Below, in pieces: positions 1-64,000 of a stretch of 64,000 nt of DNA. The translations under genes were made by a program, and so were the position numbers. The DNA is taken from the NCBI GenBank assembly GCA_965223155.1, contig CBDCVR010000015.1, forward strand, positions 480,001-544,000, in the 5' to 3' direction. This DNA is from Candidatus Multivoradales bacterium (GTDB lineage: Bacteria > Acidobacteriota > Thermoanaerobaculia > Multivoradales > JAHEKO01). Below the pieces are notes generated by a model, which was not told where the DNA came from, ran no database searches, and was given only the letters and a program-made list of their open reading frames with translations. Every line of letters begins with the position of its first letter. Position 1 is the first letter of the stretch.

Positions 1-1524
1 TGGACCGGCGGCGGCCAATGGCAGGCCGCCCTGCTGCTGCTACTGCTGGCCGGGGTCATCTCGGCGTTTCTCAACAACACGGCCGCCGTCGCGGTGTTCA
101 TGCCGGTCGCCATCCACCTTGCCCGCCATCACCGCTTCAGCCCGACGCGCCTGCTGATGCCGCTGTCGTTTGTCGCCATCTTCGGCGGAACGTGTACGTT
201 GCTGGGTACCTCGACCAATCTGCTGGTCGGCTCGCTGGCCGAGGAATCCGGCCTCGAACCGTTCACGATGTTCGAGTTCGCGGCTCTCGGCGGCGTCCTC
301 TTCTTGACCGGATTCGCCTATACGGCCCTCGTGCCGATGCGCCTTCTGGAGTCCCGCAGCACACCCTCGAACCTGACCCGCAAGTACCACCTAGGCGGTT
401 TCCTGACCGAGCTCAAGGTGGCTCCGGACTCGAAGCTCCTACACCGCACGGTCTTAGACGAGAAGGTGAGTGAGCGCTACGACCTGACCGTGCTCGAGAT
501 CCTGCGCGGCAAGACCAAGATCGCGGCCGACATCCGCAACACGCCGCTGCTGCTCGACGACGTTCTCATCGTGCGCGGCTCGGTCGACGACATCGTCGCC
601 TTCAAAGAACAACAAGGCCTGTTGCTGCTGACCGACATCAAGCTCAGCGACAAGGACCTGAGTGACGCCAACACGGTGCTGTCCGAGCTCCAGTTGTCCC
701 CAACCTCGAGGCTAGTCGGCTCGTCTCTCAAGGACATCGACTTCCGCCGCCAGTTCGGCGCTTTCGTCCTGGCCTTGAGCCGCACCGGCGGGCTGGTGCA
801 GGACAAGATCGCCACCATTCCACTGCGTGCCTGGGACACGCTCCTGGTCTTCGGGCCCAAGTCTCGCGTCGAAGCGCTCTACGACCGGGAGGAGTTCGTC
901 CCGCTCGGAGAACGCGAGGTGCGCCTGCGCCTGGCCAAGCGCTGGTGGATCAGCGCTCTGACTGTGCCCCTGGTGGTTTTCTTTGCCGCCCTCGGCATCA
1001 TGTCGATTCTCAAGGCCTCGATTCTGGGCGCCGTCTTCCTGCTGGCGACCCGGACCATCACCATCCAGCAAGCGTACCGGGCGATCGACTGGACGGTCTT
1101 TTTCCTGCTGGCCGCGATCCTGCCGCTGGGAACCGCGATGCAGAACACGGGCCTGGCCGAAGTCATCGCCTCCTGGATCGAGCCCGTCGGCGTTCACTTC
1201 GGCCCGCTTGCGATGCTGTCGTTTCTCTATCTCAGCACCACGCTCTTGACGTCGATGTTCTCGAACAACGCCACCGCGGTCTTGATGGTGCCCATCGCCA
1301 TGGGTGCCGCGGCCAATCTCGGCGTCAACGTCAAGCCGTTCCTGATGGCCATCACCTACGCCGCCTCCACCAGCTTCATGACCCCGGTCGGCTACCAGAC
1401 CAACGCCATGGTCTTCGGTCCGGGAGCCTATCGATTCAACGACTTCCTGAAGTTCGGCACGCCGCTTACGCTCCTCTTCTGGATCCTCTCGACCTGGCTG
1501 ATTCCGATCTTCTGGCCGTTCTGA
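1..1524 (+). CDS. SLC13/CitMHS-type permease with TrkA-C (RCK_C) domains, 5'-truncated by the window edge
   Basis: Frame 1 is open from base 1 (WTGGGQW...ISAFLNNTAAVAVFMP). Motifs GGTCTLLGTSTNLLV, SNNATAVLMVPIA and TPVGYQTNAMV; two central RCK_C-like repeats. Confidence 0.9.
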   Translation, partial: WTGGGQWQAALLLLLLAGVISAFLNNTAAVAVFMPVAIHLARHHRFSPTRLLMPLSFVAIFGGTCTLLGTSTNLLVGSLAEESGLEPFTMFEFAALGGVLFLTGFAYTALVPMRLLESRSTPSNLTRKYHLGGFLTELKVAPDSKLLHRTVLDEKVSERYDLTVLEILRGKTKIAADIRNTPLLLDDVLIVRGSVDDIVAFKEQQGLLLLTDIKLSDKDLSDANTVLSELQLSPTSRLVGSSLKDIDFRRQFGAFVLALSRTGGLVQDKIATIPLRAWDTLLVFGPKSRVEALYDREEFVPLGEREVRLRLAKRWWISALTVPLVVFFAALGIMSILKASILGAVFLLATRTITIQQAYRAIDWTVFFLLAAILPLGTAMQNTGLAEVIASWIEPVGVHFGPLAMLSFLYLSTTLLTSMFSNNATAVLMVPIAMGAAANLGVNVKPFLMAITYAASTSFMTPVGYQTNAMVFGPGAYRFNDFLKFGTPLTLLFWILSTWLIPIFWPF

Positions 1525-1529
1525 CCGGC

Positions 1530-2156
1530 CTACAGCGATCGGTCCAGTAGCTGCTCGACACGAGCCACGACCATCGCCAGCGCCACCTGGTTCTCGCCTC
1601 CCTGGGGCACGATCACATCAGCCCAGCGCTTGGATGGCTCGACGAATTCGAGATGCATGGGCCGCACGCTGTCGAGATACTGACGGATGACCGAATCCAG
1701 GCTGCGGCCGCGCTCCCGCAGGTCCCGCTCCAAGCGGCGAATAAAGCGCACGTCGGCGTCGGTATCGACGAAGATCTTGAAATCCAGGAGCCGACGAAGG
1801 CGAGGCTCCGCGAAAAGCAGAATGCCCTCCACCAAGACCACCGGGTGCGGCTCGACCGTACGGGTCTCGGTGGTTCGGCGGTGGGTCACGAAGTCGTAGA
1901 TCGGAGCTTCGACCAGCTGGCCGCTCTTCAGGGCGGCCACGTGGGTCAGCAACAGCTCGTGGTCCAGCGCTTCCGGATGGTCGAAGTTGTGCTCGGCGAG
2001 CTCCTCCGGGCCGGTCCAGTCGACGTCTCGATAGTAGGCGTCCTGCTCGAGCCAGGCGATGCGATCGGCGCCCACGGCGTCCAGAATCGCTCGGGCCACC
2101 GTCGTCTTACCCGACCCCGTGCCGCCGGCAACGCCCAAGACCACCGCTTCGCCCAT
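1530..2156 (-). CDS. udk: Uridine kinase
   Basis: GVAGGTGSGKTT P-loop, QDAYY, NFDHPEA, EGIL, VRPMHLEFVEPSKRWAD. Start reset to ATG 2156. Confidence 0.95.
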   Translation of the reverse strand: MGEAVVLGVAGGTGSGKTTVARAILDAVGADRIAWLEQDAYYRDVDWTGPEELAEHNFDHPEALDHELLLTHVAALKSGQLVEAPIYDFVTHRRTTETRTVEPHPVVLVEGILLFAEPRLRRLLDFKIFVDTDADVRFIRRLERDLRERGRSLDSVIRQYLDSVRPMHLEFVEPSKRWADVIVPQGGENQVALAMVVARVEQLLDRSL

Positions 2157-2166
2157 CGTTTCGACT

Positions 2167-2922
2167 CTACCCGGAGCGCGAGGCGCGGAGAAGTTCCGAG
2201 AGCTCGGACAAGCTGCCGATGACCCCGTCTGGCGCCGGACCGCCCCCGTCGGCGCTTCGCAGCCAGACCGTGCGGACCGCCGCCGCCCGGCCCGCCACGA
2301 CGTCGGTAGCCCGGCGATCCCCAACGAACACGGCCCGCGCCGCCTCGACCTCCAGGGCGGCCAAGACCGAGCGCACCATCGCCGGCGAGGGCTTGCGGCT
2401 GCCCGAGTCGTAGCTGAACCGGGTCGCGCCGAAGGAGTCCAAGAGCTCGTGCCGGGCCAGCACCTCCCGGTAGAGCGCGCCCGGAAGCGGCACGTTCGAG
2501 ACCAGGCCCAGCTTGCATCCCAGTGCCACCGCCGCCGACACCGTCTGGCGCGCGCCCGGGATCCTCGGCACACTCTCGCCGAAGGGCCGGAACCAGCGGC
2601 CGAGGAGGCTTGCGGCCGGCGTCCGGATCCCGCCCGCGGCCCGCCGCAGCCTGGTCAGGTGGGGACCCCAGTCGGCCTCCCGGCCCTGCTCGGCCCGGCG
2701 CTCGTAGGACTGGCGCCACGGACCGAAGAGCAGCCGCTCCAGGTCTTCCTCGCCGAGAGCCGGCTTGCCCTTCGCCCGCCGGTCGTTGACGAAATCCAGA
2801 AGCGCCTCGCGGCCGCGCCAGTCGGCCCTGCCTTGGGGCAGGCCCCGGCTCCCTCCAAAGTCCAGCAGCACGCCGCCCATGTCGAAGAGCACCGCTTCGA
2901 TGGGGCCCCGCCCCAAGCTCAC
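2167..2922 (-). CDS. HAD-superfamily hydrolase
   Basis: FDMGGVL (motif I variant), VSN, RKPSP, FVGDRRATDV. GTG start at 2922 overlaps the mutM stop (GTGA). Confidence 0.85.
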   Translation of the reverse strand: MSLGRGPIEAVLFDMGGVLLDFGGSRGLPQGRADWRGREALLDFVNDRRAKGKPALGEEDLERLLFGPWRQSYERRAEQGREADWGPHLTRLRRAAGGIRTPAASLLGRWFRPFGESVPRIPGARQTVSAAVALGCKLGLVSNVPLPGALYREVLARHELLDSFGATRFSYDSGSRKPSPAMVRSVLAALEVEAARAVFVGDRRATDVVAGRAAAVRTVWLRSADGGGPAPDGVIGSLSELSELLRASRSG

Positions 2923-3743
2923 CGCTGGCACCCCGGGCAGTAGAAGGTTCCGCGATTCGACAGGGTCTTGCGCCGGAGCGTCCGGCCGCACCGGGAACAG
3001 TCTTCACCCTCACGGCCGTAAACGTCGAGGGCCACCTGAAAGTAGCCGGCCTCGCCGCTACCGTCGGCGAAATCGTTGAGAGTCGTGCCGCCCTCGGCGA
3101 TGGCCTCGGCCAGGACCTCGCGGATCGAGGCGGCGATCCGATCCCAGCGCGGACGCGCGATCCGACCCGCCCGGCGCCAGGGATGGACCCCCGCGCGGAA
3201 TAGCGCCTCGCAGACGTAGATATTGCCGACGCCCACCACGTTGCGCGCGTCCATCAGAAACGACTTGATCGGCGCCTTCCGGCCGGCGGCGAGCTCGGCC
3301 AGGTAGGCGCCGTCGAAGGCTCCGTCCAGCGGTTCGACTCCGAGGTGGCAGAAATGGCGGTCTCGCTCGAGCAACCGGGTGGGCGCCGAAAAGACGAGGC
3401 CGAAACGGCGGGGGTCCCGGAAGCGGAGTTCGCCGTCGTCTTCGACTTCGATCGCCACGTGCTCGTGCGCCTCCTCTGGCCGCCCCTTCGGGCCAAGCGT
3501 CAACCGGCCGCTCATTCCCAGGTGGACCACCAGGGTCTTGTCTCCTGTCAGATCCACGAGCAGGTACTTGGCCCGGCGCCGCAAGTCCAGGACCCGCTGC
3601 CGCGAGCAGTCCCGGCGCAGCTTCGCCACCGACACCGGCTCGCGAAGCCGGGACTCGCGCACCACCACCCGCCCCAGCCTGCGGCCCTCGAGCCTGGGCG
3701 CCAGGCTCCGCCGCAGAACTTCGACCTCGGGCAACTCCGGCAT
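2919..3743 (-). CDS. mutM: Formamidopyrimidine-DNA glycosylase
   Basis: N-terminal MPELPEVE, RRAKYL, HLGMSG, DPRRFG, GVGNIY and C-terminal zinc finger CSRC...CPGCQ. Confidence 0.97.
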   Translation of the reverse strand: MPELPEVEVLRRSLAPRLEGRRLGRVVVRESRLREPVSVAKLRRDCSRQRVLDLRRRAKYLLVDLTGDKTLVVHLGMSGRLTLGPKGRPEEAHEHVAIEVEDDGELRFRDPRRFGLVFSAPTRLLERDRHFCHLGVEPLDGAFDGAYLAELAAGRKAPIKSFLMDARNVVGVGNIYVCEALFRAGVHPWRRAGRIARPRWDRIAASIREVLAEAIAEGGTTLNDFADGSGEAGYFQVALDVYGREGEDCSRCGRTLRRKTLSNRGTFYCPGCQR

Positions 3744-3791
3744 CGCTCGGGATTCTACTCAGACGCCAGCGGCCCGCTCTTGTGCCCAGGC

Positions 3792-3820
3792 TTGACAGCG
3801 CAGCCTCGGTAGGCGAAAAT
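3792..3820 (+). promoter_or_regulatory. Putative sigma70 promoter of the radical-SAM-like gene
   Basis: Perfect TTGACA at 3792-3797, a 17-nt spacer, then GAAAAT at 3815-3820, 8 nt before ATG 3829. Confidence 0.45.
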
Positions 3821-3828
3821 GGAGCGTA

Positions 3829-4647
3829 ATGTCGAATCTCAACCAAGCAACCCTGCCTCTTCCGTTCGCTCAAACCTCCGGACGCTTTCCGCCGCCGGCC
3901 GCCACCCCTCTCACTCGAATCGACGGTACCGAGTACCGCATCGTCCGGGTCCGCCGCGCTCTCGGCAGAGACGGGTCCGGCGCGGCGTCCTATCGACTCG
4001 ATCCCTATCGCGCCAACGGCGACCCGGCCCGCGGCCGGATCGTGCTGGTCCGCAATGGTCTGCCCGACCGGCTCCGGGCCGAGCTCGCCCGGCGCGACCT
4101 GCGAGGCACGGCGCTCCGGCTCGGCGCCGGCATGGATCCGTATCCGCCGGGTGAGGCCAAGTTCTTTGTCGTCGCGCGAACGCTGGCGGCATTGGGCTGG
4201 CTTCGGGAAGTCGATCTGACGCTCCAGACCCGTTCGGCTCTCGTCCTGCGCGACCTCGAGATGCTGAAGACCCTCGATCTCGGCAACACGGTGCGGGTGA
4301 TCGTACCGCTGGCGACGACCGACCCTGAAGAAGCGAGCCGGCTCGAGCCGGGAGCGCCCCGGCCCGAAGCTCGTCTCGCCACCGTGCGCGCGCTGGCAGC
4401 CGAAGGCCTGTCGGTCCACCTTGTGTGCGCACCGGAGCTCGGTGCGCTCGACGAGCTGGAGGCTGTCTTCCGGCAGGCCCGAATGGCCGGGGCGACCGAC
4501 GTTCGCCTGGCCCCGCGCCGGCTGCCCTTTGGGAACCCTGCCGGCGCGGCGCGGATACGAGACGGCAATGAGAGCCGCCTCGACAACCTGCTCCACCGGC
4601 TGCGCATGGCCTACGGCTTTCCGGCGCGCCGGATCGGCCGCGGCTAG
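3829..4647 (+). CDS. Rv2578c/SplB-like radical-SAM-fold protein lacking the CxxxCxxC motif
   Basis: LDPYR, LPDRLRAEL, LGAGMDPYPPGE, QTRSALVLRDL and LEPGAPRPEARLATVRALAAEGL follow the family pattern, but the cluster-binding cysteines are absent. Confidence 0.7.
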   Translation: MSNLNQATLPLPFAQTSGRFPPPAATPLTRIDGTEYRIVRVRRALGRDGSGAASYRLDPYRANGDPARGRIVLVRNGLPDRLRAELARRDLRGTALRLGAGMDPYPPGEAKFFVVARTLAALGWLREVDLTLQTRSALVLRDLEMLKTLDLGNTVRVIVPLATTDPEEASRLEPGAPRPEARLATVRALAAEGLSVHLVCAPELGALDELEAVFRQARMAGATDVRLAPRRLPFGNPAGAARIRDGNESRLDNLLHRLRMAYGFPARRIGRG

Positions 4648-4654
4648 CGGCCCG

Positions 4655-6133
4655 CTAACGCCGCGTGGCCAGGCCGCCGGCGAGGCCGGTGACAAAGGCG
4701 GTCAGCACCAGATCGGGGCTCCCCGAGCCACCCTTGAGCTGCTCCTCGACCTCGAGAACCCGGGCCGGCAACGCCTCACGCGCCCGCGCGGCCATCCGCC
4801 CAGAGGCGAGATACGCCTTGTGCAAACGGTAGGGATGAAGCGACGCCAGCGGATTCGCGGCTCCCGACTCCAGCGAGGCCTGAAGCTTGGGAGCGACCGC
4901 CGACTTGAAGCGCTGAAAATTCGACTCGCCGGCGCGCACGCGACCGCTTTCGATCGCTCCGCCGATCGCGGTGAGGTGCCGGCAGAAACCCGCCAGGAGC
5001 GCCCACAGTGAAAGACGGGCCGCCATCGTGTCCTCGGCCACCTCGAGGTAGCGGCTGACCCGAGCCGAGGCCTCGCCTGGCTGGCCGGCGCCGATCGCGT
5101 CCAGCACCGCCCAAACATCTTCGTCTCCGCGGTCGGCAATGGTCTCGCGCACCAGCTCCAAGCTGATCCTGCCTTCGGGTGCCAGGGAGGCGAGCTTGCG
5201 AAATTCGGCGGCGAAGCGAGCGCTACTGTCGACCTGAACGGCCTCTCCGGGCTTGGAGAAAGCCTTCCCCTTGCGTAGCGTTCGCCGGGCCAACTCGGCC
5301 GTCGCCCGGGGCTCGATCGAGGCTCCGGTCTGGCGAGACAGCTCGGCCGCCAGCACCTCGACGCCCTCGAAGCCCTTGCGTCCGGAGGTGACTTGGGCGA
5401 GCTCCACGTACGCGCCGGCGCGCTCCAGAGTGCCCACCAGGGGGTGCTCGGCAGCCACCGAGCTCTCGGCCAGAACCAGATGATGGCCTTCGGGCAGGCC
5501 CCTCCGAGCGAGGTCCGCCAGGGTCTCGACCGCGCCCTCGGAGGCACCCTCGAGCTCCGCCTCCCGGCCCGCCACGAGCAAGGACGTGAAGCCCTCCCGC
5601 AGCTTCGCGATCTGCGGTTTCGTGCGCTTGCGGGAGCCGCGGCGGCCACGCCCCCCGGCCTTGGCACCGGCGAAGACCCAGTCAGGAAGCTTCTGGAGCA
5701 GGCGCGCCGGCTCGGTGCCGTACGGATCCAACTCGAAAAGACGCAGGGTCTGGAACAGGCGGCTTGCTGCCCGGCGTTCCCGACCAGTGAGCTCGTCGCC
5801 GCCGCTGTCAAAGGGCAGCACCTCCGCCGCCTCGTCGACGAGAGCCGCCGCCGCCTGGCGCTCGGCCAGCACCACGGTCTCGACGGCGACGATCACCTTG
5901 CCCGGATCGAACAACGAATAGGTTTGAAGATCGGCCAGGATATCGGCGAGCGACTCGGGCCGGCGGCGCACTTCCGCCGGACAGCCCACCCGCTGGGCCA
6001 AGGCCTCACCCAACCGAACCGCGCCCGGCTCCGCCACGACGCGGTCTCCCGACACCAAAAATACGGGCGCGGCGGGACCCGCGCCGTCGAGTCTTTCGAG
6101 GAGCATGTCCAGGGCGCTGGTTGCGGCCGGCAT
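4655..6133 (-). CDS. holA: DNA polymerase III delta subunit (HolA)-like protein, enlarged
   Basis: PVFLVSGD start, LQTYSLFDPGKVIV, EFRKLASL, ISLELVRETI, DVWAVLDAI, HPYRLHKA and EEQLKGG match the HolA layout. Longer than usual. Confidence 0.65.
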   Translation of the reverse strand: MPAATSALDMLLERLDGAGPAAPVFLVSGDRVVAEPGAVRLGEALAQRVGCPAEVRRRPESLADILADLQTYSLFDPGKVIVAVETVVLAERQAAAALVDEAAEVLPFDSGGDELTGRERRAASRLFQTLRLFELDPYGTEPARLLQKLPDWVFAGAKAGGRGRRGSRKRTKPQIAKLREGFTSLLVAGREAELEGASEGAVETLADLARRGLPEGHHLVLAESSVAAEHPLVGTLERAGAYVELAQVTSGRKGFEGVEVLAAELSRQTGASIEPRATAELARRTLRKGKAFSKPGEAVQVDSSARFAAEFRKLASLAPEGRISLELVRETIADRGDEDVWAVLDAIGAGQPGEASARVSRYLEVAEDTMAARLSLWALLAGFCRHLTAIGGAIESGRVRAGESNFQRFKSAVAPKLQASLESGAANPLASLHPYRLHKAYLASGRMAARAREALPARVLEVEEQLKGGSGSPDLVLTAFVTGLAGGLATRR

Positions 6134-6162
6134 CGTGTGTTCGCGGTCCCGGGAGGCCCCGG

Positions 6163-7623
6163 TCAGGAACCGGCTTTCGGCGAGCCGTCGGGGGCCGTCT
6201 GGGGTGCCGACTCGAGGGGAGCCTCACTCCAGGCGCGGTAGCGATCATAGATGGCCCGCACCGGCGCCAGCCGCACGCCCAGCTCCTCTGCCGTATACGG
6301 CCCTTGCTCGAAGTCCAAGTCGATCGAGTTCCAGGACCCGCACTCGACGCAGCGGTCGCTCCATTCGGCGTGGCTCCGCTGGCACACGCGGCAGACAAAA
6401 TCCGTGTGCGTCACCCCCGCACGCTGCATGCCCGTGCGAAAGGCCGCCAGCGCCTCCTCGGACCGACCCAGCTTCTCCTGGATACGGCCCATGAGAAAGT
6501 GATACGTCGGGGACTCTTCCAACTCTTCGGCGAGTCCCGCGAGGCTGCGCTGCGCTTCTTCGTGCATCTCCAGCCGGTAGTACAGCCGGCCGAGAAAGAA
6601 CCGCGGCAGAACGTTGCTCGCGGCGGCGTCCCGGAGCGCGTGAAGCGTCGAGATCGCCTCGAGCGGCTCGTTGCGCTCGATGAAATGGTCTTCGATCCGC
6701 AGCAGGAAGACCGGACTACCGGTCGCCTCGAAACCGCGGCACCAGGCCGCCACCGCTCCGTCCGGATCGTCCTTCAGGCGCTCGACCTCACCCGCCAGGA
6801 TCAGGGCGGGGACGAACCGAGGCTCGCGCGCCAGAATCTTGTCCAGAAGCTTGCCCGCCTCGTCGAAACGGTCCTCTTCCAGGAGCGAGACCGCGCGCTG
6901 ATACTCGAGACCGGCGACCACCGCCAGTTCCTGGTCCCTCTCGGCGGGCACCTCTTGATCCCCCAGGAGCTTCTCGATGGCCTCGTGCGCCTCGCGCGCC
7001 TCGCGCCAGGACTCGGCGCCCAGATGAGCCGCCCGCCGGCTGCGAAGCTCGGCCAGGCCCTGCGCCGGGAAGTCCCGCAGGATCCGATCCCGGATCTGCT
7101 CGGCCACCTCCAGATCGCCCCGGGCCGCGTAGTCCTGGGAGAGTTGATAAAGAACCGCGACGCTTTGCGGATAGAGCACCGAGGCCCGCCGGTGGACCTC
7201 CATGGCTTCCTCGGTCCGGCCCAGCCGACGCAGCACCTCGCCGTAGCGGACGAGGGTCGAAAAGTCCTCGGGCCGCTCGGCCAGGACGTTTTCGAGCTCG
7301 GCGGCCGCCCTCTGGAAGAGGCCGTCAGCCTCGTAGTCCACCGCCCTGCGGAAGCTCATGTCCAGGCTCTTGGCCTGCCGTTCGAGCCGCCGCGCCCGTC
7401 GCGCCGCCAGGTCGCGGCGTAGCGTCTGAGTCAGGAGAGCGCTTACGACCGGCAAGAAGCCGGCCAGAAACGCGACCAGCAGTGCCGTATGGAGCGGCAC
7501 CGAGGTTTGCGGCGTCACCGCGAAGCGCGTCGCCAGCAGGTCAGAGTTGAGATTGGACAGGTAGGCGACCGCGATCGCAACGACCACGGCGAGCAAGACG
7601 CCTAGAAACGTTCGAAATCGCAC
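6163..7623 (-). CDS. lapB: LapA-like 2-TM domain fused to LapB-like TPR/rubredoxin protein
   Basis: Two N-terminal hydrophobic helices with a VPL...AFLAG LapA-like pattern, multiple TPRs, C-terminal CRVC...CVECGSWNS. Confidence 0.75.
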   Translation of the reverse strand: MRFRTFLGVLLAVVVAIAVAYLSNLNSDLLATRFAVTPQTSVPLHTALLVAFLAGFLPVVSALLTQTLRRDLAARRARRLERQAKSLDMSFRRAVDYEADGLFQRAAAELENVLAERPEDFSTLVRYGEVLRRLGRTEEAMEVHRRASVLYPQSVAVLYQLSQDYAARGDLEVAEQIRDRILRDFPAQGLAELRSRRAAHLGAESWREAREAHEAIEKLLGDQEVPAERDQELAVVAGLEYQRAVSLLEEDRFDEAGKLLDKILAREPRFVPALILAGEVERLKDDPDGAVAAWCRGFEATGSPVFLLRIEDHFIERNEPLEAISTLHALRDAAASNVLPRFFLGRLYYRLEMHEEAQRSLAGLAEELEESPTYHFLMGRIQEKLGRSEEALAAFRTGMQRAGVTHTDFVCRVCQRSHAEWSDRCVECGSWNSIDLDFEQGPYTAEELGVRLAPVRAIYDRYRAWSEAPLESAPQTAPDGSPKAGS

Positions 7624-7651
7624 CGGCTGCCTATGCCGGGCAGCCGCCTAG

Positions 7652-8038
7652 CTACTCCTGTAGAAGACCCTGCTCGGCCAACTCCTGACAATCGATACAG
7701 TACCTCGCCCATGGAACGGCCTGCAAGCGGCGGACTGGGATCTTGGCGCTGCACTCGGCGCAAACTCCGTACTCTCCCGAATCGAGCCGATCCAAGGCCG
7801 AATCGATCTCGACGAGCGTGTCCCGCTCGGTGCCGGAAAGCGAAAGCATGAACTCACGCTCGTAGGCGTCGTTCGCCCGATCCACCAGGTCCTCGGCGCC
7901 GGCGTCGGCCATGCCCTGGCCCACCTTGAGGTCGTGCGTGTAAAGCGCCCTGATTTCCTCGCGCTTCTCGAGGAGTTTCTTGCGCGCGATCTCCACGCTC
8001 TTGCCAGCCTTACTCGCTGTCTTGGTTGCTCTCGCCAC
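7652..8038 (-). CDS. DksA/TraR family transcription factor
   Basis: DLVDRA (DxxDxA) coiled-coil tip; YGVCAEC...RLQAVPWARYCIDC four-Cys zinc finger. Confidence 0.9.
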   Translation of the reverse strand: MARATKTASKAGKSVEIARKKLLEKREEIRALYTHDLKVGQGMADAGAEDLVDRANDAYEREFMLSLSGTERDTLVEIDSALDRLDSGEYGVCAECSAKIPVRRLQAVPWARYCIDCQELAEQGLLQE

Positions 8039-8106
8039 GTTCGCTGCTCCTTGCTCCCTAGAAACGACGGTCTTGGGGCGGTTTTCGCCGCGTCAAACGA
8101 CGACCG

Positions 8107-8604
8107 TCATCCCTGTAACGGCTGGCGATGGTACTTCATTCCACCCAAAATGGACAGACAGCGGAAGACCTGTTCGTAGAGCACCAGGCGCGCCATCTCG
8201 TGGGGCAGCGTCATAGGCCCGAAGGAGATGACTTCGTCGGCTCGGGCGCGCACTGCGGGCGACAATCCGAGGTCGGAGCCCAAGACGAAAGCGAGGGTCC
8301 GGTCCGACTCGAGACGGCGGCCTAGCCAGGCTGCCAGCCGGTCCGACGAGCGGGCCGTCCCGCGCGAGTCCAGAGCCACAAGCCGGCTCCCGGCCGGCAC
8401 CGCGGCCAGGAGCTGCCGCCCCTCGGCCTCGAGCCTGGAGGCCTCGGCCGCGCTCGACCCGCCTCCCGCCCGCACCGTGACGTCGTCGATCGCCACCTGA
8501 CGCCGAATGCGCGTCCGGTAGGCGTCGATCAGCGTTTCCCAGTCATTGCGGCGACGGCGTCCGGCCCACAGCACCAACAGTCGATTCTTCGGGAACTTAC
8601 GCAC
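8107..8604 (-). CDS. rlmH: 23S rRNA pseudouridine1915 N3-methyltransferase
   Basis: LDSRG, FVLGSDLGL, SFGPMTLPHEMARLVLYEQVFR, KYHR. Confidence 0.92.
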   Translation of the reverse strand: MRKFPKNRLLVLWAGRRRRNDWETLIDAYRTRIRRQVAIDDVTVRAGGGSSAAEASRLEAEGRQLLAAVPAGSRLVALDSRGTARSSDRLAAWLGRRLESDRTLAFVLGSDLGLSPAVRARADEVISFGPMTLPHEMARLVLYEQVFRCLSILGGMKYHRQPLQG

Positions 8605-8641
8605 ACAGGCCTCGCCGGTCGGTTGCTATTATCTCCGCCCC

Positions 8642-9637
8642 ATGACCGCACGCGAGCGATCTCAGAACCGCCGCCGCAAGCGGCGCCGGCACCTATGGCG
8701 CGCCCTGGTCCTGGGAGGCGCGGCAGTCGGGATTCCGGCGGCGGCAAACGCCTTGATCGCGCGCCGCAACCAGAGACTGCGGCGGCCGGGCTGGGGCCGC
8801 GGGCACCGCTATGCGTGGCGGCACGGCGAGATCGCCTTTCAGCGACTGGGCAAGGGGCCGGCGGTCGTCTGCCTGCATTCGTTCGGACCGGGTCACGACA
8901 ACGAGACCTGGAAGGAGACCGCAGAGAACCTGGCGGCGGGGTACGAGGTCTTCGCGCCGGATTTTCTGGGCTGGGGCCGCTCGGACAAGCCGCGTGTCAC
9001 CTACGACGGCGAGCTCTACTTGGAGCTGGTCGCCGATTTTCTGGAAGACGTGGTTCGCCAACCGGCCGTCCTTGCCGCCGCCGGGCTTCCGGCCGCCTAC
9101 GCCGTCCAAACCGCTGCCGATCACCCCGAAGCCGTGCGGGCCCTGGCCCTCGCCGTACCGTGCGGCATCGAACTAAGCGGTGAAGAGCCCGATCTCCAGG
9201 ACGCCCTGGTCAACCGCCTCCTGCGCTTTCCGATTCTGGGCACCTCGGCCTTGAACCTCTACACCAGCCAGGCCGCGATCGGCTCGTACTTGCGCCGCGA
9301 GGCGTTCGCCGCCGCCGATCGAGTCGATGCCGCGCGCGTCGAACATCACTACCGGTCCAGCCATCAGCCGGGATCCCACCTGGGACTCGCGGCGCTCCTG
9401 AGCGGCTATCTCAACCACCGAGTCGAAGACGTCCTCGCGCGAGTCGCCGTCCCGATCTGGCTGGGCTGGGGCCGGCAAGCCAGCCTGCCGCCGCTCGAGA
9501 TCGCCGATCTCTGGCTGGAACGACAGCCACGCGCCCACCTAGAGGTCTTCGAGGGCACGGGCAACATGCCCTACGCCGAGATTCCGGCCCGCTTCGCCGC
9601 CTCCCTGCGGGACTTCCTGGGCCGCCTCGAAGCCTGA
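8642..9637 (+). CDS. Alpha/beta-hydrolase-fold protein with N-terminal membrane anchor, probably non-catalytic
   Basis: VFAPDFLGWGRSDKP is present. The nucleophile elbow reads AAAGLPAA and the His loop reads TGNMPY. Confidence 0.8.
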   Translation: MTARERSQNRRRKRRRHLWRALVLGGAAVGIPAAANALIARRNQRLRRPGWGRGHRYAWRHGEIAFQRLGKGPAVVCLHSFGPGHDNETWKETAENLAAGYEVFAPDFLGWGRSDKPRVTYDGELYLELVADFLEDVVRQPAVLAAAGLPAAYAVQTAADHPEAVRALALAVPCGIELSGEEPDLQDALVNRLLRFPILGTSALNLYTSQAAIGSYLRREAFAAADRVDAARVEHHYRSSHQPGSHLGLAALLSGYLNHRVEDVLARVAVPIWLGWGRQASLPPLEIADLWLERQPRAHLEVFEGTGNMPYAEIPARFAASLRDFLGRLEA

Positions 9638-9689
9638 CGGCGAGGCTCGAGCGCAAGTACAATACCGCGACCTCGAAGGGTCCTTGCCG

Positions 9690-12600
9690 ATGACTGACGC
9701 CTTTCCTCAGATGCCCTCCGGCTACCCGTTTCCCGAACTGGAACGGGAGATCCTGGATTTCTGGGAGGCGGAGCGCATCTTCGAGAAGACCCTCGAGGCG
9801 ACCCGGGCCGGCGAGCGCTTCGTTTTCTACGAAGGGCCGCCAACAGCCAACAACAAGCCTCACATCGGCCACGTCGTGACCCGCGTGGTCAAGGACCTGC
9901 TGCCGCGCTACAAGACCATGCAAGGTCTTCACGTTGCCCGCAAAGCCGGATGGGACACGCATGGGCTCCCGGTAGAGATCGAAGTCGAAAAGGCGCTCGG
10001 ATTCTCGGGCAAGAAGGACATCGAACGCTACGGCGTCGAGCGCTTCAACCGAGCCTGCCTGGAGAGCGTCCATACCTACGAGCGCCAATGGCGTGAGATG
10101 ACCCGCCGAGTGGGCTTCTGGGTCGATCTGGACGAGGCCTATTTCACCTACACCAACGAGTATGTCGAATCCGTCTGGTGGGCGCTCGCCGAGCTCGATC
10201 GCAAGGGCCTGCTGAGCAAAGGCCACAAGATCCAGCCCTATTGCGCGCGCTGCGGCACGACGCTCTCGAGCCACGAGGTCGCCCAGAACTACCAGGAAGC
10301 CGAGGACCCGTCGATCTGGACCCTGTTTCGCGTCCGCCAGGGCCAGGAGCGCGCCGGGCTCGACGGCAACTCCCACGACCTGTCCGGGGTCGGGCTCGTG
10401 GGCTGGACCACGACACCCTGGACCACTCTCGCCAACGCGGCGGTCGCCGTGCATCCCGAGCTGGTCTACCGGTTGGTCGCCAGCCCCCGGGACCCGGACG
10501 AGAGGCTGCTCATCGGAGACGATCTCGCAACAGCGGTGCCGGTCGAGATCCGGAGCGACGCCGGTACCGAGCGGCTCGACCTTCGGGACCAGCCGGCGCT
10601 AGCTCGCTTTCGGGGAGCCGATCTGGAGGATTTGGCCTACGCCCGCCTCTTCGAGTACTTCGAGCCCGGGCTGGACGGACGGGTGGTCCTGGCCGACCAC
10701 GTCACCGCCACCGAGGGCACGGGCATGGTCCACACCGCGCCTCCCTTCGGCGACGACGACTACCGAACGGGACAACGCTACGAGCTACCCATGATGCTCA
10801 CGGTCACCGCCGAAGGCCGCATCGCCGACGGCGCCGGCGAGCTTGGTGGCCTCTGGTTCAAGGACGCGGACCGGCCGATCCTGCGCGACCTCCGGCAACG
10901 CGGTCTCTTGCTCCACGCGGAGCGCTACCGGCACAACTACCCGTTCTGCTGGCGCTGCGACCAGCCGCTTCTCTACTACGCCTCCGAGAGCTGGTTCGTC
11001 CGCACCACCAAGCACCAAGAGGATCTGATCGCGGCCAACGCCGATGAGATCCGGTGGTCGCCGGAGCACGTGGGCACGGGACGGTTCGGCAACTGGCTCG
11101 AAACCCTCGTCGATTGGGCTCTGTCCCGCAAACGCTACTGGGGCACGCCGTTGCCGGTCTGGGAATGCGACTCCTGTTCGGCGACCCGTGTGATCGGCTC
11201 GTACCGAGAACTCTTCGAAGCGGCCGGGTGCAAGCTTCCCGCCGACCCCTACGACCGTGAGCAGTTCGATCCGCACCGTCCCTTCGTGGACCGCGACCAC
11301 GAGAGGTTCACCTGGTCCTGCCCCGAGTGCGAAGACGGGAGCATGGGCCGGGTCGAAGACGTGATCGACGCCTGGTTCGACTCGGGATCGATGCCCTTCG
11401 CCCAGCACCACTACATGGGTGAGAGCCTGGCCGAGTTCGCCCCGGACGCCGGACGGGGCTTTCCGGCCGATTTCATCTCAGAGGCCGTGGATCAGACTCG
11501 CGGCTGGTTCTACACCCTCCACGCCCTGGGCGTCCTGCTTTTCGGCCGGGCCGCGTACCGCAACTGCGTCGTTCTGGGCCACGTCAACGACGAGACCGGG
11601 CGCAAGATGTCGAAGCGGCTGGGCAACGTGGTCGATCCGATGGAGGTCCTCGAGCAAACCGGCGCCGACGCTTTGCGCTGGTACTTCTTCGTGTCGAACC
11701 CCGAGGTCAACTCTCGATTCTCGGCCCGCCTCGTGCGCGAGGCGGCGCAGAAGTTCCTCATCCCGCTCTGGAACGCGGCCTCCTTCTTCTCGATCTACGC
11801 CAACTTGGACGGCTGGCGGCCTACCTCCGAGAGCTCCGAGGGCTCCGAGGCGCCGGCATTCGAGCACCGGCCGGCCCTGGATCGCTGGATCCTGCTCCGG
11901 CTCGAGCGCCTCACCGCAACGGTTTCCGGACGCCTCGACGGCTACGCGATCGCCGAGGCCGCCCGCGAGATCGAGCGCTTCGTGGATCAGCTCACCAACT
12001 GGTACATCCGCAGGTCCCGGGATCGATTCTGGGCGCCCGCCGAGCGCGACCCGGCCGACAAGGAAAGCGCCTACCAAACGCTCTATTCGGTCCTGCGCCG
12101 CCTCACCATCTTGGTCGCGCCCTTTACCCCGTTCGTGGCCGAGGCTCTGCACCGGCGGCTGGTCTTCGAACGGCTGGCCGGGAGCTCCGAATCGGTCCAC
12201 CTGGAATCCTGGCCCGAAGCCGACGCCGGCCTCAGCGAGCCGGACCTGGAACGTGCCATGGACGCCGTCCTGGACATCGTGGCGCTCGGCCGGGCCGCGC
12301 GCAACGACCACCAGCTCAAGACCCGCCAGCCCCTGGCTTCGGTCACGGTGGTCACGGCCGACGTGGCGCTGCGCCCGCTTCTGGACGGCTTCCTGGACAT
12401 CCTGCGCGAGGAGCTCAACGTCCACGACGTGCGCTGGGCCGACGATCGCGCCGACTACGTGCACCACGAGGTGCGTCCGAATTTCTCGAAGTGCGGACCT
12501 CGCTTCGGCAAGCAGATGAAGGCCGTCCAGCGCGCCCTGGCCGAGGCGGACGGCGACGAGCTCGCGGCCGGTCTCGAGGCCCAGGGCTCGATCGCGATCT

Positions 12601-13007
12601 CGGTGGACGGCGAGGAGGTTGTCTTGCGGGCCGATGAGCTCGAGATCCGGTTGATCGAGAAAGAGGGGCTCGCCACCGCCGCCGACCGCAACTTCCTCGT
12701 CGCCCTCGATACTCGATTGACCGAGACGCTGATCGCCGAAGGCCGCGCCCGGGAAATCGTCCACCGGGTTCAAGCTCGGCGCAAGGAACTGGACCTCGAC
12801 TACGCCGATCGCATCCAGATTCGGTACCGGGCGGACGGCGAGATCGAGCGCGTCCTGGACGACCATCGCGACTGGATCTCGGGCGAGACCCTGGCGACCG
12901 GCTGGAGCCGGGCACGCGAAGATGAAGAACTGACCCCGGCTGCCGTCGAGGGTCTCGAGTTCGCCTTCGAGCTTGAGGTCACGACCCGCGCCGAACCAAC
13001 ACCCTAG
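9690..13007 (+). CDS. ileS: Isoleucyl-tRNA synthetase, type 2 (IleRS2)
   Basis: FYEGPPTANNKPHIGH, GWDTHGLPVE, WTTTPWT, DQTRGWFY, KMSKR, and an IleRS2-type C-terminus EGRAREIVHRVQARRK. Confidence 0.97.
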   Translation: MTDAFPQMPSGYPFPELEREILDFWEAERIFEKTLEATRAGERFVFYEGPPTANNKPHIGHVVTRVVKDLLPRYKTMQGLHVARKAGWDTHGLPVEIEVEKALGFSGKKDIERYGVERFNRACLESVHTYERQWREMTRRVGFWVDLDEAYFTYTNEYVESVWWALAELDRKGLLSKGHKIQPYCARCGTTLSSHEVAQNYQEAEDPSIWTLFRVRQGQERAGLDGNSHDLSGVGLVGWTTTPWTTLANAAVAVHPELVYRLVASPRDPDERLLIGDDLATAVPVEIRSDAGTERLDLRDQPALARFRGADLEDLAYARLFEYFEPGLDGRVVLADHVTATEGTGMVHTAPPFGDDDYRTGQRYELPMMLTVTAEGRIADGAGELGGLWFKDADRPILRDLRQRGLLLHAERYRHNYPFCWRCDQPLLYYASESWFVRTTKHQEDLIAANADEIRWSPEHVGTGRFGNWLETLVDWALSRKRYWGTPLPVWECDSCSATRVIGSYRELFEAAGCKLPADPYDREQFDPHRPFVDRDHERFTWSCPECEDGSMGRVEDVIDAWFDSGSMPFAQHHYMGESLAEFAPDAGRGFPADFISEAVDQTRGWFYTLHALGVLLFGRAAYRNCVVLGHVNDETGRKMSKRLGNVVDPMEVLEQTGADALRWYFFVSNPEVNSRFSARLVREAAQKFLIPLWNAASFFSIYANLDGWRPTSESSEGSEAPAFEHRPALDRWILLRLERLTATVSGRLDGYAIAEAAREIERFVDQLTNWYIRRSRDRFWAPAERDPADKESAYQTLYSVLRRLTILVAPFTPFVAEALHRRLVFERLAGSSESVHLESWPEADAGLSEPDLERAMDAVLDIVALGRAARNDHQLKTRQPLASVTVVTADVALRPLLDGFLDILREELNVHDVRWADDRADYVHHEVRPNFSKCGPRFGKQMKAVQRALAEADGDELAAGLEAQGSIAISVDGEEVVLRADELEIRLIEKEGLATAADRNFLVALDTRLTETLIAEGRAREIVHRVQARRKELDLDYADRIQIRYRADGEIERVLDDHRDWISGETLATGWSRAREDEELTPAAVEGLEFAFELEVTTRAEPTP

Positions 13008-13018
13008 GAAACCAGCTC

Positions 13019-14389
13019 ATGGCAGGAATTTTCAAAGCGTACGACGTGCGCGGCATTTATCCGGATCAGCTCGACGAAGCCATCGCCGAGAAGGTAGGAC
13101 GCGCCTTCCCGGCGGTTCTGGACCCAGATCGTCTGGCGACGGACCCCCGAGTAGTCGTCAGCCGGGACATGCGCCCGCACAGCAAGCCGCTGTCCGAGGC
13201 CCTCATCGCCGGCCTGCTTTCAAGCGGCCTGGACGTCGTCGACGTCGGCATGGTGACGACGCCCACGAACTACTTTGCCGTGGGACATCTCGGTGCCACC
13301 GGCGGCATCCAAGTCACGGCGAGCCACAACCCGGCACGCTACAACGGCCTCAAGTTCAGCCTCCACGAGGCTCGTCCGGTAAGCGGCGACGACGGCATTC
13401 CTCTGCTCGAGCGCATCGTCGCCTCCGGCGACTTCCCGGCGGCGCAGCGCACCGGCCGGCGCTCCCAGGCCGACGTGCGCGAGGCCTACGGCGACCACGT
13501 CCTCTCCTATCTGGCTCCCGAATCGGAGGACGGACGGCTCAAGGTCGTCGTGGACGCCGCCAACGGCATGGGAGTCACCTACGGACCGTGGCTCGAACGG
13601 CTCGGCATCGAGCTCGTACCGCTCTACTTCGAGCTCGACGGCTCCTTTCCCAACCACGAGGCCAACCCCCTCAAGCTCGAGAACCTCCGCGATCTCTCGG
13701 AGGCGATCCGCCGCGAAGGCGCCGACCTCGGCATATCGTTCGACGGCGACGCCGACCGCGCCGCCTTCGTGGATGAGACCGGCGAGCCCATCGGCAGCGA
13801 TCTGGCCACAGCGCTTATCGCCGGCGAGCTCCTGGACCGGACCCCCGGTTCCCATGTCCTCTACGACTTGCGCTCGTCCCGCGCGGTCGCCGAGTACATC
13901 GAAGAGCGTGGCGGCAAGCCGGTACGAGAACGGGTCGGCCACTCCTTCATGAAGGCCACCCTGCGCCGCAAGGACGGAGTCTTCGGCGGCGAGCTCGCCG
14001 GCCATTACTACTTCCGCGACAACTACTACGCCGACTGCGCGCTGATGGCGGTGGTCGAGGTTCTAAACCTGCTGCGGACGCGGCGAGCCGCGGCTCCCGA
14101 GACCACGCTCTCGGGCATCGTCGCACCGCTCCTGCGCTACGCCAAGAGCCCCGAGATCAACTTCGAGGTCGAGGACAAGGCCGCCAAGATTCGCGAGCTG
14201 GCCAGCCGGTATGCCGAGGGCGAGATCGACTACCTGGACGGCATCACCGTCCAGTTCGAAAACTGGTGGTGCAACGTTCGGCCGTCGAACACCGAGCCCT
14301 ACCTGCGACTCGTCCTCGAGGCCGCGACTCAGGAAGCACTGGCCGAGCGCCGGGCCGAGCTCGAGGCTCTCCTAGGCGATCCCGTCTAG
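13019..14389 (+). CDS. Phosphomannomutase/phosphoglucomutase
   Basis: FKAYDVRG, TASHNP, FDGDADR, GELAGH, RPSNTEP. Confidence 0.95.
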   Translation: MAGIFKAYDVRGIYPDQLDEAIAEKVGRAFPAVLDPDRLATDPRVVVSRDMRPHSKPLSEALIAGLLSSGLDVVDVGMVTTPTNYFAVGHLGATGGIQVTASHNPARYNGLKFSLHEARPVSGDDGIPLLERIVASGDFPAAQRTGRRSQADVREAYGDHVLSYLAPESEDGRLKVVVDAANGMGVTYGPWLERLGIELVPLYFELDGSFPNHEANPLKLENLRDLSEAIRREGADLGISFDGDADRAAFVDETGEPIGSDLATALIAGELLDRTPGSHVLYDLRSSRAVAEYIEERGGKPVRERVGHSFMKATLRRKDGVFGGELAGHYYFRDNYYADCALMAVVEVLNLLRTRRAAAPETTLSGIVAPLLRYAKSPEINFEVEDKAAKIRELASRYAEGEIDYLDGITVQFENWWCNVRPSNTEPYLRLVLEAATQEALAERRAELEALLGDPV

Positions 14390-14410
14390 GGGCTTGCCGC
14401 AAGGACCGCG

Positions 14411-15127
14411 CTAATTGCGCCGTCCGCCCAGTATTCCGGCCCGCATGAGCCAGTAGAGGAGCTGGGACAGGCTCGCGACCGCGGCCGCGACATAGGTCAG
14501 CGCCGCGGCGTTCAGCACCTTGTCCATCCCGACCCGCTCCTGCTCGACGACGATGCCGTTCTCGACCGCGAGGCGTTTGGCCCGGGAAGTGGCGTCGAAC
14601 TCCACCGGCAGCGTCACGAGCTGGAAGAGCAGCACCGACGAGAACAGGATCGCTCCGACGACGAACACCTTCATCCCGAAGCCGCCACCGCCGCCCGACA
14701 TCAGCGCCAGGCCCGCGATCATGACGAAAAAGCCCAACTTCGAGCCAATGTTGGCGGTCGGCACCAGGGCCGAGCGCAGCCACAGGGGCGAGTAGTTCCG
14801 GGCATGCTGGATGGCGTGACCGGCCTCATGGCAGGCGACGCCGACCGCCGCGATCGAGCGCGAACCATGTACCGGCTCGGAAAGAGCCAGCGTCTTGGTC
14901 ATCGGATTGTAGTGATCCGAAAGGTATCCGGAGGTACTGACGACCTTGACGTCTGCGATGCCCGCGGAATCCAGCAGGCGCTGAGCCGCCTGGGCCCCGG
15001 TCAGGCCGGTGGCGGTCGCCACTTTCGAGTACTTGCCGAAAGCGCTCTTGGTCTTCCAGCTCGCCCACAGCGACAACAACATCGGGGGCGCCAGAAACAT
15101 CAAATACATCGGGTCCATGTACATCAT
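14411..15127 (-). CDS. Membrane zinc metallopeptidase, YugP family
   Basis: LSDHYNP, ACHEAGHAIQH, TLPVEFDATSRA, VLNAAALTYVAA; GGAGAG SD before ATG 15127. Confidence 0.92.
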   Translation of the reverse strand: MMYMDPMYLMFLAPPMLLSLWASWKTKSAFGKYSKVATATGLTGAQAAQRLLDSAGIADVKVVSTSGYLSDHYNPMTKTLALSEPVHGSRSIAAVGVACHEAGHAIQHARNYSPLWLRSALVPTANIGSKLGFFVMIAGLALMSGGGGGFGMKVFVVGAILFSSVLLFQLVTLPVEFDATSRAKRLAVENGIVVEQERVGMDKVLNAAALTYVAAAVASLSQLLYWLMRAGILGGRRN

Positions 15128-15434
15128 TCTCTCCCAGTCCGAAAATCGATCCGGGCTGGCAGGCCCGGTGCTCATCGGCTTTGAGAACCGTCCGGGACGA
15201 GCCTCTATTCCGGCTCCCTCCAGCCGGGGGCGATTGTACCGCTAGCCCGGCCGCCCCACCGGAATCACCGCGCCAAGCCTCCGAGCAGCCCGCGGCAAAC
15301 GTCCGAGCTGCGGCGCGATGAGGTCTGCAATCGGCTTCCAGGGCGCGACAGGCGGTACGGCGGCGGTGTTGACCACGAGCAACACCCCAGAAGCGCCGGG
15401 ACCCCGGCCTCATCTGAGCTCCGACTACGGGCCG

Positions 15435-16373
15435 CTACAGAAGCTGCATGCGCTCGTCGCCGTAGAGCACCGGCTCGCCGGTCGGCTCGTTCGGCGTCTC
15501 GTCCGCCTCGAGCGTGATCATCACCGCACCGATGCCCGCCGGCCGGCCCGAGCCCAGCACCTCGACCGGCGCGCCTCCCGCCTTGACCTGGAAGATCGCC
15601 GCCGGCACCTTGCCTTCGTCGGTCACGAACCAGATGACGTAGCGCCGACCTTGATCGCACGGTTCGAGACCCTCCGCCCGCAGAAACCAGTTCGAGTCAG
15701 CCGCGTGCATCACCAGGGTGGCGTGGGCACCCGGCGCCGGCGCTCCTTCGGGAGCCTTGAGGGCGCAATACTGCGCTCCGGGCCGCGTCGCCATGGCCAG
15801 CCGAGCCTTCAGGTCGCGCAACAGCCCTTCGGAGCTGGCCAGGGCCGCGGTCGCCTCCCGCGCCCGGCTCAGATCCTCCGAAAGCTGGACGATCTCGGCG
15901 TGCTGGCGCTCAACCCGAACGACCAGCCAGCCCGTGACCGCGGCCATCGCCAGAATGGCGCTGGCGGCCAGGGGCATCAGCCAACGCGTCGGTCCCGAGT
16001 GGTCGGCCGGGGGTGGGTACGTCAAAAGCCTGGCGCCTTCCGCGTCTTCCGCGGTCGGAGCCGGTCCCCCGGAGGACCGCGCCCCGGTCGCCTCGACATC
16101 CGCCGAGGCGATCCCGGCCAGGATTCGGTCCTTGACCTCCGGCGCCGGAACGACGGTCTCGTGACTCCACGGCAGCAGGCCCAAGACCTCGAGGTCGGCC
16201 TTCAGGCGCTCCGCCTCCTCGACACCGAGCTCGGCCAGGAGCGCGTCGATCTCGGCTGCTGGATCGGCGGTTTCGGCCGCATCGGCCGCTGTGTCAGCCT
16301 GTCGAGCCAGCCGGTCCAGCAGACGTAGAGTCGCCCGATCTCGGGATGTATCTTCGGAAGTCCTGTCGCTCAC
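15435..16373 (-). CDS. Anti-sigma factor (RskA-like)
   Basis: PAPEVKDRILA, a single TM, YVIWF and ITLE...PTG C-terminal domain; GTGA overlap with the upstream ECF sigma. Confidence 0.85.
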   Translation of the reverse strand: MSDRTSEDTSRDRATLRLLDRLARQADTAADAAETADPAAEIDALLAELGVEEAERLKADLEVLGLLPWSHETVVPAPEVKDRILAGIASADVEATGARSSGGPAPTAEDAEGARLLTYPPPADHSGPTRWLMPLAASAILAMAAVTGWLVVRVERQHAEIVQLSEDLSRAREATAALASSEGLLRDLKARLAMATRPGAQYCALKAPEGAPAPGAHATLVMHAADSNWFLRAEGLEPCDQGRRYVIWFVTDEGKVPAAIFQVKAGGAPVEVLGSGRPAGIGAVMITLEADETPNEPTGEPVLYGDERMQLL

Positions 16374-16960
16374 AGTAGATCCTCGATGTCGTCCCGCAAT
16401 GCGCGGCGCAGCTTCTTCATGGCCAGTAGGGTTCTCGTCTTGACGGTTCCCAGCGGGGTCTCGGTGGCCTGGGCGATCTCGTTCTGGGTCATGCCACCGA
16501 AGAACGCCATCTCCAACACCTGCCTCTGCTCCACCGGAAGCCGGGCCAGCTCTTCGTCGAGACGCCGGCGCCGTTCACCCAGGAATACGGCACCGACTCC
16601 CTCGGGGGATGTATGCAGATTGCGCTTCTCGCGCTGCACCTCCTGAACGGTCCGGTCCTTGACCTTGCGGCTGCGCAGCCGGTCGATGGCCCTGCTGCGC
16701 GTGATCAGAACCAACCAGGTCGAAACCGACGCGCGGCCCGTATCGTAGCGCTGCGCCTGTCTCCAGACCTGGAGAAACACCTCCTGGAGAATCTCCTCCC
16801 CATCCGAGCGGTTCCCCAGGATCTTGGTGGCAAGTCCCAGGAGCATGCCCGAGTACCGGTCGTAGAGTTCGGCGAGCGCGCCCGCGTCTCCCGCCGCCAA
16901 ACGCCGCACCAACTCCGCTTCCGGCGAAGCTTCACGATCCGCCGGTTTCGAAGTCGTCAT
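16370..16960 (-). CDS. ECF RNA polymerase sigma factor (SigK-like)
   Basis: LAELYDRY, EEILQEVFLQVW, TWLVLITRSRAIDRLR, PLGTVKTR. Confidence 0.93.
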   Translation of the reverse strand: MTTSKPADREASPEAELVRRLAAGDAGALAELYDRYSGMLLGLATKILGNRSDGEEILQEVFLQVWRQAQRYDTGRASVSTWLVLITRSRAIDRLRSRKVKDRTVQEVQREKRNLHTSPEGVGAVFLGERRRRLDEELARLPVEQRQVLEMAFFGGMTQNEIAQATETPLGTVKTRTLLAMKKLRRALRDDIEDLL

Positions 16961-16992
16961 CCGGATTCCGGGTCCCGTTTCGGTACGATAGC

Positions 16993-17538
16993 ATGCAGAA
17001 AATGAGCGCGAGAAAGCCGCCGATCGCGGTCGTGGGAGGGGCATCGGCGGACGCGGAAACCGCTGCTCTCGCCTTCCAGGTAGGCCGGGGAATCGTCGAT
17101 CGAGGAGGCGTGGTGCTCTGCGGCGGCCGGAGCGGGGTCATGGAACACGCCGCCCGGGGCGCGGCCGAGGCCGGCGGCCAAGCCGTGGGCATCCTGCCGG
17201 GGCGCAACGCCCGGGAGTCGCCGCCGAACCCCCACCTTTCGCTGGCTCTCTTCACCGGTCTCGGCCAGGCTCGCAATCAGGTCCTCGTGCTCTCGGCGGG
17301 CGCCGTCATCGCCATCGGCGGCGGCTGGGGTACCGTTTCGGAGATCGCCCTGGCCTCGAAACACGGCATTCCCGTGGTCGCGCTCGGCGCTCCCGAGATT
17401 CGGTTCGGTCCGGCCTCGAACAACCCGGTGGACGCGCACCCCGATGCCTCCTCGGCTCCCGACTCACTACCGGCTCGGGCGGCCAGCGCCGCCGAAGCCG
17501 TCGATCTGGCCTTCAGCCTCTTGGAGACCTCCCGATGA
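16993..17538 (+). CDS. TIGR00725 family (LOG-like/SLOG) protein
   Basis: [39 protein letters not shown]. Start may be 17002. Confidence 0.85.
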
Positions 17539-17981
17539 ACGATCGCGCGTCTTCCCGACCCGGCGGCGACCGCCGCCAGCCGGCCATCCGAGTGATGATG
17601 ATGCCTCGCGACACCAACGCGCTGGGCACGATCTTCGGCGGCATCATCCTGTCCTACATCGACCAGGCCGGAGCGGTCGATGCCTACCGGTTCGCCGATT
17701 GCCGCCTGGTCACCGTCGCCATGCGCGAGGTCGAGTTCCACCAGCCGGTGTTCGTGGGCGATCTGGTCAGCTTCTACGCCGACGTGACGCGGCTCGGGCG
17801 CACCTCGATCACGGTCAAGGTGGTCGTCGAAGCCGAGCGCCGGATTGACGAGATCGCCATCTCCGACAAGCAGCGGGTGCAGGTCACCAAGGCCGAAGTG
17901 GTCTACGTCCACGTGGACGAAGACGGCCGGCCGCGCCCCCTTCCCGAAGACGCCCACGACTCGTTCGACCGGACCGATTAG
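17535..17981 (+). CDS. Acyl-CoA thioesterase (hotdog fold, YciA-like)
   Basis: [14 protein letters not shown]...[21 protein letters not shown]. Confidence 0.92.
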
Positions 17982-18059
17982 ACCTGGGCCCGAAGCCGTC
18001 AGAGCTACTCAGAGCCAGTCAGAGCCAGCGGCGATCGCGTGTCTGCCGGGACGCGCCGG

Positions 18060-18641
18060 CTAGTTCTCGCAGCCGCTCGAGTAGGGGACATAGCACTGCC
18101 GGCAGCGGGCCTCGTAGGCCTCGATGTCCCCGACCAGCACCTGCGAGTCGCCACCCGCCGTGCGCTGGCTGTAGTGCGCGGCACCGCCGCATCGCACGCA
18201 AACCGCATGGGTCTTGTCGACGAACTCGGCCAGAGCCATGAGCTGCGGCATGGGACCGAAAGGCCGGCGCAGATAGTCCTGGTCGAGCCCGGCGACGATC
18301 ACCCGCAGGCCGGAATCGGCGAGCTCGGTGACCAGCTCGACCAGCTCCTCGTCGAAAAACTGGGCCTCATCGATGCCCACGACCTCGGTGTCGCCTTCCA
18401 GTGCGTCACGCAGATTGGCCGCACAGCTGACGCTTACCGCCGGGACCTCGCGGTCGTCTCGGGTAATGAGGCGCTCGGGCGGATGCCGGGTGTCTGAGGT
18501 GGGCTTGAAGACCTGGACCTTCTGCTGAGCGATCAACGCCCGCCCCAGCCGGCGGACGAGCTCCTCGCTCTTGCCCGAGAACATGCCCCCGGTGATGACT
18601 TCGATACGCCCGCTGGATCGATCGTGAAAGGTTCTCATCAT
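18060..18641 (-). CDS. tdk: Thymidine kinase
   Basis: GGMFSGKSEEL, GIDEAQFF, AGLDQD, CVRC...YEARCRQC. Confidence 0.96.
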   Translation of the reverse strand: MMRTFHDRSSGRIEVITGGMFSGKSEELVRRLGRALIAQQKVQVFKPTSDTRHPPERLITRDDREVPAVSVSCAANLRDALEGDTEVVGIDEAQFFDEELVELVTELADSGLRVIVAGLDQDYLRRPFGPMPQLMALAEFVDKTHAVCVRCGGAAHYSQRTAGGDSQVLVGDIEAYEARCRQCYVPYSSGCEN

Positions 18642-18820
18642 GGCGGCCGACTCCTCCTACCGGTCGGCGCGGCCGGGATGCTATCGCAGCCGTTCGACGG
18701 TGACCACGCCCCGGGGCCGCGCGCGAGAGCCCGGCCCAGCCCAAGACGAACGGGCCGTTCCCGATCCAATCGGTTGACTTGCCGGCGGGCGCTGGCTATC
18801 TTGATCGCGAGGAGCATGCC

Positions 18821-19171
18821 ATGAGCGCCGTTACCACCGAGTTTCCGCTGCTGATCACGTCCAAGGCCGTCCAGATGGTGCGCGCGACCCTGGACTCCGA
18901 GGGCCTCGATCCGTCGTCCGGTCTGCGCGTCGCCGTCCGGGGCGGCGGCTGTAGCGGGTTCGAGTACGCCCTCGACTTCGAGATGGAGCCCCGCGAGAAC
19001 GACCTGACCAGTGATTTCGACGGCCTTCGGGTCTACGTGGATCCGGTGAGCGCCCGCTACCTCACGGGCACCGAGATCGACTACGTCCTGGGCCCGACCG
19101 GATCCGGCTTCAAGTTCAACAACCCCAACGCCAGCGGCAACTGCGGCTGCGGCTCGTCGTTTTCGGTCTAG
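18821..19171 (+). CDS. A-type Fe-S carrier (IscA/ErpA/HesB family)
   Basis: GGGCSGFEY and NPNASGNCGCGSSF; GAGGAG SD. Confidence 0.95.
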   Translation: MSAVTTEFPLLITSKAVQMVRATLDSEGLDPSSGLRVAVRGGGCSGFEYALDFEMEPRENDLTSDFDGLRVYVDPVSARYLTGTEIDYVLGPTGSGFKFNNPNASGNCGCGSSFSV

Positions 19172-19236
19172 CCGCTCCGGCTCTTGGAGCCTGGCCGCAG
19201 GGTCCCGGCCAGTAGGGTCCCGGCCAGAAGATCCGG

Positions 19237-27348: not shown

Positions 27349-28681
27349 CGTAGGCGGCAAGCCAACCGTCCAAGGCTTGCCAGTCGCGGTCCAGCGCGTT
27401 CCGGAGAGCTTCCCCGTCGGCGGGACCGCCGGCGGCGACGCCCGCGAGGAACCGGCGCAGCCCCCGGCCCAGGTCCGGCTGACTGCCGTCCAACAAGGAC
27501 CGGATCCAGAAGGAAGCCTGAGCGTAGCGGAGGCTTCGGGCCCGCTCGTCGCCGTCTGCGCTCCACTCGGAGCCGACCAGATCGGATAGGGACGGCAGTT
27601 CCTCTCGATCCAGGGCACGGCGGAGCTGGATCGCCGCGGCCCGCCCGCCCCGCCACTCGATCGAGTCCAACCGCCGCCTGTAGGCGCCGCCCAGACGATC
27701 CGCTTCGAGTACGCCGGTAGCGCCGATCCGCGCTTGCCCGAGATCATCAGCCAAGCCCTCCTCGAGCCACGCCGGCAAGGCCGGGCCCAAGGCGCGCCGG
27801 TTGAGCAGATGCACCAGCTCGTGCACCAGAGTCGCGGCGACTTCAGCGGCGGTCCGGTCCTGGACGTAGCTCGCCACGATGCCGGCATGGGCGAAGCCCG
27901 GCGCGTCCGGACGGGAGATGCCGTCGTTCGCCTCCTGGAACCGGGCATACGATTCGTAGCCGGCAAAGAGGACGATCGTCTCGGCCGGATGGCCGATCGG
28001 CTCGACGCCGTAGCCGGCGGCGTACGCCGGCTCGACCTGGCCCACGACCCGGTCGAGGTAGGCCAGGAGCTCGGCATCCCGAACGTCGGCGACGAGAGCG
28101 TACGGGCCGAGCGCGGTTACTGTGCCGGCGGTGCCGGTAGCACGGGCTGCCGGATCCAGCAGCCGGCGAGCCGCTGCCAGAAGATCCGGGTCGGCGGGCC
28201 TCGCGGGAACCGGCAGCGGCGGGCTGGGCGCGCTTCCCAGCGGAGGCTCCGATCCCGCGGCCGGCTGCGGGAAGAGCTCGACCCAGGCTTCCAGATTCCG
28301 ATAGCCGACCCGGTACCAGGAGCCCCGGCGCTCCAGGACCGGCAGGTTGCTCGCCGCTTCGGTAGTCGCGAGCGGAGTCGTACCGGCGTCGGGGACCTGA
28401 AAGAGCGCGGAGTCCTGAGGAACCCAGACTCGGGGCCTCAGCTCGTAGCTTCCCGGAACGATCTCGTAGAGGATCTCGACGCCGGTCTCTTCATCCTCGA
28501 GCGAGGTCGCGGGAGCCGCCCGGTACCGCTCGGCCAGGCGTTCGATCCAGGGGCCCACGAGCGGCCAGCTCGCCGCCGTGCGCACGGCGGCCGCATCCGG
28601 AGCGCGCGTGATTCCGGCGAAACCGCCGGCCAGGCCCAAGAGCCCGAGCAGAACGCAGATTCCCAACGGATCCCGCCGCAC
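27326..28681 (-). CDS. Exported SH3b-like plus gluzincin metallopeptidase protein
   Basis: N-terminal signal/TM; LPVLERRGSWYRV...AWV SH3b-like segment; HELVH...WLEEGLA zinc motif. Confidence 0.7.
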   Translation of the reverse strand: MRRDPLGICVLLGLLGLAGGFAGITRAPDAAAVRTAASWPLVGPWIERLAERYRAAPATSLEDEETGVEILYEIVPGSYELRPRVWVPQDSALFQVPDAGTTPLATTEAASNLPVLERRGSWYRVGYRNLEAWVELFPQPAAGSEPPLGSAPSPPLPVPARPADPDLLAAARRLLDPAARATGTAGTVTALGPYALVADVRDAELLAYLDRVVGQVEPAYAAGYGVEPIGHPAETIVLFAGYESYARFQEANDGISRPDAPGFAHAGIVASYVQDRTAAEVAATLVHELVHLLNRRALGPALPAWLEEGLADDLGQARIGATGVLEADRLGGAYRRRLDSIEWRGGRAAAIQLRRALDREELPSLSDLVGSEWSADGDERARSLRYAQASFWIRSLLDGSQPDLGRGLRRFLAGVAAGGPADGEALRNALDRDWQALDGWLAAYVRVQVVE

Positions 28682-28699
28682 CGATCCGATCTCCGCCGC

Positions 28700-29896
28700 T
28701 CAGTAGCGCGGCATCGCTGGATCCACCTCGCGGCTCCAAGCGTCGATCCCACCAGACAAATTCCAAACGCGATCGAATCCCTGGGCACGCAGGAAGTGAA
28801 CCGCCTGGGCCGAGCGAATGCCGTGATGGCAGTAGACGATCACCGGCCGGTCGCGGTCGATCTCCTCGAATCGTCCCGGGAGCTGGTCCAGCGGCAGCCA
28901 CCGCGACTCGGCCAGGCAGCAGACGTCGCGTTCGATCCGGTTGCGGACGTCCACGAGGTCGAGTCCCTCGCCCGCCTCCCGCCACGAGGCCACCTGGCGC
29001 ACCGTGACGTCGAAGCTCTCGAGGTTCAATTCGGATAGGTCAGCACTGGCGGCCCTCTCCGGCGCTCCGGACAACTCCTCGGGTTCGCACGCCGCGGCCG
29101 AGTTCTCGAGAGTGGTTCGGGTCGGGGCATCGCCGCAGATCGAGCACTCCGGATCCCGGGGCAGCCGCAATTCCCGGAAGCCTCCCTTGAGCGCGTCGAA
29201 AAGCAGCAGCCTGCCGATGAGCGGCTCGCCTTCGCCCAGAATCAGCTTGATCGCCTCGCTGGCCTGGAGCGAGCCCACGATCCCCGGAAGAACGCCCAGA
29301 ACGCCGGCTTCGGCACAGGACGGGACCGCGCCCGGTGGCGGCGGCTCCGGGAACAGGCACCGATAGCAAGGGCCGCCTTCGGCGCCGAACACCGAGACCT
29401 GGCCCTCGAACCGGTAGATCGATCCGTACACATTGGGCCGGCCGGTCAGAACGCAAGCGTCGTTGACGAGATAGCGCGTCGAGAAATTGTCGCTACCGTC
29501 GACCACGAGATCGAACCGGGCGAAGAGGTCGAGCGCGTTGGCTGCGTCGATTCTCACGGACACCAGCTCGACCTCGACGTGGGGATTGATCTGGGCGATC
29601 CGATCACGCGCGGCCTCGACCTTGGGCCGGCCGACGTCGCTCGAGGAATAGAGGATCTGGCGCTGAAGATTCGACTCGTCCACCCGGTCGAAATCCGCCA
29701 CGCCCAGGCGGCCGACGCCGGCCGCGGCCAGGTAGAGCGCGGCCGGAGAGCCCAGTCCACCCGCGCCGACCAGGAGCACGCTGGCTCGTTTCAAGCGCAG
29801 CTGTCCCGAGCGGCCGACCTCGGGCAGGATCAAGTGCCGGCCGTAGCGACGCTTCTCGGCCTGGGTCAGCTCATCGGCAACCGGCACCGTCACCAC
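28700..29896 (-). CDS. moeB: Molybdopterin-synthase adenylyltransferase with C-terminal rhodanese (MoeB/MoeZ)
   Basis: RYGRHLIL, GAGGLGS, SNLQRQ, CYRCLFP, SCAEAGVLG, and rhodanese loop CHHGIRS. Confidence 0.95.
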   Translation of the reverse strand: MVTVPVADELTQAEKRRYGRHLILPEVGRSGQLRLKRASVLLVGAGGLGSPAALYLAAAGVGRLGVADFDRVDESNLQRQILYSSSDVGRPKVEAARDRIAQINPHVEVELVSVRIDAANALDLFARFDLVVDGSDNFSTRYLVNDACVLTGRPNVYGSIYRFEGQVSVFGAEGGPCYRCLFPEPPPPGAVPSCAEAGVLGVLPGIVGSLQASEAIKLILGEGEPLIGRLLLFDALKGGFRELRLPRDPECSICGDAPTRTTLENSAAACEPEELSGAPERAASADLSELNLESFDVTVRQVASWREAGEGLDLVDVRNRIERDVCCLAESRWLPLDQLPGRFEEIDRDRPVIVYCHHGIRSAQAVHFLRAQGFDRVWNLSGGIDAWSREVDPAMPRY

Positions 29897-29899
29897 GCT

Positions 29900-30376
29900 C
29901 TAGGGACGCTCCGCGCCGGAAACCTCGACCGGAACGATCGTCTGTTCCTCGAACCTCGGACCGCCCGGCGAGCCGTCAGATAGGCGCCAACAACGCAATT
30001 CGGTGAGCGCGTTGCCGTCGAATCCCAGGATGACATAGCTGGTCTCGGGCCAGGCCGCCTCCCGGTCGCTCCCGCTCGGCCGGGCGGCCCCGGCGGGATG
30101 CGAATGATAGTACCCGACAATCTCCTGCCCCGCCGCTCGCGCCCGGCGGTGGGCGGCCACGAGCTCGCGGGGTCGGATCTCATAGGCGTTCCGCGCGTCG
30201 GCGCTGGCGTTCGCGGCGGGATGAATCGAACGGACCCGGACTGCCTTCGCTTCGCGATCACTCCCGGCATGCCCAAGCAAGACGCCACAACATTCCTCGG
30301 GAAGGCTGGCCTCGGCCAGGAAGCGTAACCTGGCCAGGAGCCGGGCAGGAATCCGGATCGAGTCTCGACCCGCCAC
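29900..30376 (-). CDS. JAMM/MPN+ (Mov34) metalloprotease
   Basis: EECCGVLLG and YHSHP...PSGSD. This is the C-terminal part of the track ORF 29900..31594; GTG start at 30376. Confidence 0.9.
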   Translation of the reverse strand: MAGRDSIRIPARLLARLRFLAEASLPEECCGVLLGHAGSDREAKAVRVRSIHPAANASADARNAYEIRPRELVAAHRRARAAGQEIVGYYHSHPAGAARPSGSDREAAWPETSYVILGFDGNALTELRCWRLSDGSPGGPRFEEQTIVPVEVSGAERP

Positions 30377-30378
30377 GA

Positions 30379-31233
30379 TCAGGGCAGTCCGACGATCAGC
30401 GACATCGCAATCGATGCCACCGTCGCGACCAGCAGACCCAGAGCCAGAGCCACGTGGTCGGCGCCTTCGGGCCGGTGCGGGTTCAAGACCGCGGCGAGCG
30501 CGTAACCGCCGACGAAGCCGCCCAGGTGGGCCCAGTTGTCGACGCCCGGAACCAGGAGGCCGAACACGAAGAGCGCCAGAGCGTAGCCCCAGGCCTGGCG
30601 GCCGAGCTGGCTCGCGACGCCCTTGCGGCCGGCATAGACGAGAGCGCCCAGCAGGCCGAAGACCGCCGCCGACGCCCCCACCGAGATCGCGTAGGGATGG
30701 CCACCCATCAGGAAGCTCAGCGGCTGTAGAAAGGCGCCGCCGAACGAGCTGGCCAGGAAGCCCACGACCGACGAAATCAAGTAGACGACCAGCATTCTTC
30801 CGGGGCCGAAGACCATCGAGGTCGCGGGCGCCAGCTGGCGCACCCACATCATGTTGAACAGGATGTGAATCGCGCCGCCGTGGAGCCAGCCGGCGCTCAG
30901 CACCGTCCACCAGCGGCCCGCCTGGACCACCGGCAGCGCGCCGCTCGCGCCCAGGCGAAAGAGCGATTCCCGACCCGGCGACAGCAGGCCGAAAAGACCC
31001 TGGAAGCCAATGGCGGCAGGATCCAGGACCAGGCTCAGGACGTAAAGGGCGGCGCAGCCGGCGACGATGACCTTGGTGGCAGCCTCGTCCAGATTCAGAC
31101 GCTTGAGGACGCCGGCAAACCCCCACATGCCGGGGTTCTTGCGGCCACAGTTCAGGCACACGTCCTGACCAACACCGACCAGGCGGCCGCAGGACGGACA
31201 CACCACCGAACCGGTCTTCTGACGGCGGAGCAA
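30379..31233 (-). CDS. Rhomboid intramembrane serine protease with N-terminal zinc ribbon
   Basis: CPSC...CLNC; WLHGGAIHILFNM, GASAAVFG and DNWAHLGG (Ser/His dyad intact). Confidence 0.92.
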   Translation of the reverse strand: MLRRQKTGSVVCPSCGRLVGVGQDVCLNCGRKNPGMWGFAGVLKRLNLDEAATKVIVAGCAALYVLSLVLDPAAIGFQGLFGLLSPGRESLFRLGASGALPVVQAGRWWTVLSAGWLHGGAIHILFNMMWVRQLAPATSMVFGPGRMLVVYLISSVVGFLASSFGGAFLQPLSFLMGGHPYAISVGASAAVFGLLGALVYAGRKGVASQLGRQAWGYALALFVFGLLVPGVDNWAHLGGFVGGYALAAVLNPHRPEGADHVALALGLLVATVASIAMSLIVGLP

Positions 31234-31239
31234 GGTCTG

Positions 31240-31485
31240 CTAGTCCTCGCCGCCCGACTCGGGCGCGCCCGAGTCGTCTTCGTCGAGGTCGTCTACGATC
31301 TGACGCACCTCGAGCTCCGCCTTGCGAATCTTTCCCCGGCACAGCTCCAAGAGGCCGGCGGCCTTCTTGAGCTGGCCGGCCAGCTCGTCCAGGTCGATTT
31401 CCTCGCCCTCGATACGCTTCAGGATCGTCTCCAGCTCGGCGATGGCTGAGCTGAAGGACGGTTCGGCTTCGGCAATGTCGTTCAT
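31240..31485 (-). CDS. xseB: Exodeoxyribonuclease VII small subunit
   Basis: SFSSAIAELETILKRIE...LDEL...CRGKIRKAE; overlaps the xseA stop. Confidence 0.92.
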   Translation of the reverse strand: MNDIAEAEPSFSSAIAELETILKRIEGEEIDLDELAGQLKKAAGLLELCRGKIRKAELEVRQIVDDLDEDDSGAPESGGED

Positions 31486-32855
31486 AGATCTCCCTCGGCC
31501 TCGACTCGACTCGAGATCGTACCCCGAGCCAGCTCTGTTTCGAGCCTCGCTCCCGGCTCGACGTCCGCCGGCGAACGCACCAGCCGGCCGTCACTCCGAG
31601 TCACCGAAAAGCCCCGCCGGAGCGTCCGGGCAGGCGCTAGCTCGACACACAGCCGGCTCATCCCCTCCAGGCGCTCGCCAGCCAGTCCCAACCGGTGGCC
31701 GATGCGCTCGCCGATGGTCGTGACCAGGCGGCCGGCAACGGGACCCCGGCTCGCGATCATCGCCAGAGCCGCACCGCGGAGCTCGAGCGCCAACCTCTCC
31801 CGCCGGCGCCGGGCGCTCCGGCTCCGGGCCCCGGCGCGCTCCACGAGGCCGCGCTGGACCCTCTCGAGCCGCCGCGCCGCACGGTCAACCGTTGCCGAGG
31901 CCCGTTCCAGTCCATGGCCGAGCCGAGCCAGGGTCTCCCGGGCCCCGAACAAGGGTTCGCTAGTAGCGGCGACGAGCCGGCTGCGTCCGGCGTCGAGCAA
32001 GCGCTCGGCCGTCCGCACCCGCTCGACCAGCATCTCGGCGGCGCGAGTCGGCGTCTTGGCCCGCGTGTGGGCGACCGCGTCGGCCACGGTGTCGTCGATC
32101 TCGTGGCCCAGGCCGGTCACGACCGGCAGCTGACAGAGGGCGATGGCGGTACTCACGCCGCGGCTGTCGAACGCCGCCAGGTCGGCTCGGGCCCCACCGC
32201 CCCGAACGACCACCAAGCAGTCGAGGGCGCGCTTCGCCAGGCTCCGGATGGCGCCCACCAATTCGCGCTCGGCGCTCGAGCCCTGGACCGCCGAATGCGC
32301 GACCACAACCTCGAAGGCGTAGCCACTCTCGGCCAAGGTCGTCACGAAGTCGTGGTAGGCGGCGCTTCCGTCCGAGGTCACCAGCCCGACGCGTAGCGGC
32401 AGATCCGGAAAGGGCAGCTCCGCGTTGCGGCCCAGGAGTCCCTCGCGCTCGAGAGTGGCCAGCGTCTCGCGCCGCCGCTTCGCCATGAGCCCGAGCGTGA
32501 ACTCAGAGTCGATGGAGCGCACCACGACCTGCAACCGGCCGAAGGGCGGGTAGAAGTCGGGATGCCCGAGGCAGCGGATCTCCAAGCCTTCGGCCAGCTC
32601 CTGCCCGGACGCCGAGAGCGCGGCCTCGATCTCCTCGAGATCCGAACGCCAGACCACCGCCTCCAGCTTGGCCACGACGTCGTCCCGCCGGCCCTTCTCG
32701 ACCAGCTCGAAATAGAGGTGACCGTTGCGGCTCCTACGCAGCCGCTGAATCTCGCCCACCAGCCAGGCCGGGCGGATCCCGCCGCGCAGAACCTCCCGCA
32801 CACGGGAGGCGAACTCGGAGATGCTGAAGGTGGGCTCGGCGAAGGGTAGCTGCAG
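31482..32855 (-). CDS. xseA: Exodeoxyribonuclease VII large subunit
   Basis: GHLYFEL, VQG, RGGG..DLAAFD, TGLGHEID, TPTRAAE, LRRGFS. The frame continues upstream of GTG 32801 to a probable CTG start at 32855. Confidence 0.93.
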   Translation of the reverse strand: MQLPFAEPTFSISEFASRVREVLRGGIRPAWLVGEIQRLRRSRNGHLYFELVEKGRRDDVVAKLEAVVWRSDLEEIEAALSASGQELAEGLEIRCLGHPDFYPPFGRLQVVVRSIDSEFTLGLMAKRRRETLATLEREGLLGRNAELPFPDLPLRVGLVTSDGSAAYHDFVTTLAESGYAFEVVVAHSAVQGSSAERELVGAIRSLAKRALDCLVVVRGGGARADLAAFDSRGVSTAIALCQLPVVTGLGHEIDDTVADAVAHTRAKTPTRAAEMLVERVRTAERLLDAGRSRLVAATSEPLFGARETLARLGHGLERASATVDRAARRLERVQRGLVERAGARSRSARRRRERLALELRGAALAMIASRGPVAGRLVTTIGERIGHRLGLAGERLEGMSRLCVELAPARTLRRGFSVTRSDGRLVRSPADVEPGARLETELARGTISSRVEAEGDL

Positions 32856-32865
32856 CGGCCCCGTC

Positions 32866-33414
32866 CTAGTGGAAGCTCTTCAGATCCGCCGATGAGTCGA
32901 GTGGAATTCCGTCCACCCAGGCGATCGCGTTCTTGTCGTTGAGCGTGTACTTGGCGAGAAAGTCGCCGGCGTCGTCACGATCGTGGAACACGCGCCAAAG
33001 GAAAGTATGCCCCGCGGGCGCGGTGAAGTACGTGTAGAGATCCGTGCTGTCGCTCAGATCGAAGCCGAGGTCGGTCTCGCCGTTGACGCCGACGCACGCG
33101 ATGGCGATCGCCTTGCGCGCCAGAGCCAGCGCTCGGATCGCATCCTCGTAGTCCGCCAGCTCCTCCTTGGATAGGGGCGTGTGGTAGATGGCGATGCGGC
33201 TCGAGTCTTCCTCGGCCAGCACGTTGTAGGCCACGTCGTTGCGATCCATGGCCTCCCGAGTCTCGGCGGTGGTCACGAAGACGTCGTCGGTCCCGTCCAC
33301 CTTGTAGGTAACGGCGAAGACGTTGGTGTCGATCTCGGCAAACGCCTCGGCCAGCATGCTCTCGTCCTCGATAGTGAAGTAGGTCAATCGGTTCATCAAG
33401 CGTCGTGACGGCAT
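32866..33414 (-). CDS. Acidic hypothetical protein (182 aa)
   Basis: AGGAG SD before ATG 33414; coding-like codon bias; no family recognised. Confidence 0.75.
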   Translation of the reverse strand: MPSRRLMNRLTYFTIEDESMLAEAFAEIDTNVFAVTYKVDGTDDVFVTTAETREAMDRNDVAYNVLAEEDSSRIAIYHTPLSKEELADYEDAIRALALARKAIAIACVGVNGETDLGFDLSDSTDLYTYFTAPAGHTFLWRVFHDRDDAGDFLAKYTLNDKNAIAWVDGIPLDSSADLKSFH

Positions 33415-33587
33415 TCGCGAACTCCTGCGCGGGTCGGATAGAAGATAGTAAGTAGGCTCGAGGCGGCCGGACGGGCAGCACCACGCTGCAACAGCGTCCT
33501 GGGAAGGCTGGCCGAACCACATCGATTCTACCCGGCTTCTTGACTAGAATCTAACCCGCCCGGCTGCTCCCTCGGGCGATTCAGCTC

Positions 33588-36500
33588 ATGCCCCCCGCCA
33601 GATCATTCCGACTGCGCCTACCGTGCGCCGTCTTGCGGGTTTCCTGGCTCGACGGCGACGGAGCCGAGATCGAAGCGGACGCTGCGCCCGAAACGACGCT
33701 CGATCCGCCGGCTGGAGTGTTCCGAACCGAAGCGACTTACGCGGTCTTGCCCTGGGCCGGCGACCCCGCCGTCTACGACACCGCCACCGACTGGGCCCGG
33801 CAGCTCGACTCCGAGGCCCACTCCGGAGATTCGGACGCGCCCAACCTGCGAGCGTTCATCTATCCCGGCGAGGTGTCCACCGACGGCGAGGAATTCGCCC
33901 TCGAAGAAGACGATCTGGGGCGCGAGCTTGCCGCCAACCGGCCGGCTTTTGGTCCGGGCGTGTATCTGAGCAGCCGTAGCGCCAAGACGCTGGAATACAT
34001 GCCCGCCCTCGAGTCCGGCTTCGAGTTCGCGCGGCCCTCGGGCAAGCGCGTACCGTTTTACCGGTTCGACCGGGCTCTCTACGACCGCCCGCACTGGCGC
34101 AATCCCGAAGTCCTTGGGCAGACCACTCAGTACACCGTTCGCAAGTCCCTGCGGCCGGCCTTCGCCGAGCTCCGGGACCAGCGCATCCTGCGGATCTCCG
34201 GGCCCATGGGCTGTGGCAAGACCCGTCTGGTGTGGGAAGAGCTTGGCCTGCACGGCCGCCTGCGGCTGTGGCTCAGAGCTCGCCCGCCGCGGGTCGAGTC
34301 GCCCAGCCTCGGGGAACAGGTCATCCGCCAGGTCCTGATCCCGTCCGAGGTTCTTCAACGCGACCCCCTACATCCGGCGCTCGAGTCCAAGCTGGATCGG
34401 GACCAAATCCGCCAAGCTCTCGAACGCCGCGGGGGCCGGCGTTCCGCGACCGAGCGCCAACTCTTGAACGAGCGAGCCGAGCAGGTCCTGCGCCATCTGG
34501 CGCGCGGCACGCGCGCTCCGATCTCCGTCGTCATCGACGACTACCAGGCAATCGGGCCCGACGACGAAGCACTCGTGCGGCAGCTTACGGCAAGCGCCGC
34601 CGACACCTTCCGGTTCCTGTTTCTCCAGCGCAGCGGAAGAACCTGGCCCGCCGCGCTGGAGGCGACCCCCAGAATCGACATTCCCTACTTCGACGCGGCG
34701 GAAACGCAGGCGCTCTGGGACGTGCTCACCGCCGGCATGGGCCTGCCCGAGGTCGTCCGGGATCGCTTTCTGACCGCCATCGCCGGCAGCCCCTTTGCTC
34801 TCGAGGAGGGCATCTTCTCGCTCGTCCACACCAAGAAGCTGCGCAGCATCTACGGCAGCTACTTCTTCGGCGGCGACGGGACTACGGAGTACGAGCCCTC
34901 GGATCGCCTGATCCGACACGTGGAAGCCGACGTGACCCGCGTCGGCGAGGCGCTGCCGATCCGGCTCCTAGCGCTCACCGACCATCCGGTGCCTGCAAGC
35001 GAGCTGTCTTCGGCGGCTTCGATTCTGGGACGTGAGACCGAGCCTGGCTGGGAAGGAGCCTTCGTCGAAGCCGGTATTCTGGAAAGCCTGGATTCTTCCT
35101 GGGGACAGGCGGTCAGCCTGGCCTCGCCCTACGCTCGCGACGCTCTGTCCCGCAGCCTGTCCCACGAGCAGGCCGACGAGACCCGGCGAACGCTGGGCGA
35201 GCTGCTCTCTCTGGGCGGCGCGGGCGGGGAAAGTTCGTGGCTCGCCTACCAGCTTCTGGCCGGCCTGCCGGAAGCGATCGAGCCGCTGCTGGCGGTCTTC
35301 AAGAGCAAGTTCGTCGAGGAGATCCCACCCGCCGAGCTGCTCGAGGCGCTGCGCCTCGAGCTCCAGCTCCATCGTGAGCGAGGCGGCGGTGGCGACACCG
35401 AGCTCGGCCTCCTGTGGCGGCTGCTGCCACTGGCCCGCCGGATGGGCGTTCTGCACCAGCAAGGAGCCGATCTTGCCCGCGCGGTCGATCTGTCCCGCTC
35501 GGACCCCAAGCGCCTGCTGGGCCTGGCTGGAATGAAGGCCGAACTGGAGCAGGAAGACGGGCGCTTCCAGGACGCCGAGAACACGCTTCAGCGAGCCCTG
35601 ACCACCGCCCGCGCCGAACCCGCGAAACGCAAAGCGCTCCTCTTGCTCCAACTGGGACGCCTGTTCGTTCGCCAGCACCGCTTCGACGAAGCCGGGAGGC
35701 TCTTCTCGAGCCTGATCGAGCCGCTCGAAGCGGCCGGCGCCAGCGCCCTTTCGGCCACCTGCCGCTTCTATCTCGGCAACGTCGCACTCCACCAGTCGGA
35801 TCTGGACGACGCCTACGCCCATCACCTGGCCGCGTACGAGCAGCGCAAGGAGCTCAAACTCATGCGGGCCGCCGGCACCTCGCTCTCGGCGCTGGGCGCG
35901 GTCTCGACCGGGCTGGGCAAGTACCCACAGGCACTCGACTACTACCGGCAAGCACGCCGGATCCTGGAAGAACACGGCAAGCGATGGGACGTCAGCTTCT
36001 CGCTGCTGGGCCTCGCTCGCGCCTACGGCCGGATCGGCGACTTCACCGCCGCCACCAAGCCGGTGCGCGTAGCCCTTGAGATCCGGGAAGGCCGCGACGA
36101 CACCGTGGGCGAGGCGATCGCGCGCATGGCCGTGGCCGGCAACTACCTGGACCTGCTCCAGCTCGATGCGGCGCTCGAAGAGGCCCGCAAGGCCCATTTC
36201 CAGTTGACCATGTCCTCGGCCGAAGAGCACCTTGCCGCCTGCGAGAGGCTCCTGGGCCGCATTCACCTCGCCCGCAGGCAGAGCGGCGAATCTCGGAGGC
36301 GCCTGGAAGAGGCCCTCAAACGGTTCCACTCGATCGATCGACCCGGCGACGCGACCTTCGTCTTGGCCGACCTGATCGAGGCCTGTATCGCCGAGGAAGA
36401 CGCCGACGGTCTGCGAACCTTCACCGCAGACTTGAAGAACCTGCTGACCAAGAAACCGCCCGAGGATCTAGGACAGATCCTGGACCTACGGATCTACTGC

Positions 36501-36686
36501 GGCCTGGAGTGGCTGGCGGCTCGAGGCTCGAAGGTAGGGGATCCCGCCTCGTACCTGAGCCGAGCCTACCGCTCCTTGATGCACAAGGCCGAGCTTCTCG
36601 ACCACGAGCAACGCCAGAAGTTCCTATTCCAGATCCCCGCCAACCGAGAGATCGTCGACTTGGCCACCCAAAAGGGTCTGGCCTGA
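33588..36686 (+). CDS. STAND-like P-loop ATPase with C-terminal TPR array and a degenerate N-terminal domain
   Basis: Walker A GPMGCGKT, Walker B VVIDD, GSPFALEE (GxP), many TPRs, C-terminal FLFQIPANREIV. Confidence 0.8.
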   Translation: MPPARSFRLRLPCAVLRVSWLDGDGAEIEADAAPETTLDPPAGVFRTEATYAVLPWAGDPAVYDTATDWARQLDSEAHSGDSDAPNLRAFIYPGEVSTDGEEFALEEDDLGRELAANRPAFGPGVYLSSRSAKTLEYMPALESGFEFARPSGKRVPFYRFDRALYDRPHWRNPEVLGQTTQYTVRKSLRPAFAELRDQRILRISGPMGCGKTRLVWEELGLHGRLRLWLRARPPRVESPSLGEQVIRQVLIPSEVLQRDPLHPALESKLDRDQIRQALERRGGRRSATERQLLNERAEQVLRHLARGTRAPISVVIDDYQAIGPDDEALVRQLTASAADTFRFLFLQRSGRTWPAALEATPRIDIPYFDAAETQALWDVLTAGMGLPEVVRDRFLTAIAGSPFALEEGIFSLVHTKKLRSIYGSYFFGGDGTTEYEPSDRLIRHVEADVTRVGEALPIRLLALTDHPVPASELSSAASILGRETEPGWEGAFVEAGILESLDSSWGQAVSLASPYARDALSRSLSHEQADETRRTLGELLSLGGAGGESSWLAYQLLAGLPEAIEPLLAVFKSKFVEEIPPAELLEALRLELQLHRERGGGGDTELGLLWRLLPLARRMGVLHQQGADLARAVDLSRSDPKRLLGLAGMKAELEQEDGRFQDAENTLQRALTTARAEPAKRKALLLLQLGRLFVRQHRFDEAGRLFSSLIEPLEAAGASALSATCRFYLGNVALHQSDLDDAYAHHLAAYEQRKELKLMRAAGTSLSALGAVSTGLGKYPQALDYYRQARRILEEHGKRWDVSFSLLGLARAYGRIGDFTAATKPVRVALEIREGRDDTVGEAIARMAVAGNYLDLLQLDAALEEARKAHFQLTMSSAEEHLAACERLLGRIHLARRQSGESRRRLEEALKRFHSIDRPGDATFVLADLIEACIAEEDADGLRTFTADLKNLLTKKPPEDLGQILDLRIYCGLEWLAARGSKVGDPASYLSRAYRSLMHKAELLDHEQRQKFLFQIPANREIVDLATQKGLA

Positions 36687-36720
36687 CGGCTCAGGCGAGC
36701 CCACTGGCAAGAAGGTCCGG

Positions 36721-37446
36721 CTACTCCGAGGACAAGAGGTCGGCGCTCGCTAGATAGAGGTCCAGCCGTGCGCGCTCGTCCGGGGTCAAGGCATCACCAT
36801 CCAGGACGAACTCCTTGCCCACCGCCGGCAGCGGCACTCGCGGATGCGACATCAAGTACTCGAGATCGTCGCAGCCGCCGCCCCCGGCGGTAAACAGCGA
36901 GACTCCCCGGCACAATCCCAGTACCTTCTGGGCGAGCTGACTCTCGACTTCGATCTCGACCGGCTCGTCGGTGTCTTCCACGGTCAGGAGATAGTCTTCG
37001 GCCAGCCGCTCCACTGAGACCCAAGCGCCGACCCTGCGCTCTTGGCGCGGAAAGCGCACCTCGTCTTCGAAGCGCGCCGGCAGCGAGCCCACCAGGACCT
37101 CGGTGACCATGGTTCCCGAGCCGGAGAAGACTACGGTCGCTTCCACCCGGTGCCAGTGGCGCTCCGCTCGCCGCACGGTGAGAAGAGCGTCTTCGAGAGT
37201 GATCGAGTTCTTGGGCGAGGACACACGCAGCGCCAGTGCGCCCGCCTGCATCGGCTCGGCGGCCCCGGTCAGATTCTCATGGGTACCTTCGAACCGATCC
37301 AAGGGGAACTCGACCTTCCCAATGGCGCCGGCCAGATCGGTCTGGGCGAAGCCGGCGAGAGCGGCGAACGACGCCACCAGCACAGCGGCGAGATACCCGA
37401 TCCGCGCGCTCCCGGCGCTGCTTGTGACTCTGTGGTTCCTACTCAT
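36721..37446 (-). CDS. Hypothetical exported protein
   Basis: Signal-peptide-like stretch YLAAVLVASFAALAGFA; beta-rich mature region with two Cys; GAGGA SD. Confidence 0.7.
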   Translation of the reverse strand: MSRNHRVTSSAGSARIGYLAAVLVASFAALAGFAQTDLAGAIGKVEFPLDRFEGTHENLTGAAEPMQAGALALRVSSPKNSITLEDALLTVRRAERHWHRVEATVVFSGSGTMVTEVLVGSLPARFEDEVRFPRQERRVGAWVSVERLAEDYLLTVEDTDEPVEIEVESQLAQKVLGLCRGVSLFTAGGGGCDDLEYLMSHPRVPLPAVGKEFVLDGDALTPDERARLDLYLASADLLSSE

Positions 37447-37531
37447 CGGATGGTCCTCTTGCGCCTCCCCCAGGGCCACCGCGGCTCTGGCTCGGACCTG
37501 GTTGGCCTCCAGTTTGGCCCCTAGTTGGGCC

Positions 37532-40129
37532 CTAGTTCGGATAGTAGCCTCGCAGTGTCCGGTTCCTCAACTTGCCGCCTTGCACCTCGAGCTCGACGGT
37601 CCGGAAGGCCTTGGGCCCAGGCGGCGCGTCCGAGCGGTAGGTCAAGAGGTACTGGGAGCGGAGTTCGGCCTCGATTTCTCGATAGACGTCCTGGAGCTCA
37701 TGGGCCCGGCGGATGAAGAACGCTCGCCCCCCGGTCTCGGTCGCGAGCAAGGCCAGCTTCCTGCGCACTCCCAGGCCGAGCGAGCCAATGTCCAAACCCA
37801 CGGTGTACACGACGATACCGCTCCGGCGAGCAAACTCGAGCGCGTCCTCGAAGGCATAGAGGCTCGCCGAGTCGTCACCGTCCGAGATCAGGATCAACGC
37901 CTTCTGGCCGCGCGCCGGCCCGAACGAGTACAGACTCGCAATCACCGCGTCGTGGAGCGCCGTCCAGCCGAGCGAGCGCAGCGACTCCAGTGCGATCCGA
38001 ACGGCTCCCAGGTCGGTGGTGGGAGGTACCAGGAGGAAGGGTTCGCGCGCGAACGCCGTCAGAAACGCCCGATCTCGGGGCCCGAGGACACTTTCGAGAA
38101 AGCCCAGGGCCGCCCGGCGGGCTTCCGGCAGGGACGTCGCCATCGACGAGGACGTGTCCAGAGCGAAGCCGACCGTTAGCGGCAGATCGCCGACGTGTTC
38201 GAGCCGATCGATAGTTTGCGGCCGACCGTCCTCGAAGACCGCGAAGTCCTCCGTCGCCAAACCGGATACCGGGCGGGCGTCCCGGTCGAGAACGGTCACC
38301 AGCATCTCCACGAGATGCACCTCCAATTCGTCGGAGAATTCGGGCTCGTGGAGAAAGCGCACCGCTTCGGTACGGCTACCGTCATCCAGAATCGCGACCA
38401 CGGTGAGGTAGGCGGTGGCATCGTCTTCGGGAACCTCGATCTCACCCTGGAGCTCGGCAGCCAGTTCTCCGCCGGCCCCCTCAGCGTCTTCACCCTCGAA
38501 CACCTCCACCAGCTCGTCGTTCACCCGGAGCTCCAGCCGGGTAAGGGACCGCGTCTCGGGCACCGCCACTTCCGCCCGAACCGAAATACGGCCGGAGACA
38601 GCTCGGTCGCCGTAGGGCTCGACGATGTGGATGGCGAAGGAGCCGGGCGCCTGGTTCAGGACCACCTCGTCCCAGGCGATCAAACGGCCGTCCCCGGCGT
38701 AGCCTTCTGCGCGAACGATCTGAACCCTCGGGAACCGAGCTAGCCGCAAGTCAGCGCGAAATGGAGGCTTGGTGCGCCGCTGCCGATCCTCACCGTCGAC
38801 CGAGAAGGTGACAGTAGTGATCTCATCGCCGCTGACAAGTGCCATCGCCTGCCAGGTGCCCAGAACGACCCGTCCATCCGAAGGGATGAGCAGGAGTCCG
38901 TTGCGCGCCGCCAGCGGCGCACGCTCGATCTCCTCGGCGCTCTCCACCACGTCGAAGCGTGCCGGCTCGTCCGGCTCGTCCGGATCGCCCGCGGTCTCCA
39001 CCGCTGCCGGCACCAGGACCCCCCGGTCGATCCTGGAGCGCCGACCGCTGACCTCGTCTTCCACCGCCAGGCGCCAGAGATAGGCTCGATTCGGCCGCAA
39101 CGCGCGCTCGAGAGCAAGGCCGAGCGGGATCTCGCGCTGGCGCGGCTCGGGGCGGTACCGGATACGGAAGCTCTCGAACCACTTCCCGTCCTGCTCGATC
39201 ACTCCCGACACGACGAGTCGATGCTCGGGCTCGCCGTCATCGCCTTCGACCGTGCCGAGCGCAATCTCTGCCGGTACCGACAGAAGGAGGCGGGTCACGA
39301 TCCGCTGACCCCGGGCCTGTGGGAAGCCGACGGTGGCAAGCGTCGCCTCCAGGCCATCGAACTCGGGCGTCTCGCTCGCAAGCGCCCGAGCCACCCAGTC
39401 GCCGAGCTCGACCGGCGCCTCCAACACTGCTAGTAGCTCTTCGTTCGTGGGCGGCTGCCGGACGCGAGACAGGCCCGCGATTCCGGTCGCCTCATCGACC
39501 CTAGCACCGTCCGGACACGCTTTGAGGTCGAATCTTCTGGCGCCGAACGGCAGCACCCGCGCCAACTCCTCTTGCTGCTCGAGCCAGTTCACCATCTCGT
39601 CGGTGTAGAGCGCTCGCTTCGAGTCGAGCGGCAACCATAATCGGTAGGGCTCTCCCGGTCGGGGCTCGAAGAACACCAACCGCTTCTCCGTAACCTCTTG
39701 CGGATACGCCCAGACCTCGAGGGGCCGGAAGGTCGTCCCGCACTCCACCTCGTACCGTTCCTGGGGTGCGCCGTATCTGAAAAACACGCGGGCGCGCTCG
39801 TCCAGCAGGGTCTCGAACCGAGTAAACACGAGTGCGCGGCGCCTGGCAATCGCCTCGACGAGCTCGTTGCCGGGAGTTTCCGGAACGGGATCCCGAGCCA
39901 GAAAGTCCTCGATCCAGCGCGAGCGCTCCTCCTCGTCGAGCGACAGCAGCCGGTCTCGGGTCGACTTGGCCACCAGGTGCCCGGGGCCATCCATGACGAA
40001 AGCCCGCTCCGGCTCCGGCCAGAGCGCGGGATCGACCGCGGCGACCACCGCCGCCGCGCCGCCGAGCACCAACGCTAGGCCGGCCGCCAGAATCGGAATC
40101 GTTCGCCCACTTCCAAACGGCGTAGTCAT
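37532..40129 (-). CDS. Exported GWxTD-like, Ig-like and VWA domain protein
   Basis: DPVPETPGNE...DERARVFFRYGAP; VWA MIDAS DTSSSM, TALHDA, ISDGDD, TGGRAF, ELRSQYLLTY; GAGGAG SD before ATG 40129. Confidence 0.85.
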   Translation of the reverse strand: MTTPFGSGRTIPILAAGLALVLGGAAAVVAAVDPALWPEPERAFVMDGPGHLVAKSTRDRLLSLDEEERSRWIEDFLARDPVPETPGNELVEAIARRRALVFTRFETLLDERARVFFRYGAPQERYEVECGTTFRPLEVWAYPQEVTEKRLVFFEPRPGEPYRLWLPLDSKRALYTDEMVNWLEQQEELARVLPFGARRFDLKACPDGARVDEATGIAGLSRVRQPPTNEELLAVLEAPVELGDWVARALASETPEFDGLEATLATVGFPQARGQRIVTRLLLSVPAEIALGTVEGDDGEPEHRLVVSGVIEQDGKWFESFRIRYRPEPRQREIPLGLALERALRPNRAYLWRLAVEDEVSGRRSRIDRGVLVPAAVETAGDPDEPDEPARFDVVESAEEIERAPLAARNGLLLIPSDGRVVLGTWQAMALVSGDEITTVTFSVDGEDRQRRTKPPFRADLRLARFPRVQIVRAEGYAGDGRLIAWDEVVLNQAPGSFAIHIVEPYGDRAVSGRISVRAEVAVPETRSLTRLELRVNDELVEVFEGEDAEGAGGELAAELQGEIEVPEDDATAYLTVVAILDDGSRTEAVRFLHEPEFSDELEVHLVEMLVTVLDRDARPVSGLATEDFAVFEDGRPQTIDRLEHVGDLPLTVGFALDTSSSMATSLPEARRAALGFLESVLGPRDRAFLTAFAREPFLLVPPTTDLGAVRIALESLRSLGWTALHDAVIASLYSFGPARGQKALILISDGDDSASLYAFEDALEFARRSGIVVYTVGLDIGSLGLGVRRKLALLATETGGRAFFIRRAHELQDVYREIEAELRSQYLLTYRSDAPPGPKAFRTVELEVQGGKLRNRTLRGYYPN

Positions 40130-40230
40130 CGCTTCTCCTCTACGAGGCCCATCGATCCTCGGATCTGCAAGCTGAAGGCCAGAGCGACTATAGTTGGTCG
40201 CCTGGAGCGAGACCCTCTCCAGCGAGGCCG

Positions 40231-41283
40231 ATGGCCGAAAAGCGCAATCAACCCATCGCAACCTGGGAAGCCGGCGATCGCGTCTCTGGCTTCGCTCTTG
40301 TCACCCGCAAGGAGCGGCGCCAGGATCGCAACGGCCGCGACTACCTGGATCTCGAGCTGGTGGACACCAGCGCCTCGGTAAGCGCCAAGATCTGGGCCGA
40401 CAGCGAGGCGATCGACGCCGAGTTCTCGGCCCATAACTTTGTCGCCTTCCGCGGCCTGGTCAAGAGCTTCCGGGACCAGGTCCAGCTCTCGATCGACAAA
40501 TGTCGGCGAGCCAGCGAGTCGGACCGGGAGCTGGGCTTCGACGAAGCGGCGCTCATACCGTCCACGCCCGAAGACGTCGATGACCTCTGGCGGCGTCTGG
40601 AGACACAGTTGAGCTCGATCCGCGGTCCCGAGCTCTCCCGGCTGGCCGCCGAGACGCTTGCCACCTACGGCGCCGAACTCAAGCAGCATCCGGCCGCCAA
40701 GGCCATCCATCACGCCTACCGCGGCGGGCTCCTGGAGCACACGACGTCGATGGCCGAGCTGGCCTCCGGCATCGCCAACCACTACCCGGAGCTTGACCGC
40801 GACCTCCTCCTCGTGGGCGTTCTGTTCCACGATCTTGGCAAGCTCGTCGAGATCGGAGCCATGCCCGCCAACGACTACACCGACGAAGGACAGCTCGTCG
40901 GCCACGTCGTCATCGGACGCGACCTCGTGCGCGAGCGGTGCGCGGCCATCCCGGACTTCCCGGCTGAGCTTCAGCTCCAACTCGAACATCTGGTGCTCTC
41001 TCATCAGGGCCGGCTGGAGTACGGCTCCCCGGTCCAACCGGCGACGGCCGAGGCGATCGCGCTCCACATGATCGACAACCTGGACTCGAAGCTGGCTCAG
41101 CTCCGCCAGGCCGCCCGGGTCGTCTCGGGCTTCCAGTACATCCGCGGCATCGGCCGCCGGATGCTCTTGCCCGAGATCGACGCCGGCGCCTCCGATCCAG
41201 CCGAGCGTGCGCCGGACTCCGCGGAATCGGAGAGCGAGTCCGACGAGGCTCCCGAAGCCCAGGCTCGGCTTGATCTCAGCTAG
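40231..41283 (+). CDS. yhaM: YhaM/Cbf1-family OB-fold HD-domain 3'-5' exonuclease
   Basis: PAAKAIHHAYRGGLLEHT, HDLGK, GQLVGHV, SHQGRLEYGSPV, IDNLDS. Confidence 0.88.
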   Translation: MAEKRNQPIATWEAGDRVSGFALVTRKERRQDRNGRDYLDLELVDTSASVSAKIWADSEAIDAEFSAHNFVAFRGLVKSFRDQVQLSIDKCRRASESDRELGFDEAALIPSTPEDVDDLWRRLETQLSSIRGPELSRLAAETLATYGAELKQHPAAKAIHHAYRGGLLEHTTSMAELASGIANHYPELDRDLLLVGVLFHDLGKLVEIGAMPANDYTDEGQLVGHVVIGRDLVRERCAAIPDFPAELQLQLEHLVLSHQGRLEYGSPVQPATAEAIALHMIDNLDSKLAQLRQAARVVSGFQYIRGIGRRMLLPEIDAGASDPAERAPDSAESESESDEAPEAQARLDLS

Positions 41284-41431
41284 CCGGCGCTTGCTGCCGA
41301 GGCTCGTCTGGAAGTCCCCGGCTTTGATCCGGCGCGCGTCAACCGATTGTGCTAGCGTCCGCGGCTCGTTCGCAATCAAGGTGTACGACCGGTTCCGCCC
41401 CGGCGGAGCCGGCGTCCGCTAGGAGGACCTC

Positions 41432-42538
41432 ATGACGTCAACCGCTGCTGCCCTGCCGATTCGTCCCACGGGAATCGCATCCCTCGGCCTCCACTTTCCG
41501 CCTCTGGCCCTGCCGGTCGAGGAGCTGGCGCCGCTCCGCGGCGCCGACCCCAAGAAGTACACCCATGGGCTGGGCTGCGACGAGATGTCGATCTGCCCGC
41601 CAGACTACGGCGTGGTCGAGCTCGCCACCGAGGCCGCCCGCCGCGCTCTCGAGCGCTGGCAAGGCGACCCGAGCCGGATCGGCATGCTGGCCGTGGGTAC
41701 CGAGACCGCGGTCGACATGAGCCGCCCGCTGTCGGCCTGGATCGCCGAGCGGTTGGGTCTCCGGGGGGCGATTCGCTCTTACGAGGTCAAGCATGCCTGC
41801 TACGGCGGCACCCTGGCGGTGCGCCAGGCAGCCGAGTGGCGCATGTCCGGCGCCGCGCAAGACAAGGCCGCGCTCGTCGTCGCCGCCGACGTGGCGCTCT
41901 ACGCACAAGGCGACCCCGGAGAGCCCACCCAGGGCGCGGGGGCCGTCGCCATGGTGATCGACGAGCCCGAGGTCGCCGCCCTCGACCCCGTCTCCCATGC
42001 TTGGAGCGAACCCGAGTTCGACTTCTGGCGGCCGGTGGGCGAAGCCTACCCAAGAGTCGACGGTGCGCTTAGCCTCGATTGCTACAAGCGAGCCGCCGAG
42101 CACTGCTTCAAAGCGCTGGTCGGCAAGAAGGATCCTGACCGTGTTCTGGGCGAGCTGGCGGCGATCTGCTTTCATGTTCCATTCCCCAAAATGGTGAAGA
42201 AGGCCGTCTACCGAGTCGGCGAGCTTTTCGGCTGGGACGGCCACCGGATCGAGGACTTCTTTCGCGACAAGGTCAACCCGACCATGCTCTGGAACCGCTT
42301 GAGCGGCAACGCTTACACCGCCAGCCTCTGGATTTCGGTCGCCAACGCGCTCAAGGGATTGGCCGCCGGCCAGCGGCTCGCGGCTTTCTCGTACGGCTCG
42401 GGGTTCGGCGCCGAGCTCCTGGTGCTCGAAGCCGGACCGGCGGCCGCCGGCGGCGCCTGGGCCGAGGACGTGGAGCGGGACCTCGCCAGCCGAACCCGGC
42501 TCGACGCCGACGCCTATACGGCGCTCAGGGGCCGATAG
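41432..42538 (+). CDS. mvaS: Hydroxymethylglutaryl-CoA synthase
   Basis: GTETAVD, EVKHACYGGT (catalytic Cys), EPTQGAGAVA, FDFWRP, FHVPF, GNAYTAS, SYGSG. Confidence 0.92.
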   Translation: MTSTAAALPIRPTGIASLGLHFPPLALPVEELAPLRGADPKKYTHGLGCDEMSICPPDYGVVELATEAARRALERWQGDPSRIGMLAVGTETAVDMSRPLSAWIAERLGLRGAIRSYEVKHACYGGTLAVRQAAEWRMSGAAQDKAALVVAADVALYAQGDPGEPTQGAGAVAMVIDEPEVAALDPVSHAWSEPEFDFWRPVGEAYPRVDGALSLDCYKRAAEHCFKALVGKKDPDRVLGELAAICFHVPFPKMVKKAVYRVGELFGWDGHRIEDFFRDKVNPTMLWNRLSGNAYTASLWISVANALKGLAAGQRLAAFSYGSGFGAELLVLEAGPAAAGGAWAEDVERDLASRTRLDADAYTALRGR

Positions 42539-42581
42539 CCGGCGGGCCGCGCTGGCCGGCCTCCGCGGCGCCAGCCCGAGG

Positions 42582-43025
42582 CTAGTGGGGCGCCAGCACC
42601 GGCGCGAAGCTCATCCGGTAGAGCATCCAGTAAATGACCACGCCGGTGATCGAGACGTAGAGCCAAATCGGAAGCGCCCAGCGGGCGATCCGGCGATGCC
42701 GGTCGAAGCGGGCGCGCAACACCTGGAACACCGTCAACCCGGCCAGAACCGGGACCAGGGCGGCCAGCACCGTGTGCGAGATCAACACAGCGAAGTAAAA
42801 CGTCCGCACCCCTCCGGTCCCTTGAAAGCGCACCGACCCAACCTGGGAGTGGTAGTAGAGATACGAGGTCAGAAACAGCATCGAGCAGACCAGCGCCGCC
42901 ACCATGGCCGCCCGGTGCGCCTTGACGTTCCGGCGCCGGATCAAGACGTACCCGGCGACCAGACAGATCGCGGCAAGCGCGTTGAGGGATGCGTTGACCG
43001 AGGGTAGAAGCGAGGGATCGAGCAT
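42582..43025 (-). CDS. DUF420 (CtaM/YozB-like) membrane protein
   Basis: NASLN, HRAAM, FLTSYLYYH, HRRIARW..PIWLYVSITGVVIY. Confidence 0.9.
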   Translation of the reverse strand: MLDPSLLPSVNASLNALAAICLVAGYVLIRRRNVKAHRAAMVAALVCSMLFLTSYLYYHSQVGSVRFQGTGGVRTFYFAVLISHTVLAALVPVLAGLTVFQVLRARFDRHRRIARWALPIWLYVSITGVVIYWMLYRMSFAPVLAPH

Positions 43026-43118
43026 GGCGCGAGTCTATTCCGTCGGCTCGACTCACGGCCAGCTTCCGCGCGGCTCGTGGTCCCGGCGTCACCCTCCGGC
43101 CCACCGGCTGCCGACCGG

Positions 43119-44030
43119 CTAGGGAACCAGCGCCGCGATCCGGACCGGCCCGCCAGAGCCTTGCGAGATCTTCATCGGCAGCGCCACCACCCACGCACCG
43201 ATCGCAGGCAACCCCTCCAGATTGGCAACGTTCTCGAGAACCGCAACGTTGGCCGCCGCCAGCACCTGGTGCGCCAAGAAAAACTGCGACGGGCCGTAAT
43301 CGATCGAGGCGGTGTCGATCCCGACCACCGCCACGCGCCGCTCTTCGGCCAGATAGCGCGCCGCCTCCTCGCTACATCCCGGGAAGTGGAGGTTCGAAGC
43401 GTCGCCCGGCGTATCGTCGCCCAAGTAAGCCAACCGATCCGGCCAGCGCGAGCTCCAGCCAGTGCGCACGAGCACGATGGTACCTTCCGCCACGTCGCCG
43501 TGCCGCGCCTCCCAAGCGCGCACGTCCTCGACCGTGAGCCGGTAGTCGAGATCCTCGGCCGCCTGCGCCGAGACGTCGATCACCGCCGCCGGACCGATGA
43601 GCCGATCGAGCGGAATCTCACCAGCCGTCCAACCACCCTCGCCGAAATGGATCGGAGCGTCCAGATGCGTGCCCCCGTGCTCCGGCGTCGCCAGAGCGTT
43701 GGCCGAATAGAAGAACCCGGCCGGAGTCGGTCCGTGATGCAGCGTCTCGAGCTCGAAGGCCGACGGCGAGGTCGGCCAGTACAGCGTGGTCTCGTCGTAG
43801 GCGTGGCTCAAATCGACGATCGTGGCGGTAGCGAGATCGAGGGCGGAAGCCGAGGCAGTCGCTCCGGCTTGATCGGCTCGATCCGGTCTAGCCGGCGAAC
43901 AGGCCAACCCGACAACCGCTACCGCCGCCACCACCACCCTCGCTGCCGAGGCACGCCCTGGAGCGCCCCAGGTTCCGCCAACCGGCACACCCGATCTCCG
44001 GATGGTCGAGATGGTAGGGATTCGCATCAT
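43119..44030 (-). CDS. Cyclase/kynurenine-formamidase-family metallohydrolase, probable lipoprotein
   Basis: EHGGTHLDAP, VRTGW, GIDTASID, LENVANL, GSGGPVR; lipobox-like GLAC; AAGGAGG SD. Confidence 0.88.
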   Translation of the reverse strand: MMRIPTISTIRRSGVPVGGTWGAPGRASAARVVVAAVAVVGLACSPARPDRADQAGATASASALDLATATIVDLSHAYDETTLYWPTSPSAFELETLHHGPTPAGFFYSANALATPEHGGTHLDAPIHFGEGGWTAGEIPLDRLIGPAAVIDVSAQAAEDLDYRLTVEDVRAWEARHGDVAEGTIVLVRTGWSSRWPDRLAYLGDDTPGDASNLHFPGCSEEAARYLAEERRVAVVGIDTASIDYGPSQFFLAHQVLAAANVAVLENVANLEGLPAIGAWVVALPMKISQGSGGPVRIAALVP

Positions 44031-44313
44031 TCTGACCTCCTTGGCTCACCCTCCGGCGCGAGACATGTCGGGCGTGAGACTCCCAATCATCTCATCGCGT
44101 CACGGAAGGCGGGTCGTGGCTAGGTGAGGAAGCCCTCCTGGAGCAAACGCTCTAGAGGCTTGCTCAAGAACTCTATGGATTGCATTGCGAGCGCCGGAGC
44201 CGGCGCGGCAACCGGCCCAGGCACCGTCGGGTAGAGTCTCTCCGCACCGTCACGTATCTCGGTTCGACGAAACCCGTTCTCCCAGACCGAGCCGCTTGCC
44301 AGGAGGTAGCACC

Positions 44314-45663
44314 ATGACACGCAACTTGCGGATCGTAGCCCTGTCGATCGCCCTAGCCGTCGTCGCGCCGGTCGTCGCACCGGGAGCGGCCGCCAGCGCC
44401 CAGGAAGGCGCCCAGCAGCCTGCCGTCGAGGTCGTGGCCGAAACGCCCGGATCCTCCGAACTGCCTGGTGCGGCCGACCCGGCCAGCGCCGAGCCCTTCG
44501 ATCCGGAGGCAGCCACCCGCGCCTACCTGGCCCGGCAAACGGACGAGGAGCAAGCCCGTTCGAACGCCTATTTTGAAGGCGGCTACTGGCTCCAGCTCTG
44601 GAACTTCCTCCTGGGCCTACTGGTGGCCTGGCTCCTTCTAGCGAAACGCCTCTCGGCGCGAATGCGGGACTTCGCCGAACGCGTCACCCGGCGCAAATCC
44701 CTCCAGGCGGCGGTCTATGCCGCCCAGTACTTGGTCCTGACCACCGTTCTCTTCTTTCCGATGACCGTCTACCAGGGCTTCTTTCGCGAGCACAAGTACG
44801 AGCTCGCAACCCAGACCTTCGGGCCGTGGCTCAAGGAGCAACTGATCGGCCTGGGGGTCGGCCTGATCTTGATGCCGCTCTTCCTCGTCGCCCTCTACGG
44901 CGTCTTCCGCAAGGCGCCGAGGACCTGGTGGCTGTGGGGCTCGGCCGTGGCCGTGGCCTTCCTCATCTTCGGCATCCTGATCGCCCCGGTCTACATCGAC
45001 CCGCTCTTCAACAAGTACGAACCCCTTGCCGACCCGGAGGTGCGCAAGCCCATCCTGTCGATGGCCCGAGCCAGCGGTATCAACGCAGACAAGGTCTACG
45101 AGTTCGACGCCTCACGCCAATCCAAGCGCATCAGCGCCAACGTCTCCGGCTTTCTCGGAACCATGCGGATCCGCTTGAACGACAATCTCCTCAAACGCTG
45201 TACCCTGCCCGAGATCGAGGCGGTGATGGGCCATGAGATAGGCCACTACGCTCTCAACCACATCTACGAGTCGATCGTCTTCTTCGGCGTCGTTCTGGTG
45301 GCCGGGTTCGCCTTCGTGCGCTGGGGGTTCGAGCGGGTGCTGGCGCGCTGGGGCGCCAACTGGGGAGTCCGCGGCATCGGCGACGTCGCCGGCCTGCCCC
45401 TCCTCGGCGCCCTGCTGTCGATCTTCTTCTTCGTACTGACGCCGATCAACAACACCTACATCCGCGTCAACGAGGCCGAGGCCGACATCTTCGGGCTCCA
45501 CGCGGCAGGCGAGCCCGAGGGGTTCGCTGAAGTCGCGCTCAAGCTGGGTGAGTACCGCAAGCTCGATCCGGGCCCCGTCGAAGAGTGGCTCTTCTTCGAC
45601 CACCCCAGCGGCCGCGCCCGCATCCAGATGGCGATGGAGTGGCGCGCCGAGCACCCCGAATAG
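44314..45663 (+). CDS. M48 family (Ste24-like) membrane metallopeptidase
   Basis: HEIGH, EAEAD, DHP; multiple TM helices; AGGAGG SD before ATG 44314. Confidence 0.92.
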   Translation: MTRNLRIVALSIALAVVAPVVAPGAAASAQEGAQQPAVEVVAETPGSSELPGAADPASAEPFDPEAATRAYLARQTDEEQARSNAYFEGGYWLQLWNFLLGLLVAWLLLAKRLSARMRDFAERVTRRKSLQAAVYAAQYLVLTTVLFFPMTVYQGFFREHKYELATQTFGPWLKEQLIGLGVGLILMPLFLVALYGVFRKAPRTWWLWGSAVAVAFLIFGILIAPVYIDPLFNKYEPLADPEVRKPILSMARASGINADKVYEFDASRQSKRISANVSGFLGTMRIRLNDNLLKRCTLPEIEAVMGHEIGHYALNHIYESIVFFGVVLVAGFAFVRWGFERVLARWGANWGVRGIGDVAGLPLLGALLSIFFFVLTPINNTYIRVNEAEADIFGLHAAGEPEGFAEVALKLGEYRKLDPGPVEEWLFFDHPSGRARIQMAMEWRAEHPE

Positions 45664-45720
45664 CGGCCCAAGAAACGACCGCACCAGCACCGTTTCGACA
45701 AGACGGCTTGTCGCGGGCCG

Positions 45721-46878
45721 TTAGGGGATGCCGTAGACCTCGACCAGACCCGGCCTTCTGCCCGGGTTGCTGACAAAGAAGAAGTCGTTGCCAACCGCGA
45801 GCTCGCGGCCGTACTCCACTCTCCCCAGCGCGGTTTCGAGCTTGTCAGCTTCCACCCAGCGTCCGCCGCGGCGTTCGAAAACGTAGACTGTGCCCGTAAA
45901 GAATGGAAACGTCTGGTCGAACGCCCGTACCAGTAGCACGCGGTTCCCCAGCGCGAGCTGAGACCCAAAGGATCCGATGTCGACGCCGTGAGACGATTGG
46001 ATCCGGGGACGCAGCACCTGCTGTTCGCGCCAACCATTTCTAGACCGGCGGTAGAGGTGAACCTGTCCGGGTGCGCGTTCGGGACACGAGGTGTCGGTAG
46101 GATCCGCCACCGCGAGTCGCCGTCCGAACTGCCCCGTCGCGCTACCCCAGGAGCACTGATCCGACGGTGCAACGAGGGTATCGCTCAGAATCCAAGCTCC
46201 CCGGCGGCGACGGAATCTCAGCAGAGCCGGCGAATCTTCCACCCGGTCCCGGAGTAGGAGCGTCCTGCGGATGAGCCAAACCGCTCCGACACCAGGAAAG
46301 GACTCTTCCAAGGGCCACTCGCCAGGACCTCGCACATGGAGGTCGGTTCCTTCGCGGCTCTCAACCGCCATCCGATTGCCACTCAGCAGCACCGCGGTGC
46401 CGTAGGGCCGCTCTCGTCCCGTCGGCGTGTCACTTACGAGCTTCCGAGTTTCGACCCATTCGCCGCCTTGCCGCTCGAAGACGTACACCGCACCCCGTCG
46501 GCCGCGGTCGATGAGCTGACGGCGGGCCGCCACCACGAGGGTCCCGCCCGAGAGCACCACCGAGCTGCCGAACCGATCGTTAGCGGAGCCATCACTGGCC
46601 GTCAGCCGGGAGTCGAGCTGCCAGCCCCTTGGGCCAAACTCGTAGACGTACACTGCACCCGAGTTGACGCCAAGATCGTCCGCCCCCGAGGCCCCTACGG
46701 CGAGTCTCGGCCCTTCTTCGGCCAGCGCGCCGCCGAAGAACTCCCCATGCGAGGCCGCGGGCCTCAACGTCTGGACGAGGGGAAAGGGATTCTCCGCTCT
46801 CGCCGCGGGAGCCTGGAAGAGAACAAGCAATCCCACACGCAGAGAAGTTACAACGAAAGATACCTGGGGAGTCGCCAT
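45721..46878 (-). CDS. FG-GAP repeat beta-propeller protein, exported
   Basis: Repeats FGGALA..LAVGA..GAVYVY, FGSSV..GAVYVF and FGSQLA..GTVYVF. Start uncertain. Confidence 0.8.
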   Translation of the reverse strand: MATPQVSFVVTSLRVGLLVLFQAPAARAENPFPLVQTLRPAASHGEFFGGALAEEGPRLAVGASGADDLGVNSGAVYVYEFGPRGWQLDSRLTASDGSANDRFGSSVVLSGGTLVVAARRQLIDRGRRGAVYVFERQGGEWVETRKLVSDTPTGRERPYGTAVLLSGNRMAVESREGTDLHVRGPGEWPLEESFPGVGAVWLIRRTLLLRDRVEDSPALLRFRRRRGAWILSDTLVAPSDQCSWGSATGQFGRRLAVADPTDTSCPERAPGQVHLYRRSRNGWREQQVLRPRIQSSHGVDIGSFGSQLALGNRVLLVRAFDQTFPFFTGTVYVFERRGGRWVEADKLETALGRVEYGRELAVGNDFFFVSNPGRRPGLVEVYGIP

Positions 46879-47131
46879 TTGCGTGATGCCAACGCGCGAT
46901 ACGAAATCGGAACGCAACCGCATCGCGGCAAAGACGGCTAACCGTCTCATTAGTGGTACGACTTGAGCCGCGAAGCGGATGGGGTCCGTCGCCAACCTCG
47001 GCTGGGGGTGGTAGGAGTCAAAGACGTACAAGCTACCTCAGTTCCCACCGAACTGAGCGCTCAGCCCGCACGATGCCTGCACGAGTCCCGGCCTGGCCGC
47101 TCCGCGCGGTTCGTCACCGCTCGACGAGGCG

Positions 47132-48004
47132 CTAGGGAGCGGACGCCGCGGCGTCCGTGGTCTCAGCCACGGCATCGCCCTGCTCCGGCTCAGGTTCGAG
47201 CTCGGGCTCGGGCTCGGGCACGAACCGGTCCTGAGCCGCCAGCCAAGCGTCGAAGCCGCCCTCTTCGTGGACGGTCAGAAAGCCCCGCATGCGGTAGTGG
47301 CCGAGCCCGCAGAGCTGAGCACAGGCGATCTCCCAGCAGCTCTTGTCCGCGGCGCAGGCCGGAAACGCGGCTTCCGCCGGGGTCGGCGTCTTGGCGGTGA
47401 AGTGAACCGGAATCTCCTGGCCCGGAATGGCGTCCTGCTTGACGCGCATGACCGGCAGAGAAAAGCTGTGGATCACGTCCTTGGTCCCCAAGCGAATCGT
47501 AATCGGCCGGTTGACCGGCAGGTGGAGCTGGTTGATCGAGACCACGTCATCGGCGGCGTGAGGATCCTCGGCGTCCAGCCCGAGCGGGTTGGTGCTCGCC
47601 GAGACCAGCTCGGGCGCGCTCCGTCCGAAGACGCCGTCGGGCCCGGGGTAGTGGACGTTCCAGGCGAACTGCTCGCCGATGACCCTGACAACCACCGGGT
47701 TGTCTTCGGGAGCGTGAGGCGTCACCCACTTGGCCCAAGCCGGGATCGAAAAGCCGATGAGCGCCACCGCTTCGACCACTACCACCCCGACTTCCAGCCA
47801 GGTCGAGAAATGAGACTTCACACCGGTGTAACTGGCCTTGGGATTGCGGCTGGCCCGGAAACGAAACAGCACGTAGAGGAAGTACAGTCCCCAACCGACG
47901 AACAAGACCAGCATGAGCCAGTGCATGAGCGCGTTGAGCGCGTCCAGCTCGCCGCCGTGGGTCGATGCGTCGATCGGCATCCAGCGGGCCAAGAAATCCT
48001 TCAT
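47132..48004 (-). CDS. coxB: Cytochrome c oxidase subunit II
   Basis: QFAWNVHY, DVIHSF, KQDAIPG, CuA motif CAQLCGLGHYRM. Confidence 0.93.
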   Translation of the reverse strand: MKDFLARWMPIDASTHGGELDALNALMHWLMLVLFVGWGLYFLYVLFRFRASRNPKASYTGVKSHFSTWLEVGVVVVEAVALIGFSIPAWAKWVTPHAPEDNPVVVRVIGEQFAWNVHYPGPDGVFGRSAPELVSASTNPLGLDAEDPHAADDVVSINQLHLPVNRPITIRLGTKDVIHSFSLPVMRVKQDAIPGQEIPVHFTAKTPTPAEAAFPACAADKSCWEIACAQLCGLGHYRMRGFLTVHEEGGFDAWLAAQDRFVPEPEPELEPEPEQGDAVAETTDAAASAP

Positions 48005-48289
48005 CTACCTGCCTCCCTCTAACAAATGAAACCGCTCGCGGTGCCGCTTGAGCCGCCGGCTGCGAAACCAGATCGATCCAAAGAGCGCCACGAAGCCGAC
48101 CTGGACCAGGCCCACGATCGCCAGTAGCGTCAGAATCCCGTTGTTCATCCCCGAGGTCATGTCCGACTCCGCGCCGCCGAAGCAAACCGCGCAGGCCTGG
48201 ACGGCCTCAGGAGCCGCCAAACCCGTGAGTGCGGCCAGTGCCAGTGCCAGAGGCAGGCCCGGTCGAAACCCATTCCTCCGACCGCTCAT
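48005..48289 (-). CDS. Small CxxC membrane protein in the oxidase operon
   Basis: Signal peptide, then ACAVCFG, then one TM helix; abuts coxB. Confidence 0.75.
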   Translation of the reverse strand: MSGRRNGFRPGLPLALALAALTGLAAPEAVQACAVCFGGAESDMTSGMNNGILTLLAIVGLVQVGFVALFGSIWFRSRRLKRHRERFHLLEGGR

Positions 48290-48294
48290 CGCTT

Positions 48295-48495
48295 CTACCC
48301 CAGCTCCGCCAGCTTCTTCGCGACCCGGAAACCGTAGACGATGAGTCCGGCTCCGAGGACGAAACTCGTAGCCGCGAGACCAACGCCAAGAGCGCTGCCG
48401 CGTGCGAGGTATTCGTGGGTGCCCCAGGCGCCAACGCCGAGGCTCATCACGACCGAAACCGCGACGAAAACGATGTGAAACGCCCTCAGCGACAC
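48295..48495 (-). CDS. Small 2-TM membrane protein in the oxidase operon
   Basis: MSLRAFHIVF with two hydrophobic helices; tight operon spacing. Confidence 0.75.
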   Translation of the reverse strand: MSLRAFHIVFVAVSVVMSLGVGAWGTHEYLARGSALGVGLAATSFVLGAGLIVYGFRVAKKLAELG

Positions 48496-48496
48496 G

Positions 48497-48805
48497 CTAG
48501 CCCCCGATGGCGGTCGAATCCAGGCGCCCGCCGGAGGGCCCGAACATGAGCACCACGAAGAAGACGGCGGTCAGGATCAGCAAGGCGTAGATGGCCTGCT
48601 TCTCCGAGATGAGGTGCATGAACACCCCGGCCACCAGGCCGCCCTTGAGCATCGCGATCGCCAGGGCCACGGCCACGGCCGCCCCCGCCGACAGATCCAG
48701 ATAGCTGACCGCGACCGTGATGATCGTCAAGAAGAAAAGCGCCAGTCCGACGACCCAGTACTTTCGAACCTCGCCCCGAATCTCTTCGGCTGTGTGTCCG
48801 CCCAT
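48497..48805 (-). CDS. Cytochrome c oxidase subunit IV (prokaryotic COX4 family)
   Basis: LTIITV and IAMLKGGLVAGVFMHL; three TM helices. Confidence 0.88.
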   Translation of the reverse strand: MGGHTAEEIRGEVRKYWVVGLALFFLTIITVAVSYLDLSAGAAVAVALAIAMLKGGLVAGVFMHLISEKQAIYALLILTAVFFVVLMFGPSGGRLDSTAIGG

Positions 48806-48814
48806 CGATGCCCC

Positions 48815-49459
48815 CTACAGAAGATAAAGCGTCGGAAACAGGAAGATCCAAACCAGATCCACGAAGTGCCAGTAGAGACCCGCGGTCTCGATCCGGTTGA
48901 CGAACCGCTGCGGCTCGGAGTGCCACATCTTGGCCCCGGGTCCCCAGAGGTACAGAAACACGATGAGGCCGCCGATGACGTGAAGCGCGTGGAGGCCCGT
49001 CATGGTGAAGTAGATGCCGAGGAAGTTGCTGGTCTCGGGATAGAGGTGGTGCGAGAACTTGCTCGAGTACTCGATGGTCTTGATGATCATGAACCCGAAG
49101 GCACACAGAATCGTCAGTCCCATCCACATCCGGAACTTCGAAAACTCCTTGAGCCGGAGCGATGCCCAGGCCATGACCACGGTCACACTGGAGAAGATGA
49201 GCACCAGGGTGTTGACGAACGCCAGCGGCACGTTGAGCTGGCTCGACCACGAATGGGCGCCGTCGTGGCCCAGATGGAGAGCCTCGGCCAGGTCGTGCGA
49301 AACGGTCATGAACGCCGGATCGCCCGTGCGTAGCAAGACGTACGAAGAAAAGAGCGCACCGAAGAGCATGACCTCGGACGCCAGAAACAGCCAGATACCC
49401 AGCTTGGCGTTGTAGAGGCCGGTCTCGGGCCGCTCGTCGACGGTGTAGGGGATCTGCAT
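48815..49459 (-). CDS. coxC: Cytochrome c oxidase subunit III
   Basis: [31 protein letters not shown]. Confidence 0.95.
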
Positions 49460-49462
49460 CGC

Positions 49463-51250
49463 CTAGCCCTCCTGCCCGGACGCCGCGTCGGGCGCGTTCT
49501 GCGGGAAGAAATCGTCCTCCCGGCCGGGAACGCTGTACTCGTACGGGCCGCGGTGCACCACCGGCTCCGACGGAAAGTTGCCGTGCCCCACCGGCGGAGA
49601 CGGCGCCGCCACCCACTCGAGCGTGGTCGCGCCCCAGGGATTGGCGCCGACTTTCTCGCCCTTCTTGATCGACCAGAAGAGATTGATGATGAACGGCACC
49701 TGCGCCGCCAGCAGGCAGAAGGCCGAGATGGACATGAACTCGTTCCAGTGCAAGACCTCCTGGGCGTGAGCGTACTGCTCGCCGCCGTCCCAGAGGCGGC
49801 GCGAGACGCCGGCCAGACCCTGGAGGAACATGGGCATGAAGATGCCATTGATGAACAGGAACGAGGGCCAGAAGTGGAGCTTGCCCAGGAAATCGCTCAT
49901 CTTGCGGCCGGTGATCTTCGGGAACCAGTAGTAGATGCCGGCGAAGATCGCGAAGATCGTGCCCGGCGCCACTACGTAGTGGAAATGCCCGATGACGTAG
50001 TAGGTGTCGTGAAGATGAATATCGGACGCCGACAGGCCCAATGGCAGGCCGGTGAGGCCGCCGATCCCGAACATGGGCAAGAAGGCCAGCGCGAAGAGCA
50101 TCGGTGTCGTAAACCGGATCGAGCCGCCCCAGAGCGAGATCAAGAGTGCCGAGAGGATGACGACCGAAGGCACCGAGATGATCATGGTGGTGGTCTGGAA
50201 GAACGAGCTGATGCTCGTCCCCATCCCGGTCAGGAACATGTGGTGGGCCCAGACGATGAACGACATGAAGCCCAGGAAGATGGACGCGTAGACCATCGAC
50301 TTGTAGCCCCAGAGCGGCTTCCTGGTGTTGTTGGCGATGACCTCGGCGACGATGCCCAGCGCCGGCAGGATCAGGACGTAGACCTCGGGATGGGCCAGGA
50401 ACCAGAAAAGATGCTGCCAGAGAAGCGGGCTGCCGCCGCCGGCGACCTCCAGCACTTCCCCGCTCACCACCAGGCCGGCCGGGCTGAAGAAGCTCGTGCC
50501 CAGCACTCGATCGGCAAGCTGGAAGATGCCCGCGGCCTCGAGCGGCGGAAACGCCAACAGAAGCAGGAACGAAGTCACGAGCTGCGCCCAGACGAAGAAG
50601 GGTAGTCGCATCCAGGTCAGCCCCTTGGCGCGAAGCTGGAAGATGGTCACGATGAAGTTGACCGAGCCCAGAAGCGACGACGTGATCAAGAAGATCATCC
50701 CGACGAGCCACCAGGTCTGCCCCTCGGTGGCGATCGTCGAGAGCGGCGGATAGGAGGTCCAGCCCGAGTTGGCCGCACCGCCGGGAACGAAAAAGCTGGC
50801 CAGCATGATGAGCCCGCCCAGCAGATAGCACCAGTAGCTCGCCATGTTGAGCTTCGGGAAGGCCATGTCCGGCGCGCCGATCTGTAGGGGCACCACGTAG
50901 TTGCCGTAGGCGCCCACCAGGAGCGGCACGACGGCCAGAAAGACCATGATCGTGCCGTGCATGGCACCGAGCTGGTTGTAGAACTCGGGCAGCATGATGC
51001 CGCCGGGAGCGTTGGCGTCGCCCAGAAGCCCTCCCAGAATCGGGATCGCCTTGCCCGGGTACGCCAACTGCCAGCGCATCAGGATCATCAGCCCGAAGCC
51101 GAAGAGCAGGAAGAACAGCGCGGTGAAGGCATACTGGAGGCCGATCACCTTGTGATCCTGGGAGAAGATGTACCTCCGCCAGAACGGCTCCTCGGGATGA
51201 TGATGGTGTTCTTCGTGCGCCTCTTCGGGAGGCTTCTCCAGTACGCTCAT
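49463..51250 (-). CDS. coxA: Cytochrome c oxidase subunit I (A1 type)
   Basis: DHKVIG, MHGTIM, HPEVY, VWAHHM, HDTYYVIGHFHY. Start reset to ATG 51250. Confidence 0.97.
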   Translation of the reverse strand: MSVLEKPPEEAHEEHHHHPEEPFWRRYIFSQDHKVIGLQYAFTALFFLLFGFGLMILMRWQLAYPGKAIPILGGLLGDANAPGGIMLPEFYNQLGAMHGTIMVFLAVVPLLVGAYGNYVVPLQIGAPDMAFPKLNMASYWCYLLGGLIMLASFFVPGGAANSGWTSYPPLSTIATEGQTWWLVGMIFLITSSLLGSVNFIVTIFQLRAKGLTWMRLPFFVWAQLVTSFLLLLAFPPLEAAGIFQLADRVLGTSFFSPAGLVVSGEVLEVAGGGSPLLWQHLFWFLAHPEVYVLILPALGIVAEVIANNTRKPLWGYKSMVYASIFLGFMSFIVWAHHMFLTGMGTSISSFFQTTTMIISVPSVVILSALLISLWGGSIRFTTPMLFALAFLPMFGIGGLTGLPLGLSASDIHLHDTYYVIGHFHYVVAPGTIFAIFAGIYYWFPKITGRKMSDFLGKLHFWPSFLFINGIFMPMFLQGLAGVSRRLWDGGEQYAHAQEVLHWNEFMSISAFCLLAAQVPFIINLFWSIKKGEKVGANPWGATTLEWVAAPSPPVGHGNFPSEPVVHRGPYEYSVPGREDDFFPQNAPDAASGQEG

Positions 51251-51521
51251 GCGCAGTCCCTCAGCAGTGGATACAAGTAAAGCAGCAGGGCGGCTCGGAG
51301 CGGCCGCCCCGCGCAAGGTCTGGACTGACCGACATTGGCGCGGAGTTTACGATAAGGGTCGGGCCGCGGCAAGAACACCGGAGGCTTCGAAAGCGGTCGC
51401 TCGGCGCCCGGGGCGGCGGCCGCCGGCCCGAGCCCACTACCCAGGGCGTCGGCGACCGGTCGACAGTGCGGTACGCTCCACCGAGCGGCTTCGAGCTGGC
51501 CGCGTACTAGGAGGGAATGGC

Positions 51522-53180
51522 ATGCCCCACCGGCATCCCCGTCTGCGTCTTCTTCTAATCACAACCGTCCTCGCGGTCGCGCTCGGCGGGATCCAGACCG
51601 GGCCGGTCTGCGGACAGCCCGGGCCGAAGGAACGCTGGCTCCAGATCCAGACCGACCACTTCGAGATCTATTCGAACGCGCCAGAAGGCAAGACCTCCGA
51701 GGTAGCGGACGATCTGCTCGCCCTACGCGAAGCCTTTTCCGCGCTCGGGGTTCGGCTGGAGACCATCCGGCACACGCCGCTGACGCTCGTGCTCTTCAAG
51801 AATCAGGAAGCGTTGGACCCGTACCTGCCCCGACCGGCCGAGCGCGGCAAGATCACCGCCTACTTCGTCCGTACCGGCCCCCACCGTTCTTACGTGCTGC
51901 TGAATGGGATGCTCCGACCCGACGAGCTGCGGCCCATCGCCTATGAAGCCTATTCCCGATTCCTGATCCGGGCCGCCTATCCAGGATTCCCGGACTGGCT
52001 CAGGCGAGGCATGGCCGACCTCTACGGAACGACGACGATCGACAAGAAGGGTCGCATCCGGCTGGGGATGCCCAAGGCGCGGCATCTCGAGACCATCGGC
52101 CGCTACCAACTCATGTCGCTCAAGCACTTCTTGGCCCTCAATCCGGACTCGCTCAGCGACCGTCATCAGCGGGATCTCCACCGCGCCCAGTCCTGGCTCA
52201 TCGCCCATCATCTTGTGATCGGTGGTGGTCCGCTGGCGGGCGCCTTCTTCCAGGGTCTTCTGGACGGCCAGGGCGAGGAAGCGGCGCTTGGCAGCGCCTT
52301 TCAGATGAATCTCGACGCCTTCTCGGATCGACTCGGACAGTACCTCCACGGCGCCACCATGCCCATCGTCACCCACGCGATCGAGGGCTATCAGAAGCCC
52401 AGGGCCGAAGTCCGGTCCCTGGCCCTCGAGGAGGCCACCTACCTCCTGGCCTCCTACCTCGTGAACAGCGGCGGCAAAGCCCCGGCCGAGCTTGTCCGGG
52501 ACCACCTGGAAGCCCTTCCGGATGGTTTTCGACCTGGAGACCGCGCGGCGCTCGGCGGGCAACTGGCCCTCGAAGCCGGCGATCGGGACCGTGCCGGCAC
52601 ACTCTTCGAACAGGCGCTCGCCGCCGGCATTCGCGACGCCATCAACGGCTACAACGCCGCCCGGTACTGGAGAGACAGCGCCTCGGGTCTAGCCCGCGAC
52701 GCTCTGGAGCGCGCCGTGGCCTTGGACGAGGGCTTTACCGCCGCCTGGTCGCAACTGGCGATGCTCTACGACCCGGAGCAAGAGGGCGAGGCTCTGGTCG
52801 AAGCCGCGACCCGCGCCCTCGTGCTCGACCCCGAAAGCGAGGTTCTGGCCTACAACCTGGCCCTCGCGTACCTGAGCCAGAACGATCTGGACGCCGCCCA
52901 GTCCGCCGTAGACCGGTACCTGGCGCGGCCGAGCATGCTTCGCGATCGAGCCCAGGCCGCCATTGCCATGCGCTCCGGTGCGGCCGCTCGCGCCGAACAC
53001 ACCGAGCTCTACAACCAAGCGGTATCGAAAGCGAATGGCGGCGACCGCGAGGGGGCCTGCGCCGCGCTGGCCGCGCTCCTCGCCGAGCCGAGCCTCGGAC
53101 CGAAACTGGCCAAACCGGCACGCGGAATCTTCGACCAGCTCGCCTGCTCCGACCAGCAGCCGGTACCCCGCTACAATTGA
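51522..53180 (+). CDS. Exported DUF1570-like (degenerate gluzincin) plus TPR protein
   Basis: Signal peptide; WLQIQTDHFEIYSNA, PDWLRRGMAD, AQSWLIAHHL; TPRs; GGAGGG SD before ATG 51522. Confidence 0.72.
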   Translation: MPHRHPRLRLLLITTVLAVALGGIQTGPVCGQPGPKERWLQIQTDHFEIYSNAPEGKTSEVADDLLALREAFSALGVRLETIRHTPLTLVLFKNQEALDPYLPRPAERGKITAYFVRTGPHRSYVLLNGMLRPDELRPIAYEAYSRFLIRAAYPGFPDWLRRGMADLYGTTTIDKKGRIRLGMPKARHLETIGRYQLMSLKHFLALNPDSLSDRHQRDLHRAQSWLIAHHLVIGGGPLAGAFFQGLLDGQGEEAALGSAFQMNLDAFSDRLGQYLHGATMPIVTHAIEGYQKPRAEVRSLALEEATYLLASYLVNSGGKAPAELVRDHLEALPDGFRPGDRAALGGQLALEAGDRDRAGTLFEQALAAGIRDAINGYNAARYWRDSASGLARDALERAVALDEGFTAAWSQLAMLYDPEQEGEALVEAATRALVLDPESEVLAYNLALAYLSQNDLDAAQSAVDRYLARPSMLRDRAQAAIAMRSGAAARAEHTELYNQAVSKANGGDREGACAALAALLAEPSLGPKLAKPARGIFDQLACSDQQPVPRYN

Positions 53181-53186
53181 GGGCTC

Positions 53187-53999
53187 GTGCCCGCCCCAAC
53201 CGCGTCTTTGCCGGACGCCGATCGCAGGACTCGCAAGGACTCACCCGAGCTATCGATCGTCGTTCCTATTTCCAACGAACTCGAGAGTCTCGAGCCTCTG
53301 GTGGACGAGATCGCCGGCGCGATATCCAGAACCCATAACTGGGAGCTGTTGCTAGTGGACGACGGCAGCAGCGATGGCTCACTCGAGCGAATGACGGCTC
53401 TCGCCAAGCGGATCCCGGAGATCCGGATCATCCATCATCCCCAGAACCTGGGCCAGTCCGCAGCTCTAGCATCAGGCTTCGCTCGCGTTCGCGGCCGAAT
53501 CGTGATTACGTTGGACGGCGACCTTCAGAACGATCCTGCCGACATTCCGATGTTGCTGGCGGAGCTTGACGGTTGCGACGTCGTCTGTGGCGTCCGCCGC
53601 CGGCGCCAAGACCGCTGGCCCAAGCGAGCCGCGTCGCGAGTCGCCAACCGCGTCCGCAACTTCGTCACCGGCGAATCGATCGAAGACGTCGGGTGTTCAC
53701 TACGAGCCTACCGCGCCGAGGTGTTGACCGGACTTCGTCCCTTTGACGGGATGCACCGATTCCTGCCGACCCTGCTGAAGCTCAACGGAGCCCGGGTCCG
53801 GCAGCTCCCGGTCAGCCACCGCCCGCGCAGATTCGGCGCCAGCAAGTACGGCATCGCAAACCGGCTTTGCCGCAGCTTGGTAGATCTAGCCGGCGTCGTC
53901 TGGTTACAGCACCGCTGGATCGATCTCTCTCTGGCCCGCGAGATGCCAACAGCCCGGGAACCGGCGCCTTCGCCATCCGTTCACCGCCACCTCGGGTAA
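53187..53999 (+). CDS. GT2 polyprenol-phosphate glycosyltransferase (ArnC/DPM-like)
   Basis: LSIVVP..NE, VDDGSSDGS, LDGDLQNDP, MHRFLP, HRPRRFGASKY. Confidence 0.92.
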   Translation: MPAPTASLPDADRRTRKDSPELSIVVPISNELESLEPLVDEIAGAISRTHNWELLLVDDGSSDGSLERMTALAKRIPEIRIIHHPQNLGQSAALASGFARVRGRIVITLDGDLQNDPADIPMLLAELDGCDVVCGVRRRRQDRWPKRAASRVANRVRNFVTGESIEDVGCSLRAYRAEVLTGLRPFDGMHRFLPTLLKLNGARVRQLPVSHRPRRFGASKYGIANRLCRSLVDLAGVVWLQHRWIDLSLAREMPTAREPAPSPSVHRHLG

Positions 54000-54009
54000 A
54001 CCCCACGAA

Positions 54010-54312
54010 ATGGAGTCGCAAATGTCGTCCGACCCCTACTGGCTCTCCATCGGCTTTGCCGGACAGGCGTGCTTCTTCACCAGATTCCTGGTGCAATGGA
54101 TTGCCTCGGAACGGCAGAGACAAAGTGTCATTCCGGTGGCCTTCTGGTACTTGAGTCTCGTCGGGGGATTGACGCTACTCGCCTACGCAATTCACCGGCG
54201 TGACCCAGTCTTCATCGCCGGGCAGGCAGTGGGCTTCTTGGTCTACAGCCGCAATCTCTGGTTTCTCCGTCGCGATCAAGGCGCGGCAACGGAGACAGCG
54301 GCGCGATCCTAG
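54010..54312 (+). CDS. Lipid-A-disaccharide synthase N-terminal (LAB_N) domain membrane protein
   Basis: GFAGQACFFTRFLVQWIASE..SVIPVAFWYLS..DPVFIAGQ..YSRNL. Confidence 0.9.
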   Translation: MESQMSSDPYWLSIGFAGQACFFTRFLVQWIASERQRQSVIPVAFWYLSLVGGLTLLAYAIHRRDPVFIAGQAVGFLVYSRNLWFLRRDQGAATETAARS

Positions 54313-54316
54313 CCGC

Positions 54317-55477
54317 TTACTCGAGCGCTCGATCCAGATCTTCCAGAAGCTCGTCCAAGTCCTCGATTCCTACCGACATGCGCACCAGATCGGAAGTGAT
54401 CTCGAGGGCGACGCGCTGCTCATCGGCAAGCCCGAAGTGCGAACTTCGCGCGGGGCGTACCACCAAGCTCTCGAGCCCGCCCAGGCTGGCCGCGTGGAGC
54501 GGGATTCGGACCCTGTCCAAGAACCGCTCAGCCGCCTCTTCGCCGCCCAGATAGAACGACAGCATGCCCGAGTACCCGGTGAAGAGCTCGCTGGCGAAGC
54601 CGTGCCCCGGATCGGAAGGGAGTCCGGGGTAGCGAACCCGCGCCACGGCGGAATGCTCATCCAGAAAGCGAGCCACGGCCAGCCCGTTCCGGTTGTGCCG
54701 CTCGACCCGCAGCGCCAGCGTCTTGAGTCCCCGTTCCAGCAGGAAGCAGGCGTGGGCGTCCGCCGAGCCTCCGGTGTGGATGAGCAGGCCGCGCACCCGA
54801 TCGACGGTATCGGCCGAACCGACCACCACTCCGGCGACCAGATCGCTGTGCCCGTTGAGGTACTTCGAAGCGCTGTGGAGGACGACGTCGAAACCGATCT
54901 CGAGCGGCCGGAAGTTGACCGGGGTCGCAAAGGTGTTGTCGATGACCGAGACCAGGCCGTGCTCGCGAGCGAAGCGGGCCACGGCCGTCAGATCACCGAC
55001 GCCCATGAGCGGGTTCGAGATGGCCTCGACGTAGACCAGCCGGGTCTCGTCCCGAAGCGCTTCCTTCCAGGTCTCGGGCCGAGCGACGTCGATTGACGTG
55101 TGCTCGATGCCGAACCGGGAGGCATCGTGGTCCAGGAAGCCCTGGGTGCCCCCGTAGAGGGCATTCTGCGCCAGCACGTGGTCGCCCCGGCCGGCGAAGG
55201 CCAGGATGGTCGTGGAGATCGCGGCCATGCCGCTGGCGGTGACCAGGCCCGCCTCGCCGCCTTCGATCGCCGCCAAGCGCTTGTGCAGCTGCCGGTGAGT
55301 CGGCGAGTTGGACAGCCGCAAGTAGCGAATCTCGTCGTAGGCGGCCTCATCTTCCATCAGATAGTTGGCGGTCTGAAAGATGGGTGAGACCACCGCGCCT
55401 CCCGTCCGCGGCCGCGGAGCCCCGGCGTGCACGAGATTCGTCGCCAGTGTCTTGAATCGTCCAGTGGAATCGGTCAT
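54317..55477 (-). CDS. PLP-dependent trans-sulfuration enzyme (cystathionine/methionine gamma-lyase family)
   Basis: SGMAAI, LYGGT, DNTFATP, HSASKYLNGHSD, SLGGLES, RMSVGIED. Confidence 0.93.
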   Translation of the reverse strand: MTDSTGRFKTLATNLVHAGAPRPRTGGAVVSPIFQTANYLMEDEAAYDEIRYLRLSNSPTHRQLHKRLAAIEGGEAGLVTASGMAAISTTILAFAGRGDHVLAQNALYGGTQGFLDHDASRFGIEHTSIDVARPETWKEALRDETRLVYVEAISNPLMGVGDLTAVARFAREHGLVSVIDNTFATPVNFRPLEIGFDVVLHSASKYLNGHSDLVAGVVVGSADTVDRVRGLLIHTGGSADAHACFLLERGLKTLALRVERHNRNGLAVARFLDEHSAVARVRYPGLPSDPGHGFASELFTGYSGMLSFYLGGEEAAERFLDRVRIPLHAASLGGLESLVVRPARSSHFGLADEQRVALEITSDLVRMSVGIEDLDELLEDLDRALE

Positions 55478-55544
55478 GGCAGGGCCCTCCAAGAGATAGT
55501 CAGCCGGTCGTTCGCACGACCGTCTTGACTTCTACCACGAGCCG

Positions 55545-56483
55545 CTAGGTCAAGCGATCCAGCAACAACCCGGCAAAAAGCGCGGGCAGGTAGAGCACTG
55601 AAACGAGCATGAGCCGGCGCGCGCTGGCCCGCTCGGGGGCGCGGGCGAAGGACACGGTAGCGGCCAGGAAGACGGCACCCAGAGCCAGAGCGCCCAGGAG
55701 ATACCCGCTGCCGGCGAGGCCCAGCGCTGTCGGCAGGAGGCTTACCGGCAGCAAGGCCACCGCGTACATCAGAGCCTGGCGCGAGGTCGACTTGCCGTCC
55801 GGGTGAATGACCGGGAGCATCGGGAAGCCGGCCCGCGCGTAGTCGTGCCGGCACAGCCACGCGATCGCCAGAAAATGCGGCAGTTGCCAAAGAAACAGGA
55901 TGGCAAAGAGCGCCCACGCGCCGGCGCCGAGCGCGCCTCGAGCCGCAGTCCAGCCCATGACCGGCGGCAGCGCCCCGGGCACCGCGCCCACCAAGGTCGC
56001 CAGCGAAGACACCCGCTTGAGCGGGGTATAGACCCAGACGTAGCTGACGAAGGCCAAGACCGCCAGACCCGCGGTCAGCGTATTGACCCAGAACCAGAGG
56101 GCGAGGACCCCAAAGCTTCCGGCAGAGACGCCCAGCGCCATCGCCCAGCCCGGACTCAGCCGACCGGCGGGCAGCGGCCGGTCGCGGGTCCGTTCCATCT
56201 TGGCGTCCAGATGGCGCTCGCCGTGGTGGTTGAGCGCCGACGCGCCCGCCGAGACCAGCGCCGTCCCCACGACCGTCCACACCAGCCGCGGCCAGTCGAT
56301 CTCGGCTCTCGAACCCAGGACGAAGCCCATCGCCGCGGTTACGGCGACCAGGAACGTGATTCGGGGCTTGGTGAGCTGATAGAAATCCCAGGCCCGGCCC
56401 CGGTCGTCTTGACTCGGGTCTGTCGGGCTCGGGTCTGTCGGGCTCAAGCCGGGCCGATCCGGATCGTCGGCGCGATCGCTCAC
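55545..56483 (-). CDS. ctaB: Protoheme IX farnesyltransferase (heme O synthase)
   Basis: LTKPRI, DAKMERTRDRPLP, YTPLKR, GALPP, WQLPHF, DYARAG. Confidence 0.95.
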   Translation of the reverse strand: MSDRADDPDRPGLSPTDPSPTDPSQDDRGRAWDFYQLTKPRITFLVAVTAAMGFVLGSRAEIDWPRLVWTVVGTALVSAGASALNHHGERHLDAKMERTRDRPLPAGRLSPGWAMALGVSAGSFGVLALWFWVNTLTAGLAVLAFVSYVWVYTPLKRVSSLATLVGAVPGALPPVMGWTAARGALGAGAWALFAILFLWQLPHFLAIAWLCRHDYARAGFPMLPVIHPDGKSTSRQALMYAVALLPVSLLPTALGLAGSGYLLGALALGAVFLAATVSFARAPERASARRLMLVSVLYLPALFAGLLLDRLT

Positions 56484-57490
56484 GACGCCGCTTCCTGGCC
56501 CAGAGCTTCCGGCAGAGACGCCGCCGACGCGGCCGGCTCCCGGCCAAGCCGCCCGGCGGCCAAGGCCAGGATCAAGCAGGTCGCCAGGATCGCCGCTCCG
56601 GTCGCCACGTGCGCGGTGTTGGGCACAACGGCCTTGCCGGTTAGAACCACGGTGGCGCCGAGCGTGATCTGGGCGACGACCAAGACGCCCAGGGCGTAAC
56701 CCGGCAGCCGCACCACCGGCACCACGATGCCGCTTCGCGCCACCCGGTACACGCAGACCGCGATCGCCGCCGTCACCACCACGGCACCGATCCTGTGGGC
56801 AAAGTGGATCGCGATCGGAAAGTCGAAGCTCGGCGGGATCAGGCGGCCGAAAGCCAGAGGGAAATCCGGGATCGCGAGACCGGCACCGCTATGGCGCATG
56901 ACCGCTCCCAGCAGAATCTGGACGTACACCAGCCCGGTAGCCGCCGCGGCGGCCTGGAACACGGGACGCGCCCGCCGATCCAGCCGCGGCGGCCGACGCC
57001 ACCAGCTCGAAGTCGTGACCGCCATCGTCACGCACAGGCAGAAAAAGATCTGGGCCAATCCGGCATGGCTGACCGAGATCGGGGTGGGCAGAAAGTAGAG
57101 CACGGTCAAGCCGCCGAGGAGCGCCTGGGTGAGTACTGCCGCAACCGCGCCGTAGCTGAGCCGCCGCAGCCAGACCCGCGGCTCGCGGCGAGCCATGGAC
57201 ACCGCCAGCCCAACCGTCAACAGCGCCACGGTGCCGGCGATCAGGCGGTGGCCGTGCTCGGCACGCACGTTGGCGATTTGCCACCAACGGGGAGGATTGA
57301 GCGAGCCGTAAGACAGCGGCCAGTCCGGGACCGAGAGCCCGGCCTCGCGGCTGGTGACGAGGGCTCCGGCCGAGATCAGCAACAGCACCAGGCACGCCAG
57401 CGCCGTTGCGTAGCGGTGTAGCCACGTCGGCGTGTGCCCGGCTACGGTCTCCTCACCGCCTGGATCACCGGAGCGAACGTTGCGGCTCAT
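56480..57490 (-). CDS. ctaA: Heme A synthase (COX15/CtaA)
   Basis: AGLSVPDWP, EHGHR, LLGGLTV, HAGLA, HFAHR, HVATG (conserved histidines); 8 TM helices; overlaps the ctaB start. Confidence 0.9.
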   Translation of the reverse strand: MSRNVRSGDPGGEETVAGHTPTWLHRYATALACLVLLLISAGALVTSREAGLSVPDWPLSYGSLNPPRWWQIANVRAEHGHRLIAGTVALLTVGLAVSMARREPRVWLRRLSYGAVAAVLTQALLGGLTVLYFLPTPISVSHAGLAQIFFCLCVTMAVTTSSWWRRPPRLDRRARPVFQAAAAATGLVYVQILLGAVMRHSGAGLAIPDFPLAFGRLIPPSFDFPIAIHFAHRIGAVVVTAAIAVCVYRVARSGIVVPVVRLPGYALGVLVVAQITLGATVVLTGKAVVPNTAHVATGAAILATCLILALAAGRLGREPAASAASLPEALGQEAAS

Positions 57491-57564
57491 CGATTCAGTG
57501 TACCGGCTTTTGGCGGCATTTGGCGGCACCCGCGCCCCCCGGCGGGCTCGTTACGCCGAGCCTG

Positions 57565-57580
57565 AACATGATGTTACTAT
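57565..57580 (+). promoter_or_regulatory. Palindrome AACAT-G-ATGTT abutting a TACTAT -10 box upstream of the MscS-FHA/kinase operon
   Basis: aacatgatgtt at 57565-57575 and tactat at 57575-57580, AT-rich within a GC-rich context. Confidence 0.35.
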
Positions 57581-57655
57581 CCGCCTTTCACTCAGGCGCT
57601 GAACACCGGGCGGGAGTGGACCCGATATGGTGACTCGCAACAACGGAGCGAAGCA

Positions 57656-58981
57656 GTGAGTCTGACCCTGGCGATCTTGGCCGGGCTGGCGACAGCTGCG
57701 GTTCTCTGGTTTCTGATCCGGCTGGCGACCCAGCGGAGCAAGCTCGCCCGCAGCCTGGCCTTCCCGCTCCACGTCGGTGCCTTCGTCGCCGGCCTCGAGG
57801 TCTTCTCGCTGTTCGAGATCCCGAGAGTGCGGGCGGCCGTCCCGCAACTGGATCTCGTCTTGTCGGCGGTCTTCGTTTTCTTGATCGCGGTGGTGGCGCT
57901 CCGGTTGCTGGCTCTCCTCTTCTTCGATCTCTACCTGCATGCGACCCAAGGCGTGCGGTTGCCACCCCTGCTGCCGCGAGTGGTCACCGGCTTCGCCTAC
58001 CTGATCGGCGCCCTGGTGGTAGTCAAGCTCTTCTGGCCCGAACAAGAGATGGGCGCCCTGGTCGCCACCAGCGCGGTTACTTCTCTGGTCCTGGGTCTCG
58101 CGCTGCAACCGATTCTGGGGAACTTCTTCGCCGGCATCGTAATCAGCCTGGAGAAGCCCTTCCGGATCAACGACTGGATCCTGTTTCAGGACACCGAGGC
58201 CCGGGTGGTCGAGATCAACTGGCGCACCACGCACCTGCGCACCCGCGACAACGACAATCTGGTGATCCCGAACGGGATGATCGCCAACGAGCAGATCACC
58301 AACTTCTTCTATCCCCATCCCCTGCACCTGGAACGGATCTACGTCGGGGTCCACTACAAGACGCCTCCGTACCGGGTCAAGCAAGCGATCCTGGACGCCA
58401 TCGCCGAGGTTCCGAGCATCCTCGAAAAGCCGTCGCCGGAGGTCTATCTCCACTCCTTCGACGACAGCGCCATCACCTACGAGGTCCGCATCTGGATCGA
58501 GGACATTGCCCACCGACCCCGCATCTCGAGTCATCTCAAGAGCATGATCTGGGAGAAGTTCCAGCGCCGGCACATCACCATCCCGTATCCCATTCGGACC
58601 CTGGAGATCGAGCCCGCCCGCGGCCAGCTTGAACTGGTGCGGGGGCAGCGCCGGCAGATCGACGAGATCGGCGAAACCGCCTTCCCGGCCAAGCTCTTCG
58701 TCGCCCGCGGTCCCGATCGCGGCCGCACCGTCGCCTTGCGGGGAACGGACGTCACCGTCGGACGGTCCGGCGAATCGGATCTAGTCCTGACCGAGGCCCG
58801 GGCCAGCGGCAACCACTTTTCCGTCGTCTGGCAGCCGGAGATAGGGTACGAGATCCAGGACAACGAAAGCCGCAACGGCACCCTAGTCAACGAACAGCCG
58901 ATCGAGACCCAGGTGCTCGCGCACCTCGACCGCGTCCAGATCGGCGAAACCGTCATCGTCTTCGAGTCGAGCCATGTCTGA
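57656..58981 (+). CDS. MscS-family mechanosensitive channel with C-terminal FHA domain
   Basis: LGLALQPILGNFFAG, KPFRINDWI, INWRTT, IPN, IPYP, then FHA motifs VGR...SGNH...NGT...DRVQIG. Confidence 0.9.
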   Translation: MSLTLAILAGLATAAVLWFLIRLATQRSKLARSLAFPLHVGAFVAGLEVFSLFEIPRVRAAVPQLDLVLSAVFVFLIAVVALRLLALLFFDLYLHATQGVRLPPLLPRVVTGFAYLIGALVVVKLFWPEQEMGALVATSAVTSLVLGLALQPILGNFFAGIVISLEKPFRINDWILFQDTEARVVEINWRTTHLRTRDNDNLVIPNGMIANEQITNFFYPHPLHLERIYVGVHYKTPPYRVKQAILDAIAEVPSILEKPSPEVYLHSFDDSAITYEVRIWIEDIAHRPRISSHLKSMIWEKFQRRHITIPYPIRTLEIEPARGQLELVRGQRRQIDEIGETAFPAKLFVARGPDRGRTVALRGTDVTVGRSGESDLVLTEARASGNHFSVVWQPEIGYEIQDNESRNGTLVNEQPIETQVLAHLDRVQIGETVIVFESSHV

Positions 58982-60893
58982 AGAAACACATCCACGCCGC
59001 ATCGGCCAATACGAGATCCTGGGCGTCATCGGCAAGGGCGCCATGGGCAAGGTCTACAAGGGCGTCCAGCCGTCGCTCAATAGGATCGTCGCCATCAAGG
59101 TCCTACCGCCAGAGCTCGCCGACGACGAGCGAGTCGAGCGCTTTAGCCGCGAAGCCAAAGCGGTAGCGCTCTTGAACCACCCCAACGTGGTCCAAATCAT
59201 CGACAAGGACCAGGACGGGGACCAGGTCTTCTTCGTCATGGAGTACGTCGCCGGCACCTCGCTCGAGGCCGTGATGCGCAAGCGGCGGTTGTCGCTGCCC
59301 GAGGCAGTTCGTGTCTTCAAAGCCGTCTGCCGGGGCATGGCCGCCGCCCACAAGAAAGAGATCGTCCATCGGGACCTTTCGCCCCGGAACGTGCTTGTGA
59401 CCGAGGACCTGCTGACCGCCAAGATCGCCGACTTCGGGATCAGCCGGGTGGAGTCCATCTCGCGCGAGATGGGCACGCTGTCGACCAGCGAAGTGAGCAT
59501 GGGCACGCTTCACTACATGGCTCCGGAGCAGGCGCAGGACATGGCGTCCTCGGATCACCGAAGCGACATCTACTCCTTGGGAGTCTTGCTCTACGAGATG
59601 CTGACCGGCCGGGTACCGGTTGGCCGCTTCAGCCTGCCCAGCCAGCTCAACTCGGAGGTTCCCCCCGAGGTCGATCCTGTCGTCCTCCGCTGCCTGGAGG
59701 CCGACCCGGCCGACCGCTATCAGGAGGTCTCAAAGCTCCTGGCCGACGTCGAGCGGCTGGAAGACCACCTCAAGCTGGGCCTGGTCAACGAGGTCCGTGG
59801 TCTGTCCCAGTCGACCTCCAAGATCATCATCAAGTCGGCCAGAACCCGGGCCGTGCAAATTGCCGTCGGCCTCGCCGTTCTCGCGGGACTGGCCGCGGCC
59901 GGCGTCTGGATCGTGCGCAGCAAGGCTCCCGAGCCGGTACCGACCGCGGGCGGCGACGCGCTAGTGGCGGTCAAGCAGGACCGCTCCGGACTCAAGGAGC
60001 GGGAGGATCGCTTACCGGCGCTCGTCGATTTGGACGTCCCCGAATCCTCGGTCCCGACCGAGGATGCCGAAGAGGCCACCGTCCAAGTCGAGACCCCGGT
60101 CAAGACGCAGCAACCAGCGGCGCGAGGCGAGACCGAAGCCGAAGCGAACGAGCGCCGGGCGGCGGCAGCTCTAGAGGGCGCGATCGCCAGGATGAACGGC
60201 CAGGAATGGGATCGGGCGATCGGCGAGTTGGATGCGCTGATGGCAAGCGAACCGCCGGCGAGCATCGGCCGCCAGGCATTGCTTCTGCTCGGCAAGGCGC
60301 ACGAGCGCAAGCGTGACGACGGCAAGGCCCGGACGGCCTATCTCGACCTGGATCGCCGCTACCCGGGCAGCACCGAGGCCGCCGAAGGTCTCTACCGGTT
60401 GGCTTCCAAGCTCCAGAAGCAAGGTGGGCGTGACCGATTGCGGGAGGCCCGGACCTATCTGGACAAGATCGCGAACGACTACTCCTCCTCCAACTGGGCG
60501 CCCAGGGCCTTGATCGACAAGGCCGTCATCGAGAAGGACGCCAAGTGGCACGTCGACGATCCCGTCCTGAAGGCCCGGGTTCCGGCAGCCCTCGTCAGCT
60601 ACCGCCAGTTCGTCGCCAAGTACCCCAGCCACGCCCAGGCACCGATGGCGCTCAACGCCCTCGGCGATCTCTACGAGGACGAGAAACTGCCGGCCAAGGC
60701 GGCGGCCACGTTCGAGACCCTGGCCAGGCGATTCCCCGCCAATCCCTACGACGCCTGGTGGAAGGCCGCGCAGGTCTACGACCGGCGCCTGGACCAGTTC
60801 GACAAGGCGATCACAGCCTACGAAAACGTGCCGAAATCCTCGAAACGCTTCCCGGACGCGCAGCGACGGATCGTCCGCTTGAAGCGCAAGTAG
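58974..60893 (+). CDS. Hanks-type Ser/Thr protein kinase with a TM helix and C-terminal TPR region
   Basis: GKGAMG, VAIK, HRDLSPRN, DFG, GTLHYMAPE, SDIYSLG; TM helix; TPRs with YP.S..A repeats. 8-nt overlap with the upstream gene. Confidence 0.93.
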   Translation: MSEETHPRRIGQYEILGVIGKGAMGKVYKGVQPSLNRIVAIKVLPPELADDERVERFSREAKAVALLNHPNVVQIIDKDQDGDQVFFVMEYVAGTSLEAVMRKRRLSLPEAVRVFKAVCRGMAAAHKKEIVHRDLSPRNVLVTEDLLTAKIADFGISRVESISREMGTLSTSEVSMGTLHYMAPEQAQDMASSDHRSDIYSLGVLLYEMLTGRVPVGRFSLPSQLNSEVPPEVDPVVLRCLEADPADRYQEVSKLLADVERLEDHLKLGLVNEVRGLSQSTSKIIIKSARTRAVQIAVGLAVLAGLAAAGVWIVRSKAPEPVPTAGGDALVAVKQDRSGLKEREDRLPALVDLDVPESSVPTEDAEEATVQVETPVKTQQPAARGETEAEANERRAAAALEGAIARMNGQEWDRAIGELDALMASEPPASIGRQALLLLGKAHERKRDDGKARTAYLDLDRRYPGSTEAAEGLYRLASKLQKQGGRDRLREARTYLDKIANDYSSSNWAPRALIDKAVIEKDAKWHVDDPVLKARVPAALVSYRQFVAKYPSHAQAPMALNALGDLYEDEKLPAKAAATFETLARRFPANPYDAWWKAAQVYDRRLDQFDKAITAYENVPKSSKRFPDAQRRIVRLKRK

Positions 60894-60987
60894 CCATCCG
60901 CCCGCGGGCTCGCTCCGGGCTCGGCCCGGGCCCGGCCACGGATCCGAGCAACGACCCGAGTGACCGTCGTCTCGCGCCCGCGGCCCG

Positions 60988-61023
60988 AATAAGAAACGGC
61001 CGGCCCCGAAACGGGACCGGCCG
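60988..61023 (-). terminator. Rho-independent terminator for the minus-strand lipoprotein/cytochrome operon
   Basis: The minus strand reads CGGCCGGTCCCG-TTT-CGGGGCCGGCCG followed by TTTCTTATT. Confidence 0.7.
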
Positions 61024-61051
61024 CATCGAACTGTGGGAACTGATCGGTAGC

Positions 61052-61828
61052 CTAGCCGGCCGAGCTGAACTCGAAGGCAGCGGCGGCGGCGCTATCCGCG
61101 GCGACCGAGACCGACACGGTCTGGGTGCCAAGGGTCTCGTGCCAGGCCTCGAGAACGTAGTCGCCCGCGGGCAGACCGTCGATCTCAAAGGAACCGTCCG
61201 CGCCGGTGACGGCGAAGAACGGATGGTCCAGCACCGCCATGTAGGCAGCCATCCACGGGTGGACGTCGCACTTGAAGCGGACCATGACCTCGGGATTGTC
61301 GAACTGCTTCTCGAGCTCCATGCCCTGGAAGGGTTGTCCCTGGTTGAACTCGTCGTTGTTCGTGGGCAGCGCGTGCACGTTGTGGAGCGTCGGATCGCTG
61401 TTGCGGACGACAATCTTCTGGCCCACCATGACGCCCGAAACGTGCGGGGTGTACTTGCAACCCTGCTGATCCAGAACGTGGGCGTCAGCCGGCGCCTGAT
61501 AGCTTCCGCTCAGCCCTTCTTTGACGTAGACGAACACGTTGCCGAGCTTGCCGTCGGCGGTGACCACGGACTCCGTCTCCACCGCTCCGGTGTGCAGTCC
61601 GGCGCAAACCGGATCGGCGTCCATCTTGATCACCGTGTCCGGGTCGCCGTTCGTGTAGTTGACCAGACCGGTCACCGTGCCTACGCCTTCGGCGGGCGTG
61701 GCCGGAGCGGGCGCGGGAGCGCTGCTCTCCTCGGCGACGGTTCCCGAGTCTCCGGCACCTCCGCCGCACGCGGCGAGAGCGACGAGAAAAACGATTCCAG
61801 AAAACGCAATCCAGCGATTCTTGTGCAT
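61052..61828 (-). CDS. Lipoprotein with cupredoxin-like and carboxypeptidase-regulatory-like domains
   Basis: Lipobox LAAC; LDQQGCKYTPHV, NSDPTLHNVH, FKCDVHPWM, WHETLG; AAGGAGG SD. Confidence 0.85.
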   Translation of the reverse strand: MHKNRWIAFSGIVFLVALAACGGGAGDSGTVAEESSAPAPAPATPAEGVGTVTGLVNYTNGDPDTVIKMDADPVCAGLHTGAVETESVVTADGKLGNVFVYVKEGLSGSYQAPADAHVLDQQGCKYTPHVSGVMVGQKIVVRNSDPTLHNVHALPTNNDEFNQGQPFQGMELEKQFDNPEVMVRFKCDVHPWMAAYMAVLDHPFFAVTGADGSFEIDGLPAGDYVLEAWHETLGTQTVSVSVAADSAAAAAFEFSSAG

Positions 61829-61906
61829 CTCAAGACCTCCTTCGTACCTTGTTAGCTTGCTGGGAAGGGTAGACGGGCGCGCGCGGAACGAGACTCGAGC
61901 CGCCCG

Positions 61907-64000
61907 CTATTCGAGATTCCACCAGATGTGATCGCGCAGCGCAACCGCAACCTGGTCGGTGTCCGCCAGGAACTCCTTGAGCTCGGCATCGGACGTGAAG
62001 TGCCGCATCATCTCGGCCTTCTGGGCCGCGAACATGGGGGCGTCGATGGCGTTCGCCAGCGGCGACTGGTAGCTGCCGTCGGCGAGCTTCTGGAAGTTGG
62101 CGGGCATGTTGGTGCCGCGCACCCAGCTCTGGGGATCCTTGATCCAGTCGGGAACCCAATCGTGCCGCAGGCGGTCCCGGGCCAGAAGCAGCGACGGCGC
62201 CAGCTCGGCCGAGCTCACGCCCGCGGCTCCGGCCGCCTGCGGACCGGCCGGATGGCACTTGGCGCACTGCAGCATGTTGAAGGTCACCCGGCCCACGGTC
62301 TGGTTGCGGGCGCTGGGGCGCTGGGGCGCCGACAGGAACGCCGTCCTGCCGTCGCGGGCCGAAAAATACGCCAAGAGCGAGTTGACCTGGCCATCGGCGA
62401 AATCAAAGGTCGGCATGCGCACCGAGAGCCAGGGACGCATCGTCTCCGAGGCCGGATCGTGTAGGTAGTCGAACAGCCAGTCGGACTGGACCCGGGCGCC
62501 CTGGGCGGCCAGGTTGGGAGGCAGCAGGCCGACGTCGTCGATCGCCGTCTTGATGGCGTGCCCCTGGTCCTCGATCAGATGGCAACCCTTGCAGTTGTAG
62601 CTGGTGATGAGCTTGCGGCCGGCGGCCACGGCGGCGGAGTCGCTCGCCTGATTGGCTCGGCGGCTTGCGACCACCGAGTCCTTGGTAAAGCCCAGGACGT
62701 TGGCGAGGACGGCCTCCGCCTCCCGCTCGGACATGCCGAAGTTGGGCATCCGGTAGAGCTCGTTGTAGCTCTTGACCGACTCTTTGCCCTCGTCCCAGAC
62801 TCGCGGCTCGAGCAGCTTGTGCTTGATCCAGTCGTGCCTGGTGTGCGGCACGTCGTGGACGTGGCCGAAATCGAACTGATGGACGGGCTTCGAGCCTTCC
62901 TCGGTGAGCTCGACGCCGATGGGCTTGGCGTTCTCGAAGCCGGCCACGTCGTGGCAGCCCCAGCAGCCATACTTCTGGATCGTCTCTTCACCCAGGTAGA
63001 CGTTGCGCTCGACCTCGTCCATGGCTTCCATCGCCGCCACGCTCTGGTCGTAGGTGAGGTTGTTGCGCAGATAGCCCAGGACCAGCTCATCCCGGAACTC
63101 GGCGTTGATCGCCGGCACCTCCAGGCCTTCCCAGTCCGCGTCCCGCCCGGTCAGCAAGTAGGCGGTGATGTCGGCGGCCTCCCGGTCAGTGAGCCGCAGG
63201 CTGGGCATGCGCGACTCGGGGTTGTACTGCTTGGGATCCTTGAGCCAGGCGTACAGCCAAGGCGCCGAGAGCTTGCTGCCCGCCCGAATCAGGTTCGGAC
63301 CGTGCAGGCGGTTGATCTGTGGAAAGAAGTCGTCGCGCTTGGCTTCCAGGTCTTGGACGTGGCAGCCAAGGCAGCCGACGGATTCGAAGAGCTCGCGACC
63401 GCGCGCCGGGTTGCCCGCGGGAGCCGCCGGGTAGCTCACGTCCTCCGATTGCGACCAGAGGTAGGCGACGATGCCGGCGATCTCGGCCTCCTGGCGGGCC
63501 AGATTCTCGGGCGTGGTGGTATTGGGCTCGAAGAAGAAGTGCGGCATCCAGGTGGTGGGCCGGAACTCCCGCGGCGCGGCGATCCACTTGTAGGCGAAGC
63601 CGGGATCGATCTTCGAGGCCACCTTGCGCAGCGACGGTCCCGGCCGGAGCAGGTCGCGGTAGGCCTCGTAATCGATCTTGTGGCAGACATAGCAACCCAT
63701 CTTGGTGACCAGCTGCCGTCCGGCGTCCTGGAGCTCCGAGCCCGAGGTCCAGGCGTTGCCCTCGTGGCAGCCGATGCAGCCGGCTTCCGAGTACTTGGCC
63801 GGGAGGATCGGCGTATCGAGATACTTCTGCGGCTTCCAACCCCACTTCTTCTTCCACTCGGCCTTCTCTTCTTCGCTCTCGGGCGAATGGCCGGCGCGGG
63901 CGAAGTCAGTGGCTCGGTCGAGACCGCCATGGCAGGTGGTGCAACCGAAGGTCGCGTAGGGATGGGGCGAGCCTGCCGAAAGGAAGAGATCCAGCCTGGG
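61907..64000 (-). CDS. Large multiheme cytochrome c, 5'-truncated by the window edge
   Basis: The frame is open to base 64000. Seven CxxCH motifs lie in the window (CTTCH, CIGCH, CYVCH, CLGCH, CWGCH, CKGCH, CAKCH), with repeated GPxL...W...P...MP units. Confidence 0.92.
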   Translation of the reverse strand, partial: PRLDLFLSAGSPHPYATFGCTTCHGGLDRATDFARAGHSPESEEEKAEWKKKWGWKPQKYLDTPILPAKYSEAGCIGCHEGNAWTSGSELQDAGRQLVTKMGCYVCHKIDYEAYRDLLRPGPSLRKVASKIDPGFAYKWIAAPREFRPTTWMPHFFFEPNTTTPENLARQEAEIAGIVAYLWSQSEDVSYPAAPAGNPARGRELFESVGCLGCHVQDLEAKRDDFFPQINRLHGPNLIRAGSKLSAPWLYAWLKDPKQYNPESRMPSLRLTDREAADITAYLLTGRDADWEGLEVPAINAEFRDELVLGYLRNNLTYDQSVAAMEAMDEVERNVYLGEETIQKYGCWGCHDVAGFENAKPIGVELTEEGSKPVHQFDFGHVHDVPHTRHDWIKHKLLEPRVWDEGKESVKSYNELYRMPNFGMSEREAEAVLANVLGFTKDSVVASRRANQASDSAAVAAGRKLITSYNCKGCHLIEDQGHAIKTAIDDVGLLPPNLAAQGARVQSDWLFDYLHDPASETMRPWLSVRMPTFDFADGQVNSLLAYFSARDGRTAFLSAPQRPSARNQTVGRVTFNMLQCAKCHPAGPQAAGAAGVSSAELAPSLLLARDRLRHDWVPDWIKDPQSWVRGTNMPANFQKLADGSYQSPLANAIDAPMFAAQKAEMMRHFTSDAELKEFLADTDQVAVALRDHIWWNLE

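Follow-up and report, generated by a model that had tools for sequence, protein, structure and literature searches.

A conserved Acidobacteriota gene pair encoding a predicted MscS-type channel with an FHA domain and a membrane-anchored kinase-fold partner

Within a stretch of 64,000 nucleotides from a Candidatus Multivoradales bacterium (the window), a gene for an MscS/YnaI-type channel ending in an FHA domain is followed at once by a gene for a membrane-anchored Hanks-type Ser/Thr kinase. The two genes form a conserved unit, and the genes that flank them are not conserved. We propose that the kinase, or in many relatives a pseudokinase, docks on the channel's ring of FHA domains as a phospho-dependent regulatory subunit. 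We give this reading about an even chance, and infer the binding, the phosphosites, the direction of signalling and the effect on the channel.

Both open reading frames lie where the sequence-only reading of this DNA had placed them. The channel gene (57656..58981, on the plus strand like all features below unless stated) encodes 441 amino acids from a GTG start with GGAG about 9 nt 5′ of it, a start position shared by homologues. Scanning upstream for sigma-70-like promoters returned none, such a scan being uninformative for this phylum. A hydropathy scan predicts five TM helices (57662..58105; residues 3-21, 34-52, 72-90, 109-127 and 132-150), of which the last is a pore-lining TM3-type helix with the motif GLALQPILGN. 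In 81 channel sequences, residues 147-154 and 156 vary little or not at all, and G155 is glycine in 59 of them. Next comes the cytoplasmic cage (58112..58582, residues 153-309), made of the MscS beta-domain (Pfam MS_channel_2nd, PF00924, residues 153-217, 78.5 bits) and the alpha/beta C-terminal domain (MS_channel_3rd, PF21082, residues 228-309, 48 bits), both above cut-off. This succession of TM3, beta-domain and alpha/beta domain is that of the MscS superfamily. Profile comparison with solved structures aligned residues 5-278 to the five-TM channel YnaI and matched MscS 7dlu at E 2.6e-24, and a Foldseek search with the channel model found YnaI, MscK and MscS with E values near 1e-15. What had been described as a complete MscS core has five hydrophobic segments rather than three. 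Judging by its sequence, the channel is of the five-TM MscS/YnaI type with a C-terminal FHA domain, and its gating by tension is a prediction.

Between cage and FHA domain runs a flexible linker (58589..58666, residues 312-337), modelled by AlphaFold2 at pLDDT below 50 and represented in relatives by variable columns consisting largely of gaps. The FHA domain itself (58688..58969, residues 345-438) is modelled as beta strands at pLDDT 88-92. Its Pfam FHA match spans residues 366-430 (52.2 bits, cut-off 20.7), and its closest solved counterparts are GarA, OdhI and the FHA domain of Rv1747 (6cah, E 1.2e-7). In FHA domains the G-R, S-x-x-H and N-G residues have phosphothreonine-binding roles, and the usual ligand is pT-x-x-aliphatic. 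The channel translation holds these motifs as G369-R370, S384-x-x-H387 and N407-G-T, as had been claimed. G369, R370, H387, G408, T409 and N412 are present in all 81 channels and S384 in 79; the exception is N407, the Asn of N-G-T, which is N in just 21. This conservation fits predicted phosphate binding. Another motif in the channel tail, T315-x-x-I318, was considered as an in-cis FHA ligand and set aside: its threonine is kept in 76 of the 81 channels and is probably structural, since 23 of 60 relatives with a cNMP-binding domain also have T at that position.

The kinase gene (58974..60893, 639 amino acids, Pkinase 164.5 bits) starts within the last codons and stop of the channel gene. The 8-nt overlap, ATGTCTGA (58974..58981), was read directly, in keeping with the overlap first described, and suggests translational coupling. 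A 13-bp GC-rich hairpin (60996..61024) between the kinase gene and a convergent downstream gene is terminator-like on the minus strand, and would be a putative terminator for the plus-strand operon.

A PknB-type kinase model covers residues 11-266 of the product, and the residues that mark a Hanks-type kinase are present: the beta3 Lys (K42), the alphaC Glu (E60), the HRD Asp (D134), the catalytic-loop Asn (N139), the DFG motif (D153-F-G) and the APE motif (A-P-E185). The claim that all catalytic motifs are there nevertheless goes one residue too far, for the catalytic loop reads HRDLSPRN and so lacks the Lys of HRD-L-K-P-x-N. Of the genome's 16 other kinases, 15 keep this Lys. In the 72-row alignment of partner kinases, the commonest residues listed at its position are N (26), T (26), S (10), W (4), D (3) and H (2), with no K among them. 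R138, at D+4, resembles the pattern of Tyr kinases. Given the missing Lys, kinase activity is an assumption. The activation segment from DFG to APE (59430..59528, residues 153-185) includes T168 and T171 in the stretch GTLSTSEVSMGT (residues 167-178). As first read, a single TM helix follows (59859..59915, residues 296-314, by hydropathy scan), and it stands at the same place in every complete partner kinase but one (L040). By hydropathy, FHA domain and kinase domain would both be cytoplasmic.

Beyond the membrane lies a predicted extracytoplasmic TPR domain (60147..60890, residues 392-639; Pfam TPR_6, 50 bits), for which AlphaFold2 gives a nearly all-helical model with two short strands at pLDDT 97.4. 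Its best relatives of solved structure, by profile, are CpoB (6g5s, 5.6e-13), YbgF (2xev, 4.7e-9) and BamD (5waq, 6.2e-9); Foldseek ranks BamD (3qky) first, followed by generic TPR proteins. The curated NCBIfam cut-offs are not reached (YbgF/CpoB TIGR02795, 65 against 90.1 bits; BamD TIGR03302, 52.2 against 81.4), which points to a related TPR_6-type domain rather than an equivalog of CpoB or BamD. The description of a BamD/CpoB-like array thus holds for resemblance but not for equivalence.

Channel and kinase stay together in relatives. In whole-genome searches, each of the 19 testable loci has a kinase homologue directly 3′ of the channel and on its strand. Among the best 80 of 195 genome records, these 80 all being Acidobacteriota, such a homologue adjoins the channel in 77 of 78 testable loci; one of these kinases is split into two ORFs (L054), and at the 78th locus (L098) a hydrolase gene has been inserted between the two. 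By a start-codon heuristic, stop and start overlap in about 60 of the 78. In all, about 200 species keep the two genes paired, although related genomes are kin and the counts are therefore not independent events. The window's genome has 17 Pkinase matches above cut-off in 4.0 Mb, so that a given gene will rarely precede a kinase, and yet this adjacency recurs almost everywhere. Lack of conservation, which the sequence-only reading had named as grounds for giving it up, is thus not what is seen.

Inheritance points the same way. The channel and kinase trees each separate one 26-row set (24 long and 2 short rows) with SH-aLRT 99, channel and kinase pairwise identities correlate at r = 0.87, and the two genes were inherited together. 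Of the window's eight neighbouring genes, seven match nothing in the 80 loci and the eighth matches in 3. A search for a third conserved component among clustered flanking ORFs of L024-L103 returned merely lineage-local neighbours (DinB_2 at 25 loci, a short-chain dehydrogenase at 24, GGDEF-EAL at 17, an aldo-keto reductase at 14), and no recurring phosphatase or second FHA gene was found among them. For the largest flanking cluster, of 42 loci, the representative ORF at the locus examined (L028) runs antisense to genuine genes for DinB and carbonic anhydrase.

The partner kinases fall into two classes. Twenty-four of 72 have a TPR ectodomain, the window's kinase among them, and 19 of these keep K/D/N/D. 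The other 48 are short, tail-anchored proteins of about 310 amino acids that end right past the TM helix; all but two of these lack at least one catalytic residue, which makes the 46 predicted pseudokinases. T168 and T171 are each kept in 69 of the 72, in catalytic and non-catalytic partners alike, and together with the structural T211 they are the sole threonines kept in at least 60. Position 174, at +3 of T171, is aliphatic (I/M/L/V) in 67. T171-x-x-V174 matches the usual FHA ligand pattern. The genome's 16 other kinases do not share the activation loop that carries these threonines. T168 and T171 are accordingly candidate phosphosites and a candidate FHA ligand. By these alignments, the constant feature of the family is a kinase-fold partner with two activation-loop threonines, rather than kinase activity or a TPR sensor.

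Under the docking model, the two genes would make one functional unit, consisting of a heptameric MscS/YnaI-type channel and a co-translated kinase in the same membrane, with seven C-terminal FHA domains hanging beneath the cytoplasmic cage on flexible linkers. The periplasmic CpoB/BamD-like TPR domain would read the state of the cell envelope, upon which the kinase would autophosphorylate its activation loop at T168 and/or T171. The channel's FHA domains would bind the resulting phosphothreonine. The kinase would thereby dock under the cage, possibly phosphorylating the channel, and alter its gating or clustering. In the larger, short-partner class, where catalysis is lost and the two threonines are kept, the partner would act as a phospho-switchable regulatory subunit phosphorylated by another kinase.

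Much of this had been anticipated in the sequence-only reading, and the conserved pair, the retained FHA residues and the cytoplasmic placement of both domains agree with it. Its chain from TPR sensing through autophosphorylation to docking is, however, limited to the minority TPR class, because the 48 short partners have no ectodomain and the sensor step is therefore not general. A complex prediction pairing residues 1-292 of the kinase and residues 335-441 of the FHA part, with an alignment for both, gave a score of 0.00 in both runs; controls were not folded, a phospho-dependent contact may exceed the method, and the score speaks neither for nor against docking. Cross-talk is possible, since elsewhere in the genome there are 16 further kinases, 4 further FHA matches and a PP2C phosphatase.

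By sequence, the channel core is nearest to bCNG channels. A search of 1.84 billion representatives had, within its best 150, 114 that combine MscS with a cNMP_binding domain and 14 that combine MscS with FHA. The former, the bCNG type, share 32-40% identity over the core and have the same layout, with a multi-TM MscS core and a ligand-binding domain at the same position after MS_channel_3rd. In the next-best Acidobacteriota relatives, Pfam finds cNMP_binding at that C-terminal place in 7 of 7. The window's channel has a bCNG-like core but no PF00027 match, with the FHA domain in its position, and is therefore a sister form rather than a bCNG; its presumed ligand is the phosphoprotein of the next gene, not a small molecule. 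In a core-only tree, 11 FHA-bearing rows fall on one side of a branch and 60 cNMP rows on the other, at an SH-aLRT of 79, which is not strong. In bCNG channels, a cyclic nucleotide is presumed to act on this domain, and phosphothreonine would act at the same position here. According to a 2026 review, in the parts available, bCNG are MscS-like channels with poorly understood roles and gating (PMC13591265). It is possible, though we lean against it, that MscS-FHA proteins as a group are phosphothreonine-gated channels, the protein-ligand counterpart of bCNG, in which the phosphorylated activation loop of a dedicated membrane-anchored kinase, or in most lineages of a pseudokinase that other kinases phosphorylate, would fit into the ring of FHA domains and set the threshold for opening.

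More distant MscS-FHA sequences (P0128, P0135, P0139, P0141, P0142 and P0173) have 33-43% identity to the family. Their lineages did not turn up in a 401-genome sample of the phylum, in which FHA-reaching matches occur in just the 13 genomes that have the core family. In a metagenome scan, a kinase homologue lay downstream in 6 of 7 FHA-bearing loci. Four of the metagenome loci (L134 and L137-L139) have short-class partners, as in the core family, and only L132 (55% to P0135) and L135 (43%) support the pairing in other lineages; at L136, the 198 nt available downstream hold no match.

Signalling might instead run in the opposite direction, with the channel as sensor and the kinase as output. 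Tension would move the cage and its seven-FHA ring, gathering or releasing kinases and so controlling their trans-autophosphorylation and downstream signalling. For the 48 partners without an extracytoplasmic domain, the channel is indeed the sole part with an evident sensing function, and a heptamer, as in solved MscS structures, would give seven docking sites. Yet 46 of those same 48 are missing catalytic residues and would be unable to pass a signal on by phosphorylation, the window's kinase class has a TPR ectodomain of its own, and the FHA domain sits where bCNG channels have their cNMP-binding input domain. We consider this direction unlikely.

A little less probable still is co-expression without contact, whereby the FHA domain would bind phosphothreonine on another protein and the kinase would share regulation with the channel or phosphorylate that protein. 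The genome's total of 17 Hanks kinases, 5 FHA matches and a single PP2C speaks for it, but this account sits poorly with an adjacency seen at 77 of 78 loci and at 19 of 19, mostly with overlapping stop and start and amid unconserved flanks, with the matching trees of channel and kinase, and with the retention of T168 and T171 even where catalysis is lost. Very improbable is a phospho-independent, structural or ring-forming FHA-like fold that just extends the cage, like the one that type III secretion YscD/SctD has in its cytoplasmic domain, for although Yop-YscD_cpl scores 53.1 bits on the domain, close to the FHA score, and N407 is variable, the (near-)invariant G-R and S-x-x-H residues, nearest solved relatives that bind phosphothreonine and a disordered 26-residue linker ill-suited to a rigid ring all speak against it.

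The unit may be a pressure-release channel under the control of protein phosphorylation. If MscS-FHA proteins are phosphothreonine-gated channels, this would be the first direct link in bacteria from Hanks-kinase signalling to a channel for ions or osmolytes. The control of MscS-like channels with extra domains, and their roles past emergency osmolyte release, are poorly explored according to the parts of the 2026 review available (PMC13591265), in which the terms FHA, forkhead, kinase and phosphoryl do not occur. Literature searches and reviews, supplements excluded, yielded no published work on an MscS protein with an FHA domain or on an MscS channel paired with a kinase, which agrees with the earlier statement that no such pair had been characterised. 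Three papers returned by these searches (PMC13463886, PMC2754498 and PMC10734462), as far as their text was available, merely contain the terms by coincidence. Since the unit offers two soluble domains along with two candidate phosphosites, it is a cloneable test case in which phosphorylation control of a bacterial channel is directly testable. The family is also a natural experiment, pairing catalytic and non-catalytic partners with one channel type, and bears on the roles of bacterial pseudokinases, whose function is largely unexplored according to the sections available of a 2025 review (PMC12599244).

Several known systems resemble parts of this unit. The E. coli channels YnaI, MscS, MscK and MscM share the MscS fold, and YnaI the five-TM layout, but they have neither FHA domain nor partner kinase, and identity in Foldseek alignments is about 20-25%. 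The periplasmic TPR proteins CpoB (YbgF) and BamD resemble the kinase ectodomain in their TPR_6-type repeats; in the window's kinase, unlike in these proteins, the TPR domain is joined to a kinase via a TM helix. Among plant channels, MSL10 is an MscS-family member whose function is influenced by N-terminal phosphorylation sites, from the portion of the report available (bioRxiv 10.1101/726521). It differs in being eukaryotic, in lacking both an FHA domain and a dedicated kinase next to it, and in its regulated output, cell-death signalling.

Closer in organisation is the Rv1747/PknF system of Mycobacterium tuberculosis, where an FHA-bearing membrane transporter and its cognate Hanks kinase share one operon; the window likewise has an adjacent, co-oriented kinase gene, with a different class of transporter. 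Rv1747 is an ABC exporter rather than a channel and has its FHA domains at the N-terminus, two per chain. PknF is not known to have a TPR ectodomain. From what is accessible of the published work, PknF modulates Rv1747, its operon partner, an ABC transporter with two FHA domains (PMC3138270, PMC3908365, PMC10906006). For the 46 non-catalytic partners, the closest precedent is the mycobacterial MviN (MurJ), whose pseudokinase domain, once PknB has phosphorylated it, recruits the FHA protein FhaA, as described in the available sections of PMC12599244. In that case the transporter itself carries the pseudokinase as a fusion, and the FHA domain belongs to a separate protein. In the present pair the arrangement is reversed, with the FHA domain on the channel and the kinase or pseudokinase separate, and the window's own partner, unlike the MviN pseudokinase, retains its catalytic residues.

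The features named in the sequence-only reading, an MscS-like channel ending in an FHA domain and coupled to a receptor-like kinase, were all found at positions 57656-60893 of the window (G000:C15:480001-544000, from a 4.0 Mb source genome in 15 contigs), with two corrections. Two open reading frames on the same strand occupy this region. The first (57656-58981, +) encodes a 441-aa channel protein from a GTG start, with GGAG approximately 9 nt upstream. A hydropathy scan finds five hydrophobic stretches (residues 3-21, 34-52, 72-90, 109-127 and 132-150) ahead of an MscS beta-domain (residues 153-217, PF00924), an MscS alpha/beta domain (228-309, PF21082) and the FHA domain (366-430, PF00498). 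Searched against solved structures, the channel matches MscS (7dlu, E 2.6e-24), MscM and MscK, and residues 5-278 align with the five-TM channel YnaI; for the tail, the matches are GarA, OdhI and the Rv1747 FHA domain, all of which bind phosphothreonine. Modelled with AlphaFold2 from 22 relatives (mean pLDDT 81.3), the protein is disordered over residues 312-337 and forms a confidently predicted beta-sandwich over 345-438, and Foldseek of this model returned YnaI, MscK and MscS at E ~1e-15. By sequence and fold, the channel belongs to the MscS superfamily. Just upstream, a 10-codon ORF (57627-57659, +; ATG to TGA) ends in GTGA, such that its stop overlaps the channel's GTG start; this short ORF may serve as a coupling leader or be there by chance.

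The kinase gene (58974-60893, +; 639 aa) starts at an ATG inside the last codons and stop of the channel gene (ATGTCTGA). It encodes a Hanks kinase domain (Pkinase, 164.5 bits; the PknB-type model spans residues 11-266), a single TM segment found by hydropathy scan (296-314), an acidic, Ala- and Pro-rich spacer, and a TPR domain (392-639). The catalytic motifs reported earlier are present, but the catalytic loop reads HRDLSPRN and lacks the Lys of HRD-L-K-P-x-N. This Lys (HRD-x-K-P-x-N) is found in 15 of the 16 other kinases of the genome, the single other one without it (HRDVSPRN) lying outside the window at G000:C14:1135903-1136736. For the ectodomain, the best solved relatives of a profile of 23 such domains are CpoB (6g5s, 5.6e-13), YbgF (2xev) and BamD (5waq). 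Its structural model (pLDDT 97.4) is nearly all helix with two short strands, and a structure search with it returned BamD first and generic TPR proteins after. The proposed likeness to CpoB and BamD stands as a resemblance but not as membership, since scores fall under the curated CpoB/YbgF and BamD cut-offs. Elsewhere in the genome, beyond the window, another FHA match (G000:C14:480120-480308; open frame 746 aa) precedes a Hanks kinase of the same orientation (G000:C14:482252-483019; open frame 897 aa) by approximately 2 kb, and the two may be a further FHA-kinase pair.

Conservation of the pair had been posed beforehand as a test. A whole-genome search recovered a full-length FHA-bearing channel orthologue in 10 of 40 relatives (46-60% identity) and in none of the four same-genus genomes among them, while an even sample of the phylum yielded 13 of 401 genomes, G000 included; three genomes flagged as unpublished (G005, G063 and G088) are counted in the 40-relative tally and in the profile tally over the 401 genomes given below. 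A kinase homologue directly follows the channel on the same strand in all 19 whole-genome loci with enough downstream sequence, two further loci being left out as their sequence stops ~100 nt past the channel; in loci L015 and L016 the kinase match is limited to the N-lobe (~30%). A scan of one genome per species gave 195 related stretches, the best 80 all labelled Acidobacteriota (Thermoanaerobaculia, Holophagae/Holophagales and 'Candidatus Multivoradales'). Among these 80, two end 96 nt beyond the channel and were excluded; in 77 of the remaining 78, a kinase-homologous ORF begins -20 to +50 nt from the channel stop, with start codons in related loci being a heuristic choice. The 77 include locus L054 (L054:5217-6265), where the kinase ORF is broken into 90-aa and 258-aa pieces. 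In locus L098 (L098:5306-6952), an alpha/beta-hydrolase gene lies between channel and kinase, the latter being 2.9 kb further on. In L011 (genome G012) and L022 (G201) the channel match is divided between two reading frames, pointing to a frameshift or assembly error. Genome G050 has two channel copies (L013 and L023), 55-56% identical to the window's channel, each on a contig of 1.5-2.0 kb that breaks off ~100 nt past the stop; the gene may have been duplicated, or the metagenome bin may combine variants from different strains.

Pairwise identities of channels and kinases correlate (r = 0.87), and the kinase and channel trees each split off the same kind of group, 26 rows comprising 24 with long and 2 with short partner kinases (SH-aLRT 99 in both). 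The genomes carrying the pair are kin, so the synteny counts are not independent events. Judged from these comparisons, the two genes have clearly been kept together down to ~46% channel identity, and the channel-kinase unit is real, conserved and testable. The surrounding genes are not conserved: the divergent upstream CtaA gene and the convergent downstream CarboxypepD_reg-domain gene are unrelated to the pair, and of the window's other neighbours seven occur in none of the best 80 of the 195 loci and an eighth in three. Further upstream (53187-54312, +) is a family-2 glycosyltransferase gene with, directly after it, one for a 100-aa LAB_N protein (lipid A biosynthesis N-terminal domain). 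A family-2 glycosyltransferase also sits right behind the broken kinase of L054; we draw no connection to the pair.

Partner kinases fall into two classes. We aligned 72, the window's and 71 complete others, leaving out seven (five cut by contig ends, L054 and L098). The long class, which includes the window's kinase, comprises 24 rows of 431-679 aa, and 19 of these retain all of K42, D134, N139 and D153. TPR_6 matches likewise number 24 of 72 rows, a tally over the whole alignment that is not paired row by row with the long class. The 48 short-class kinases (305-376 aa) end directly behind the TM helix; 46 lack one or more of these four residues, the HRD Asp being replaced by S, H or others and DFG frequently reading DLG, EFG or GFG. 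In the kinase tree, a well-supported branch separates the classes, two short rows aside. Both classes nevertheless share two activation-loop threonines, T168 and T171 (each in 69/72), with I, M, L or V at position +3 from T171 in 67/72. No other threonine within kinase residues 1-300 is as conserved across the 72 rows, save T211 of the LTG motif. Among 81 channels, the FHA residues G369, R370, H387, G408, T409 and N412 are kept in all and S384 in 79, while N407 is N in just 21; the GLALQPILGN pore helix motif is nearly invariant. The common denominator of all pairs is therefore an FHA domain fit for phosphate binding that faces a membrane-anchored kinase fold with two threonines, catalytic or not.

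Our preferred reading, at even odds, is that the partner kinase or pseudokinase serves the channel as a phospho-dependent regulatory subunit; the FHA-kinase binding, the phosphosites and any gating effect are what we infer. For the class to which the window's kinase belongs, envelope state would be signalled by the TPR ectodomain; autophosphorylation of the kinase at T168 and/or T171 would then let the FHA ring capture it beneath the cage, changing how the channel gates or clusters. For short-class partners, the mark would come from another kinase, much as PknB phosphorylates the MviN pseudokinase, which then recruits FhaA (PMC12599244, in the part of the text available). The channel might instead be a tension sensor or scaffold serving the kinase, but so many partners are catalytically dead that this is unlikely. 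Somewhat less probable still is that the two proteins are co-expressed without contact, given their synteny, gene overlap and co-inheritance. The invariant G-R and S-x-x-H make a purely structural, phospho-independent FHA fold highly improbable.

The channel's closest kin are the bCNG channels, from which it differs by the absence of a cNMP domain; for this reason it is not itself a bCNG channel. A search with the channel found 709 proteins at E <= 1e-30 among 1.84 billion representatives. Sorting the best 150 with HMMs made from Pfam-verified examples gave 114 with a cNMP-binding domain, 14 with FHA and 22 with neither, most of the latter being shorter than full-length channels and possibly fragments. 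In the 401-genome sample, the MscS-FHA profile (E <= 1e-55) matches 131 genomes, running through the FHA in only the same 13 and stopping before it in the other 118, and all seven checked of those 118 encode MscS plus cNMP_binding (PF00027). A core-only tree places 11 FHA-bearing rows on one side of a branch and 60 cNMP rows on the other (SH-aLRT 79), making a single origin possible; on this phylogeny, the FHA-bearing channels may share one ancestor. The FHA domain occupies the position of the nucleotide sensor in the sister bCNG channels. At 17 of the 80 loci (e.g. L061:6151-8205), the gene of the short partner kinase is followed by a co-oriented GGDEF-EAL gene, which is a neighbour in that lineage only and whose product likewise handles second messengers. 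The bCNG-type channels of Acidobacteriota (loci L115-L131) are ~480-560 aa long and look common in the phylum (118/401 sampled genomes); a 2026 review describes bCNG channels, in its accessible portions, as mostly cyanobacterial (PMC13591265).

Our literature search turned up no publication dealing with an MscS-FHA protein. The architecture is already in databases as automatic annotation, with an atlas cluster of 62 members, so the fusion is visible but uncharacterised. FHA, forkhead, kinase and phosphoryl never occur in the accessible portions of that MscS-like channel review (PMC13591265), nor do mechanosensitive, MscS or Acidobacter in those of a 2025 review of bacterial pseudokinases, whose accounts of the CP1, DYD and DLHK families concern other taxa and contexts (PMC12599244). 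As far as the available source texts describe them, the system most alike in its working is Rv1747/PknF, in which an FHA-bearing transporter and its kinase share one operon, and MviN-FhaA can also be counted as working in a similar way.
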